Shown piece after piece: positions 1 to 64,000 of a stretch of 64,000 bases of DNA. Below the pieces are notes generated by a model. That model worked only from the letters and a program-made list of their open reading frames with translations. It was not told the DNA's origin and did no database searches. Every line of letters starts with the position of its first letter. Position 1 is the first letter of the stretch. Origin of the DNA: Octopus sinensis (Eukaryota); NCBI RefSeq assembly GCF_006345805.1, contig NC_043009.1:16120001-16184000 (forward strand), read 5' to 3'. The position numbers and the translations under genes are program-made.

Positions 1-37
1 GTATCTGTGTCCACACGCACGAACAGACACATATATA

Positions 38-164
<127 letters not shown>

Positions 165-789
165 TATATATATACAGAAAGACAGAGTGAGATACATGGA
201 AGACAGGCAAATAGATACATACGTATGTACATTTACATAAATATGCATATAAGCACATGCATATACCTTCGTATGTACTTTTATATGTGTTTATAAATGT
301 ATATTTGTACACACACACGCATATATATATATAAATAAATAGAAAGAGAGAGAGAGACATAATAAGGGTGAAAAATTGAATATTTGTATATATATTTAAA
401 TCTAAATAACCATGTTCTATAACCGGCAGGATTCAATGTAGAAAATAATTTTTCTGCAGAGATATTTCCGGTTTTTGGCGCGCCCAAACGAAAACATTTT
501 AACTATACTCCCAAATATAATTTTTTCTATCTCGTGTGGACGTCTCGTGTATAGTTCTGCATATTATATTTTGCTATGACGGTCACACTGATGAATTGCG
601 GACATTTCCGTATGTAAATATGTAAATGGTAACAATGAAACTTGATATGTGACTAATCATATTTTCTGTCTTGTCATTTGCCTTGCTCGCTTACGTTCTG
701 GCGTTTGCTGAATTTTCTTGAGAACAATCTTTTCTTAGTGGTCAGACTATATGAGGTCTACATCTAGTATATCGGATGCCCACTTAGTG

Positions 790-983
790 GTGATCTGACG
801 CCATGATAGATCGTTAGCCACTACACACATTTTTTTCTTTCCTTGTTCTCTGTCCCTTTCTGTAGAAGAGCGTATGCTCGAAACGTAAAAGACTTTTTCT
901 ATTCTTGAGCGTTATACTAATACATCTGTTTGTTTTGTACACCACCTGGCTTCGTCTTTTGTTTTTTTTTTTTAGTAAACTCT

Positions 984-990
<7 letters not shown>
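790..990 (+). mobile_element. Penelope-like terminal-repeat fragment with degenerate hammerhead motif
   Basis: cttt-CTGTAGA-a-gagc-gtat-gctc-GAAA-cgt-a-aaag at 856-891. Confidence 0.5.
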
Positions 991-1024
<34 letters not shown>

Positions 1025-1137
1025 TACAAGTCCTGTACATTGTCCTAAGCGCTGGACTTGTACTAATTTCCTCGACTCTGAAAGGACGAAAGGCAAATGC
1101 AACCTCGTTTGAATTCGAACTCAGAAAGCAAAGCCGA

Positions 1138-1379
1138 GAAGAAATACCTATTTCTTTATTACCCACAAGGGGCTAAACACAGAGGGGACAAACAAGGACA
1201 GACATAGGTATTAAGTCGATTACATCGACCCCAGTGCGTAACTGGTACTTAATTTATCGACCGTGAAAGGATGAAAGGCAAAGTCGACTTCGGCGGAATT
1301 TGAACTTACAAGGTAACGACAGACGAAATACGGCTACGCATTTCGCCCGGCGTGCTAACGTTTCTGCCAGCTCGCCGCC
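1138..1379 (-). mobile_element. tRNA-derived SINE, family A (octopus-type)
   Basis: 5' ggcggcgagctggcagaaacg (A box) and gagttcaaattcc-type B box. Body shared with many copies in the window. A partial copy adjoins at ~1040-1137. Confidence 0.85.
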
Positions 1380-1814
1380 GAGAAGAAATACCGCTAAGCA
1401 TTTTGTCTGGTTTGCTTACGATCATACCACGTTGTCATTCTCTACACAAACTCCATAATACAAACAATAATCCTTTTAAAATACTGTAATGTATGTAAAT
1501 AATTCATGTGTGCCTGAAGAAGATGAAGATTTGGGATCAAGAAGTAATCTTTATTTTCATATTGCAATTATCTTCCTTGCCTCGGATTATTTCAATATTC
1601 CATCAGCTTTTATGCAGCAATATGGAATCTAGAATTAATCCGTGTGAAAAGTAACAATCTGGACAGCCGCTGACGTCATACTACTGCAGTTCTTCGTAAC
1701 CGAAAAGAATCACTAACCGAACACACTCAGTAATGGTTGTTGTAGTCACGTAGTGGACTAAGAACTTTCTACGACCAATCGTGCTGCTGCTGAAGCTGCT
1801 ATTCAAACAGCAGT

Positions 1815-1852
<38 letters not shown>

Positions 1853-1868
1853 ATGTTATTATTAGTAA

Positions 1869-2265
1869 GACGGCGAGCTGCCAGAAACGTTAGCACGCCA
1901 GGCGAAATGCTTAGTGGTATTTCGTCTGCCGTTACGTTCTGAGTTCAAATTCCGCCGAGGTCGACTTTGCCTTTCATCCTTTGCAGGTCGATAAATAAAG
2001 TACCAATTACGCACTGGGGTCGATATAATCGACCTCATCCATTTGTCTGTCCTTGTTTGTCCTCTCTGTGTTTAGCCCCTTGTGGGTGGTAAAAAATAGG
2101 TATTTTGTCTATCTTTATGTTCTGAGTTCAAATTCCGTTGAGGTCGACTTTGCATTTCATCCTTTCGGATCGATAAAATAAGTACCAGTTGCATACAGGA
2201 GTCGATCTAATTGACTGGCCCCGTCCCTCCAAATTTCGGACCTTATGCCTAGAGAAGAAAAGATT
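1869..2265 (+). mobile_element. tRNA-derived SINE family A, full copy plus adjoining partial copy
   Basis: A box ctgccagaaacg, B box gagttcaaattcc, and a repeated body from ~2105. Confidence 0.85.
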
Positions 2266-2405
2266 ATTACTACTACAGCGACGACGATGACAACAATAAT
2301 AGTAATAGTTTCTATCATAGGCAAAATACCTGAAATATTCAGAAGGTTATTTGAACTCAGAACTCATTTTGTCTGGCAGTCTAACGAGTCTGCTGTCTCG
2401 CCGCC

Positions 2406-2460
<55 letters not shown>

Positions 2461-2495
2461 TGATGATAATAATAATAATAATAATGATAAGGATG

Positions 2496-2551
<56 letters not shown>

Positions 2552-2552
2552 T

Positions 2553-2812
2553 TCGTTCAACGTCCTTAAACAACCCTTATTCAGGGACCTTTTGAGCGGG
2601 ATGGGTTACTCGATCTGAAGAAAATTTTAACTGGGCTCCACCTGCAAGATCATGTGCTGTTTATCTTGATATGAGATCACCATGTCGCGCACATATGGTT
2701 GTGATGCATGTGCCTGGTGTAACCTTATCAGACGGGTAGTCATGATGGGTATACTGGGCTTCGTATATTTTACCCCAGTGTCACTTTGATGGCATGCTCT
2801 GCTCGCTCACTC

Positions 2813-2813
<1 letters not shown>
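2553..2813 (+). mobile_element. 5'-truncated copy of a ~555 bp (TAA)n-flanked non-autonomous element (family C)
   Basis: Near-identical to 28317-28577, ends ...gctcgctcactc(aat)n and sits between two (TAA)n arrays. Confidence 0.85.
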
Positions 2814-2844
<31 letters not shown>

Positions 2845-2849
2845 TAATT

Positions 2850-4667
2850 GCGTTGCAATTAGACAATTACCTACATAGCTGTACAGTTAATGAAAGATTG
2901 GTCAAATAGCAATGAGATTAGCAATTACCGACCCATTGCTTTCTTAACCTCTTATGGAAAGTATTAACAGGTACCCTCGCAGGGAAAATATATACGTTCC
3001 TTGCGGAAAACAATCGTCTGCCAGTAGAAGAAAAGGGGTGCTGAAAAGGATCCAAGGGCACCAAGGACCACCTTGTGATAGATAAGGTTTTAATGAAGAA
3101 CTGTAAACGGTAGCAAATATCTTATGCGTGGCCTGGATAGACTTCAAAAAGGCTTACGACATGTTGGAGCATTCGTGGATTTTGGAAACACTCGACATGT
3201 GTGGAATAGCTGAGAACGTGTTGGAAAACACGTCTTTCCTGTAAGAACCAGTACTTAGCCGAGGTAACAACAAAAAGAGTTATGTTCCAGAGAGATTCTT
3301 ATTCACCTCTGTTGTTTGTTATAGCCTTGATCCCACTTTCTGTAATTCTACATAAAATCAACGTGCACTATGGGTTGAGAAAGAACGGACCTCGTCTCAA
3401 ATACCTTCTCTTCATGAATAATTTAAAACTGTTCACAAAAATAGAGCCTAAAATGGAGAGGCTGGTTGAGACTGTCCAAATGAGCAGCAAGGATATTGGG
3501 ATGGAATTTGGGATTTTGAAGTGTGCGGCGCTTACTTTGAAGCAGAGGGGTAAAGAGTAAATTGTAGGGGCATAGAATTGCCAAACGGAGAGAGAATGGA
3601 AGGCTCGGATGATGATGGATACAATTACTTTGGGATCCTGGAGCTGGACAATAACTTACACAGAGAAATGAAAGACAAGATCATGACTGCATATTCCAAT
3701 CGCCTCAAACTTCTCTTGAAATCAAATCTCAACTCAAGGAACCTTGAGATTGTGCTATTAACATATGGGCTGTTGCTGTGGCCCACTATAATGCACCCGT
3801 CTTGAGATGGATACAAGCAGAGATTAACCAACTTGATTGCACTGCCCGAAAGAAAATTACAATGCATGGTCACCTCCACCCTAAGGAAAATGTACACAGG
3901 ATCTACATGAAGAGAGGTAAGGGCGGACGTGGATTGATTAGCGTATGGGTTTGCATCAAAAGTGAAAGGAAAACATGGCAGAATATTTGGTAAACAGCAA
4001 AGAAGACCTGCTACAGTACGCTGCTAGTGCAGTAGGAGTTAACAAAAATGGACTTGATAGTGCTCATGAATTCCGAACAAGAGCAGTCAACGAGAGAGAA
4101 GAAAGCCTACTCCGTATGGAATTACATGGTCAGTTCCATCGTGAAACCAACAAATTAAAAGACTAGGAAGCATCATGGAGGTGGCTCAACAAGAATGACA
4201 TAAATAAAATACTGAAAGCCTAATCATCGCGGCACAGGATCAGGCATTGAATACCAACTCAGTGTTAGAGTACCGAAGGCCGAATATAGTAACCTTTAGT
4301 AGTAGTGACTAGCAAGAGTGCCTAATAATCGACCTATCATAAATGAAAGAGAAAAGGTTGAAAAATATGGAAACTTGAGAATTCAGATCACTAAGATGTG
4401 GCAGCTACGAGAGTCTAACATAAAGGTTATCCATATTGTCATCGGAGCATTGGGTTCAATATCACCCAATCTGAAAAAAATCTGGAAACCTTAGAGATAC
4501 ACTACAATCTAGATGTATTGCAAAAGTCGGCATTACTTGGAACAGTACGCATATTGCGTAAAGTACTGTCTGTCTGAGGTCTTTGTTCTGACTTGACAAA
4601 TAGTACAAACCCCCGGTAAACACAATATCTTCAATTAGCAACCTCACGATATTACATCCTGTACGAC

Positions 4668-4670
<3 letters not shown>
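2850..4670 (+). mobile_element. 5'-truncated, degenerate R4/Dong-like RLE non-LTR retrotransposon (copy 1)
   Basis: Fragmented RT motifs AWIDFKKAYD, FQRDSYSPLLF, LLFMNNLKLF and DIGMEFG-KC. Downstream IIAAQDQAL, EKVEKY, IVIGALG and LQKSALLGT. Flanked on both sides by (TAA)n. Confidence 0.85.
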
Positions 4671-4705
<35 letters not shown>

Positions 4706-4744
4706 CAACAATAGTAACCCTTTCTACTGGAGGAACAAGGCTTC

Positions 4745-5114
4745 ACATTTGAAGGGAAGGGGCCAGTCGACGAAATTAACCCCAGTATTTCACTGGTACT
4801 TAGTTTATCGACCCCGAAAGGATGAAAAGCAAAGTTGACCTCGGCGGAATTTGAACTCTGAACGTAGCGACGGGCGAAATACCTATTTCTTTACTACCCA
4901 CAAAGGGCTAAGCACAGAGAGGGTAAACAAGGACAGACAAACGGATTAAGTCGATTATATTGACCCCAGTGCGTAACTGGAACTTAATTTATCGACCGCG
5001 AAAGGATGAAAGGCAAAGTCGACCTGGGCGGAATTTGAACTCAGAACGTAGCGGCAGACAAAATACTGCTGAGCATTTCGCCCGGCGTGCTAACGTTTCT
5101 GCCAGCTCGCCGCC
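4745..5114 (-). mobile_element. tRNA-derived SINE family A, full copy plus partial copy
   Basis: Reverse complement of the family A sequence, with ctgccagctcgccgcc at the right end. Confidence 0.85.
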
Positions 5115-5117
5115 TTT

Positions 5118-5133
5118 AATAATAATAATAATA

Positions 5134-5168
<35 letters not shown>

Positions 5169-5229
5169 GTAATAGTAATAATAATAATAATAATAGTAAT
5201 AGTAATAGTAATAATAATAATAATAATAA

Positions 5230-5260
<31 letters not shown>

Positions 5261-5338
5261 AAGAAGAAGAAGAAGAAGAAGAAGAAGAAGAAGAAGAAGA
5301 AGAAGAAGAAGAAGAAGAAGAAGAAGAAGAAGAAGAAT
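5118..5338. repeat. Compound (TAA/TAG)n-(GAA)n microsatellite
   Basis: Direct reading. Confidence 0.95.
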
Positions 5339-5339
5339 G

Positions 5340-7100
5340 AAAGTATGAAACTTTGGAATACTGAATCGATCGAAGAAAAACTAAAAACTCGGAAAAATAA
5401 ACATCAGACATGGAATATTCCAAGGTGATAGCATATCTCTATGGCAATTCATATTGGCCATAACACTGCTCACTATGAATCAACGAAAAGTTGAAGTTGC
5501 TTACGATTTGGGAAAAGGAAATGGTCAGATAAAATCATCTCCTTTTCATGGGTGATATAAAGGTTTATGCGAAAAATGAGAAACTGGTTGAATGTCTCGT
5601 GCATACTACCCGCATTTTCTCAAATGACGTAGGTAAGCAATTTGGGATAGAAAAGCGCGCTATATTGAAAGTGCAACGAGGAATATTTGAAAGAAGCCAG
5701 GGAATCGAATTACCATACGGGCAAACAATGAGAGCAGAGAAAGGACAGTGGTATAAGTACTTGGGAATGCTGGAAGGAGACGAAATTTTTTAAAAAATTA
5801 AGAAATGAAACAAATTACCGATAGGGAGTCCACAAGGAGAGTAAATTATTGCATTCAAAGCTGAATTCAAAACATCTTATCGAAGTATTCAATTCATGAG
5901 CAGTACCTTAATCAGATATGGTGTTGAAATTATAGACTGGGCCACAAATGATATAAAGAAACTTGACAGAAAAACAAGAAAGTTGTTGACAATGTGTGGA
6001 ACCCACCACCCGAAAGCTGACATTAACCGGCTGTACACGAAGAAAGACCAGGGTGGAAGAGGCTTAACAGCTGTCGAAGAATGTGTACAAAGGGAAAGAA
6101 AAAGCCTAGCAAAGTACTTACAGAGCAACACAGAAAAATATTAAAGGCAGTAAATAAAGAATAGTTGATCAAGCGCGTAATAGGAGAAAAGGACAAGAAT
6201 GAAATACAATGGGAGCACGTCAGACAGATTGAAGGGAAACCTCTGCATGGCCAATTTTGGAGAGCCACCGAAGATGTATGAGGATCATATTCCAGGGCTT
6301 GGTTAAAAATGTGCAATTAAAAAAAGAAACAGAGAGCCTAATTGTTGCAATCCAAGGTCAAGCGATAAAAACAAAGATCTTGAGAAAATATGTATATATG
6401 GAGAGAATGTGGCAGAAAAATGTCGAGCCTGTGGAACTTGGAACGAGACAGTATCACACATTATGAAAGAATATAAGAAATGGAGACACGACCAGGACGT
6501 AATGGCTTTACACTGGAAACTGTCAAGAATGAGGATTTGAACCCGGAAACACATGGTATAATCATCGAGTCGAAAGAGTACTGGAGTCGAAGAAATTAAA
6601 GATTTTGTGGGACTTCCCTATACAAATGGTTGTGCCACCATTTCTTATATTCTTTCATTATGTGTGCTACTGTCTCGTTCCAAGTTCCACAGGCTCTTCA
6701 TTTTAGGTAAAGCGAGGACGCTTCCTGTTCGACTCATCATGTCCGTTTGATTCCAGGATCGTAAAGAAAGAGAACGAAAGACAAAAAAAATATAATCCCT
6801 TTGAATTTGAAATAGAAAGAATTTGGACCATTAAAACAGTAAAGGTCGTTCCAATAATAATTGCTACACTGAGAACAATAAGCTAAGATGTAGACAAATG
6901 GCTGAAGGAGATTGGAATAGAATTCCCGGTAGAGCTCCTTCAGAAAGTTTGTCTTTTAAAGATAGCAATGATTATCAGGAGGCTTCTAAGCACTTGAAAG
7001 ACAGCTGAAAACTTGTGGATACCTAAGGTTGCAGGTAGTAACCCGCTAGCTACATAAATCCTACCAAGAATAAGACCAAACCTGAGCCAAACCAAAATAA
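5340..7100 (+). mobile_element. 5'-truncated, degenerate R4/Dong-like RLE non-LTR retrotransposon (copy 2, different subfamily)
   Basis: Motifs GIFQGDS, FMGDIKVY, QFGIEK, YKYLG, KLDRKTRK, GGRGL, KETESLIVAIQ, CRAC-ETVSHI knuckle, LWDFPIQ and CPFD-RI-KE-E-KY. Preceded by (TAA)n(GAA)n. Confidence 0.85.
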
Positions 7101-10100
7101 TATTTTTTCTCCAGTAAATGCTCTGTCATTTGTGAGGCCCTTTTGCCACCTCTTCCCTGAAGCAGTTTGTGGGTGTTAATTCCCCCATAAGTTATGACGA
7201 AAACAGAAACAGTTGAATGTAAAATAAAATTTCAATTATGCCTTTAAGAGTACAGTTAGGCGGATGTCTCACCAAAGTGGAGCAGGGGTTCTTATTTACA
7301 GAACAAAAATATTTTACGATAAACAAGTTTTTCTATAAATTCTGAGACAATGTAAACATGTGTGAACGGAGTAATAATAGATTCAAATTTTGGCACAAGG
7401 CCAATAATTTCGGGGAAGGGGTTGAGTTGATTACATCCACTGCAGTTTTCAAATGGTACTTATTTTATCGACCCCGAAAGGATGAATGGTAAAGTTAGCA
7501 TCGGCAGAATTTGAACTCAGAATGTAAAGCCGGAAGAAATTTCGCTAAGCGTTTTGTCCAGAGTGCTCACGGTTCTGCCAGCTCACATCCGTAGAAATAG
7601 CGCTTAGTGCGGAAGCTGATAACCAAAAGAAATTTGTATAGATTAAATTATTTTGAACAGTGTAATTTACAGAAATGTTTGACTAAGGGTTCAAATGCTG
7701 GAAGAGAAAACATCTTTGAAAACTGTTTTCTTTCTTAATCATTTCTTATTCGTTTCACCGTCAGAATTATTTATTTCCATCTTGACATCAAGAAGAGAAT
7801 GTGTTTACATGGTGATACATGCAACTGTTGATAAGAAAACACAGGTTCACTTCTCTTTGTCATTCATTTGGGATTGTGTAATCCAAAAATATTCAAAAAA
7901 TATGCTGCTTATTGTCAATGCTGTACATAACTGGACTATCAAAAGAAATTGAAGATATAATCTATCCAAAATGTTATTTTGCTTCAACAAATTTTGGGCT
8001 GTATTATGTTCTTTGGCTTGAAACTAGAATCTCAGTAAATATTGTTAGCTGTATATTACATTTAATTAAAAGTATCAACTTGCCATTCAAGTGTCTGACA
8101 AATAATAGAAGTATTATGTTATGCTTATTATTATATCTTCTATGTAATTCTATAGGTAATCATTCGTTGCTTTAGGAATGATACGTTGGTATCTATAATA
8201 GATTTTGTCTTGATTTCGTTCGATCGTTTATCAGTCAAACATCTTATAGATAACTTTCAAGAATATAATAGGTTATGCCTTTATAGTATCGCATGTTTAA
8301 AACCTTACATTCGTAGACCGTAGCGGAACAATATTATGTTTAGGTTTCATTAGCAGAATGAGAGAATCGAAAGAGCGTCGGAATATATCTTGCGATATTT
8401 ATTACTTCTCGCTCTAGGTTTTCAGTTCAATGCTCGCTGCAGTCAACCTTCATCACTTCGGAGTCAATAAATTACCAGTCAAGTATTGAAACCGATGATC
8501 TCGACTAACTCTTTTACTTAAAATTACAGACGTTGTACCTACACTACAAACAATATATTATACATGTTTTCATCTTCGTTTTTTTTTTGTTTTGTTTTGT
8601 TTTTTACCCAGAACAAAAATCTTCGGATGGAGAGGTGGCCAGTTTAATTGATCACTTTACATGAATTGTTTTCGAGTAGAGCTGAAATATAAAGTTTGTC
8701 CAAGTGTGGTTTGAACTCAGAACGTAAAGTTTTATTTCCACTGCTCTGCCAATTCTTCCACCCTTCAGACTTTATATTGATTCTTTCTGCTATAGTCACA
8801 AGTACTGAAATTTGTTTGGAGGAGGCTAGTCTTTATCATTCACTCCAGTGCTCGACCGGTACCTATTTTATGCACTCCGAGAGGATGATGGTCACAGTTG
8901 ATCTCGGCAGTATTTGAACTCAGAATTCAGAAACAATGATTTTGATATTTTAAAATTTAGTATAATTGAAGAATTAAAAACCGTAGAAGAATTTAGCATG
9001 GACCACCTAATGTACTTCCAAAAATTAGACTCAATAATAAGAGAGCAACAAGAATGTAAAAATATATAAAAACATCTATCACAGACGTAATGGCAACAGG
9101 AGCTAACGACAATATCACCAGTCTCTGTAGCGTCAAAGGAAAGTGGAGACACCTTCAAATGCACCCAGATAGGAGTATCTAAACATAAACAGACGATGTG
9201 GGGAAATAATGGTAATGCATAATGTAGTAACAATGCGACAGCTTTCTTGCCAGTTAGGTCGACTAGATTCGTATCTCTACCTAACTAGCATATTTTACAT
9301 GAAACTTTGAAGTATTTATAATAACAGTAATTTTGGAAAACATAAGCAGCCAGAGTTAATAGTTATAAATGATTAATAAAAACCCGTGAGAAATAATTGT
9401 GGAAACTGCCTTTAATTTATAGCAAAGAAGAAAAACAATGCCTGGAATATTCCTAACTTTCTGTTATGTCATCATAGCAGATTTAAACTAAAAGCAATCG
9501 AAAGTACTGAGCATATCTTAACTAGGCAGCAGAGAGCTGAGAAAAAATATGAGACAAGATGTGGTGGATATTAGCAGAAGACATCAAGACTGTTATTCAG
9601 GAAAGTAACAGATATTGGCCCGGAATGCAATGTAACAATCATTTATGTCCGTTAAAAATGTTTCTCGTGACAAGGACGGTTTCTAGCTGAACCTCGTGGC
9701 ATAAATCTGTCTAGAGAAACATTGCTATAATAATAACGACACCATTCATTGTAATAATGGTCCAGCTGCATGTATGAAATCAATAGCTAGATTTCAGTAA
9801 TCGCAACTTGATATACCGTTTCCTAACGGAAACTGGTATTTCATATAACATGTTTTTTTTTCTCTCTCTCTCTCTCTCTCTCATTCTTTATTTCTTTCTC
9901 TCTCTCTCTCTCTCTCTCCCGCTCTTCCCTTTTAACTTTACACCATGCTTTTGAACATTTGGTCGGATTGATTCGTCCTGCATCCAATGTATTAACACCT
10001 ACACTGAGCCAGAAAAGACTCAAGAATTGCTAAGCGATGCTGGTGATTCTTAACGTTGATCATCTGACGAAAACAAGAGCTTTAAAAAATATCTATGTCT

Positions 10101-11104
10101 GAAAGCTCTTAAGAAGATTACAGTTCCGTTAATCCTAGATCTAGTGTTATAATATTTTTTCACTTCTAAAAGGATCTTCATATGTCTGTTGATAAAGAAA
10201 AAAGACGTGAAAAGAAGCTTTAACATTTCTTAGTTAAAAGTGTATACTTCCATACATTTTTATGAATTAATGCAGTTTTCTTTGCTAAATATAAATGGCG
10301 ATTGCAGGTAGAGCTCATTCTCTTTCTCTACTACCTCTCTCTCTCTCTCTCCCTCTATCTATCTATCACTATCTCTTTATCTATCTATCTATCATCCTCG
10401 CTCCTCCTCTCTCTCTCTCTTTCTCTCGTGTATACATGCGTATAGGTACAAAGTTAAGTAGGTATGTATGTATGTAGGTAGGTAGGTAGGTAGGTAGGTA
10501 GTGACGGTTATTCTTTAAATCTCTATTATCCAATGCTCCACATACGTAAAACACATCTCATCCTTCAGATACTGTCCGTCTAAGAGGTCACTTGAACCAA
10601 CTACATCAGAAGGATCAGACATACTCCGACGGCTGTAAAACTCTGGGTGATACACGTTCAAATCCAAAATTGTTGATATAGATATTAAATTATACGAGAT
10701 TAAATGTCTGTATCTCTTCGTCGTTTCGCTTGTACACCCACACGTTTATCTATATATATATGTATATATATATATATAATTGAGTAGTTGAATGAATTAT
10801 CTTATTATGGATAATTCGGTTAACCGATACCTGGGTAGCAAATATTCACGTCAGAAAAACACGGTTGAAGCTACATGCCTAGGGCAGAGATCAAGTGCTA
10901 TCGTGTGGAAATTTGTGTTTTTTTTTAAATACAAATAAATGAAAGAATGGAGTTGAACGACGAATTAACAAAATTCCTTTATTTTATTTTCGACATATGT
11001 TTCGAAGGCTGCATATTCCTAATTTCGAAGGAATAAGGGGTGCATTATGCCGCCTTCTCAAGTGCAAGGAACTTATGTCAGCATCAAGATGCACAAAAAA
11101 AACT

Positions 11105-13680
11105 TTTAGATGACTGCCCACACGGAGCCCATAGCGATAATGAGTATTTCTTTAAAGATTCCAACATTTGCCAAGTTTGAGAGTAGGATATTATGGTCAA
11201 CCCTGTCGAACGCTTTACTGAAGTCAATATATATGACATCAGAGTTCGAACCTGATCCCAAGGCTTTCAGTATATCTTCAATGTGGTGTAAGAACTGTGT
11301 TAGACAGTCGCTGCCACAGCAAAAGCCATGCTGATTTTCATTTAGGAGTTCGTGGGTCTCCAGGAAGTCAGGTATTCTTGATCTTAACACTCTTTCAAAC
11401 ACTTTAATGATGTGGCAGGTAAGTGAGCTTGGGCGATAGTTGACTGCGAGGGATCTGTTTCCCTGTTTGAAAACCGGGATGACAGACTGAGATAGAAGCT
11501 GTTTCGGTATATAAACTGAGTCTAAGGAATTTCTCCAGAGGTTGGTCAGAGGGACTGCAAGTTGGTGTTTACATTCCTTCAGGAGACTTGCGGGAATCTC
11601 TCAGGGCCTACAGCAGAATAGTATTTGACCTCATTTATTGCTGCTATGATGTCAGAAGCAGTGAAGGTTATGTCCGAGATTTTATGTTGGGAATCAACTT
11701 CGTTCGCTTCTCTTACGTCAATATCAGTGGGATCACTAAAGACAGAGCAGTATTGTTTCTGCAGTATTTCTGCCATTTCTTTAGCATCGTGTTGGGGAAT
11801 GCCGTTATAATCGATCAATGGTCCAATGGGTGAGACAGTGGTTCTATGCTTATTTTCATAAGAATAGAACACTTTTGGGCTCTATTTGATGTTTTTGATT
11901 ACCCACTGTTATTCCACAGCTCTTTGATTTTCAATGGAAGTTTTCATGTCGGTCTGCAGATGAAGTTTTTCCAACTCCAGCCTTTTCATTGTTGATGAAT
12001 GTGGATGATGTATGTGGGAATATTTTAATTGGTTGATTTTTTTTATTGAGTCTTTTTATGCGCCTGATGAGTGTTTTTCTCTTTTTAGGGATCCGGTTTC
12101 TGTTTGTGTTAGTGGATTTCGTAGGAGCGTGTTTTGAGAATGTATAGGTGACAATGTTCTCAAAGTGCTGTCATGCGGTCTCAATTTGAGTGGAACTGAG
12201 AGTAAAAGACCAGTCGATGAAAGACAGATCCTTTCTGATTGCTCCGCAGTCCACTTTGTAGCAGTTTATGTTATCAAAGGAGTGCCATGGAGTTGGATTG
12301 GCTTGTTTGGTTTTTATATGTCGGGAATTAAAATTGGAGAGTACCATGTCGTGGTCTGAGAGGAGAGTTTTTTCAACAGAAATACTGTGAACGGAGCTTA
12401 AGTTGTTGATTAATATTAGATCCAAGATCGTTTTATTCTGTCTTGTTGGTTCGAGCACTAGCTGGGTCAGGAAGAATTTATCCATTAGATTAAAGAGTAA
12501 TTCTGCTGCTGCTTTATCTGGTGTAGAGCATTTGCCTAACTTCAGAGTATTTTTGGGCCAGTTTATATGAGGGAGGTTTAAATCACCCATCACTAGTATG
12601 TTTCCGGAGTTGTATTTTTGAAGGAAGGACTTGATTTTGTTGAGGCACTCTTCAAAGCACTTTAGAGGTGCTTGGGGAGGCCTATAAAGACCAATAATGA
12701 CTATGACTTTGACCTTGTTGAATACTGATATAGATTCACAATAGTCATTGGAAAATATTCCTTGGCATCAACTGAAAAGGAGTCAGGGAGAAAGATGGCT
12801 GTTCCTCCTTTATTTCGGTCTGTGCGATCTGCACAAACGATGGTGAAATCTTTTATTTTCACCTCGGCATCCATATGCGTGTTGTTTATGTGAGTTTCAG
12901 TAAGGATAAAGAAAGGGAAGCAATGTGCCGTTTCGGCAAGCCAACTCTCTATATATGGGAGCTTCCATTTTATGCAGTGATTGATGGGTTGATACCACGT
13001 ACATTTAATAGGAATGTCGAGGTAAGGGTAGTGTGATGTTTGCATTGTTCTAAGTTATGTTTTATGTTGTTCAGTGGTAGCAATGAGAGTAGTTTTTGTA
13101 TGGAGCTGTTTATCTATGATTTTCTAGTTGGTAGTGGGTATGTGGTCCTTGTGATTTGCATAAATGCTTGGTGATAGCTCATTAGATCTCCTGGCTTAAG
13201 TCGGCCTGTCAGTAAAAAAGAGTTGCTTCTTTGGTTTGCCACTTGGTCAGAGGATACATAGTTCATGTTTATGTTATTTGGTATTTTGGTTTTTTCATGG
13301 TTCTGTCTACGTTGTTTGACTGTAGGAGGTGAAATGTGGTTGTATTTTGTTTTTGTTGTTGTCGTAGGTCTCCTCTGTTGCTATTTATATTTATTTTGCG
13401 ATCGTTTTGTGTCCTTCAGATGGTGGTGGTTGCATTCTGGGTTCAAGCACGTCCTTAGTGACAGAGAAGTTTGGCACAGTTTATGATGGAAGAAGGTGCA
13501 TCCATTGCCTTTTGTGCATCCATATTTGGGATCAGGACCATGGACTCTGTATTTACGACAGTATCTGGGGTGGATGAATACGTAGGAAGCGACCAGTAGG
13601 TGAAACTACATATCCATTCGCACGTATCACTGTCCGTATTCTCCGTCATTTAATGTCTCTTCTACAACGTATCGGAAGAA
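11105..13680 (-). mobile_element. CR1/L2-like LINE: ORF1 with CCCH fingers, APE endonuclease and N-terminal RT (frameshifted, 3' part missing)
   Basis: ORF1 CRKY...CTKGNGCTFFH-KLC...C...CNHHH. APE motifs ILTETH, MGDLNLPHINW, ILDLIL and LSDHDMV. RT motifs ENQHGF and YIDFSKAFDRVDH. Confidence 0.85.
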
Positions 13681-14484
13681 CATACATAAAATTGATAAAA
13701 CATTTAGCACAGTGAGAGAGATACTGGGACCGATGCCCATCGGTTTCCCAGTATCTAACGGATTCCAAAGAACGACACTGAATCAATGAGTAAATATATT
13801 GCCTGCTAATTTTCCCCATTTGCCTATAAATGATGCCACCTCAGCTCAGAATTATACTAAATATATGGATGATTTAGTATAAGTATCGGTGAATTTTGTA
13901 CAAATAAAAATCACTTTTATACAGGCAGCTGATCTTCAGGCGTTTAATACTGTAAATATGCAATATGCAACTGCAGACTGTTAGTGTGATGATACTGCCA
14001 CACATTGTACCGTTGCTTTATTTGTTTACGAAAGATTGTAGCATGATCAGTAATATCGATTCAATCAGTTTCAAGAATATAGTTAATTTTCCTTTCATAT
14101 ATTGTTATGTAAATGCCAATATATCTGATTGTAGGCCGTAAAATCTGCTTTGGAAGTAATTGAGAAAATGGCAATAGTCATCTGGCACCGTCACAGTCAT
14201 TTTCTGCTCTGTAGATTTATCAAATATCTAAACACTACATTCTCAGTCGCATTTAGTTGAATCGCCTTAGTCTGTTTACGTATTTGACATATCATTATTC
14301 AGCAATTAATTGTTTCTGCTATTGTCTTCTTAACATATGTCCCGAGAGATAAAATTCGATGTTTTGCTGTACTATGGTATAATTGTTATCTATGGCCAAA
14401 AAAAATCCTCTGTCATACGCTTAGCAGTGCAAATGTAATGCTGCACTGATGTACAGTGGCGCACGTGAATGTATGTGCATATAC

Positions 14485-14880
14485 TCTTTTACTTGCTTCA
14501 GTCATTTGACTGCGGCCATGCTGGAGCACCGCCTTTAGTCGAGCAAATCGACCCCGGGACTTATTCTTTGTAAGCCTAGTACTTATTCTATCGGTCTCTT
14601 TTGCCGAACTGCTCACTTACGGGGACATAAACACACCAGCATCGGTTGTCAAGCAATGCTCGGGGGACAAACACAGACACACAAACACACACATACATAT
14701 ATATATACATATATACGACAGGCTTCTTTCAGTTTCCGTCTACCAAATCCACTCACAAGGCATTGGTCGGCCCGGGGCTATAGCAGAAGACACTTGCCCA
14801 AGGTGCCACGCAGTGGAACTGAACCTGGAACCATGTGGTTGGTTAGCAAGCTACTTACCACACAGCCACTCCTGCGCCTA
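14485..14880 (-). mobile_element. tRNA-headed SINE family B with CORE-like central domain (OR-type octopus SINE-like)
   Basis: Minus strand aggagtggctgtgtggtaag (A box), ggttcagttcc (B box) and gcaccttgggcaagtgtcttct (CORE-like). Very similar to 42857-43285. Confidence 0.85.
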
Positions 14881-15072
14881 TATTCACAGCCACTCCTACG
14901 CCTATGTATGTGTTTTAAGTATGTCTGGTTATGTACATAGTGAGAAAGAGATGTACGCGTACACAGGCAAGCTCAGTCAAACATAAATACACAGACAAGG
15001 AACACTTGCACAAACACACACCGACACACAAACACATAGGTGGGCACGTATAGCTCTTGAATACCTGTTGTA

Positions 15073-15187
<115 letters not shown>

Positions 15188-15921
15188 TGTATGTATGTAT
15201 GTGTGAATGCATGTCTGTTTATTTGTGTATAAATACATACATTACTATGAATGACATTCAAGTCGTAGATGGCTAATGAGAGTTTTGAAATATCTTGTTG
15301 AACAACCTGTACAAAGCATTTTTTTATAGTGATTAAATGCTTGTGCTATATATTTGCTTCCTCTCCCAGTTTAAATGACATTGCTTGTACAGCTGCGCGA
15401 TCAAATATCGAAGTAATCGCAGTGCAACGGGAAATCAATTTCATTAAACAAGAACACCGGCACCACCCGGTCCAAACATTGAAGCTACGATCATTGGATC
15501 GTGAATGCAACTCTCCAACTACTAGGTCATACTTACATTCATATATATACATATATATACATATACAGACATACGTAGGTACTTACATGAATACATACAT
15601 ATATAGATACATATAGACATATATATACATGTATGCATATAAGCTTTTATGTATATATATATTGATAAAAATGGTAAGGCAACAAAAGAAAGAGACCTCG
15701 ATACTATGTAAATAGAGGAATTTATGAAGAGATGGCGGCGTGGATTTCCACTTCGGCATCCGAAACTCGGAGTTTTATCATGGCTACAGTATAATTGTCA
15801 CATATTACATTTACATATATATATATATATATGTATACCGAAATCTACCGGTAAATAACTGTTGGTTGTCGGAAAAAACCATCGAAAAAATTATTTATCC
15901 TTTTATTATATTATATATATA

Positions 15922-15967
<46 letters not shown>

Positions 15968-16384
15968 GTGAGGATATTATTGTATATAATAATAATCGTG
16001 GCTTAGCATGCGTAAAAATCCCGGAAAGGAAAAAATTCTAAGCCACTGATATTATAATAAATAATAATATCCTCACATATATTTACATAATTTTTATTCA
16101 CTTCGATAACCTTTTTAAATTTGCTGCAGCATTAAAAACGGTTATCGCACACATTGGTTGAGATGAAAAACTCTCCTGCCCTGGGGTAAGTAAGTCACGC
16201 TGTAGATGAACGAAGAGTATTTCTCAAAGTTCGAAATCACGCTGATACGGATATGTCTGACTTTTTTAATTTTCTATTATTTTCGTCATTGGTACGGAGA
16301 CTTGGGGTTTTTGTTAATTTGCCCGATTTCACCTTTGTCTTTAAGTGAAAACTTGTCGTTTGGTTATTTTGACTGATATGTGAG

Positions 16385-16616
16385 CGTACCGGACCTGGCA
16401 GAACCGTTAGCACGCCAGGGGAAATGCGTAGCCGTATTTCGTCTGCCGTTACGTTCTGAGTTCAAATTCTGCCGAGGTCGACTTTGCCTTTCATCCTTCC
16501 GGGATCGATACATTAAGTACCAGTTACGCAGTGGGGTCGATATATTCGACTTAATCCGTTTGTCTGTCCTCGTTTGTCCTCTCTGTGTTTAGCCCCTTGT
16601 GGGTAGTAAAGAAATT
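16385..16616 (+). mobile_element. tRNA-derived SINE family A
   Basis: ctggcagaaccgttagc...gagttcaaattctgccgaggtcgac, with the same body as 1869-2105. Confidence 0.85.
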
Positions 16617-17616
16617 GGCACTGCTTGTTAGGGATCTAGGACAATGCACTGTAAGGCATTTCGCCGTGGGACAATTGACTGTAGTACTATTCACCGTAAG
16701 ACAATTCATCGTACGACTAATTAAAAACAGTAGAACTATTTTTAACATTTCGAATTTGAAAAGAAAAGGGGCGAGCGATAAAAGAGCTAATGAAGGAACA
16801 TATATTGGACTGTTTCAGGTACGATTGACAACAGCTGAGGTCGAAAATAACCGCATACGACAGAGAAGACAGAAGGTTCGAGAGACACAATTGCAACAAA
16901 ATATAAGTCATGTATACATCTTTTTTTTTTTTTTTGTTAGTATACGTGTGTCTTAATTCGTAGATGCGTGTATGTGTGTTCGTTTATGTGTGGTATTTGT
17001 TAGGCAGTACACAAATTATGTGTGGAAATTTTGTGTGTGAATTGAAGTATGCGAGTATATGCGTGAAAGTGCCCATCTACTATAAGGGCGGAAGGGTAAT
17101 TTTCTTTCAATGTTAGGTTGCGCAATGACGATACTGTATGTATGGACTAGTACGTATGGATGTATGTGCATGTGTATACATCTGTGTGTTTGTGCCAGTG
17201 TGTTAGCTGTCTCAATGGGTGTTATGTAGTGATGTCATGAGAACATTGCATGGTGCGTGTATGCTTACATTTCTTTGTTGACGAGAGCGTGCGTCTTTAC
17301 CTGTTTTTGTCTTGTTAGTGTGGTTAATGTTCTGTCCTAATACGTGATATTTCATTCTTGTATATTCGTGGAATTCCTGTGTGGAGTGTGTATGTATCAC
17401 TGCGTGATTCGTGGAATTTGTGCGTTTGTGTGAGTCTGTATTTGTTTGAATGATTAAAAGGTATTGATCAGGCCGACATTGTGATAGACAACACGTACAC
17501 GACGTGTCGAGAAGTGTGATCAAAGTTTAAAGCACGATATTTTGAGACGGATTTTTTTGTTATTGCAATCCAGATGTGTGTGCACGCGTGGTGTGTGAGT
17601 CTGTGTGTGTGTGTGT

Positions 17617-17659
<43 letters not shown>

Positions 17660-17729
17660 TCTTTCAATCTGTGCGTGTGTAAGAGAGAGAATATCTGTGT
17701 GTTTTACTTGGTGAGTCTGCAGGCTGGGA

Positions 17730-19130
17730 CAGAGCCCATGACCACCGCCGTCCCTCCGAGACTGGTGACATTCATGTCATTAATGTTCTATTGAACTAGT
17801 CAACAATTTCAGGAAGCCATCATCTGGGAGAAAATTCCGTGGGGATGATATCCTGAGGATGAGGTATTATGCATAGGGGTTAGTGTGAGAGAATGATGGC
17901 TTGAACGCACCAAGGGTGACGATAGGTGAAGGGAAGAGTAGATAAGAGATGGATTTATAAGACTAACCAGATCTGAAGAGCAGGGCCAAAATATTAGCGA
18001 TAGAAGCATAGAGACGGGAGATAAAGACAACTGTACTCCAAAGACAAATTATTGGCCTTGCAGGTATTACGCGGCTGGGACAACTTCAACTAATTTTCGA
18101 ATGTGAATGAGAACTTCCAGATATTTCAGGCCTTGGTTGTTGCCTAAACAGCTGCTGCACAACTACGAGTGAACCACTCGAAACAATAGAAATAATGCTT
18201 TTGTTGCGTGACGGACTGACAGCTATAAGGATACTCACAGGCAGAGTTTTCGCTGTTTCTGAATAATCAAGACTGAAGCACGTGTACTGCCAGGTATAAG
18301 TGACATAAAGCTGGGGAAATTCCAACCAGTTAGCCGAACTTGGGTATTATGCGGGTATTTGAAAATATCCCACAGAGTGACGACTGTACCCTGCATAGTT
18401 ACGGGCAAGGCATAACACATGTTGCCAGGGATACGGCGAAGTCATAGGACTGCAGCTTGGTAGGATGTTAAAAGGTAGCAGAAGGGCTCAGCAGAGTCAA
18501 GAGTGCTTCTTACATTGATGCTGAGTGGAGAAACCCTCGAAGATCAACGGCCATGATCACCAAGCTCTATCTAGCGAGTAACTGCAGCGATGGCGAGAAA
18601 GAGTTATGGAAATCCGCAGAAGCAGACGACCTGATGTGGGATAAGTTCCGGAATAAGGCGGTGTGGCATAGTATGTGATTGTATGTTGAGCATTTGTGAT
18701 GAGGCGTGACAATATGACCCGATCGATGTAGTGACAGATTTGGTATAGTAGAGGTCAAGTTTTTAGATGAAGAAGAGGAATCAAGGATGATCGGGATGTC
18801 TATACAATGGTCTGGAATGCCAGGAGGAGATGCAATAACTCTTAATAATCACTTCCACATCAGACGTTTCACCGTGTGATGACTGAGAGAGCTATGAGGA
18901 ATTGTGACCCCTTACACTGGAAAGATTTCTTGGCAGTCTCCGGAGTTCGAGGCGCAAGAGGGAAGTGGATGTTTTTGTAGAAATGATTGAAACGGAAGCT
19001 GAGCAAGAGTAACTAAAAGTCGTTGATACTGAAATTCAGACAACTGAAGTGATAGAAAGTGAGAGTGGAGTGGAGTGCAAGATTCAAGTGCACATAAAGA
19101 GCTGAACAAAAGAAAAATAAAGAATTACGT
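17730..19130 (-). mobile_element. Highly degenerate retroelement remnant, probably an APE-type LINE ORF2
   Basis: Strand-biased composition. KLDLYYT...IGSYCH resembles the APE C-terminal LDL...GSSDH motif. Many stops; class uncertain. Confidence 0.4.
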
Positions 19131-19317
19131 TTACACCAGATATTTCGCTAAGAGACCGCAGTTCTGCTCCGTTACTACTGCACATCCTTATTGAGATGGA
19201 TGGTGAGAGCATCATTTTCGTTTATTTTTTGCTTATAGATTCTTTTACGAGTTTTTACCTTTGCACTTGCTTTACTTTTATAATCACCAACATAGCCATA
19301 TTTTCTCTTACTTTCGT

Positions 19318-19348
<31 letters not shown>

Positions 19349-19397
19349 TATATACATATATATACATATACATATACATATATATATATATATATTA

Positions 19398-19529
<132 letters not shown>

Positions 19530-20559
19530 TATACATATATATACATATACATATATATATACATATATATATATATACGCACACACTCACACGCATAGCT
19601 TCGGCTAAATGGCATCAATTCATGGAGTATGTCGTGGATAGTTTCATTATGTTCAGTCATGCAACATAATCATTTCCATTGAATCTGTAACACTCTGGGT
19701 TCAATATCTTGAATATTACTCATTGATTCAGAGCACGTGGTGTTAGGTGAATCGATTCCCGTTTAACAAAACAATAACGAACCAATGCCTGCACAAAACT
19801 GAGACTTATATCATTATTGTTATCTAACCGCCCGTGCTGCGTGTCATGTAAGGGAAGTTGTGAATGCATTACAACTTTGAACTTCTCACTCTAAGTCTTC
19901 GGTAAATTTACTTGATGTCAGAAAAACGAAGGTACATACATATACATACATATACATACACACACACACACGTACACACACTCATATATATTCTTCCACT
20001 TCATTAATAAATGGCTGACACTAGACCTCAGCATCCAAGGATAAAGAAGCCGAAATAATGTAATTATGCATTCTGTTCTCAACTTAGGAAAGAATTCAAT
20101 GCTGCCAGTACCTGCTGGGTTTCTTCACAGGTCCCACCTACAACAGTTGTATATATATACGGTTGTGGTGAAAATGAAAGTGAAACTTGTAGTTCGCTGG
20201 TTATTAGCAAGTCAGTAAACGAAGACGACGATGACGACGAAGGAGGATGTGGCAGCGGCGGTTGCGGTTATGACTACGGCATAACATGACGATGATAATG
20301 CAGATGGAGGTGGCGGTGATGAGTCCTACGGCGATTCTGAATCATAACAGTAGTATGTTCTAGATAAATCTTGATGACAATATTATTAGATGATGCCGAT
20401 CAACAACAACACAATGAGAATTATCACCATGGATATTCTAACCGTTTATCGTATCTTTTCTTTCGGACGTGTAAGAGAGCAACACTCAAAATTTTATTAA
20501 AGCTATTTCTTTTAAACGGGAGTACGTAATTTTTTAGATTTCGCTGCTATTTTTAGGTG

Positions 20560-20795
20560 TAACAGCCGCATAGAAACTGACACATTGGTTGCAATTATTC
20601 TATATTTTAGAGGATGTGGTGGCTTTCTATAAGTATTACCAGCTTACATTATTTACAATCGACGGATATTTTGTCCTCATCTTGTTTGTTGTTAACACAA
20701 CGTTTCTGCTGATATACACTCCAGCCTTCATCAGGTGTCATGGGGAAATTTCGAACCTGGGTTCTCATTCCTAAGGTATTTTTCGATGTTGTTGT
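20560..20795 (-). mobile_element. Penelope-like terminal-repeat fragment
   Basis: Homologous to 46270-46460 and carries a hammerhead motif at 20693-20740. Confidence 0.6.
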
Positions 20796-20809
20796 TATTA
20801 TTATTATTA

Positions 20810-20918
<109 letters not shown>

Positions 20919-20965
20919 GTCATCATCATCATCATCGTCATTATTATTTTGATTGTTGTTTTTAA

Positions 20966-21170
20966 GGCGGCATGCTAGCAGAATTGTTAGCACACCGAGC
21001 AAAATGCTTAGTAGCATTTCGTCCATCTGAGTTCGAATTCTGCCGAGGTTGATTTGCCTTTCATCTTTTCGGGGTCAAGAAAATAAGTACAAGCCAAGCA
21101 CTGGAAGTCGATATGATTGAGTAGCCTCCACCTCTACCCGCATTTTCAGGACTTATCTCTACAGTCGAAG
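20966..21170 (+). mobile_element. Diverged SINE family A copy
   Basis: ggcggcatgctagcagaa...gagttcgaattctgccgagg. Other diverged or partial copies lie at ~7380-7585(-), 8590-8930(-), 34990-35500(+), 36690-36910(-), 62585-62740(+) and 62980-63120(+). Confidence 0.7.
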
Positions 21171-23029
21171 AGCCTATTATGTTTTACTATGGAGCTGAAT
21201 TAGAATCAATCTTCCCTTTGCGAAGAATATTTCAAGATATGTACATAATATTATTTAAAAGGAAAAACACCTTTCTGCATCTGCAAGGTTTATTATTTGG
21301 TGAAGATCATATTCTGTTAGTGAGAAATGTTTAAAATAGAATACACTTGAATCTTTCCAATGAATTATCGTCAGATATTTCTGATGCTCTCTGAATGATT
21401 TCGCGTTTTATGATCCCCTCAAAGCAACACTAAATATGTTTTGACACACACTTTTTATTTCTCACTTGTCAGAGTGGATCGGACCACTTTACTTCCCAAA
21501 CATCTTAATAAAAGAGCCTAATATGTATAAATGTTTTCATAATGTCTTTCACTGTATGAAAGCTGCAATTGGCTGCTCACAATAGAGGATTCATTTGCCA
21601 ACAACAAAAGCCAATACTATTTGCCTCATGGGTGGAAACCATAATACTTAAGCAACAAAAGACGGTCTCTTCACACAGAAAGAAGTTTATGGGAACTAAA
21701 CTTTGTGGCCGTCGATTAATAAATGAAAATTAGCGTTATGATTCATCACATGCCTAGCAGCATCTAAATTACGTTTGATGATGCAACAAATGCCTTTATT
21801 TCAAGATGCTTTCAATTGTCAGTCGTTAATGAAAGCTATATTCTAGGCAGTCTAGTAATCTACAAAATGGGAGTAGCTTTACAATAAAAGGATGACACAG
21901 ACTTCCAAAATTTTGATGTTGACATCAATGATGTGCCATTATAGTGTCCTCTGATGCATTGTGTGCATGTGCTGGTATGTAATATCATGCTGATGTAAGT
22001 CTAGCCATAAATATGTGTCTGACAAAATGTATTAATGCATGACTACGATTGTGACGATGTGAAGGTGCTCTATTCTGTTATAAAATGTTATTGAAGAGAC
22101 ATTACTTGAAATGGTAATGGGTATTGACGAAACCAATGTAAAATTAAACGTTTTGTTTAGAATCTAGTTTATGTATAAAATTATAGCCAACAACATATAT
22201 TAACAGATAAACCATCATAATTCTCTATCTTTTGTACTGTATCATATTCTTGATGAGCTTTATATATATCCATATTACGCTTTTTATATGTATGAATTTG
22301 GGGACGAACCACATTGCAAACGCCATAAACACAAATAATCATTTCGCATTTTTCTTCTTTACAGAAATATCTAATTTATCTCAGCAAGATCATTTGTATA
22401 GTTATGAGCACATGCGACTTTCGCGTCTATTATTTTGTGTGTAGAATTTCAAATGTTAGGAGTTAGCCAATTTTGTTGAGTGAGTACACATACTCAACTA
22501 AGTTGAGTGTAGATATTCGGTGTAGTTTTGTAAATCAGTTTGTGTGTGTGCGTGAGTGCGTAAGTGCGTGAGTGCGTAAGTGCGTGCTTGTGGTGAGGAG
22601 TATGTCTGTGTGTTCGTGTATATGTAATATGAAATGTTTGTTGTGACTTCGTAGGGTGATTGTGTAAGGGTTGCAAGATTGTATGTGAATGTGTGTATGC
22701 ATGAACAAATGTATCTTTGTTAAATGTGGGGAGTAACTTAATGTGTATGTACCTTTCACTGCGCGTATTTTGTTGATGCGTGAATAGCATAAAACCCTTG
22801 CGTACACATGTGCGTGTAAATTTGTTGCGAGTGGCGAGTGTAGTAGAAAAATGTTGGTGCATGAGAATGGTGTGACTGGTAACTTGAGAGTGAAAGAGTT
22901 ATAAGTTCGGAGAGAGAATATAAATCGCTGCGCTCGGCAAAGCCTAGAGCATGCAGATCCGGTGTGTAAAACCAAGCTAAGCACAGATAGAGGATATTTT
23001 GAGTAGTCCATAGAGCAGAACTAGTAAGA

Positions 23030-23550
23030 GATACTACTCTGCCTGCCTAATATCCGTGGAGATGCTCCATGAACTGTTTAGTCAAACGGAAGCAGGTTTT
23101 TTTACATTTATAGTGCATTACAAACTGAAATACGGAAATTGCAGGGTGCTAATAGCAAGAAAGAAAGATGGTGCTGGTGGGGAATGGACGGGTATGGAAA
23201 CGTTGCCACGAAGAGGAGATGGATCAGGATTACTACGAAGAAGGAAAAAGCTAGTAGGCCACGGAGGATGTGGGCACGCTTGGAGACATAAAGGGGCGGG
23301 TTAATTCAGAGGTAGTAGTGTTCAGCAGTGTCAGAAAGGAAGGAGGTGGGAATGAGTAACATCATAGGGTGGAAAGACTGAATAACATCATAAAGTAGAG
23401 GAAGGGTGAGCAAAATCACTTGGAATACGGCGGGTGTTTGGTAAGAAGGCAAACAGTTTCACATCTTGCACTTGGTTAGGGTTAACAGTGCTAAATGAAT
23501 AGATGTACTGTGCCTCTGAGTTGTGTTCGCAGATGCACTGGCGGCAGAGC
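23030..23550 (-). mobile_element. Degenerate LINE 3' fragment (uncertain)
   Basis: Same C/T-rich minus-strand bias as 17.7-19.1 kb, with no intact motif. Confidence 0.3.
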
Positions 23551-23556
23551 CGGAGA

Positions 23557-23591
<35 letters not shown>

Positions 23592-23713
23592 CAAGATTGA
23601 TAGGTGCGCGTTAATAGCTGCAGCAGTGACACCTATCCCATTATGCCATTTTATTTTAATTGATATATACACACATACATATATACATACACACACACAC
23701 ACACACACACACT

Positions 23714-23767
<54 letters not shown>

Positions 23768-24229
23768 GCAACGTATATCAAGAAAAGTGTGTTAAAAAGA
23801 AAATCTATTGACAGCTTGCAAACTATAAATGCCAATAACTGATAAATGATATTACTTATGAAGAATAGCTGAGATAGAATTACGGAAATGTAAACAGTCT
23901 TCGACGAAAGAACATATTTAAACGGAGTTATTGATAAAATACCTCAACTGGTATATAAACATCTGTGCACGTACGTTTGTATGCACGTGTATATATATGT
24001 GCATGTGTATATGTTCTGGGTATTGATGGCATAGGCATTTTATAAGCTTTCGAGAGAAGGTGAATTCATTCCTTTTTGGAATATCTCGAATTACACATAT
24101 GAAGCTATAAATGTATCATGCAAATATTGGTTGGAAAAATCCTTTTGGATAGACGCTGTCGACTGTTTCAGTATTTTTCAAACAGTATTTTCTTAAGCTG
24201 CTAGAGCGTTTTCATCAACAATGCTTGAG

Positions 24230-24830
24230 ATGCATACTCAACATCAAGTGGCAAAGTCAAACATCTGACACAGAAGTTTTTGAAAAGGCAGGACGCACAA
24301 GCAGCCAGTTATTTATCCTATTTATCCGAATGCTTTCACAGGATCGTGCTGTGTGCATTTGGAGGATAATGGGGTTCTGAAATAGTTGTTCAGCGGTGAG
24401 CTGTGCAATAGAAAGGGTCCTGTGCACAAAATGCATAAAAGACAATCTGAAGTAACTGCAGAATGGTAGAAGCGTATTAGGCAAGAGGGGCGTCTTCAGC
24501 TCGAAAACATTCAGCGCAGGTGTCAGAGAACATAAAGCGTTGGAGGTATGAAAAGTGAGCCTGGTTATGTCAGCCAACCGAAATCCCTGAAAGATCAACT
24601 CTATGCAATGCCTTTCTCCTAGACCGAGGTATGTAGCGTGTGAAAATGCTTGCAAGGCGATTTCAAGTCTGAAGATATAATAGTTCGCAGTGATCATATC
24701 TAGCAACCTGGTTCGATCAATCCAGTGGAAATTACAACTTTCGTTTGTCATATATGCTTTAAAGCACATAGATTTGCAGTGGCACTGCATAAGCATCGGA
24801 GAGTTCATTGACGGAATATCTGAAATGTCA
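24230..24830 (+). mobile_element. Degenerate RTE-clade LINE 3' end with terminal C2H2 finger
   Basis: LFSGEL and CIKDNLK motifs, then FVCHICFKAHRFAVALHKHRRVH-stop at 24746-24811. Confidence 0.6.
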
Positions 24831-25231
24831 CTGACAAGGTGGAATCTCAGGGAGACGACAATCGTCTGTGAAGGTGGAGCAATCATCATGTGTATCTACT
24901 CTTCAAACGGCCGCAACCGAAATGCATCTCCCAATGTTGCACCATGAATTTTTGTTATCCTCAAATTTCATATCGAATGTCTGTATCAATAACGTTCGAT
25001 GTATTTGACGTTCGATGTATTGTAGGACTCATCGTCCTACAATAGTCTGCAGAAACTTCCGAAGTATATTGAGATTTCCACTTCTAATATTTCTATCACG
25101 AAGCAGTCGCCAGCAAAGTCTACTAAGTGTTGCGGAGTAAGATAGGAAGGAATGGAATCTGCCCGTAAATCTCCTATGTGTATTTGTGCCGACGCACAGA
25201 GATATTTTGTGTTCTAATGGGAATTCTAGTT

Positions 25232-25272
<41 letters not shown>

Positions 25273-25279
25273 TATATAT

Positions 25280-25530
25280 CATCATTGTTCGACCGTGGTC
25301 GAGACAATGGAATTTACTATGCTACGCCAGGAGGTCCTGTTGCTGGATGCCTGTATCCCTGGAGATTACATCAGGATAGAAGAGTGTGCGCCCTCTGGTA
25401 TCGCAAGTAGATGGCTTCCAGAGGAGAAGAGTAGAAATTGCCTCGTTTCCAGCTCTACAACAATGTCCAGCAAACTGTACTCTCCTACCTTTCACAAGAG
25501 ATGATACAGGTGGTAGTTTCCTATATATTT
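25280..25530 (-). mobile_element. RTE-like LINE C-terminal fragment between (TA)n tracts
   Basis: VKGRRVQFAGHCCR...ISTLLLWKP...RGRTLFYPDVISRDTG in ORF 25322..25627. Confidence 0.65.
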
Positions 25531-25541
25531 GTGCTTTGGTT

Positions 25542-25599
<58 letters not shown>

Positions 25600-25639
25600 A
25601 GCAATCGTGAAGCAACTTCTTATTCAAACTTTCGGCTTC

Positions 25640-26190
25640 TTGGCCTTGTAGTAAGGATTATTTGCCAACATAATGTGCCAGTTTTGGTAAGGACGATTGT
25701 TACTGTTATTTAACCCCAGGAAACATCGTCTCCAGCTGTTATACGACACACTATCTGTGTCCTTATATTTTTGAACAAGGGAGTTTAGCGTCCCCAATCA
25801 CCTCAAAGCATTATCTGCCACCAATGGTTTATGGATTATTTCCCTTCTTCAGCACAGAATAACTGCTCGGCTATAGATGGCACCACTAAACTCTTGTTCG
25901 AAATATATACTTTTCAAAGCCACACCAACACTAATAAATTAAAAAATTATTATTTCTAAATTTCTGAACGAGAGACACTCAGTAACAGTAATCTAGAGTA
26001 AAGATTATTTGCCAACATGATGTAGCAGTCCTGGTTAGAAAAATTGCTACTGTTATTTAGCCCCAGGAAACATCGTCTCCAGCTGGCTATACAACACATT
26101 ATCTTCGACATTATATCTTCGAACCAGGGAGTTTAGCGTCCCCATTAAGCTCTAAGCAAAAACTGCGTAACAATGGTTTCTTGGTTCAAC
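25640..26190 (+). repeat. Two diverged direct copies of a ~190 bp repeat
   Basis: gattatttgccaacat...ccccaggaaacatcgtctccagctg...gggagtttagcgtcccc occurs at ~25655 and ~26002. Confidence 0.75.
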
Positions 26191-27032
26191 TACCATCCGT
26201 GAAACATCTGTATTCCTCCCCATGCCAGTCATATCTTATGTCCCAGCCGTAAGGCTTCCCTTCTACATACGCCAGCTCAATTTTTTCCGTCCTTAGTCGA
26301 AAGACACCTGTTGTTATGTCCTGCTATTTGCATTTGTATTTGTGTACCATTTCTCCGTATTTTTTCCGTCCTTGATTTCGTATACATTCACTGCTTTCTT
26401 CCAAGGAATCTAGTGCTCTTAGCTTAGTTCTTCCTTGGGGTTGGCTAGATTGGAGCAATCTCGAGTATAACCAGCCGAAATTGCAAAGATAATCTGGAAC
26501 TCGACTGAGGGAAAAAAAACTTCGAATGACTCGTCCGTGTTTTTCTTGTCCCTTTTTGTATTCCTTTTTATATACATATTGCGGCGTACGTACACTATGT
26601 TCTTTCTCTCTCTCTCTCTTTATATACATATATATATATATATATATACATATCGTTGTGACACACAATGTGGCTATGTAAGAAAAAGAGTGTGAAATAT
26701 CTAATGCGATTTGTAGGTACGTTGTATTTTGTTATGCAACCATAATATACTATAAATTACATTAAATATTTTTAGAAGTCAATCTCTCGTTCTGCTGCAT
26801 AACAGTGCACTTTCTATAGTTTTTCATCTTCGGTCTCATTGTTTGTTTACATCTGACGTCTGGTATACGAAACATCGTAGCTAAAATCAGTGCTGGCTAT
26901 AATTTTTATAGGATATCTACAGACATAAGCTTAATAAATAACATCATAAATAAGTAACAAAAATATATTTACGCATTTAAGTGTTTAAGTGTAACAGAAA
27001 AGAATCTGCAAAAACAAAACAGTGGTACTTAC

Positions 27033-27856
27033 TTGCCCTCGCTCTTCTGTCTTTCACCAGTGTCACCCAGTTTTAAAATGGCATTTGATAATGCCTCTGT
27101 ATAGGCTGTGTCTTTCCGTACAGCAAATCCATAACCTTTCAAATCGAATGGATTTCCGATTTCCATAAGATCGCATTTGTCAGCAATTTCCCATCGAAGT
27201 GTCGGAGAATCCCAGATAAAGGCATATTTGGTGTTTCTTGCTCTAGCTAATCCTTCTTCTACCCTTTGTACAATGCTCTTGTCATTAAACCTCATATGGA
27301 GCCACATCTTACTATAATGACTAATATTGGTGTGCTTGAAAAAGTCTTCAATTTGGCTCTCATTTACCGTTCCATAGTCATATGCTGTTTGATATGCTAG
27401 GTCTGCTGCGTTTTCTATTGGTAAATAAATGTTAGTAACAGTGAGAAAAGCAGCAAGATTGGCTGTGTACACAGATATGATAATCAGTGAAAAAAGCCAC
27501 CATGAACTACTTATGATTCTACTAGATACTGCTAATGGGGAACTCTTCAGACTTCCACGTAGTAATGTTCCCCATATGTACCAAAAGCTCTCGAGGAAGT
27601 TGTGCGTATATTTGCGGTGTTTGTCAGAGTTGACTCGACTCACGCCAAACAGTGCAAGGCTGACCACGAGAAAGGATAAAAATATTGCAATCCACACATA
27701 GTTTGATAACGGAAATAAAAACTGAAACATCCACACTGTTCTCTGTGGCTTCTTTACGACCACTGTGGTACCTTTCGTCATGAATGACTTGGTAAAGTCC
27801 ACCACTTGTGATCGCTCAGGGGTAACGCTAAATGGTGCCAAAGCAACATCAGCTTT
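27033..27856 (-). CDS. iGluR-family exon (824 nt, phase 0-2): end of S1, M1, M2 pore loop, M3 and most of S2
   Basis: Acceptor ttatttcag|AAAGCT and donor GGCAA|GTAAGT. Motifs KADVALAPFSVTPER-VVDFTK, WWLFSLIIISVYTANLAAFLT, AFIWDS and KGYGFA. ORF 27029..27841. Confidence 0.97.
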
Positions 27857-27860
27857 CTGA

Positions 27861-27937
<77 letters not shown>

Positions 27938-27939
27938 TG

Positions 27940-28014
<75 letters not shown>

Positions 28015-28022
28015 TAATAATA
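27861..28022. repeat. (TAA)n microsatellite abutting the acceptor of the large exon
   Basis: Direct reading. Confidence 0.95.
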
Positions 28023-28577
28023 ATGCCCTGATGCAGTACCAGGCAGTGGCTCTCATGGCTTCTGATCTTAACTGATTGGAAGTGTTATGTACATTGTTTT
28101 GTCTTGGTATAAAAGATGGGCTACAGCAAAATATTCTGCTCAATACCACAGATTTGCTTGTCAGTTGTTTGACCTTAACCAGTTGAGCATGTCCCTTAGT
28201 GGCTGACGATATGTGCATCTCTGATCACGAGCAGAAGTAGTGGGGGAGCATCATAGCCATGTGTTGAGAAGGATTCTTTGGGGTTTGAATAATTCATCTC
28301 TGGAAACATGGGTGTTTCGTTCAACGTCCTTAAACAACCCTTATTCAGGGACCTTTTGAGCGGGATGCGTTACTCGATCTGAAGAAAATTCTAACTGGGC
28401 TCCACCTGCAAGGTCATGTGCTGCTTATCTTGATATGAGATCACCATGTCGCGCACATATGGTTGTGATGCATGTGCCTGGTGTACCCTTATCAGACGGG
28501 TAGTCATGATGGGTATACTGGGCTTCGTATATTTTACCCCAGTGTCACTTTGATGGCATGCTCTGCTCGCTCACTCA
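28023..28577 (+). mobile_element. Longest copy of family C (TAA)n-flanked non-autonomous element
   Basis: tgccctgatgcagtacc...gctcactc, with (TAA)n on both sides. Homologous to 2553-2813 and to the reverse complement of 33663-34194. Confidence 0.85.
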
Positions 28578-28589
28578 ATAATAATAATA

Positions 28590-28624
<35 letters not shown>

Positions 28625-28659
28625 TAATAATAATAATAAGGATAATAATAATAATAATA

Positions 28660-28691
<32 letters not shown>

Positions 28692-28711
28692 TGATGATGA
28701 TGATAATAATA

Positions 28712-28780
<69 letters not shown>

Positions 28781-28989
28781 CAATCATAATGATAATCATA
28801 ATGATAATCATAATAATAATATTGAAGCATAAACGAAACAGAATATATTACGTAACATCAGAATATGTACAGAGAAACAAGCATATTATTTCAGATAGCC
28901 CAGTCTTAGAGCCAAGAAGAATACATTTAGAATTAAAATTCATGTGAAGCTTTGAAACGTTGAAAATTTTGCCAGTATATCAAAGGTGG

Positions 28990-30480
28990 TGAGGATTATA
29001 ATGGTAATGTTTGAGCACCAGAAAATAATTTCGAATTTAGTACAACTGAGAAACAAACTTCCTTTATAAACATTAAATCTTGAAGTTAGCGTTCATTCTT
29101 TCATTTTAATACACGCAGTTGGTGCTACCCATTTAGAATAATCCACTTTTTGAATAATTCCATTTTCTCTAGTCTGCCTAATTCTTCCTCTACCTGTTTT
29201 ATCGTAGCAAAAGGTACCTTTTGAACACAGGTACAACGTTTTCATATACTTAGAAACAAGTCTGTATCTTAGTACAGAGACCTAATTTACCCAACAGCAC
29301 TTCAAAGAACAAGTTTTTAAATATTTTCTTCAACTCAGCTGATGCGTTATTTTGAGTGGTAGGAAAGCCATTTAATTTTTACAGTACAGACTTATGACAA
29401 GATCCCATAAGACGAACGACTCCATCCAGTCCGTACTGAACAGGCTGGTTGTATCTTTTAACAAGAAAACTTTTGCTCCACTGGTTTTAACACGAAATGT
29501 AATATCGCTCCACATTTCGCCAACGAAGTATAGTTTTTTTACCTGTCACACTTCGTGCAATTTTCGATGTTTTTTTAAAGTTAGGTTTCCCAATTCTTTT
29601 CCACGTGTCAGTATCAATAATCGAAATGTCGCTACCAGTAACTAGTTGTAATTTAATATTCACTTCATTTACTTTTACATGTAAAATTTCCTCTTTTTGG
29701 TGTCGTTCCTATTTTCCGTTGAGAAAACTTTAGAATTTATGTTCGATCTTCTAGACTTTGCACTGGCAACTGTAAAATTTCCGCGTTTTGAAAGGACAGT
29801 CTTTCTTTAAATGTAGGCCTGTAAGAAGTCCTTCTATTCTATATTTTTTACGTCCTGTCACAAGTTTACCATTCTTTGTCACTCCTCTGCAATTGTCTGT
29901 AGGTTTAAACTCTGGTCCGCTTGTTTAGGTTTTGTGAGAATTCTTGCCCGTGTTGCCGCATTTTTGTTTGCCGTCAGCCCTTGTACAAAGAAGAGGCACT
30001 TAAGCATATCAGGAGTTAGTTCCTTCAGTTTAAGCCTTTCGCACATTATGTTTACGGTGCCGGTATACGTGACAAAGACTTCATCCGCTTTTTAAACTAG
30101 ATTGTAGCATTCCCCCCATAGAGTGTTAAATAGGGAACTCTTATCACTGAACAATTTTGATAGTAATTCAACTGTTTCCTATAAACAAATTTCACTAGTT
30201 TTTTGGGGTAGTATATAGAGTTCTCTATTGTAGAGTTCGATACGCCGTCTGGTGAAAACGAACCTGTTAGACTCTTGGGTGCTTTGTTCGACTCTTGAGT
30301 ATTCTTGTTTGACTCTTGAGTACTGTTGTTCGACTCTTCAGTACTGTTGTTTCACTCTTTCAGATGTTGTTGCTACACTCCTATTGGTGTTTTCCAGTTA
30401 CTTATTCAACAGAATTATAGAAGCTAATATGTCTTCCATAATTGACAACTAGATATCACAAAAATTTGCATGAGCTCCGA
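28990..30480 (-). mobile_element. Ty3/Gypsy LTR retrotransposon internal remnant (gag, protease, start of RT)
   Basis: Gag-like LKCLFFVQGLT...TRARIL, protease LQLVTGSDISII...WKRIGKP (catalytic D lost), TDWMESF, and RT start VPFA...EELGRLE...SKWVAP. A 21-bp tandem repeat lies in gag at ~30286-30370. Confidence 0.75.
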
Positions 30481-30497
30481 ATCCTCGGCTCCAATAT

Positions 30498-30768
30498 TGT
30501 TGTATCGTCGATTGTTACGACGATACTTTTTTGCACTATAACCGTGTAGTAACAATAACATATATAACGAAGGGCAACAACAACGTAACAATCCAACAAA
30601 CTCTCCAGGAGCTATACTCGAATCAACAAACTATATTCAGACAACTACCAAAACGACACCTTACGATTTCCTGCAATTAACGCCTATTCTCTCTCATCTC
30701 ACTCAGACCGCTACTATTTATTCGGTCAGTCTATTCTGGCTGGCGGTGTCGTAACTCTCGCCACAACA
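30498..30768 (-). mobile_element. 5' LTR (271 bp) of the Gypsy remnant, followed by a PBS-like sequence (30481-30494)
   Basis: TGTTG...CAACA termini. The minus strand continues ata-ttggagccgaggat, then the gag start ATGGAAGAC. Confidence 0.7.
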
Positions 30769-30771
30769 ATA

Positions 30772-31146
30772 TCTTTCTATACATAAACGGCAAAATGTCT
30801 GTGTGTGTGTGTATGTGTGCGTGTCCATTATAAAAATCCACAATTTTTCAGTTAGAGGGCTCGCACTATCTATGGTCATTCAAAACCATCCAAGGGTGGT
30901 CGTGCACATCTTTACATTTCCCCAGTCACCCCGCAAAGCCATTAAAAATCAATAGAAGATACTTTTTATGAATTTCTATCCAAAACCCAATCAAAATTCC
31001 CGAAACTTGATACGCTAATTGAATGCCAGCTAGCTGTATGTGATTGGTCGGAGATTTGGATAGTACTCGCGTGTATGTATGCACGCACGCAGCTGTATAT
31101 GCATGCACTAGCACTATGTCCCGGCGTTGCCGGGTCACAGTGCTAG
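30772..31146 (+). mobile_element. Non-autonomous Helitron-like element
   Basis: A|TC 5' start (tctttctatacataaa), subterminal hairpin cccggc-gtt-gccggg, CTAG|T 3' end, and no TSD. Confidence 0.75.
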
Positions 31147-31609
31147 TCCATATATACATGTCAATATGTATTCAATAGCGCTTCTGGGTATGACTCGATT
31201 AAATGACTATGATTTTCCTTCTCAGTGACCAAACATCTATGGTGGGTTAGTTTATTTTTTATCCATGAAGCAGTTGAAATATGGAACTGAACAGCTGTGC
31301 AAAATATTTATTTGTTTTACATTTCATTTCCAAGTAATATTCACATGTTGCTTTTAAAATTATGCATTTGGTGTATTTAGGGATCATTACCTTTGGTAGC
31401 ATCGCAATATAGCATTTGAAAATGACACGTAAATCGAAATACTTTGGATTCATATACTAGTTTGATATTAACACAATTGCACACACATTTAAAAAAAAAA
31501 ACAGAAATTACAATAAAAGCACATAGGCTTATAATTATATATCAGCGTAATGTAGGGTAATATGAAATAAAAGCTAAAAAGTAAGTTGTATGTGATACTT
31601 GGTGCTTAC

Positions 31610-31831
31610 ATTATCCATTAGTTCTCGGATCATTCCTGTCCAACCTCTTTTCTTCTTGCTGCCAAATTTTCCATCGGGTGCGAGATAAATTTCAAATTGA
31701 AATTTTAAAATCTTTGACATGGCTTTAAGTATATCAATGCAAAACCCCTCCAACTGCAGGTTATTTCTGGACTTAACAGGATCATCGTTTAGATAATCGG
31801 TGGAGTTTCTCACTTGAACAAAAGGTGGTTC
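31610..31831 (-). CDS. iGluR-family exon (222 nt, phase 0-0), S1: EPPFV...EGFCIDILKAM...APDGKFG...GWTGMIRELMDN
   Basis: Acceptor ttttattctattcag| and donor AAT|GTAAGC. Canonical S1 motifs EPPFV, EGFCIDIL, DGKFG and WxGMIxEL. Confidence 0.95.
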
Positions 31832-32179
31832 CTGAATAGAATAAAAGAACATTTTATTATGTGCAGCAGCATTTGACAAAGTCAGAATCGTAGATTCCCA
31901 CCTACTGTGCTCCTCTTTCTCTCCCTCTTATCATCCCCCCTCTCTCTCCTTCTCTCATATTTTTATTTACATATATATATATACATACACCATACACACA
32001 CACATAGGCGACTTAACATGAAATCCTTATACGACAATGTGACATTCATTTGACTAAAGTATCTTTGGTCTGAAGAATAGCTAGTAGCAGAGTACCCTTC
32101 GTTTGAGTAATTACTACTTCCGAAGTTCTACTAACTAGGAGACCTATGTAGCTTGAATTTTATCTATTCCATTCTCTAA

Positions 32180-32560
<381 letters not shown>

Positions 32561-32738
32561 AGAGGGACGGACACATGGATGGATACGAGAAACTTTATCG
32601 ATCACTACAACTGTTTCCACCTATATAGCATCTACATCGAGGGATACACCTAAACTAGATGTTCAGTATCCTACCGACATGGGATCTTCCGTCTTTCTCA
32701 TGAATCATATATACTTTATATATATATGTGTGTATTTA

Positions 32739-32794
<56 letters not shown>

Positions 32795-32795
<1 letters not shown>

Positions 32796-33075
32796 CAAAG
32801 TGAGGAATACGTGTAACTTCATTACAGCTGTTTCCAGCGGATTTCTTTAATCGATTAATGAGTGCATTACATCATAACTTAAAAAACGACTGCTTTCATA
32901 TGATGATGCATAACATTTCAACACAATACAAGAATAGTACTTTACCACAGTAGGCCAGTCGAACATGATACCAGCCGAAGCTGGATTGGAAGTTCTGATG
33001 TAATGTATTCATTAACCTATTAAAGAATTCCGCTGGAAACGTCTGCAATGAAGTAACGCGTATCCCCCATTTTGC
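32795..33075. mobile_element. MITE with ~80 bp imperfect terminal inverted repeats and TA target-site duplication
   Basis: gcaaagtgaggaatacgtgtaacttcatt...cattacatca pairs with tgatgtaatg...aatgaagtaacgcgtatcccccattttgc. The element is flanked by TA. Confidence 0.75.
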
Positions 33076-33570
33076 TATTTATTTATTTGTTCATAACATA
33101 CCACACTAGAATCCCGATCCGTCAGATATTCTGGAGTATACCAAATAACGTACGACCTACACAACGTACACTTTACAATTAGGCCACAGATTTATTTAAG
33201 ATTTATTTATACTTGCAGTCTTTAGGCTAATTTCCAACTCACCTGTGTTCTGATTAATACACTGCATACAAACAATGCCACTAGAACCTGGTGAATTATT
33301 GTCTTATATAGAAAATTAATATGGACAGCTTTGAGAATTGTAACCAAAAATGAAAACTATAAATGTCACTAAATATGACTAGGGTGTAAGTACACCTACA
33401 TTGCTAGAAATAATGTAGGTGAAATACCCTAATCAATCGAATCGAGTGGTCCCTACTGACGACGCTACGAAGTTAGCCGAAACTGACTGATCAGTAAAGG
33501 GAATTCTCGACCGGTGTTACTTGCAAACTTCCTACATTTGGATCCTTGGATCTTACTTACTCATATATAC

Positions 33571-33624
<54 letters not shown>

Positions 33625-33662
33625 TGTGCGTGTATTATTATTATTATCATTATTATTATTAT

Positions 33663-34193
33663 TGAGTGAGAGAGCAGTGCATGCCATCAAAGTGACACTG
33701 GGGTACAAATATACGAAGCCCAGTGTACCCATCAGACACATGCATCACAACTATATGTGCGTGACATGGTGATCTCAGATCAAGATAAACAGCACATGAC
33801 CTTGCAGGTGGGGCCCAGTTAGGAATTTTCTTCTGGTCGAGTAGCCCATCCCGCTCAAGAGGTCCCTGAATAAGGGTTGTTTAAAGGCTGTTGAACGAAA
33901 CACCCATGTTTCCAGAGGTGAATTATTCAAACTCCAAAGAATCCCTCACAACACACGGCTATGATGCTCCCCCACTACTTCTGCTCATGATCAGAGATGC
34001 ACATATCGTCAGCCACTAAGGAACATGCTCAACTGGTTAAGGTCAAACAACTGACAAGCAAATCTGTGGTATTGAGCAGAATATTTGTTGTAGCCCATCT
34101 TTTATACCAAGACAAAACAAGTTTACATGATAACACTTCCAATCAGTTAACATCAAAAGCCATGAGGACCACTGCCTAGTACTGCATCAGGGC

Positions 34194-34194
<1 letters not shown>
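33663..34194 (-). mobile_element. Inverted copy of family C element
   Basis: Reverse complement of 28023-28577 at high identity by eye, flanked by (TTA)n on the plus strand. Confidence 0.85.
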
Positions 34195-34278
<84 letters not shown>

Positions 34279-34346
34279 TTATTATTATTATATTATTATT
34301 ATTATATTATTATTATTATTATTATTAATTATTATTATTATTATTA

Positions 34347-34408
<62 letters not shown>

Positions 34409-34412
34409 TTTA

Positions 34413-34449
<37 letters not shown>

Positions 34450-35917
34450 CATCATTAACTAACGATCCAGAGATGGAGTTAAGGATTAAGAACATTAGTT
34501 AGAATATAGAGAAATACTACATAATCCAAGCTTATTTCAACGGTTATATCGAATTGCTTCCATAAAGTTTTGAAACTGCATTCTGTTTCGCTTACGTCTT
34601 GCATTAGACTACTTGCTGTTATAATTAAATTTCTCTATCAATAATTACCTTTTCAGATAAGATTCATTAGTTTGTTGAAAATTAATTAGATATGCTTGCT
34701 CTTTAGGGAATTTCGATCTAGAACGTAAATTTATTTATGTATGCACTTCATATATATCTTTCCACTTCACTATAACATATGCCGATTATATTAATAACTT
34801 CTGTGAAATGTTTTCACAAATATTTTTACATTGTTTTAATATTATTCATCAGAATTAAATTTTCTGATTTTACTTCAAAGATATAATAGTAAAAGCAACT
34901 GCCTCTCCGATCTTTGCATGAAACAACGAATAAATTCGTTTTGTGCATTTGATGATATTGGTTGATTATTGTTTATGTGAAAGCATTACGGTGCTGGCAG
35001 AATCGTTAGCGCACCGGGCGAAATGCTTCGCGGGATTTTGTCCGTCTTCACGTTCTGAGTGCAAATTCCGTTGACTTTGCCTTTTATCCTCTTCGGAATC
35101 GATGAAGTAGATACCAGTTGAGCATTGAGGTCGATGCAATCGATTCAGCCCCTTCCCCAACTTGCTGGCCTTTTACCAAAATTTGAAATCAAAATTATTC
35201 GTCAGAATAAAATTTTCTGATTTTACTTTATAATAGTAAAATCACTTGCCTCTCTGATCGCAGCATGGAACAGCGAATAAATTGGTTTTGAGTACGCGAC
35301 AATATTCGTTGATTATTGTTAACGTATAAGCATTGTGGAGTTTAGCCGAAGTCGCTTTTGCTTTTCATCATTTCGGGGTCAATGAAATAAGTACCAGTCG
35401 TATACTGGGATCGATGAAACAAGTACTGGTCACATATAGGAATCGACGTAATCGTTTAGTCTCCTCCCCTAACTTTCAAGCTTTGTGCCTATAGTACAAA
35501 GGACTATGTAATTTACCGAATTCGGTTGGTTATCTAAATGATTATCACAAAGCGTTATTGTTACAAATAGACGAGGTCTTTTTATTGGAAATGATATGCT
35601 TATACTCATATTTGCAACGCTGGATGATTTAAAGATTACTGGATATTAAAGATAAACAGAAGCTTTATTACTGAAGAAAATGCTATATTTATTACAATAT
35701 AGGGTCACGACCTTGTGCTTATATACACTCACACACATATACAGTATGGTATATATATACGATAAATTTTCAGTTTCCGTCTATCAAATCCACACAAGGT
35801 TTCGTAAGGTTTCGTTCGGGTGGGGCTATAGTAGAAGACACTTGCAGCAGGTTACACGCTTAAGGTCTGAACCTAGATCAATAGGTTGGGAAGGGAGCTT
35901 CTTACCATACACAAGTA

Positions 35918-36274
35918 CAGACCTCACTAAGTTGACTAAGGCTAGTAGTCAGCCCCGGTATTGCTAAAAATAATTGTCAGAACAACTCTTAGTGACGAGG
36001 AGCACTTATTCAATGACTGATTCCTACGCTATTTTCTATAAACTGACTATGCGTGTTACTTTTAACCCTCGGCAACTGGGTGATAGTCACTGATGAGGAT
36101 AAATCAAATCCAAAATCATCGATGATAAGGCTCTGTCTAGCTTGCTGTAGGGAGCTAGTCTCCCTTGTCAGTCGTTAGATAAGCGCTTCTCGTGGCTAAG
36201 ATTTGTTCTGACTCATATTTCTAACAATACTGGTGCTGACTAGTTAGTACCCTTAGTCACCTTAGTGATGTCTG
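35918..36274. mobile_element. Tc1/mariner-type MITE with ~105 bp imperfect TIRs
   Basis: TA|CAGACCTCACTAAG...CTTAGTGATGTCTG|TT. The arms pair through gtcagaacaa/ttgttctgac to gactga/tcagtc. Confidence 0.75.
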
Positions 36275-37473
36275 TTTATATATATGTGTGTGTGTGCGTG
36301 TGTATGTATGTAAGTATGTATGTATGTATATATGTATGCATGTATGCATGTATGAGTGTATGTATGTATTTATGCATGTATGTATGTATATATGTGTGTA
36401 CGTATGTATGTATGTATGTATGTATGTATGTATGTATGTATGTATGTTGTATGTATGTATGTATGTATTATCATCTGTATGTATTAACAATTTAAGGTTT
36501 ATTTATTCTTTGAATCTTTTAGGCTAATTTCCAACTCATCAGTATCCGGATTAATACACTGGAAACAATCAATTCAACTAGAACTGGTGAATTAGTGTCT
36601 TATCTGTTTCGTTAGAATACCAGTTTATCAGAGTTAATTATTTCCTTTCGTGACTGATCACTGGGTTTTTCCATTTCCTTCACCCAGAGAGATTAAGACG
36701 AAGTTCTCCACAGCGGGAAGTGAACTCAAAATCTATACAACAGGAACAATTAACGCAAGCCACGTTTTCCGGCACTCTGACTAGTCTTCTAGCACTTAAT
36801 CCTTTTGCTGCCAGAGATAATGGCATCAACGTTCATTTTGGCGAAACTCAATGTGCCTGAACGAATAGTGAAAAGTAGTCTTTCCAACGCACTCACGTTT
36901 CTACCAGCACACTGCCTATTTGTCGCAGAGATAATGGTTTCTCGTTTAGTACAAGTCCAGGGATATTTTTAGTGAAGCAGATACTCGATATCATCAACCT
37001 CAGTATTTGTCTGTGATGTAGAGTTAACCTCCATAGAATTTAAACTTATAATGTAAGGAGCCGGAACAAATGCCACAAAGCACTTCTTCCGAGATTCTAA
37101 TTATTGTAATAATCAACTGCACGTTAGGAAAAATAACGTAAATAATAATTAGCAGTTTATTTGTATTTTGGGAGGTCATTATGCCTATAATTAATACGCA
37201 CAGAAACAAAATAAATAATGAATGCACAAAGACAGACAGACAGACAAACAGAAAGAAAGAAAGAAAGGAAGAAAGAAAGAAAGAAAGAAAAAAGAAAGAA
37301 ATAGGAAGATAAGGAAAGTAAACGGAGTTACAGGGCTAAAGAATTAAAGGAAGCTTTCGAATCAGTATGTCTCTATCAAACATCAGTCATACTTCAAATA
37401 CCTGCCTAGTATTGTTTTTTGAGTGAGATAAAAACTTTTTAAGAAATGAAAATACTGAAGAAGTAGAACTTAC

Positions 37474-37602
37474 TATGATGGTTACTACTCTAAGAGGCTT
37501 CGTTCCAAAGATGTCTCCGCGGTACCGTGGAACACTGCTAACACTTCGATTGATCATAATTCTCGAGTCTCTGGTCTTCGGACCGCTACGCCAGGTACTG
37601 CG
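37474..37602 (-). CDS. iGluR-family exon (129 nt, phase 0-0), ATD-S1 linker: RSTWRSGPKTRDSRIMINRSVSSVPRYRGDIFGTKPLRVVTII
   Basis: Acceptor ttattcttgtcttag| and donor ATA|GTAAGT. LRVVTII splices directly to EPPFV, recreating the start-of-S1 motif. Absent from the ORF track. Confidence 0.85.
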
Positions 37603-37827
37603 CTAAGACAAGAATAACATTTTATAACACCAAAGCTGGAATGAGGTTTAAAACGACTATATAAGGAAAGAACATGATTAGCAGGTGTTTGTGCGCGATT
37701 GACTTTAGCTCTCAAGTTAAACTACAGTGACTGAGAGCAACATTTTTCACATACACACACACACACACTCAGCATTTAATATATGTGTGTGTGTGCTTAA
37801 GTATGCGTGTGTAATACACACACACAG

Positions 37828-37860
<33 letters not shown>

Positions 37861-38162
37861 ACTGGTTTGCCTTTTGATATCGATAAACGGATTCTTAAGC
37901 AAGTGTTTGGAATTGTGAAAAGAAATTGGTTGACGAAAGCATTATGGAAACTCATCACAGATATGAGTGTGTATTCAAGAGAGACGGTGAGTGTGTGTTT
38001 GTGCTTGTGTATGCCTTATTGGCGTGGGTACTTGCACATATATACATGCATTCAATATTTACAACTTACGCGATATTTTGAATGAAATATATGATGTCAC
38101 ATGTCTTGGAAATTATAATCTACACATATACGTCACCTGAGATTATATATCCAGGCATACGT

Positions 38163-38208
<46 letters not shown>

Positions 38209-38399
38209 GGAGAGTTTACGAAAAAAGCAAAAGACGAAGACAGGTGGTGTACAAAACAAACAGATGTATTAGTATAACGTTCAGGAATAGAAAAAGTATT
38301 TTACGTTTCGAGCCTACGCTCTTCTACAGAAAGGGACACAGAAAAAACAAGGAGAGAAAAAAATGTGTGTAGTGGGTAACGATCAATCATGGCGACTAG

Positions 38400-38439
<40 letters not shown>

Positions 38440-38704
38440 ATTGTCTATCATGAAATAAAATGTATGAGGTTACCACCAACACTTGACAGAAATATTCTCT
38501 TTATTATGCCTGCATCATTTGTATGCATGCAGTATGTATTGTCTATTGATATCAAGGATCATCCGAAATGACTAGACATAACGAAACACAAAATAACAAA
38601 ACGGTATTCAAGCCCGCAAACACGCAGATGCACACATATTTATGCACACAAACACATGCTTGTACACATACATTCCTACACACTCACGTATACAAACACA
38701 CACT

Positions 38705-38740
<36 letters not shown>

Positions 38741-39340
38741 TGTCAGTGTGTGTGTGTGTGTGCGTGTCAGTGTGTGTGTGTTGTGTGTGTGTGTGTGTGC
38801 GTGTGTAATTGCAAGATCCAAGGATCAAGGTGTAGGAAGATAGTAAGCTTCGAGTAGCCCGTAGAAGGTATAAAACACAACTTTCAGAACTAACTGTGGT
38901 TTATTGATGTTAAAGCTTGTAAATGTTCTCCCGTTTGATAAGTTGCAAAAATTGTTTTATAGCTTACGGTTAGCAGTAGGGGTTGCTGTTTATGCGAATA
39001 GAAATCCAAATTTTTATGGAGTATCTATAATTTGGGATATATGTGTATGTTTAAGATAAAGCTGAAGGTGACGACAATGACAACGACGGAATGATGACCA
39101 TCATCATCACGATGTGGTGGTGGTGGTGGTGGTGGTGGTTTTATTGATGATGACGATAACGACCGTGAAATTTGTATTCGAGTAAGATCATTTCTCGGTG
39201 GATAGTTTTGTATCCTTCTTTCCTGGAGCCGACCGAATTGCCAACACTTTGAAACACTGCAAAACGATCACTGGACCACAAGAGGCCCGAACACATTTTA
39301 ACGGATTCCTGAAATCATACAATGCATGCCAGTGTATATA

Positions 39341-39470
<130 letters not shown>

Positions 39471-39477
39471 ATATATA

Positions 39478-39515
<38 letters not shown>

Positions 39516-40591
39516 TGTATGTATGTATATATATATATATTGTATGTATGTATATATGTATGTATGTATATATATGTATACATGTATACGTATGTATGTA
39601 TATATGCATATTGCCTTGTAAATGAAAATATCACAGAAATTATTGCAGAATTCTGTTTAATATTTCCTCTTCCGAATTTTTTCAAATATTATCGATTCGG
39701 TTTGCAAAGTTAAGTTATAGGGAAAGTTGAATATGGCATTCTTTAGAGAACATGGAACTATGAGATGATAACGGGTAACTAAACAATGGAACGATATAAG
39801 GCTTTACAATGACTGTTAATATGCGAAGAAAATTTGTAGAAAGTGTCAGACTTTTAAAGAAACTTTAAAAAAACTATTCTTTATTTTTTTTTTTTCAATT
39901 CAAGAATTTTTAACATATGTCTTAGGTATCTTTAACCATATTTTTCAGGCATAGCTATACATTATTACACTGGACTGTGACCGAGAATGGTGCATTATTT
40001 TTCATTTCAAATTGTTTAAATCTAACGAACGGATAAGCCCGTTGATGTTTTTTGTCCAATAAAGTCATTTCCATATAATAATCATACGGTTTACAATTTT
40101 TTTAAAAGATACACATCTTAAAAATTTATTAAGTTAGAACTATTTTTCTTCGTATGGGAATATGTTGGTAGAAAGCGTTGTTCTGTGTAATGACTACAGA
40201 CAAAATATGAATATTTTAATTACATGAGCATTGACTGTCTGAAATGATAGGTGTAGGATAATAACAAACATACAACATTATCCGGCACAAACACCTTTTT
40301 ACGATCTGCGTATCTGGATTTGTTTTGTCGCTATTTCGAATAATTTCAGTTGATCCTCTCAATTTTACATAGTGGAATGTTTTAAAACAATCAACCGTCA
40401 CTCACTGTCTTTCTCTTTTTCTATATCTTTTCCTTTCAACTTCTTTTACTATTTCTTTAACCACATACAATTCGCTCTCGCTTACCGGATTTCTCTTCAA
40501 CCTTTCCCCTACTTACAATCCATGCTCTCTTTTGATTTCTATTCGTTCTCAAAAAGCTGTCTTCCAACTATTTCATAGATACGATACAAAA

Positions 40592-40622
<31 letters not shown>

Positions 40623-41689
40623 ATGAAAAGTGTAATTATATTGATATACATCTGAGATTTGTATTTTTATTTTCAAAACAATTTCACCCTCACGTTCATT
40701 AAGTATAAGTATATATGATTTTATTTGCAAATAATGGTTTGTTAATCTGTGCCTGGAAATGAAGAAGTTATTTGCTTGTTTCGTAAATATTATATAACCT
40801 TTTTTCCTAGTCAAATATTGACATCTTTCTACCTTCCACCTACAGCGGTTACATAAAGAGCTAAGCAGGATAATGTACAGATAAATCTACGCAGCTGCGA
40901 TGTTCAGTTATCTGTTGTACAACTATCTCAAATAGAATCATAATATAATCCAAGTAAAACTGTTTTCCATCATCTGCAATTAAAATTTCACCAACTGATT
41001 TCTTATTGCAATGAAATACTACAAGAGATCCATTATTCATAAACGTCTGTCCTTAGAGATTATAGCAACAGAGGCATGTAACTGAAGATAGAGAGGTTGA
41101 GAAATGATTGGGCAACATATTGTTTTGAACGAAGGCCCCCATCAAAATGTCAATACATAAATAATGGTTTTGCTCTTCTAATATTGAAAGTCTTATCACT
41201 GATTTCTTTGCATGTGTATATTCTGTTGAATTCTTGATTTCATTGATCTTGGTCTAATGCCGCGTCGATGAATTACTTCAATTTGAAAAATCTAATGGGG
41301 AAACAGAGTAACTAATTAATTATGCAATACTTAAATGATATCACGTTTAAAGCTGATTAACTGATTACATATTGACTATGCAAATAATATCACAGAAACT
41401 CCGGTGTTAGTAACATGACACACATTTTTGATAAGCTTTGTTGTAACATGGTTGAGCTACTGGATTTCAGATTTACTTAAAACTATGAGCAGATGGAATC
41501 AAATTATATCAATACATTAATCTGCTTCTATCGGTTTCAATTATATTGAAACATTCTGTAATTTATATCTATATATACTACAGGATTCTACCGTCAATGA
41601 GATGTGGAGGATTCTGTAACGTAATGTTATGTAGAAAAGTATGAGTGGACAACAAATCTATACTCACCAGAGTTACACCCAGAACTGAC

Positions 41690-42050
41690 GTGTAGTGATG
41701 GAAGTATTTAACAAGACACAAGACAATGTCAAAATAAACATTCAAGCAACATGCACTCGTCTGATGAAACGTCGTTCTTTAATGGTCAAAATAAAAATTC
41801 CGACGGTAAAATCTACACCAAATGCATTAGCTCAACCTACAATAAATCAGGAGTATCATGCACCAACATCACTTCACTCTGAAGCTGAGATTACGAATTT
41901 CTGGAAACGTTTTTGATGGGTTTAAGAACTTTAACTTCAAAGCAAGTGGCAAGACACTCATACGGCAATATGAAAGAGAACTTGATAGAAAAGCTAAACC
42001 TAAAACACGGTCACAATTCCAATACATCTAAAAAATAAAAGCGTTGACTG
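41690..42050 (+). mobile_element. Fragment of an RLE-type non-LTR element (pre-RT linker region)
   Basis: ORF 41695..41916 ends ...EAEITNFWKRF, similar to the E-I-x-x-F-W motif upstream of RT in R4-like elements. Confidence 0.35.
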
Positions 42051-42856
42051 ATACAAATATGAAACTCTCCTCCATGTACTGAATTCCTTATTCTGTGATT
42101 TTTTGTCATTATTTATAACAAAGTTTTATATGAACGCATATACCCATTTTAAACATATATTGAAATATTAATAATAATCAGAAACAAATATATATTTCTA
42201 TGAAAAACATTTCAGTTGCTTTACATAAATAACACTTCAATTGTCTACTATTGAAACCTGAAAGATTCATCAAAATCAATTTTATAATTCTGCTTTATAA
42301 AGTGACAGGTTCTTTAAAACAACCCGAGATAAAATTTCCATTCAAAATGTAGGTTTTTAGCTATATTTGCTGTGTAAGACTAGGAGTTATTATGTCACGA
42401 AAAGTGTAAAACAATTTTCTGCGTAAGGATATATTTCAAAACAAAGTAGGCTACTAATAAAAATCACAACGGGAGCCTTATTAGATCTTATTAGATCATC
42501 GATTTGATGGGGACCAAAACAGGTGTGTTTCAAAGTGCGCAGGAGTGACAATAGAGATTCATATGAAACAGATTTTCCAAGAATAGTAAAATTATTTTAA
42601 ATTAATTCCAGAAAATTTATAACTCATATTCGTAACTAAACACTGTCTATATAAGTAAATGAATATAAATAAATTTATTAATCCAATTTACATCGAATAT
42701 TTTTTTATCGATTACAATAAGAAAGATTACAAAAATTTTTCAGAAATTGCATTAAAAATCGGATTAAGCCCCTTGGCAGCTTTGCTGATTTGGGCGAGTT
42801 GGTATGAGGTTAGAAAATTTAAAAATAGGTCAATAACTATTCTCTCTCTTTTTACT

Positions 42857-43049
42857 CTTTTTACTTGTTTCAGTCATTTGACTGCGGCCATGCTGGAACA
42901 CCGCCTTTAATCGAGCAACTCGACCCCGGGACTTATTCTTTTGTAAGCCCAGTACTTATTCTATCGGTCTCTTTTGCCGAACCGCTAAGTAACGGAGACA
43001 TAAACACACCAGCAACGGTTGTCAAGCAATGCTAGGGGGGCAAACACAG

Positions 43050-43104
<55 letters not shown>

Positions 43105-43285
43105 ATATATATATACATATATACGACAGGCTTCTTTCAGTTTCCGTCTACCAAATCCACTCACAAGGCTTTGGTCGGCCCGTGGCTATAGTAGAAGACA
43201 CTTGCCCAAGGTGCCACGCAGTGGGACTGAACCCGGAACCATGTGGTTGGTAAACAAGCTACTTACCACACAGCCACTCGTGCGC
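42857..43285 (-). mobile_element. SINE family B copy with expanded internal (CA)/(TA) tract
   Basis: Highly similar to 14485-14880. Partial or diverged copies lie at ~35760-35905(-), 52600-52985(+) and 60905-61020(-). Confidence 0.85.
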
Positions 43286-43758
43286 CTATATCAACAACAA
43301 AAAATAGAAACGTCCTTTGCATGCAAGCAAGGTGGGCAAAAACGTATATAAAAAGTTCGCTACTTTCCACACGTTCCGATATAACGACCATCCATGTTTA
43401 TTTTTGTTCCGTTTCCTTGTACGTCTCCACCACTCTGTTTTTGTTCCCAAATCTAACTCTCCATATGTTCAAAATTTTGGAAGTTATGGGAGCAACTGTC
43501 TTCGAAGAGTCATTGTCGTTTAATGCTCGAAATGGGGAGATAGACAGCCGACAACTGATGAATATAAAAGTTTAAAGTATATTTAATTTGACATTAGGAA
43601 TGATTGTTTGCAGGTTCTGTGATGGCGTTTATCGTCGTCTCTAAACTGTAACAAATAGTATCCAGTAGGTGTCTTGAATGTAAGACAGTCTAATAGCAAA
43701 ATTGCTTGTCTAAAGCCTGTAGAAAACATGCTGATGAGAAAGAACTATATATATGTAT

Positions 43759-43801
<43 letters not shown>

Positions 43802-43962
43802 ATGTATGTATGCATATATATGTATGTATATATATGTATATATATATATATACACGTATTAACATATACATATAATATATATCTAAATATATATGTATAT
43901 GCATATATACATACACACATATATATACACATAATATATATATATACACATATATATATATA

Positions 43963-44013
<51 letters not shown>

Positions 44014-45731
44014 ACATACATATATACATACTATACATATACATAGAAAGAGAGAGAGAAAACAAACCATTGTGTTAGAATTTCATATGTTCCATTAAGC
44101 TTACAAAAGTAGAAAATTCGTGTTATGTATCAGATAATTTCACGTTAAATATTTGTAGCTTATAATGGAAATGAAATTTAAATAAAAGGGGTATACCAAG
44201 AGAATATAAAGCTATTTATTCGTTTATGATGTATATAACGCGTGTAAAGACATTATGAATAAGTAATTTAACACTATATAATCTAAACATATATCTTTTG
44301 TATATGTGTGAGTGTGTGTGTGTGTGTGTTTTGGCATGCGTGTTAGTATGTAATTTTTTTACTATTACAGATATATTATTAGATTCTTCTATTGCTTTCA
44401 GTTTCGAGCAACGATTCTACTGAACACCTGCTACTCTTCTGGCTCCTAACTATTTTTTGTTTTAGTGTTATATTTTGAACAACACCTCTAATAATTGCAA
44501 CATAAATTTTAGCATACCATATAACATATGTATCTCAGATTGTCAAAACATTGACTATGAATCAACGATTGATATATATACTGGTAATAAAGAGAAGCAC
44601 GGTAATTTTGTTTCAGTTTTCCGGATAAAAGACTTTCTTCCATTTATTATTTATATGCGATATTGAGCTCTATTTTCGGTCTATTTTGTTAGAACAACAA
44701 GTATCAATTTAGATATGTACACCACTTTGAATTATTTAATCAGAAAACAATAATGTAAAACATAATCAGAAGTTTTTTTAGATACATCGGAGATCTCATG
44801 TTGATTTAGATAAATGGTAGCAAGACCTCAGACACACGGGGTGAGAAAATAAGATATTATGATATTCATGCTTTTTAATAAATTGTTAGTCGCAATCAAA
44901 ACGAAATGCCTAAATCGGCAAAAACCAGAGATAGTTTACGTGCTTGTATTGTCGTGAGCTTATTATAAATATTGCTGCAGATATCCAAATAATAAATATT
45001 AAAATAAAGAATATAGAGAATGTATTGAGTGATAGAATGAACACATGAAACATCTGCTTTGACTCAAAGAGATCTTGAATTACAATAAAGGATGTAAGTT
45101 AAAGCTTCATATTTCTCTACTGTAAAAACATGCAAGAGAGTAACAGAAAGAGTTAATTCTATGTCCACTGTATTCAACCTTTTCAGAACAACTTCATTAA
45201 TTCATGCAGTTTTCATAAGTCTGAAATAGAGAGACTGGCAATCCCTTTTATCATCAATATATGATATTGAAAGCAAGACGCAATAGTTTGAAAAACAATC
45301 GATGAATTGATTGCGTAATAAAATGATATAAGGGAACACGAACTAGACTGGATTTCTTTTGTTCTTGCCTAGAGAATACGAATTAGCAAGAAGTGATCAG
45401 ATGATCAGTTCCTCCCTAACTCGGTCAGTAAACTCGATGTATCTTTTGATAAATAATATTTCTGACAAAGAGCAGAGACCAAAAATTTGGGTGGTTAGAA
45501 CAGACTATCACACTGGTCTCTGTATTTTTAAAGGTAGCATCTATGCTTCTTTCTGAGTGGTCCGTAACTTCAATGCGGAAGTTCTGTGTAGACTAGGCAT
45601 ATGGCTCAAAAATATGCTATGGGGTGGGCTGCGCTAAAGGTATGAAGAGCTGGTGTGTAATGTTAAACCAGGGTGCGGATTGTTAATTCTTCCAGTTCAA
45701 GGAATCTCTCTTTCTTTCTCTCTCTTCCTAT

Positions 45732-45763
<32 letters not shown>

Positions 45764-46269
45764 CCATTCTCTTCTGTCTACTATATTTCGCTGGCGATGT
45801 TTTAAAAATATAAGAAATCGCTTGTTCGAGATTCTGTATGGTGTTATGAAAGTTTCAAACATGTAACTTCAAAACGAATTTCATAATTACTCATCCATGT
45901 ATGCATCTAATTGACTGATACTAGATGACCGGACCATTTAGAATAGTTTTCTTCTTCAGGGACACAGAAATATTCAATGGTGATAGATTGTTAAAATGTC
46001 TCCATTAGTAATCATTTTTCTTCAATGCGTTCTTCTAATAAATCCTTAAATCTCTTCCATCATTATTTCAAACGAGTATAAATCTCTGTCTACTGCCATG
46101 ATACATTTGTTACTGCTTAACTTTTGACATGTTTGAATTGATCTATAATCAATAAAATTCCATTTTTGGTCATCCTGTCTTCTTATTTTTCCATCTTTTT
46201 CTTTCAGTCATACTGTACTCCAAATAAATTTACCCAATGTTCCCTTATTTAAGACAGTAGTAGAGTTCT

Positions 46270-46460
46270 ATATTTAAGAGATGAGGAATTATGTACATTA
46301 TTTACATTATTTAGATTATTTACATTCGACAGGTATTTGTCCTCATCTTGTTTGTTTTTAACACAACGTTTCGGCTGATATACCTTCCAGCCTTCTTCAG
46401 GTGTCTTAAGGAACGTTCGAACCTGGGTTCCCGTATTTAAGGTATTTTTCGATGTTATTA
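46270..46460 (-). mobile_element. Penelope-like terminal-repeat fragment
   Basis: Homologous to 20560-20795 and carries a hammerhead motif at 46360-46405. Confidence 0.6.
46360..46405 (-). ncRNA. Minimal type-I hammerhead ribozyme motif
   Basis: gacac-CUGAAGA-a-ggcug(loop)cagcc-GAAA-CGU-U-guguu: stem I 5 bp (one G-U), stem II 5 bp, palindromic ACGU stem III. Confidence 0.6.
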
Positions 46461-47201
46461 TTATCATTATTGTTGTTGTTGTTGTTGTTATTGTTATTGT
46501 TCAGGTCACTGTTTGTCATCGGACTCGGAATCTTGGAGTTAGTAGCCTGTGGTTAAGCGCGGGCTACTTCATCTATGCTCCTCTTCATCTATGCACGTTG
46601 GCAGAATGTTGTAGTCACAACAAAACACCCGTAATGTTGTTCATGTGTATGTATGCATGCATGTTTTTATACATCTGTTTCTTAAAACTTTAAGATTTAA
46701 ATAACACTTTTGTAAATCCTTTCAGATTAACTTTGATAAGAGAAATGTAGATGATTGTTATGGTTGTAACTCGCCCATACCAACAGATAAATTGTCGAAA
46801 CGGCCATCATACTCTGCACCCGCTGAAGATTCTTTTTAGAATCATTTTAAATCAACAATTCTCTTCTATTTGGATTCACCATGTAGATATTTTAATGTCA
46901 TCATTGATTTTAATACGGACATACAATCTCGCAAATAAATTTATGTATTTATATATTTATATATTTTTATATTATATCATGTATATATGAATGCACCTAT
47001 GTATGCAGTGGAGTATTCCGATGCTTTGAAATATACTGAATGAATACGAACACTGACCTTTAAAATTAGTTCTCTCTTTCTTGACTTTATATTACTGATG
47101 CTCTATTAGAGCGCTAATTAGTTGTGCTGTATAAGGGGATAATTATTCCATTTGTTTCTTCATTAAATATATAGATAGATATGTATATATATGCATGTAT
47201 A

Positions 47202-47253
<52 letters not shown>

Positions 47254-47270
47254 TGTATATATATGTATAA

Positions 47271-47315
<45 letters not shown>

Positions 47316-47450
47316 TACATATTTGTCATAGATTTATATACTTAAATACATATATTTGTTGATATGTATATGTGTGTATATATGTATATATATATATATG
47401 TATATATACATATATATATATGTATATATATATGTATATATATATGTATA

Positions 47451-47508
<58 letters not shown>

Positions 47509-48807
47509 GCACAAGCATTGTCACTTATATTGAAGGCGTAAGCGAATATGTCATTAGATAGAAGATTGAGTTGAAGTTATTTACAAGGTTATCTACAGCT
47601 GCTACAAGCATTGCCTTCCAAGTAAATAAGGGAAAGACGTTTTACCTGAGGCGACAGAAAAAGACTCCTATGCTAAGCACAAAGATGATCAAATAACATA
47701 CCCATGTGCAGCGTCTGTTATAGTGTACATCATATGTATTGGTGGCACATACTGCTGGTAGAAGTATGAGAACCTATTTCCTACTTCGTCGGATGTAACA
47801 GGCTGGTTGGAAAACAAAACGAAAAGAAAACAAAAATAAAACAAACACTATATATTGCTCACGCAATATTTCATTGCTGAGGTCCGTAGTCTAATTTGTG
47901 ACACTTGTAAAACAGATATAAGAATCAGGCGATGAAATATATAACAAGAATTGACCATGCAGAATTAGCTGAGAGGAAATGTGAGAAAGGGTGAGTTTAA
48001 AAAGAATGCCAAAATGCAATCGCTTTTCTCTCCGTACGTATACAAATTTTGAGATGCGCAAATTAAAATAACTTACATAAAAATCACACAAGAATAAATC
48101 ATATTATGATATTATGCAAATCACTTTCAAACACTGGGTATTTCACTTAAAAATACTGTGGATGCACAGAATTTATGCAGAGAGAGTTTCTCATATGCTG
48201 AAATATGAGGTTGTGAGCGTTGGAATCATTTAGAATGACACTGTTCATTGTTATCATAACAATTCCGAAGAAACACCTTCAAGCGATATATATTAGATGA
48301 AGTATAGAAAACAATACAATAAGGAAGGCAGTGAGTATAAAAAGCTGGTGTTGATATGATGTATTTATGATTTATAAATGTATTTCAGCCCCTATTGGTT
48401 TATATTGGAAAGTAATAACCAAAGACACATCGTGACGGTAAAAGCCACCAGGGATTGTGGGAAAATGTAGACGAGGTTGTTGAAGGATGTACTATCCCAC
48501 TTGGTCTGTGACCTGGGCTGAGTCAGAGGAACCTATGGTTATGACAAGGAAATCATTATTAGAGGTACGATACAATAATATGTTATAAAAATCTATGAGA
48601 CTTTCTAGCAGCTTTAATATTTATTTCTAGAGGAGCATTTTAGTGAGCTTTCTAGCAAGGATGAGGGTTATATTTAAGAGGAAAGGACTGATGAAAGCAA
48701 GGTAATTATAGATATCAAATTGGCGGAATGATGAGAAAGTTCTTATTTTGGGGAAGAAGAAACCAGTGGATAATCTCAAGTGTATCAAAGCTAAGAACAC
48801 GTCAGCA

Positions 48808-49091
48808 CATGGCCTAGTTGTTAGGGATCGTGTTAGAGATCGTGGTTTCAATTCGTAGACCGAATGGTGAATTCTGTTCTTGAGCAAAACACTTCGTCTC
48901 ACGATGCTCTGCGATCACTTAAACACTTGAAACGTGGTACACTGTGTGCACCTTTTCGGACAACGTCAATTTGATGGTGGGGCTGAGCTAATGTAGAGTG
49001 CATATATTCAATCACTATAAACAAATCCTTTGTGCACGTCGTTCGACAACAGCTGAACACTCATATATTGTCTTCAACGGGAGAATCTATC
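48808..49091 (+). mobile_element. Diverged tRNA-derived SINE ending in a (TA)n tail
   Basis: A-box-like tggcctagttgtt, B-box-like ggtttcaattc and CORE-like ttcttgagcaaaacactt. The 3' end gggagaatctatca runs into (ta)n. Confidence 0.55.
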
Positions 49092-49427
49092 ATATATATA
49101 TATATAATATATATATATTATATATATTATATATATACATATACACATATATATATTATATAAATATGTATATATATATATATATATATATTATATATTA
49201 TATACATATATACATATATATATATACATTATATATATATATATATATATATATATAATGTATATATATATGTATATAATATATAATATATATATATATA
49301 CATATTTATATAATATATATATATGTGTATATGTATGTATATAATATATATAATATATATATATATATGTGTGTGTGATAGATTCTCCTGTTGAAGACAA
49401 GATATGAGTGTTCTGCTGTTGTCTGCT
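49046..49427. repeat. ~380-bp fold-back centred on a (TA)n tract
   Basis: Unique arms gacaacagctgaacactc...gagaatctatca / tgatagattctc...gagtgttctgctgttgtc, plus mirrored interruptions inside the TA array. Confidence 0.85.
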
Positions 49428-50293
49428 GTTGACAAATTCTTCTGGTTTGTAAAAGTAATCCATGTTTAAGGAAAAATATAAGATATCTGTGTACAGTGAG
49501 TCCTCAGCTATAATTTGGAAATTTAGATTACATAGCCATACTCCTTCATTTAAGTTAAGTAGGTTCTACGAACCTTAGTAAACGCATTTGGTGTCTGAAA
49601 GACAAAAGCATTAACTACGTTGTAAAGGGTAATCTTTCTAATTTTTTTTAGTATACATAGGTTTAATTTTTTATTCTTTTGTTATCTACTGAAGTTATAA
49701 CATACTTAACTGGTTTTTCTTAGAATATTATATTTATTTTTAACCTTTTTGTATGTGTTCATGTGTTATAGATATTATTTCAGTTTGTTTTGAATTTCAC
49801 CCGTTTTGGGTTACATTGATAATATTTTGGTAGCATAAATTTTCGGATATATTGGTTTGATTCGTATTTTGTATCTTTTGTCTATGTCTAAATATAATAG
49901 CACAAACGAAATATTCGTCGATAATGTATGTTGTAATCATCAATTAAACATGTGATTTTCTCCACCCTTGTTCATGTTGATGTATATATATAAGTTAAAA
50001 TATATGTGTATTAAACATATAGCCATTTAGATCTATTTACAAACATATATATGCGTCTAGGAATTTAAGTATCTAAATGTGTACATGTATCTTTCAGACT
50101 GCTCTCATGTATGCATAATGTATATTTTCAATTATATCTATACATAAATATATTTATCAATACATAACAACACCTGAGTCGAGTATTGGGAGTGAAGTAG
50201 AGAGAAGATGAGGAATTAGAAGAAAGCAGTAATGATTAGAGGGGGATACAATCTGCATAGCAATAGGATACCATTCTTTTAAAACGACATTAC

Positions 50294-50398
50294 CGAGCCA
50301 TTGTGCATACCACCAAGAATGATAAGTTGGAGAAACTCTTCTTTGCGAACTTGGTTTTGTTGAAAAGATAGATGACCCGTACAACCATCTTTGTGAAT
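50294..50398 (-). CDS. iGluR-family exon (105 nt, phase 0-0): IHKDGCTGHLSFQQNQVRKEEFLQLIILGGMHNGS
   Basis: Acceptor ttttctattttcag| and donor TCG|GTAATG. DGCTGHLSF matches the ATD motif EGLTGxIxF. Not in the ORF track in this frame. Confidence 0.85.
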
Positions 50399-53300
50399 CT
50401 GAAAATAGAAAATAAAGTGAAACGTAATAATATCTAACTTTTGCGCCACAATGCTAACTGGTTATTTTTACTTTATTTTTTCGTTTATTGACTTATTCTT
50501 GAAACTAAAATCGTTATAATTAGGGAAGACTGAAGATTGGAGTCAGTACTTCAAAGCCTGTGATTTTAATCCTCGGAATTCTGGCAGATGTTTCAAATAT
50601 ATTTTTTTTAATATTTTACGTAATTCTTTTGATGTAGTTTTCTTGCATATTTATTACGATATTGCTGGCTACTATTTGACATAGAATTTACAACAGTAGA
50701 AACAAATAGTTTCAATGACAAAAATACTTTTGAATTACCTGATATGATTATTATTATTTTGCTTACTTTTTGCAGTTAACGCTGTTGTTTTATTAAAAAT
50801 TTAGCTTTATTCTCTTTAAATAGCTTTTATACATGTCTTACCTCCTATAATTTAAAAAACCACATTAGAAATATTAAACAAAACAATATTGCTGGCAGTA
50901 ACAGACTATATGGCAGCAAAGGAAGTCGAGTATCATAGTCCACGCTACCTACGGCAATATGAGCCACGTCAGGATAAAATATAATATATCCCATGTCAAT
51001 CACATAAACGCATAAACATTCATTTATAGCTATTCCATTATTTCGCACAACTTTTGCTCTGCAGTAGCCATTGAAATATATCTTCAAATATCTTTACCAG
51101 TATAATATTTTTATTCCCTGGAATGCAAAACACAACAAATTGTCACATATATTCCAAATATTCCCAAAAATGGGCTATAACATTTCCTCTTCATTTAACA
51201 TATGTAGAACCTTCCTGGGGTGTGACTATTCGTCATCATTCATATACAATAAATCAACGAAATATTATTTATTGATTAGTAATCCTTCATTGTTCACCAT
51301 CCATCTAGCTGTGTTTATATTTTAACGCAGAGAAAAATCACCGTTTCAAGAAATGCAGTAAATAATATGCTTTCCTGGTGAGGTTACAATATGACCGAAA
51401 CGTGTCTGGAAATAGCGTTTTCTTGTTCTTAAGCTATGTGAAAATTCTTTCTGTATATATGTGCGTGCATGTGTGTATGCATGTGTACGTGTGTGTATAT
51501 GAACGTTTTCATAAATATATGTATATTCATAAGTTTCCTTCGTATGTGTATGGGGTGATTATAAATATAGAGATATTCTTATGCAAACACTCAATCAATT
51601 ATATATATGCATATAGAATCAGACAGCTTCGTAGTTCGATAAAGAGAGAGAAAGTAAGAGAGAACGAGAGATTCAGTAAATGTACAGAGCGCATTGTTTA
51701 GAAAACATCTATTTTTGTATATAGTTCTTCGACATGTGTTTTAAATACATCTACGCTTGTTTTTTTAATATATATGTTTCATTCTGTGCGTTCTTATTGC
51801 CATGTATATGACTATTGACGAGTGTGTTTGCTTCTAGCAGTTCATATTACAACAATATAGTAATATATTACTTGAATACTATAGGAACCATTGCATTAGC
51901 ATGATTTACATACACAGCAATCACTAGTGACAGACGATGTTCAAAAATGCTTATCTTAAATTTGATAACGCTTATTGTTCCTTCAGGGATTTCATAGATG
52001 TGGACTCACAAAACCTTACCACAAACTTATTATCTGCAAGGCGAGGTAATTTGTTATTTATATGTTGGCTAATTCAGAATTTGGAAAATATATGTCAGCT
52101 AATTCGAAATAATCGCTGAAAAATTAATATTGATTTTACCATTACATAAAATTACGTCTAGTTTGCAAAGTAGATCAAACAGTCATAGAACTTATAAAAG
52201 AAATGTACGTTTGAAATACGGATGTTGTATTCTGAACACATTATGGCTTAACAATTTCTGAGGTTTGTAATGGATGAGAACAGAGGAAAGATGAGACCTA
52301 TACATTTCAAACACTGAGATCATAACGAAGATCGATAAACTTAGTGATGCTTTTAAATTGGTTTTTCTGTACCTGTGTTGGTGTAAATGTCTAAAGAGAA
52401 ATAACAGATATGAGATGTAATATGATGAAAGAAATCTCCGAGTGATTCATTAATAACTCAATCAGTTTTTTGCTTACCTTTCTCAGGTGAAGAATAGTTT
52501 CACAGGAAAAATATAAAGCTTCTCGTATATATAGAAGCAAGGAAGTCTTAAAACAAAAAGGTTTTAGGTGAAGTGAAGCAATCTGAGTTTTTAATCTGGC
52601 TTGCGGTTAAAAAGAGCGCTTTGCAACAATGTGGTTTCAGGTTCGTTACTATTCAATCCCTTGGACAATATCTTTTACAATAGCCCCGAGTCAACTAACG
52701 TCACGTGAGTGAATTAGGTAGACAAAAACTGTGTGGAAACCCGATATGTGTGTGTGTGTGCGTGTGTGTGTGCGCGCGCGTGTGCATGTATATACATGTG
52801 GGTATGTATATGCATGTATTTTTTGTGCTCATAACAACCTCGTTTGACAACAAGCGTTGGTTTGTTCACGTCCTCGTAACGACCAAACTTAAAAACATAA
52901 GTACTGGGATCGATTTGTTCGACATAAACTCTTCAAGGTAGTGCCCCAGGATAGACACGGTTCGATGGCAGAAACAAGTAAAAGATATATAATATCATAA
53001 TTTGTATCTCTCTTTTTTATTTTAGTCCTCTGGTGTATCCATGGCTGATATCTGACTCTCAAAATTTTAATGTTTTGTAGTAAATATGCACCAGAATTTT
53101 CAATCGCTTTAATAAATTTTAGTTGTCTGAGTGAATTGATTAATGCATCATTATCTCACAATACTCATCTTAACATTTTCAGCTGTGCACAGAATATTTT
53201 GCATGGTTAATGCGTAGTATCCAAACTACTAGGTTTTCTGACTAGTATATTCTTATCCAGATATCCTCAAAATTGATATTTCAATGTTTTACGAAGATGC

Positions 53301-54289
53301 GCCTTGAGGACAAAATTATAGACACAGGAAACACAGACGGTACACCAACTTATGGAGTAACCAGGCTATTCACATTAGAGGAAGTAGATCAGACATAGAT
53401 TTGAAAATTGGTCAGATTGTGTGATGCTTACATCTGTAACAGTATTTAGTCCTCAAGATTAAATCTATGTACTGTTTAAAATGGAGAACTTTTAATTAAT
53501 TTCCTAATTTTCCCCATGTTCACATAGCACAACTTCAAATAATTTAATTCTGGTTACTTTTACAAAAAGAATTCGATTGCATTTCTTCTAATTTGTAGCC
53601 TATTATATCTGGCAAATGAAGAGCATATACTTTGACGCATCTTCCTTAGATAATAGAAATACTTTAAACAATTTGACATTTAAAATGTCATGCAGCGGCC
53701 TTTTGAGTTCCTATAGTCGAGGTTGTCACTTAATAACAAAATAATAAAGTTTTAGTTCAAGACGAAAATGTAGAAGAAAGACAAAGAAGAAGCAGAGAGA
53801 GATACTAAGACAATATATCGGAAAAATAAGAGTAGGAAGTTGGTTTTTTTTTCCATCAGAATAATTTCGATTTTCAGGTTAAGTATATTTAATTGTCTGA
53901 AACATGCGAATACTATCGGCAACAACGACGCCAAACCGAACTGGCACCTCGAATGATTAGCTCATTATTGTCTGTGAGAGTTTCTATTTGTCTGCAAGTG
54001 TTTTGTGCAGTGAGTCGTTACACTTGTTGATATTACAAGAATGCTTGGCTACATAAGAAAGTTTGTTACGATGACAATCAACACAGCCAACTACATCCAG
54101 TTGTCGGGTAGTAATAAACTTGTTACAGATAATCATAAAAACGAATGCAAATTATTTGTCACGAAATGACCTTCAAACCAGCACTTCGGAGACAAAATGG
54201 TTGAAATTGGGGAAGGACAACTTGAATAATTTTATTAATTCATGTGCTAGTGTGTGCACTAACATACGAATATTGGTATATATACATAC

Positions 54290-54348
<59 letters not shown>

Positions 54349-54552
54349 GTATATATATATATATATATATAATATATATATATATAATATATATATATAT
54401 ATGGAGAGAGAGAGGGAGAGAGAGAGAAAAAGACAGACAGACAACGGACAAACAGACAGACGGACAGACTGAAAGATAGATAGATAGATAGATATATAGA
54501 TAGATAGATAGATAGATAGATGTAGACATATATACATACATATAATATATGC

Positions 54553-54594
<42 letters not shown>

Positions 54595-55780
54595 GTGAAT
54601 GTATGTATGTGTATATGTGTATACGTGTGTTTATGTATCTATGTACTCATGTCGGAATAGTTTTGAAGTTTATAATGGCAAAGCTAAAAAGAATGTATGT
54701 TTATCAATCATCGCCTCAAATAAAATACGCAATTGTTTGCAGCGATTCGACTAGCGAAGTTAGAGGAATTATTTTCACAAGATTAGGCCTAGGAATCCTT
54801 AAATTAGTTTCCACTATGATTCGAAACAACCCAAAACTGGAGCTTTTTGCATTTTGTCAAGCATCTGAGTATTTTGGCAAACTTTTAAAACCTCCAAGCT
54901 CAAGGCTTTTATAAGATCCACTTGTAGTCGATGGAGATTTCTACATCATACTGGTGGGTTTGTGCCTGAAGTGCTGCATTTATATTATATTCGTAAAAGA
55001 TATTAAAATTTGTGATTTAAATGGATAGAACATATCCTAAAATTAGACAAAAGACTAGAAGTATAGGAAAATGCAAGACGTTTATTACAAATAAAAGTGA
55101 TAAAGAATAGTTTACCCAAACCCAGCAGGTTGAATTACCCTTGCAGCTAAATCTGAGATTGCATTAGTCAGCAAGAAAATTTCAAGTAACTCCATAACAA
55201 CATTAGAAACTTTACAAACAGCGAAATGATGGTAACAGACATTATTTGGTTTCAAAAATATTACCAATAAACGTGACTCTAGATTTATTCAGTTTAAATT
55301 TGACCTTGTCGAATTTTGCCCTTCCATCTCTAAATATTTATAATGATATAAACTTATATTGTTATAGAAGAATAACATTTAGATTATCATGCATGCAACC
55401 AAAACTATTTTTACCCCAGGTAAGCAAATGACTTACTCTATATACGATTAGAGAGGAGTATTTATCAATTATAAATAGAATGGTTTTGTTGACAATTCAC
55501 TTTAAATTTAACAAAACAGGGGACAGATATTTTATGAATATTTAAGTACAGATTGGAAATCATTCTGCTGATGCTACTGATTAAGCCTTTTTAAAAATAA
55601 ATGATGCATGGAAGGAGGAGTTTTCTACAAGGTTTACTGAAGAACTTATGTTAGTGATTGCATTTAGTTAAACATGGAAGATTACCCATAAGTGTGTGCC
55701 TTTATTTTTAGGCTGTAAACATTAAAAGTTATGTAAAACTTGTGCAAATGTACGTAACTTGTGCATGAGTGTCTGGTGGC

Positions 55781-55980
55781 ATGTTGAATTATAGCTGAAT
55801 CACCAGCTTTATGCAGATAGAAGTGTATTGAGGTTAATCCATTAACACATCTAAAATATAACCCTTTGCAACTTAACGTATGAGATAAGTTGCGTAGGGT
55901 TATATATTAGATGTGTTAAGCGTTTAACCTCAATACACTTCAATCTGCATAAAGCTGGTGGGTCGGCTATAATTCAACGT
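55781..55980. repeat. 200-bp imperfect palindrome (fold-back)
   Basis: The arms pair across ~95 nt around a ~10-nt loop: atgttgaattatagc...gcaactta / taagttgc...gctataattcaacgt. Confidence 0.9.
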
Positions 55981-56059
55981 GAAAATGATGTATGGCTCAC
56001 GGCGGCGCTGGAGAGAATCGAGTTTCAATACTTCAAGGCGGTCCCAATAATCGAGATCA

Positions 56060-57010
56060 ACCATGCCCTTAATTATTTTAGTGAATGTTCTCTGGGGTGA
56101 TTCAGTTTTCGAAATGTTTTGCTTTGTATGTGGAGACCACAGGGGGCAGAAGTATTCGAGGTGTGGCTGTACAAAGGAGGAGAAAATACGAATGATGACA
56201 CCTTGTCTCTGGACCGAAAAGTTCTTAGGATCCAGAAGCTTATACTACGGGCTGTATCGACCTTATATGGGCATTGCAGCAGAAATTGTTGTCATCAATT
56301 ACTCCTAGGTCTCTTATATTATTAGATGTTGTGAGTGGTTCCCCTGAAGGAAGAGAGTGTGGCTGTTTTAGCATAGTTTTTTTCTTGCGAAATGCATCAG
56401 CCCAAATTTTCCCACGTTTAATTGCCTTTTGTTTTTGTCTGCCCATTGACTCAGAGCATGTAGATCAGATTGGAGTTCAGCTCGGTCTTCTCCATTGAGA
56501 ATTTCCTGGAGTTTGGAGTCAACAGTGAATATTTTCACTTTGCTGTGTTTTATGACGCTGGAAAGGTCTTTTATATAGACTATAAAAGAAGCGGACCGAA
56601 AACAGTTCCCTGAGGTACACCAGTGGTGAATATTATTGGGCTTGAATGCATTCTACCGATCACAACATGTTGTGTTGTGTTCTCCAGGAAATACTCAATC
56701 CAGTGTAGTATTTCTTCAACGGATTCCAGCATTTGACAATTTTAACAGTAGGATATTGTGGTTAACTCTGTCAAACGCTTTGCTGAAGTCAAGATATATG
56801 ACTTCAGAGTTCGAACTTAATCCCAAGGCTTTAAGGACATCATCGATGTGGGGTAAGAGCTGTGTTAGACAGTCCCTGCCGCAGTCAGAGCCATGCTGGT
56901 TTGTATTTGGCGGATTGTAGCTCTCTACGAACCCAGCTATCCTTCATCTCACCACCCTTTAACGATATGGGAGGTGAGTGAGATTGGGTGATAGTTGACT
57001 GCGGGGTATC
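56060..57010 (-). mobile_element. RT fragment of the same CR1/L2-like family
   Basis: 56640-57005 aligns by eye with 11150-11450 (gatagttgactgcg; tcaaacgctttgctgaagtcaagatatat) and extends further 3' (GVPQG-type region at ~56600-56625). Confidence 0.8.
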
Positions 57011-57580
57011 TAGAAATAATATATTTCTAAATCTCTCAGAGAGATTTGTGCAGTAGCAGCACGATAAAGAGATAGTATGTTGTCAACTTAATGTGACAGC
57101 CCAATAAAAGGGAAGAATGCTACTGTTATTTAGCCCCTTTGAATTACCGTTTCCTGTTGGACTTGACATATTTCCTGTCTCCTTATGATTCCAAAATGGA
57201 GATAAGCACCTCCACCCAGCAAAGCCAGCAGTCAGAGACTAGTTTCAGAGTCATAGCTCATCATCAGTCTGGAGTAACATGGCTTGCTAGCCGTCGACGC
57301 CTATCCGCCTTTGAAAACATATATATTTCAAGTGAAATACATTCACGGATTTTTGAAAATAGAAATACTATATTTCTAAATCTCTCAGAGAGATTTATGC
57401 AGTAGCAGCACAATAAAGTGATAGTATGTTTTGAACTTAATGTGACAGTCCCATAAAAGGGAAGAATGCTACTTTTAGCCCCTAAGAAACAACGTTTCCT
57501 GTTGGACTTGACACACTTCTTGTGTCCTTAAGTTGTTTTCAAAGCCTAGATAAGTACCTCCACCCAGCAAAGCCAGCATC
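57010..57580 (+). repeat. Tandem duplication with ~350 bp period
   Basis: tatatttctaaatctctcagagagattt...cctccacccagcaaagccagca occurs at ~57020 and ~57370. Confidence 0.8.
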
Positions 57581-57689
57581 CAGCACCTAATAGTTTGTCT
57601 TCTGTCTACAGTTAGATGTACGACTGCTATCCTTCAGTTTAGAGCTCCACTTAGATTATCAACATCCAGTTTGCTTTCTGTACAGTTGC

Positions 57690-57960
57690 TTAGTAACAAC
57701 AGTATCTAGTAGTATTACTAGTTATGTGGCCGAGCATTCCTTGTGTGAGAACACCTTTCGTTTTAAAACCAAAGATAATCGTTTTTCTTCTAGCACCAAC
57801 TCGAATGACCGTTGAATGACTAGCTCCAAGCTTCTCTGCTAGTTCCTCAACAGCTACGATGATATTTTGTCCCACCAGTGTTTGCAGGATGCCATCGTCG
57901 AGCTCTACAGATTTTCCAGGACGACGCTTGCCTTCTGGGCTATAATTACTGGCTCAGAAT
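57690..57960 (-). mobile_element. Mariner transposase N-terminal HTH fragment
   Basis: WFQK...RRPGKSVELDDGILQTLVGQN...VEELAEKLGASHSTVIR, frameshifted. Confidence 0.7.
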
Positions 57961-58429
57961 TTCTGGAACCATACTTATTGTCTGATCCCCATATACTGCA
58001 TTAATATAGGAGAAATGTAGGAGAAATTATGACAAGCAATTTATATAATCTGTTCCCTACGTACGTTTCACCGTTGTGGTTATTTGAATCATTTTGCATT
58101 TGATGTATACATGTGTGCATGCATGTATGTGCGTTTGTGTGTGTGTATGGGCGTATGTTAATCATTTGTAACAAATACAAACAAAAAGGAATCTCTTTTT
58201 GTAGTGAAAGCAGCAAGAAATACTATACTCGATGAAAAATTATCACAATGAAATCTTAGAATGAAGTATACAAAGACAAAATCGTAATTTTGTAGAATTA
58301 TATAGAAGGGGGAACTGAAAAGTCTACACGCTGACGATGAAGGATTGATGCTAGAGTTGAGTGATCTTGCCTGCGTCAAGTTTAGCTTTTTTTATTAATC
58401 ACTGTATTGCTTCTTGCCAAAAAAACTAA

Positions 58430-58740
58430 CATCTAGCATTTCTAAGTAGACTTCAAAAGTAACTAACTAAGGCTTCTCTTGAAAATGGGTTCTTGTTTCT
58501 TTGTCCTCGGGATTATCCTTCCGACGGATTTCATTAGAGAGTGTCCTAGCTACAACATCATCTCTGATCGGTAAATAATACCGTGTTGACATTTACGGAC
58601 AATTGCTTATGATGTAGGTGATATCTTCAGTGTGGACTTCACAAAGTCTGCATTGGTTGTCACATTTCCCTGCATCTCTGTCTCTTTTGTGCATCAGTTG
58701 CATGGTTGATGTGTCCTCTTCCTAGATTGCAAACCCTTCA
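58430..58740 (-). mobile_element. RLE non-LTR fragment (zinc knuckle region)
   Basis: DNQCRLCEVHTEDITYIISNCP*MSTRYYLPIRDDVVARTL, a CCHC-like knuckle followed by an RHD-like motif. Confidence 0.6.
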
Positions 58741-59757
58741 AAGAGGGAGTGTATGAATATACATATTTACATAAGCATATCATTGCTTTTATGCAAAAGT
58801 TTCGTAAATGCAATATGTTGCTTTTTGAGAAAACTGAAGCATAGTTTCACCATTTCATCGCAAAACCATTTCATAGCAAAAAACCATTTCATAGCAAAAT
58901 TCTTGATATCTTGGCATCTGAAGCAGCTGGAGCTACGATAGTTTGGCCAAAAGAATTGGCTATCGCAAAGAAAAAGAAAAATTGAAAAACACGCATTTGG
59001 CCAAATGTGGACATGCGACAGTTTAACATAATAGCAACGATACATATATTTAAACATACGTACGTATGTGAGTGTGTTTGTGTGTGGGGATCATGCATTT
59101 ATTTTTCGTTATAGTATTTTCAGTGCCTGTATGCTTGGGCATATGTATATATCTGTGATTAAATTGGCAAAATGTATACTGTGCATTCCCATGTGTTTGG
59201 TAGTTCATAATCAGTGGTATAAGTGCTTATATAAATTACTGTCGTTTCATAAACATTTATTTACGTTAGGGACGTCTATATTGAAAGAAAAACAGGAAAT
59301 CATTCATATGCAACTAGGAAAGATCTTAAATTTTTATCGATTGCATTTTTTACTATTAATCGAAATTGCATATCTTGAGAGTATGAACAATTGATTTTGC
59401 TTAAAATTTTAAAATTATTTTACTAGTATTTTCTTGATATTTATTACGTTTCAACTTTATTTTAAACTTTTTTATTGCTTTGTCTTATTTTGTATGGAAT
59501 TCATTTAGAATCATTGGGGAAAAACCTATGACACAGTTTTCGAAAGTGTTATTAGTATTTTTCATAGAAAATTGTATATCTATTTTTATAAACGTCATCG
59601 TAGTAGCAAAAACATTTAAAAAGAAGCTTTAGATCATATGGTTCTAAGATCAAACTTGTAACAGTTTGCAAATAAATACTTTACCTACTCAGCAGATATA
59701 TATGTGTGTGCGCGCGCGCATGTATACATGGAAATACGAGTGCAGATATACACGCGC

Positions 59758-59793
<36 letters not shown>

Positions 59794-59953
59794 GTTTGTA
59801 TATATATATATAATATATATATATATATACATCACCGTGATCACCGTGACCGACCAGGCTATCAGATGTTGCTACACATCGCTGGTCACAATGCGCTTTG
59901 CATTGTTTTTAGCCTTCAAGTGACGCCACCCCGCTGGCTAACCGAGCAGGCCA

Positions 59954-60049
<96 letters not shown>

Positions 60050-60169
60050 ATGTATGTAATCCTATTCAAACAAGAAGAGTTCACAATTAAAACCAACTTC
60101 ACTTGTGCTTCCGAGAATCTAATTTATATCATAACTTGTTCAGGCTGGAGACGTAACACTATAGTTAAC

Positions 60170-60880
60170 TATAGGGTTAACAAATTGCCATAGTCTGATG
60201 ATAAAGGACAGTATCGGAATTGTGGCTAAGAAAAGCTTGATTTGCTTTCCTGGTGTTTATAAAAGAGACCTGAAGGACAGAAACAGCGCCTGACATGAAG
60301 ATATAAGTAGTTGTTTTCAGAGTACGGACGACTGGTTGGCCACTTACCTATCACTGGGGGGATCCAGACTGCATGAAATTATATAAGGGAGAGAGCAACT
60401 GGAGTGAGATTAGGAGACGAGTTTGGAAAGTCAACAGTTGCGATGATGAAGATTATTGCGGAAAGGAAATTGTTATTTATTTCAAATCGAGAAGGGCATT
60501 TTATAGTGTGATAGTAGTAGAATAGTTTCGAGAGTTGTCCTAGAAATAGGTATTACTGAGGTGGGAGATGCAGCTTGGTTTAGGAAGAATGATGATTACA
60601 ATCACATCAATGTAAACAAACTGGCTGCTGTGCTGAAGAGCGTAACTTTAACAAGAAGGTTGCGCGATATGTATGTTCAGACTGATTCGCCATCAGTGAT
60701 GAGGTGTGTTTGATCAATAATTTATAATAAGAGGATTCGAACAACGAGAGTTGCAGATATGATTGCGAAGTGACACCTTGGAATCATAGAAAAGTTGATC
60801 GCCTTAATTCGACCTGAGGCTGCGAGTAGTCTTTTTGTCCTTAGAGAAAAATAGTAAAGTGAATGTTCTTATGTGGATAA
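60170..60880 (+). mobile_element. Ty3/Gypsy RNase H region fragment
   Basis: VVLEIG...GDAAWFRKNDDYNHINVNKLAAVLKSV...QTDS, with stops and frameshifts. Confidence 0.65.
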
Positions 60881-61453
60881 GAAAAACCTTTATTCTTTTA
60901 TTCTCTCATTTGTTTCAATCATTTGACTGCGGCCATGCTGGATCACCACCGCTAGTCGAACAAATCGACCCCAGGGCTCATTCTTTGTAAGCCTAGTACT
61001 TATTTTATCGGTCTCTATTATACTGAATGGGGGCGAAAGAATATTTTACCCAGTAGAGTTACCCAATTGAAGCAGAATCTGTACAGTCACTGCATTGACC
61101 ACACCAGACTAAATGAGCCTTTAAATGTCAAAGATGTCTTCATCTTCTCTCCGATTACTATGATAAAAGAGGCAATTCGTACGGGACGACTAATTCATTT
61201 ATATCTGTATGAGAATAACTTTTAAATTGAATACGTAAAGTATCCACTTGCGATCTTCAGATATAGTTACTGCACATCTCTTGTGATTTTAATTATGTTG
61301 TGTTTTTAATGTCTTTATTCTATTTTGTTTTATGCTTTTTTTAATAAGTATGAATTTTATAGCTTACATACCCGCAGATTGCGTCATTTGCTTAAACCAA
61401 CGGTAAAGAGAAAAACAATATTTATAGTAACAAATAATGATAAAGGTTCTCAC

Positions 61454-61696
61454 CGTTTGTATTGGTAACGCTAATGTAGAGTTAGATTCGACTTTTGTTA
61501 AGTTCTCATTTGTTGAATCCATTAATTCCATCGATAAAAGAAAAGCATCGTGAAGTATTGCATCAGCTAAGGTCAGGTTTTTATCGGTTAACATAGTTTC
61601 TGTACATTGGGACGAATTTTGGTCTACCATGAGCTGAAGCAATGTTACATTAGGATGCGCCGGAATTAGATCATCCAAATCTACTTCCTCCAGTCC
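61454..61696 (-). CDS. iGluR-family exon (243 nt, phase 0-0), ATD: GLEEVDLDDLIPAHPNVTLLQLMVD...DAILHDAFLL...LPIQT
   Basis: Acceptor ttacttttctag| and donor ACG|GTGAGA. NVTLLQLMVD and DAILHDA match the NITxFRLVD and AALMYDA ATD motifs of non-NMDA iGluRs. Overlaps ORF 61364..61678. Confidence 0.85.
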
Positions 61697-62199
61697 CTAG
61701 AAAAGTAAATGAAAACAATTACAAAAGGTGATGCAAATGATAAATTTAGTGTAATCAATAATTCTGAACTGAATATTTAATAATCAGTTATTGGTGTTCA
61801 TTTTCGACTGCTGTATGAATGTGTTCTGAAGTTGTGTAGATAATATTGATGCACTTTACTTCGAATTTTATGATATGAAGATGCAATAACTTATGTTTTA
61901 AGATTTCTCTGTGGTTTACAAGTTCGGGTTTCAATGTTTCGTCACAATTCACTAGAAATGTGTACTAGATTGGGTCTCTAAATAGATATAGAATTAAATT
62001 GCTTTCAAATCTTGACTTTATGAGAGGGAAGGATAAATTACATATTGTTCTTTCGACCGCTTGGATTGCTTACACATGTCTAAAATGCTTTTAAACATAG
62101 GTCTGTCTACTTGATTAGGAGCGATCTGAGGCTATACAAGTAGGTATGACCTAAATTTTTACCAATTTAAACGCAAGTTTTAGTGACGGAGAACGGAAT

Positions 62200-62580
62200 C
62201 AGTTGATTATTACAATGTAGAGGGTCCGTATGTTATTTGGGGACACGAAATTATCAGTACATTGCTTCAAACCAATTAAAAGGTTTCAAGAGGGAAGTAT
62301 ACCGATGTATTGCAAATAAAAAGCTAACTCAAGAAATCAGAAGACATGCATTTGTGCAGTCTCCAAACAATATCAGGTGCGGGAGTGGACTATCAGAACT
62401 GTGGCGCACAAGGACATTCAATACATATTTTATGTAAGGAAGAGAGGCCAATTCAGATTTTCAAGGGCACAGGAAAACCGTCTGATTCGTGCTAAGCAGT
62501 TACTTAACAAGATTAGAAACCCTCACGAAAGGACATGCTTTGGTTCTTTTTGATGCAAAAGACTTCGACCAAGACCAAAT
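62200..62580 (+). mobile_element. Tc1/mariner-superfamily transposase fragment
   Basis: TIRTVAHKDIQYIFYVRKRGQF resembles the post-HTH segment of Tc1/mariner transposases. Confidence 0.4.
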
Positions 62581-62881
62581 AGGTATTTCTTCTGTCGCTA
62601 CGTTCTGGGTTCAAATTTCACCGAGATCGGCTTTGCCTTTCATCTTTTCAAGGTTGATAAATTAAATACCAATGAAACACTGGAGTCGATGTAATTAACT
62701 GGTCCCCTCCCACCCAAATTTGAGGCCTTATACCTCCAGTAGAAATGATTATTATTATTTTTTTTTTATTATTATTATTATTATATTATTATTATTATTA
62801 TTATTATTATTGTTACTACTACTACTACTATTATTATCATTATCATTATTGTTATTATCATCATCATTATTATTATTATTA

Positions 62882-62966
<85 letters not shown>

Positions 62967-63423
62967 CATTATATTCTAAGTTAAAATTCCGCCGAGGTCG
63001 ACTTTACCTTTCGTCCTTTCGCGGTCGATAAAACAAGTACCAGTCGGATACTGACGCCGATGTAATTGATTACTTGGCCCCTCCCCTGAAGTTGCTGACC
63101 TTGTGCCAAAATTTGAAATCATTATTATTCATTTTGTTCATCATGCACAAGTGCGCGTGTGCTCATCGTTATTATACTTATTCAAGTTTAGAAAAACTGA
63201 AGCATGTTTTTAACAAGTCCCGAGCATATTGAACTAATCTAGGCATTTTATCTAGTTGTTTTAAGAGGTGTTTCTTTATATCGTATAAGACAGGAAAATA
63301 TTTTAAACATATGGGATAACTATACTGATATAAGGCATACACGGAGAATGGGTTGAGGTTGATTCCTTTGGGATAACAATGTATTTGTATAATGCATTTG
63401 TATAAGAAATAATTAGTACTTAC

Positions 63424-63477
63424 CATGTTGACTACTAACCAGTTATATGGATACGACATCATACTTAGTAATAGAGC
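63424..63477 (-). CDS. iGluR-family gene, first exon visible in window (54 nt, phase 0-0), ATD segment ALLLSMMSYPYNWLVVNM
   Basis: Acceptor tcatttcag| and donor ATG|GTAAGT on the minus strand. The peptide resembles the kainate/AMPA ATD segment (AQQVGMMSDYYHYIFTTL-like) and joins in frame to the 61696 exon. Confidence 0.8.
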
Positions 63478-64000
63478 CTGAAATGAGTTGGAAAACAAAA
63501 TAAACTATCAGTAATACAGCAAAACGAACAACTAGCAATAATATTTGCGTTAAAAATATTTTCACATTCAAAAACGTATCCATGTTTTATGACAAAGTAA
63601 TGTAGAGACGGCATATTGCATGTTTTATGTAGTTTTACATTTAAAAATACTACCTAAAATTTTATAGAATGTCTAAATAGCAACTGCATCATTTATACCT
63701 TTCCAGGTAATATTTTCCCTTGATAAAATTATATATTTAATGTGTACATTAACTAATTCATATAAAATATTAAGTAATTTGTAATTTTAGGAAAAATCTT
63801 TTGTCGTTTTACCGAAACTGAATCTTCCATGCGGGTTATAATAAATATATAGTGAAATTTAAAAATTGGCGTAAGATACGTATTTAGAGAAAATATTACG
63901 GCGAAATAACCTCTTACAATAGCTTGTTAGATTTCCACTATAGATTTACATGAACGTGATAGTTTGGCGTTGTCTTTTCTACTCTACAGGGGAGATATGA

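What the first reader, a model, noticed from the sequence alone, without database searches (positions are those of the whole stretch)
27033..31831. Non-NMDA-type iGluR with a glycine-type (GluN1/GluD-like) binding pocket: probably not glutamate-gated
Seen: S1 DGKFG and APFSVTPER (alpha-carboxyl Arg retained; Thr of PLT replaced by Ser), S2 GTVNESQIEDFF and AFIWDSPTL. Established: AMPA/kainate receptors use GST (GluA2 S654/T655) and E705 to bind the gamma-carboxyl of glutamate. GluN1 has DGKFG, a hydrophobic residue at 689 and AFIWD(732), and GluD has TPER/TPDR and AFVWD; these bind glycine/D-serine. Here the S654/T655 positions are Q/I and E705 is D after W, yet the M2-M3 spacing and WWLFSLIIIS are AMPA/kainate/delta-like. 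Inference: a divergent lophotrochozoan or cephalopod receptor gated by glycine, D-serine, GABA or an environmental ligand, possibly chemosensory.
Basis: partly seen in the sequence, partly recalled or inferred. Interest (0 to 1): 0.75.

Follow-up and report, generated by a model that had tools for sequence, protein, structure and literature searches.

The report
Octopus orphan glutamate-receptor-family gene
This is part of an octopus gene for a mollusc-only "orphan" member of the glutamate-receptor channel family. Its ligand pocket looks built for a small amino acid such as glycine rather than glutamate, a reasonable but untested idea about an already catalogued gene family.

Summary
On the minus strand, 27033-31831 holds two canonical exons of an ionotropic glutamate receptor, and every quoted motif is present. 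Four more upstream exons lie at 37.5-63.5 kb. The M4 exon is not in the window.

The protein is 97% identical to Octopus bimaculoides A0A0L8I6N7. It is the ortholog (62-63% identity, 100% bootstrap) of Aplysia californica GluR6, an "orphan" in the literature. That family is apparently the mollusc-specific "GluR-m6" clade.

In my tree it is a non-NMDA (AKDF) receptor, but it falls outside the AMPA, kainate, Delta, amphioxus-Phi, Epsilon and NMDA groups. Its nearest relative, with weak support, is a lophotrochozoan "GluR8-like" clade.

The pocket (F450, P-F-S, R485, S-Q-I, W-D) is conserved across the clade. It matches the S-x-hydrophobic/W-D pattern of GluN1, Delta and glycine-gated amphioxus GluE1, not the G-S-T/L-E pattern of glutamate receptors. 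A non-glutamate agonist (glycine, D-serine, alanine or GABA) is therefore the best guess, at about 0.6.

Published work warns that such rules fail: a cnidarian S-Q-P receptor responds to glutamate. Gastropod orthologs also carry Thr at 655. Nothing supports a chemosensory role.

Verdict: a new member of a known kind, of moderate interest.

The parts
63424..63477 (-). Exon a: amino-terminal domain (ATD) segment ALLLSMMSYPYNWLVVNM, flanked by tttcag| and |gtaagt
   Evidence: tblastn with Aplysia GluR6 and Elysia protein; splice sites and frame
61454..61696 (-). Exon b: ATD segment GLEEVDLDD...ALPIQT; acceptor ttttctag|, donor |GTGAGA (donor position inferred)
50294..50398 (-). Exon c: end of ATD, IHKDGCTGHLSFQQNQVRKEEFLQLIILGGMHNGS
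37474..37602 (-). Exon d: ATD-LBD linker, RSTWRSGPKTRDSRIMINRSVSSVPRYRGDIFGTKPLRVVTII
   Evidence: 98% identical to P0001 residues 95-137; splice sites
31610..31831 (-). Exon e: first half of S1 (LBD upper lobe), EPPFVQVR...GMIRELMDN; DGKFG at 31675-31661 (F at the GluA2 Y450 position)
27033..27856 (-). Exon f: rest of S1, M1, pore loop M2, M3 and nearly all of S2, in one 824-nt exon. It ends in phase 2 (AA|GTAAGT) one codon before the conserved WW that opens the M4 exon in orthologs
27812..27838 (-). APFSVTPER: upper-lobe ligand contacts P478, F479, S480 and R485 (GluA2 mature numbering)
27536..27592 (-). Pore loop ESFWYIWGTLLRGSLKSSP. The Q/R-site codon is CGT (Arg) at 27559-27557, and the +4 site is Lys instead of Asp/Glu
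27437..27511 (-). M3 gate helix SSSWWLFSLIIISVYTANLAAFLTV (VYTANLAAF version of the SYTANLAAF motif)
27338..27376 (-). YGTVNESQIEDFF: lower-lobe alpha-F motif S653-Q654-I655 in place of G-S-T
27197..27226 (-). YAFIWDSPTL: beta10/alpha-I motif W704-D705 in place of L-E

Best explanation
The region is the core of an octopus gene for a tetrameric ligand-gated cation-channel subunit of the iGluR superfamily, non-NMDA (AKDF) branch. It is the cephalopod ortholog of Aplysia californica GluR6. That makes it a member of a mollusc-restricted orphan lineage, inferred from the name to be 'GluR-m6' of Andouche et al. 2021.

The window holds six in-frame exons on the minus strand, covering the distal ATD, the linker, S1, M1-M2-M3 and S2. 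The first ATD exons and the M4/C-terminal exon lie outside it.

Mechanism, inferred step by step:
- An alpha-amino (or omega-amino) acid docks between the two LBD lobes. Its carboxylate goes to R485 and to the backbone and side chain at P478/S480. Its amine goes to D705.
- W704, I655 and Q654 fill or de-polarise the space where glutamate's gamma-carboxylate sits in AMPA/kainate receptors.
- The preferred agonist is therefore most likely a small neutral amino acid (glycine, D-serine or alanine) or GABA, not L-glutamate.
- Lobe closure pulls on the M3 (V/I)YTANLAAF gate.
- A genomically fixed Arg at the Q/R site, with no acidic +4 residue, predicts low Ca2+ permeability, low conductance and no polyamine block. 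It may also mean the subunit works mainly in heteromers.

Shown: gene structure, orthology, pocket and pore residues, and their conservation. Inferred: ligand class, permeation and assembly.

Sub-confidences: identity and orthology about 0.9; non-glutamate agonist about 0.6.
For: Gene model:
- ORFs and canonical splice sites, all in frame.
- The exons cover Aplysia GluR6 residues ~229-751.
- Pfam finds PF10613 and PF00060, plus the ATD (PF01094) in the Aplysia ortholog.
- The AF2 model has mean pLDDT 83.8, and its best Foldseek hits are GluK2/GluA LBD-TMD structures.

Orthology:
- 97% identity to O. bimaculoides A0A0L8I6N7.
- 62-63% to Aplysia GluR6, NP_001191542.
- The clade gets 100% bootstrap.
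- An exhaustive search of 1.84 billion representatives found only five 50%-identity clusters above 300 bits. Four are named and all four are molluscs; the fifth (P0008) is unnamed.
- The intron phase and position before WW match ortholog loci.

Class:
- The clade is excluded from the AMPA+kainate superclade (74.5%).
- It is not in the Delta clade, which includes GABA-gated AcaGluD's relatives (0/100 bootstraps).
- It groups with the AKDF branch at 61%.
- In class-HMM scores, its own clade gives 691 against R8-like 398, KA 362, Delta 354, AMPA 341, Epsilon 315 and Phi 278.

Pocket:
- Octopus is F-P-F-S-R / V-S-Q-I / W-D / Y.
- GluN1 is F-P-L-T-R / V-S-S-V / W-D / F, GluD2 is S-A-V / W-D, and glycine-gated amphioxus GluE1 is S-Q-P / W-D.
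- GluE1 shares 9/15 pocket residues, the best among characterised receptors; GluA2 shares 4/15.
- R485, V650, Q654, W704, D705, P707 and Y732 are invariant in 14-21 clade sequences, although only 26% of all positions are invariant.

Literature rules:
- Wang 2026 reports Gly versus Ser at the first alpha-F residue, and that GST->SSV shifts AMPA receptors toward glycine/alanine.
- Zeng 2021 and Ramos-Vicente 2018 use the 653/655 rule.

Pore: Arg is encoded by CGT and is invariant in 21/21 clade members.
Against: - No functional data exist for any member of this clade in the held literature.
- Sequence rules are fallible. Nematostella Epsilon 5500937, with alpha-F S-Q-P, responds to glutamate and not glycine. 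Mutating these residues in starfish Delta or Trichoplax AKDF does not switch ligand. In Delta receptors the binding residues do not decide between GABA and D-serine.
- Gastropod orthologs have Thr at 655. Three unnamed orthologs have Gly at 653. Glutamate binding is therefore not excluded for the family.
- The M4 exon is absent from the 27 kb downstream, so completeness of the gene is unproven.
- The tree is neighbour-joining only, and deep nodes are weak.
Confidence: 0.6

Rival explanations
1. It is an ordinary glutamate-gated channel subunit despite the unusual pocket. Glutamate would fit with its gamma-carboxylate contacting Q654 (or T655 in gastropods) and water.
For: - A cnidarian receptor with alpha-F S-Q-P is activated by glutamate/aspartate and not glycine.
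- GluN2 subunits bind glutamate with Asp at the 705 position (established knowledge).
- Gastropod orthologs keep Thr655, and some orthologs have Gly653.
- The G->S change in GluA2 does not lower glutamate potency.
Against: - W704, Ser653 and Ile655 together are the pattern of glycine/D-serine/GABA receptors.
- GST->SSV in GluA2 drastically lowers glutamate potency.
- All glutamate-selective receptors aligned by Wang 2026 have Gly at 653.
Confidence: 0.22
2. It binds ligand but is a poorly conducting or non-gating subunit. That would make it an obligate heteromer partner or a synaptic organiser like vertebrate GluD, rather than an autonomous channel.
For: - Arg at the Q/R site with a non-acidic +4 residue is invariant. 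In AMPA/kainate receptors, Arg there lowers conductance and hampers homomeric assembly (established knowledge).
- Oyster 'GluD' gave no currents in oocytes.
- Octopus has lost the hydrophobic pre-M4 helix pattern.
Against: - The M3 gate motif and pore loop are well conserved.
- Invertebrate Delta receptors do gate.
- Genomically encoded Arg at this site occurs in about 23 of the other 156 iGluRs sampled.
Confidence: 0.1
3. It is a chemosensory receptor for an environmental ligand, analogous to IRs.
For: IRs derive from AKDF-type iGluRs, and IR25 is expressed in cephalopod suckers and olfactory organ (cited). The lineage is mollusc-specific.
Against: - It keeps an ATD and the full amino-acid-binding set R485/D705.
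- The pocket is invariant rather than diversified.
- The clade appears to be single-copy per species rather than expanded.
- Mollusc surveys list GluR-m6 with canonical non-NMDA iGluRs, not IRs.
- Aplysia iGluR genes, GluR6 included, are expressed in CNS ganglia.
Confidence: 0.05
4. It is a truncated gene or pseudogene lacking M4.
For: No M4 exon lies in the 27 kb downstream, although the same HMM finds it 2.1 kb downstream in an ortholog locus. The O. bimaculoides model also lacks M4.
Against: - All six exons are open with canonical splice sites.
- The terminal donor AA|GTAAGT is conserved in position and phase with orthologs.
- Identity to O. bimaculoides is 97%.
- Other introns in this gene reach 11-13 kb, so an intron over 27 kb is plausible.
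Confidence: 0.03

Closest known systems
Aplysia californica GluR6 (NP_001191542 / AAP41208), an 'orphan' iGluR of Greer et al. 2017; by name, the GluR-m6 mollusc-specific clade of Andouche et al. 2021
   Same: - 62-63% identity over S1-M3-S2, and 100% bootstrap clade.
- Same domain order, including the ATD.
- Same W-D, S-Q-x, R485 and Y732.
- Same Arg at the Q/R site.
   Different: - Aplysia has Q480 and T655 where octopus has S480 and I655.
- Octopus has a polar pre-M4 segment.
- Neither protein has been functionally characterised.
Lophotrochozoan 'GluR8-like' clade (e.g. Pecten maximus XP_033742742, Tubulanus XP_074651659, Owenia, Capitella)
   Same: - Nearest class profile (398 bits).
- Most frequent sister in bootstraps (37-47%).
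- Shares DGKFGSK, P-x-S, S653, a hydrophobic residue at 655, and W-D.
   Different: - Only about 40-44% identity.
- Gln or Gly at the Q/R site and an acidic +4 residue.
- S-G-V rather than S-Q-I.
- Also present in annelids and nemerteans.
GluN1 (glycine/D-serine-binding NMDA subunit)
   Same: The pocket pattern F450, P478, R485, V650, S653, beta-branched hydrophobic 655 and W704-D705. The AFIWDS string is identical.
   Different: - Different subfamily (BLAST about 199 bits; separate in the tree).
- Different pore (N-site with an extra residue, VWAGF instead of WW).
- GluN1 needs GluN2/3 partners.
Delta receptors (vertebrate GluD2, which binds D-serine/glycine; starfish AcaGluD, which is GABA-gated)
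   Same: S-x-hydrophobic / W-D lower lobe, a TP[ED]R-type S1 strand, and the WW...YTANLAAF M3.
   Different: - Not in the Delta clade (0/100 bootstraps).
- Scores 354 against the Delta HMM, versus 520-576 for true Deltas.
- F450 versus Y, and P478 versus A/G.
- Arg versus Gln at the Q/R site.
Amphioxus GluE1 (Epsilon subfamily; the B. lanceolatum ortholog is glycine-gated, Ramos-Vicente 2018)
   Same: Highest pocket identity among characterised receptors (9/15): F450, F479, R485, V650, S653, Q654 and W-D.
   Different: - Epsilon subfamily, reported lost in protostomes.
- P655 rather than I.
- Different pore.

Membership tests
iGluR superfamily | S1-M1-pore loop-M3-S2 order with Lig_chan-Glu_bd and Lig_chan domains and the (S)YTANLAAF gate | tested here: met
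   - Pfam PF10613 6.4e-35 and PF00060 2.7e-28.
- VYTANLAAF is present.
- AF2 model plus Foldseek hits GluK2/GluA LBD-TMD at E about 1e-32.
iGluR superfamily | Fourth transmembrane helix M4 after S2 | tested here: inconclusive
   No M4 exon at 1-27032. The same HMM detects it in ortholog locus L002. It probably lies beyond the window.
AKDF (non-NMDA) subfamily | Groups with AMPA/kainate/Delta/Phi rather than NMDA or Epsilon; WW before M3; no extra residue in the pore loop | tested here: met
   - NJ bipartition AKDF versus Epsilon+NMDA at 61%.
- Best PDB sequence hits are GluK3/GluK1/GluA2 at 249-259 bits.
- Pore/M3 alignment without gaps.
- Support is moderate only.
Aplysia GluR6 orthogroup (GluR-m6) | Monophyly with Aplysia GluR6 to the exclusion of other iGluRs | tested here: met
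   100% bootstrap in three analyses. The Aplysia protein scores 403 bits to octopus against at most 286 to any anchor. The link to the published label 'GluR-m6' rests on the name only, because the Andouche paper is not held.
AMPA class | Inside the AMPA clade; G-S-T and L-E pocket | tested here: not met
   Outside the AMPA+kainate superclade (74.5%). The pocket is S-Q-I / W-D.
Kainate class | Inside the kainate clade; G-[SA]-T and M-E pocket | tested here: not met
   (KA_core HMM 301 bits against 768 for GluK1).
Delta class | Monophyly with GluD1/2 and the invertebrate Deltas (starfish, acorn worm, amphioxus, nemertean) | tested here: not met
   0/100 bootstraps for m6+Delta. Delta HMM gives 354 against 520-576 for true members. 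I could not check whether the published mollusc 'Delta' (C. gigas XM_011429946, Aplysia XM_013079949) is this clade. A gastropod survey lists GluD and GluR-m6 as separate clades.
Phi class (deuterostome GluF) | Monophyly with amphioxus/hemichordate GluF | tested here: not met
   Lowest HMM score (278). The pocket is unlike GluF1/GluF2.
Mollusc Phi I-IV / Zeta classes of Zeng et al. 2021 | Placement in their ML tree | not testable with these tools
   Their sequences and alignment are not held. A mollusc-only AKDF lineage outside A/K/D is compatible with 'Zeta' or mollusc 'Phi'.
NMDA GluN1 | Monophyly with GluN1; N-site pore; VWAGF M3 start | tested here: not met
   Only the pocket is similar.
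Variant ionotropic receptors (IR25a/IR8a and divergent IRs) | Monophyly with IRs; usually loss of R485/D705 or of the ATD | not tested
   No IR reference sequences were available. Indirectly, the ATD, R485 and D705 are retained, and mollusc surveys place GluR-m6 with the iGluRs.
Glycine/D-serine-type ligand pocket (functional class, not a clade) | Ser (not Gly) at 653, a non-polar residue at 655, bulky aromatic plus Asp at 704/705, and R485 retained | tested here: met
   Actual ligand binding is not testable here, and exceptions to the rule are known.

The most novel reading that the evidence does not exclude
GluR-m6 subunits are glycine/D-serine- (or GABA-) binding, Ca2+-impermeable partners that co-assemble with glutamate-binding AKDF subunits. 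That would give molluscs, including the large cephalopod brain, an NMDA-like two-agonist receptor built entirely from non-NMDA subunits. Alternatively, they form homomeric excitatory glycine/GABA receptors unique to molluscs.
Probability: 0.15. Interest if true: 0.7.

Novelty: new member of a known kind. Interest (0 to 1): 0.38.

Why it matters
Several iGluR lineages once assumed to be glutamate receptors have turned out to be gated by glycine, D-serine, alanine, aspartate or GABA. The mollusc-specific lineages remain entirely uncharacterised, even though Aplysia and Octopus are classic models of synaptic plasticity.

This clade pairs a strictly conserved GluN1-like pocket with a hard-coded Arg in the pore. 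That makes it a concrete candidate for de-orphanisation. A positive result would add an excitatory non-glutamate transmitter pathway, or a co-agonist mechanism, to mollusc neurobiology.

As it stands, this is a sequence-based prediction of a kind already made for neighbouring classes.

Tried and rejected
1. Searching for the M4 exon in 1-27032. I tried tblastn with gastropod proteins, a general and a family-specific M4 HMM on six-frame fragments, and WW/hydrophobic scans. All were negative, while the positive control in ortholog locus L002 worked.

2. An alternative, earlier donor after LGDTG. I rejected it because 16 ortholog ORFs end in the same ...EGK|GTAAG junction, and the L002 M4 exon starts A|TGGTGG.

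3. Delta membership. Rejected.

4. Fetching published mollusc Delta, Phi or Zeta sequences from supplements.
   - Only amphioxus Phi/Epsilon sequences were in the stored part of the eLife alignment.
   - The OCR'd PNAS alignment was too noisy.
   - The CSBJ and Biochemistry supplements, and the Andouche 2021 paper, are not held.

5. Looking for mollusc Deltas with the Tubulanus Delta as query. It returned only 11 hits, none from molluscs. It did recover AcaGluD, whose residues E475, V548, S713 and D763 match the paper.

6. Identifying the organisms behind the unnamed orthologs. The records give only run or assembly accessions.

7. Foldseek of the AF2 model. It confirms the fold but does not discriminate between classes.

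8. Searching the literature for the accession numbers. No paper found.

Full report
**What is in the sequence**

The window is AT-rich eukaryotic DNA full of microsatellites.
- Exon e runs 31831-31610. It follows the acceptor ...tattcag and ends ...GATAAT|gtaagc.
- Exon f runs 27856-27033. It follows tttcag and ends ...GGCAA|GTAAGT in phase 2.

tblastn with gastropod relatives finds four more upstream exons, all with canonical splice sites and all in frame:
- 63477-63424
- 61696-61454
- 50398-50294
- 37602-37474

Together the six exons correspond to residues ~229-751 of the 875-residue Aplysia ortholog. They cover the distal ATD, the linker, S1, M1, the pore loop, M3 and S2.

Pfam finds Lig_chan-Glu_bd (6.4e-35) and Lig_chan (2.7e-28). 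An AlphaFold2 model of exons e+f has mean pLDDT 83.8, and its best structural matches are GluK2 and GluA LBD-TMD structures.

**The missing 3' end**

In every ortholog the large exon ends at the same ...EGK junction, and the next exon begins with WW followed by M4. In ortholog locus L002 that exon lies 2.1 kb downstream and is found at E=5e-15.

In this window no such exon exists in the 27 kb downstream. Other introns of the gene are 11-13 kb, so an intron longer than 27 kb is the likeliest reading. Completeness of the gene is nevertheless unproven.

The O. bimaculoides protein model reads on into scraps at 24821-24579 and has no M4. Its first 94 residues do not match an ATD. Both ends look mis-annotated.

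**Identity**

The protein is 97% identical to O. bimaculoides A0A0L8I6N7. An exhaustive HMMER pass over 1.84 billion representatives found only five 50%-identity clusters above 300 bits:
- Octopus
- Aplysia californica GluR6 (NP_001191542 / AAP41208; 62-63% identity)
- Nucella
- Batillaria
- one unnamed cluster

Scores then drop to 292 bits. About 17 further unnamed exon-sized ORFs from sequencing runs are 56-64% identical.

Greer et al. 2017 list Aplysia GluR6 as an 'orphan' that fits none of AMPA, kainate or NMDA. Later mollusc surveys, following Andouche et al. 2021, speak of mollusc-specific 'GluR-m6/9' clades kept separate from GluA, GluK, GluD, GluN and the IRs. I infer from the name that m6 is this clade, because the Andouche paper is not held.

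**Phylogeny**

I built a 157-sequence, 358-column alignment with reference sequences taken from tool outputs:
- GluA2, GluN1, GluD2, GluK1 and GluK3, checked against the PDB
- amphioxus Phi and Epsilon sequences from the eLife alignment

Neighbour-joining with bootstraps gave these results:
- The octopus-gastropod clade is recovered at 100%.
- An AMPA+kainate superclade of 109 sequences excludes it, at 74.5%.
- A Delta clade does not contain it (0/100 bootstraps). That clade holds human GluD2, amphioxus, starfish, acorn worm and a nemertean.
- AKDF separates from Epsilon+NMDA at 61%.

Class-profile scoring agrees. The octopus sequence scores 691 bits to its own clade. It scores 398 to a lophotrochozoan 'GluR8-like' clade, 362 to kainate-like, 354 to Delta, 341 to AMPA, 315 to Epsilon and 278 to Phi.

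The GluR8-like clade is also the commonest sister in bootstraps (37-47%). The main alternative is attraction to a sponge sequence (26%). Deep placement is therefore unresolved.

What is solid is 'AKDF, mollusc-restricted, and not AMPA, kainate, Delta, deuterostome Phi, Epsilon or NMDA'. This fits the mollusc-only 'Zeta' class, or mollusc 'Phi', of Zeng et al. 2021. I could not test that because their data are not held.

**The pocket**

Using GluA2 mature numbering, the octopus residues are: E402, F450, P478, F479, S480, R485, V650, S653, Q654, I655, W704, D705, T708 and Y732.

| Receptor | 450 | 478-480 | 485 | 653-655 | 704-705 |
|---|---|---|---|---|---|
| Octopus | F | P-F-S | R | S-Q-I | W-D |
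| GluA2 | Y | P-L-T | R | G-S-T | L-E |
| GluN1 | F | P-L-T | R | S-S-V | W-D |
| GluD2 | Y | A-L-T | R | S-A-V | W-D |
| AcaGluD (GABA-gated starfish) | Y | G-M-V | R | S-S-L | W-D |
| Amphioxus GluE1 (ortholog is glycine-gated) | F | S-F-T | R | S-Q-P | W-D |

Identity to octopus over 15 pocket positions is 9 for GluE1, 7 for GluN1, 6 for GluD2 and AcaGluD, and 4 for GluA2.

Within the clade, R485, V650, Q654, W704, D705, P707 and Y732 are invariant, although only 26% of all positions are invariant. The pocket is therefore maintained by selection.

Variation within the clade matters:
- Position 480 is S or Q.
- Position 653 is S in 17 sequences, G in three and Q in one.
- Position 655 is I in most sequences but T in the named gastropods.

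The same S-Q-x / W-D pattern also occurs in a sponge (Sycon) AKDF protein and a Trichoplax AKDF protein. It looks like an old state of the family rather than a novel shift.

**What the pocket predicts**

Wang et al. 2026 found Gly at the first alpha-F position in every glutamate-selective receptor they aligned, and Ser (rarely Tyr or Ala) in glycine- or other-ligand receptors. Changing GST to SSV in GluA2 collapses glutamate potency and lets alanine and glycine become the best agonists. Ramos-Vicente 2018 and Zeng 2021 use the same 653/655 rule. By these rules the octopus subunit is a non-glutamate receptor.

The same work gives clear warnings:
- A Nematostella Epsilon receptor with S-Q-P responds to glutamate and not glycine.
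- Mutating these residues in starfish Delta or Trichoplax AKDF does not switch ligand.
- Rosano et al. 2024 showed that binding residues alone do not separate GABA from D-serine selectivity in Deltas.

I therefore put a non-glutamate agonist (glycine, D-serine, alanine or GABA) at about 0.6. I cannot choose among these ligands.

**The pore**

The Q/R site is Arg, encoded by CGT at 27559-27557. It is Arg in all 21 clade sequences. The +4 position, Asp or Glu in 139 of 157 iGluRs sampled, is K, T, N, Q, S or E here.

From established AMPA/kainate biophysics, this predicts low Ca2+ permeability, low unitary conductance and no polyamine block. It also hints at function in heteromers. That is inference.

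- Nothing in the sequence supports a chemosensory role. The subunit keeps its ATD and its amino-acid-binding residues, and the clade is not expanded. Greer et al. detected all Aplysia iGluR genes in CNS ganglia.
- The 'GluD-like' similarity is confined to the pocket and the TPER strand.

**Verdict**

The gene is a new member (or a second-species copy) of an already catalogued mollusc-specific orphan iGluR family. It is a good candidate for de-orphanisation rather than a surprise.

Noticed in passing
window 27557-27559 (minus strand): The pore Q/R site is a genomically encoded Arg (CGT). It is invariant in all 21 clade sequences, and the +4 residue is non-acidic in nearly all of them.
   Followed up: yes
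window 1-27032: No M4/C-terminal exon lies within 27 kb downstream of exon f, although the ortholog locus L002 has it 2.1 kb downstream. Either the last intron exceeds 27 kb or the gene is truncated.
   Followed up: yes
window 24579-24821 and 43355-43554 (minus strand): The O. bimaculoides protein model A0A0L8I6N7 draws its C-terminus and part of its N-terminus from these intronic or downstream scraps. In this window they contain stops and frame changes. The public model lacks M4 and most of the ATD and looks mis-annotated.
   Followed up: partly
window 27033-27059 (minus strand): The pre-M4 helix is polar in Octopus (GERQKSEGK). Sixteen orthologs have G[IVM]LY[RK]LEGK, and other iGluRs have a hydrophobic L..L pattern. 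This looks like a lineage-specific change of unknown effect.
   Followed up: partly
window 28129-28334 and 33881-34086: Two copies of an interspersed repeat in inverted orientation (206 nt, 95% complementary) sit in the two introns that flank exon e. This is the arrangement that can favour back-splicing.
   Followed up: no
window 27861-28014: A (TTA)n microsatellite of about 150 nt ends a few bases upstream of the acceptor site of the large exon f.
   Followed up: no
window 12171-12593 (minus strand): This ORF has an endonuclease-reverse-transcriptase type domain (PF14529, E=7.7e-8). It is a LINE fragment downstream of the receptor exons.
   Followed up: partly
window 29093-30046 (minus strand): Short ORF scraps in intron e-f carry a faint aspartyl-protease-like match (E=0.049). 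They may be a decayed retroelement, but the match is not significant.
   Followed up: partly
window 32127-32620: Long compound microsatellite arrays, (TA)n, (TAGA)n, (CAGA)n and (TAGG)n, lie just upstream of exon e.
   Followed up: no
related proteins P0019, P0021, P0022, P0123-P0128: A second lophotrochozoan clade ('GluR8-like', in molluscs, annelids and a nemertean) also has DGKFGSK, S-G-[VI] and W-D. It falls outside the AMPA+kainate superclade in my tree, although Aplysia GluR8 was filed under AMPA by Greer et al. 2017.
   Followed up: partly
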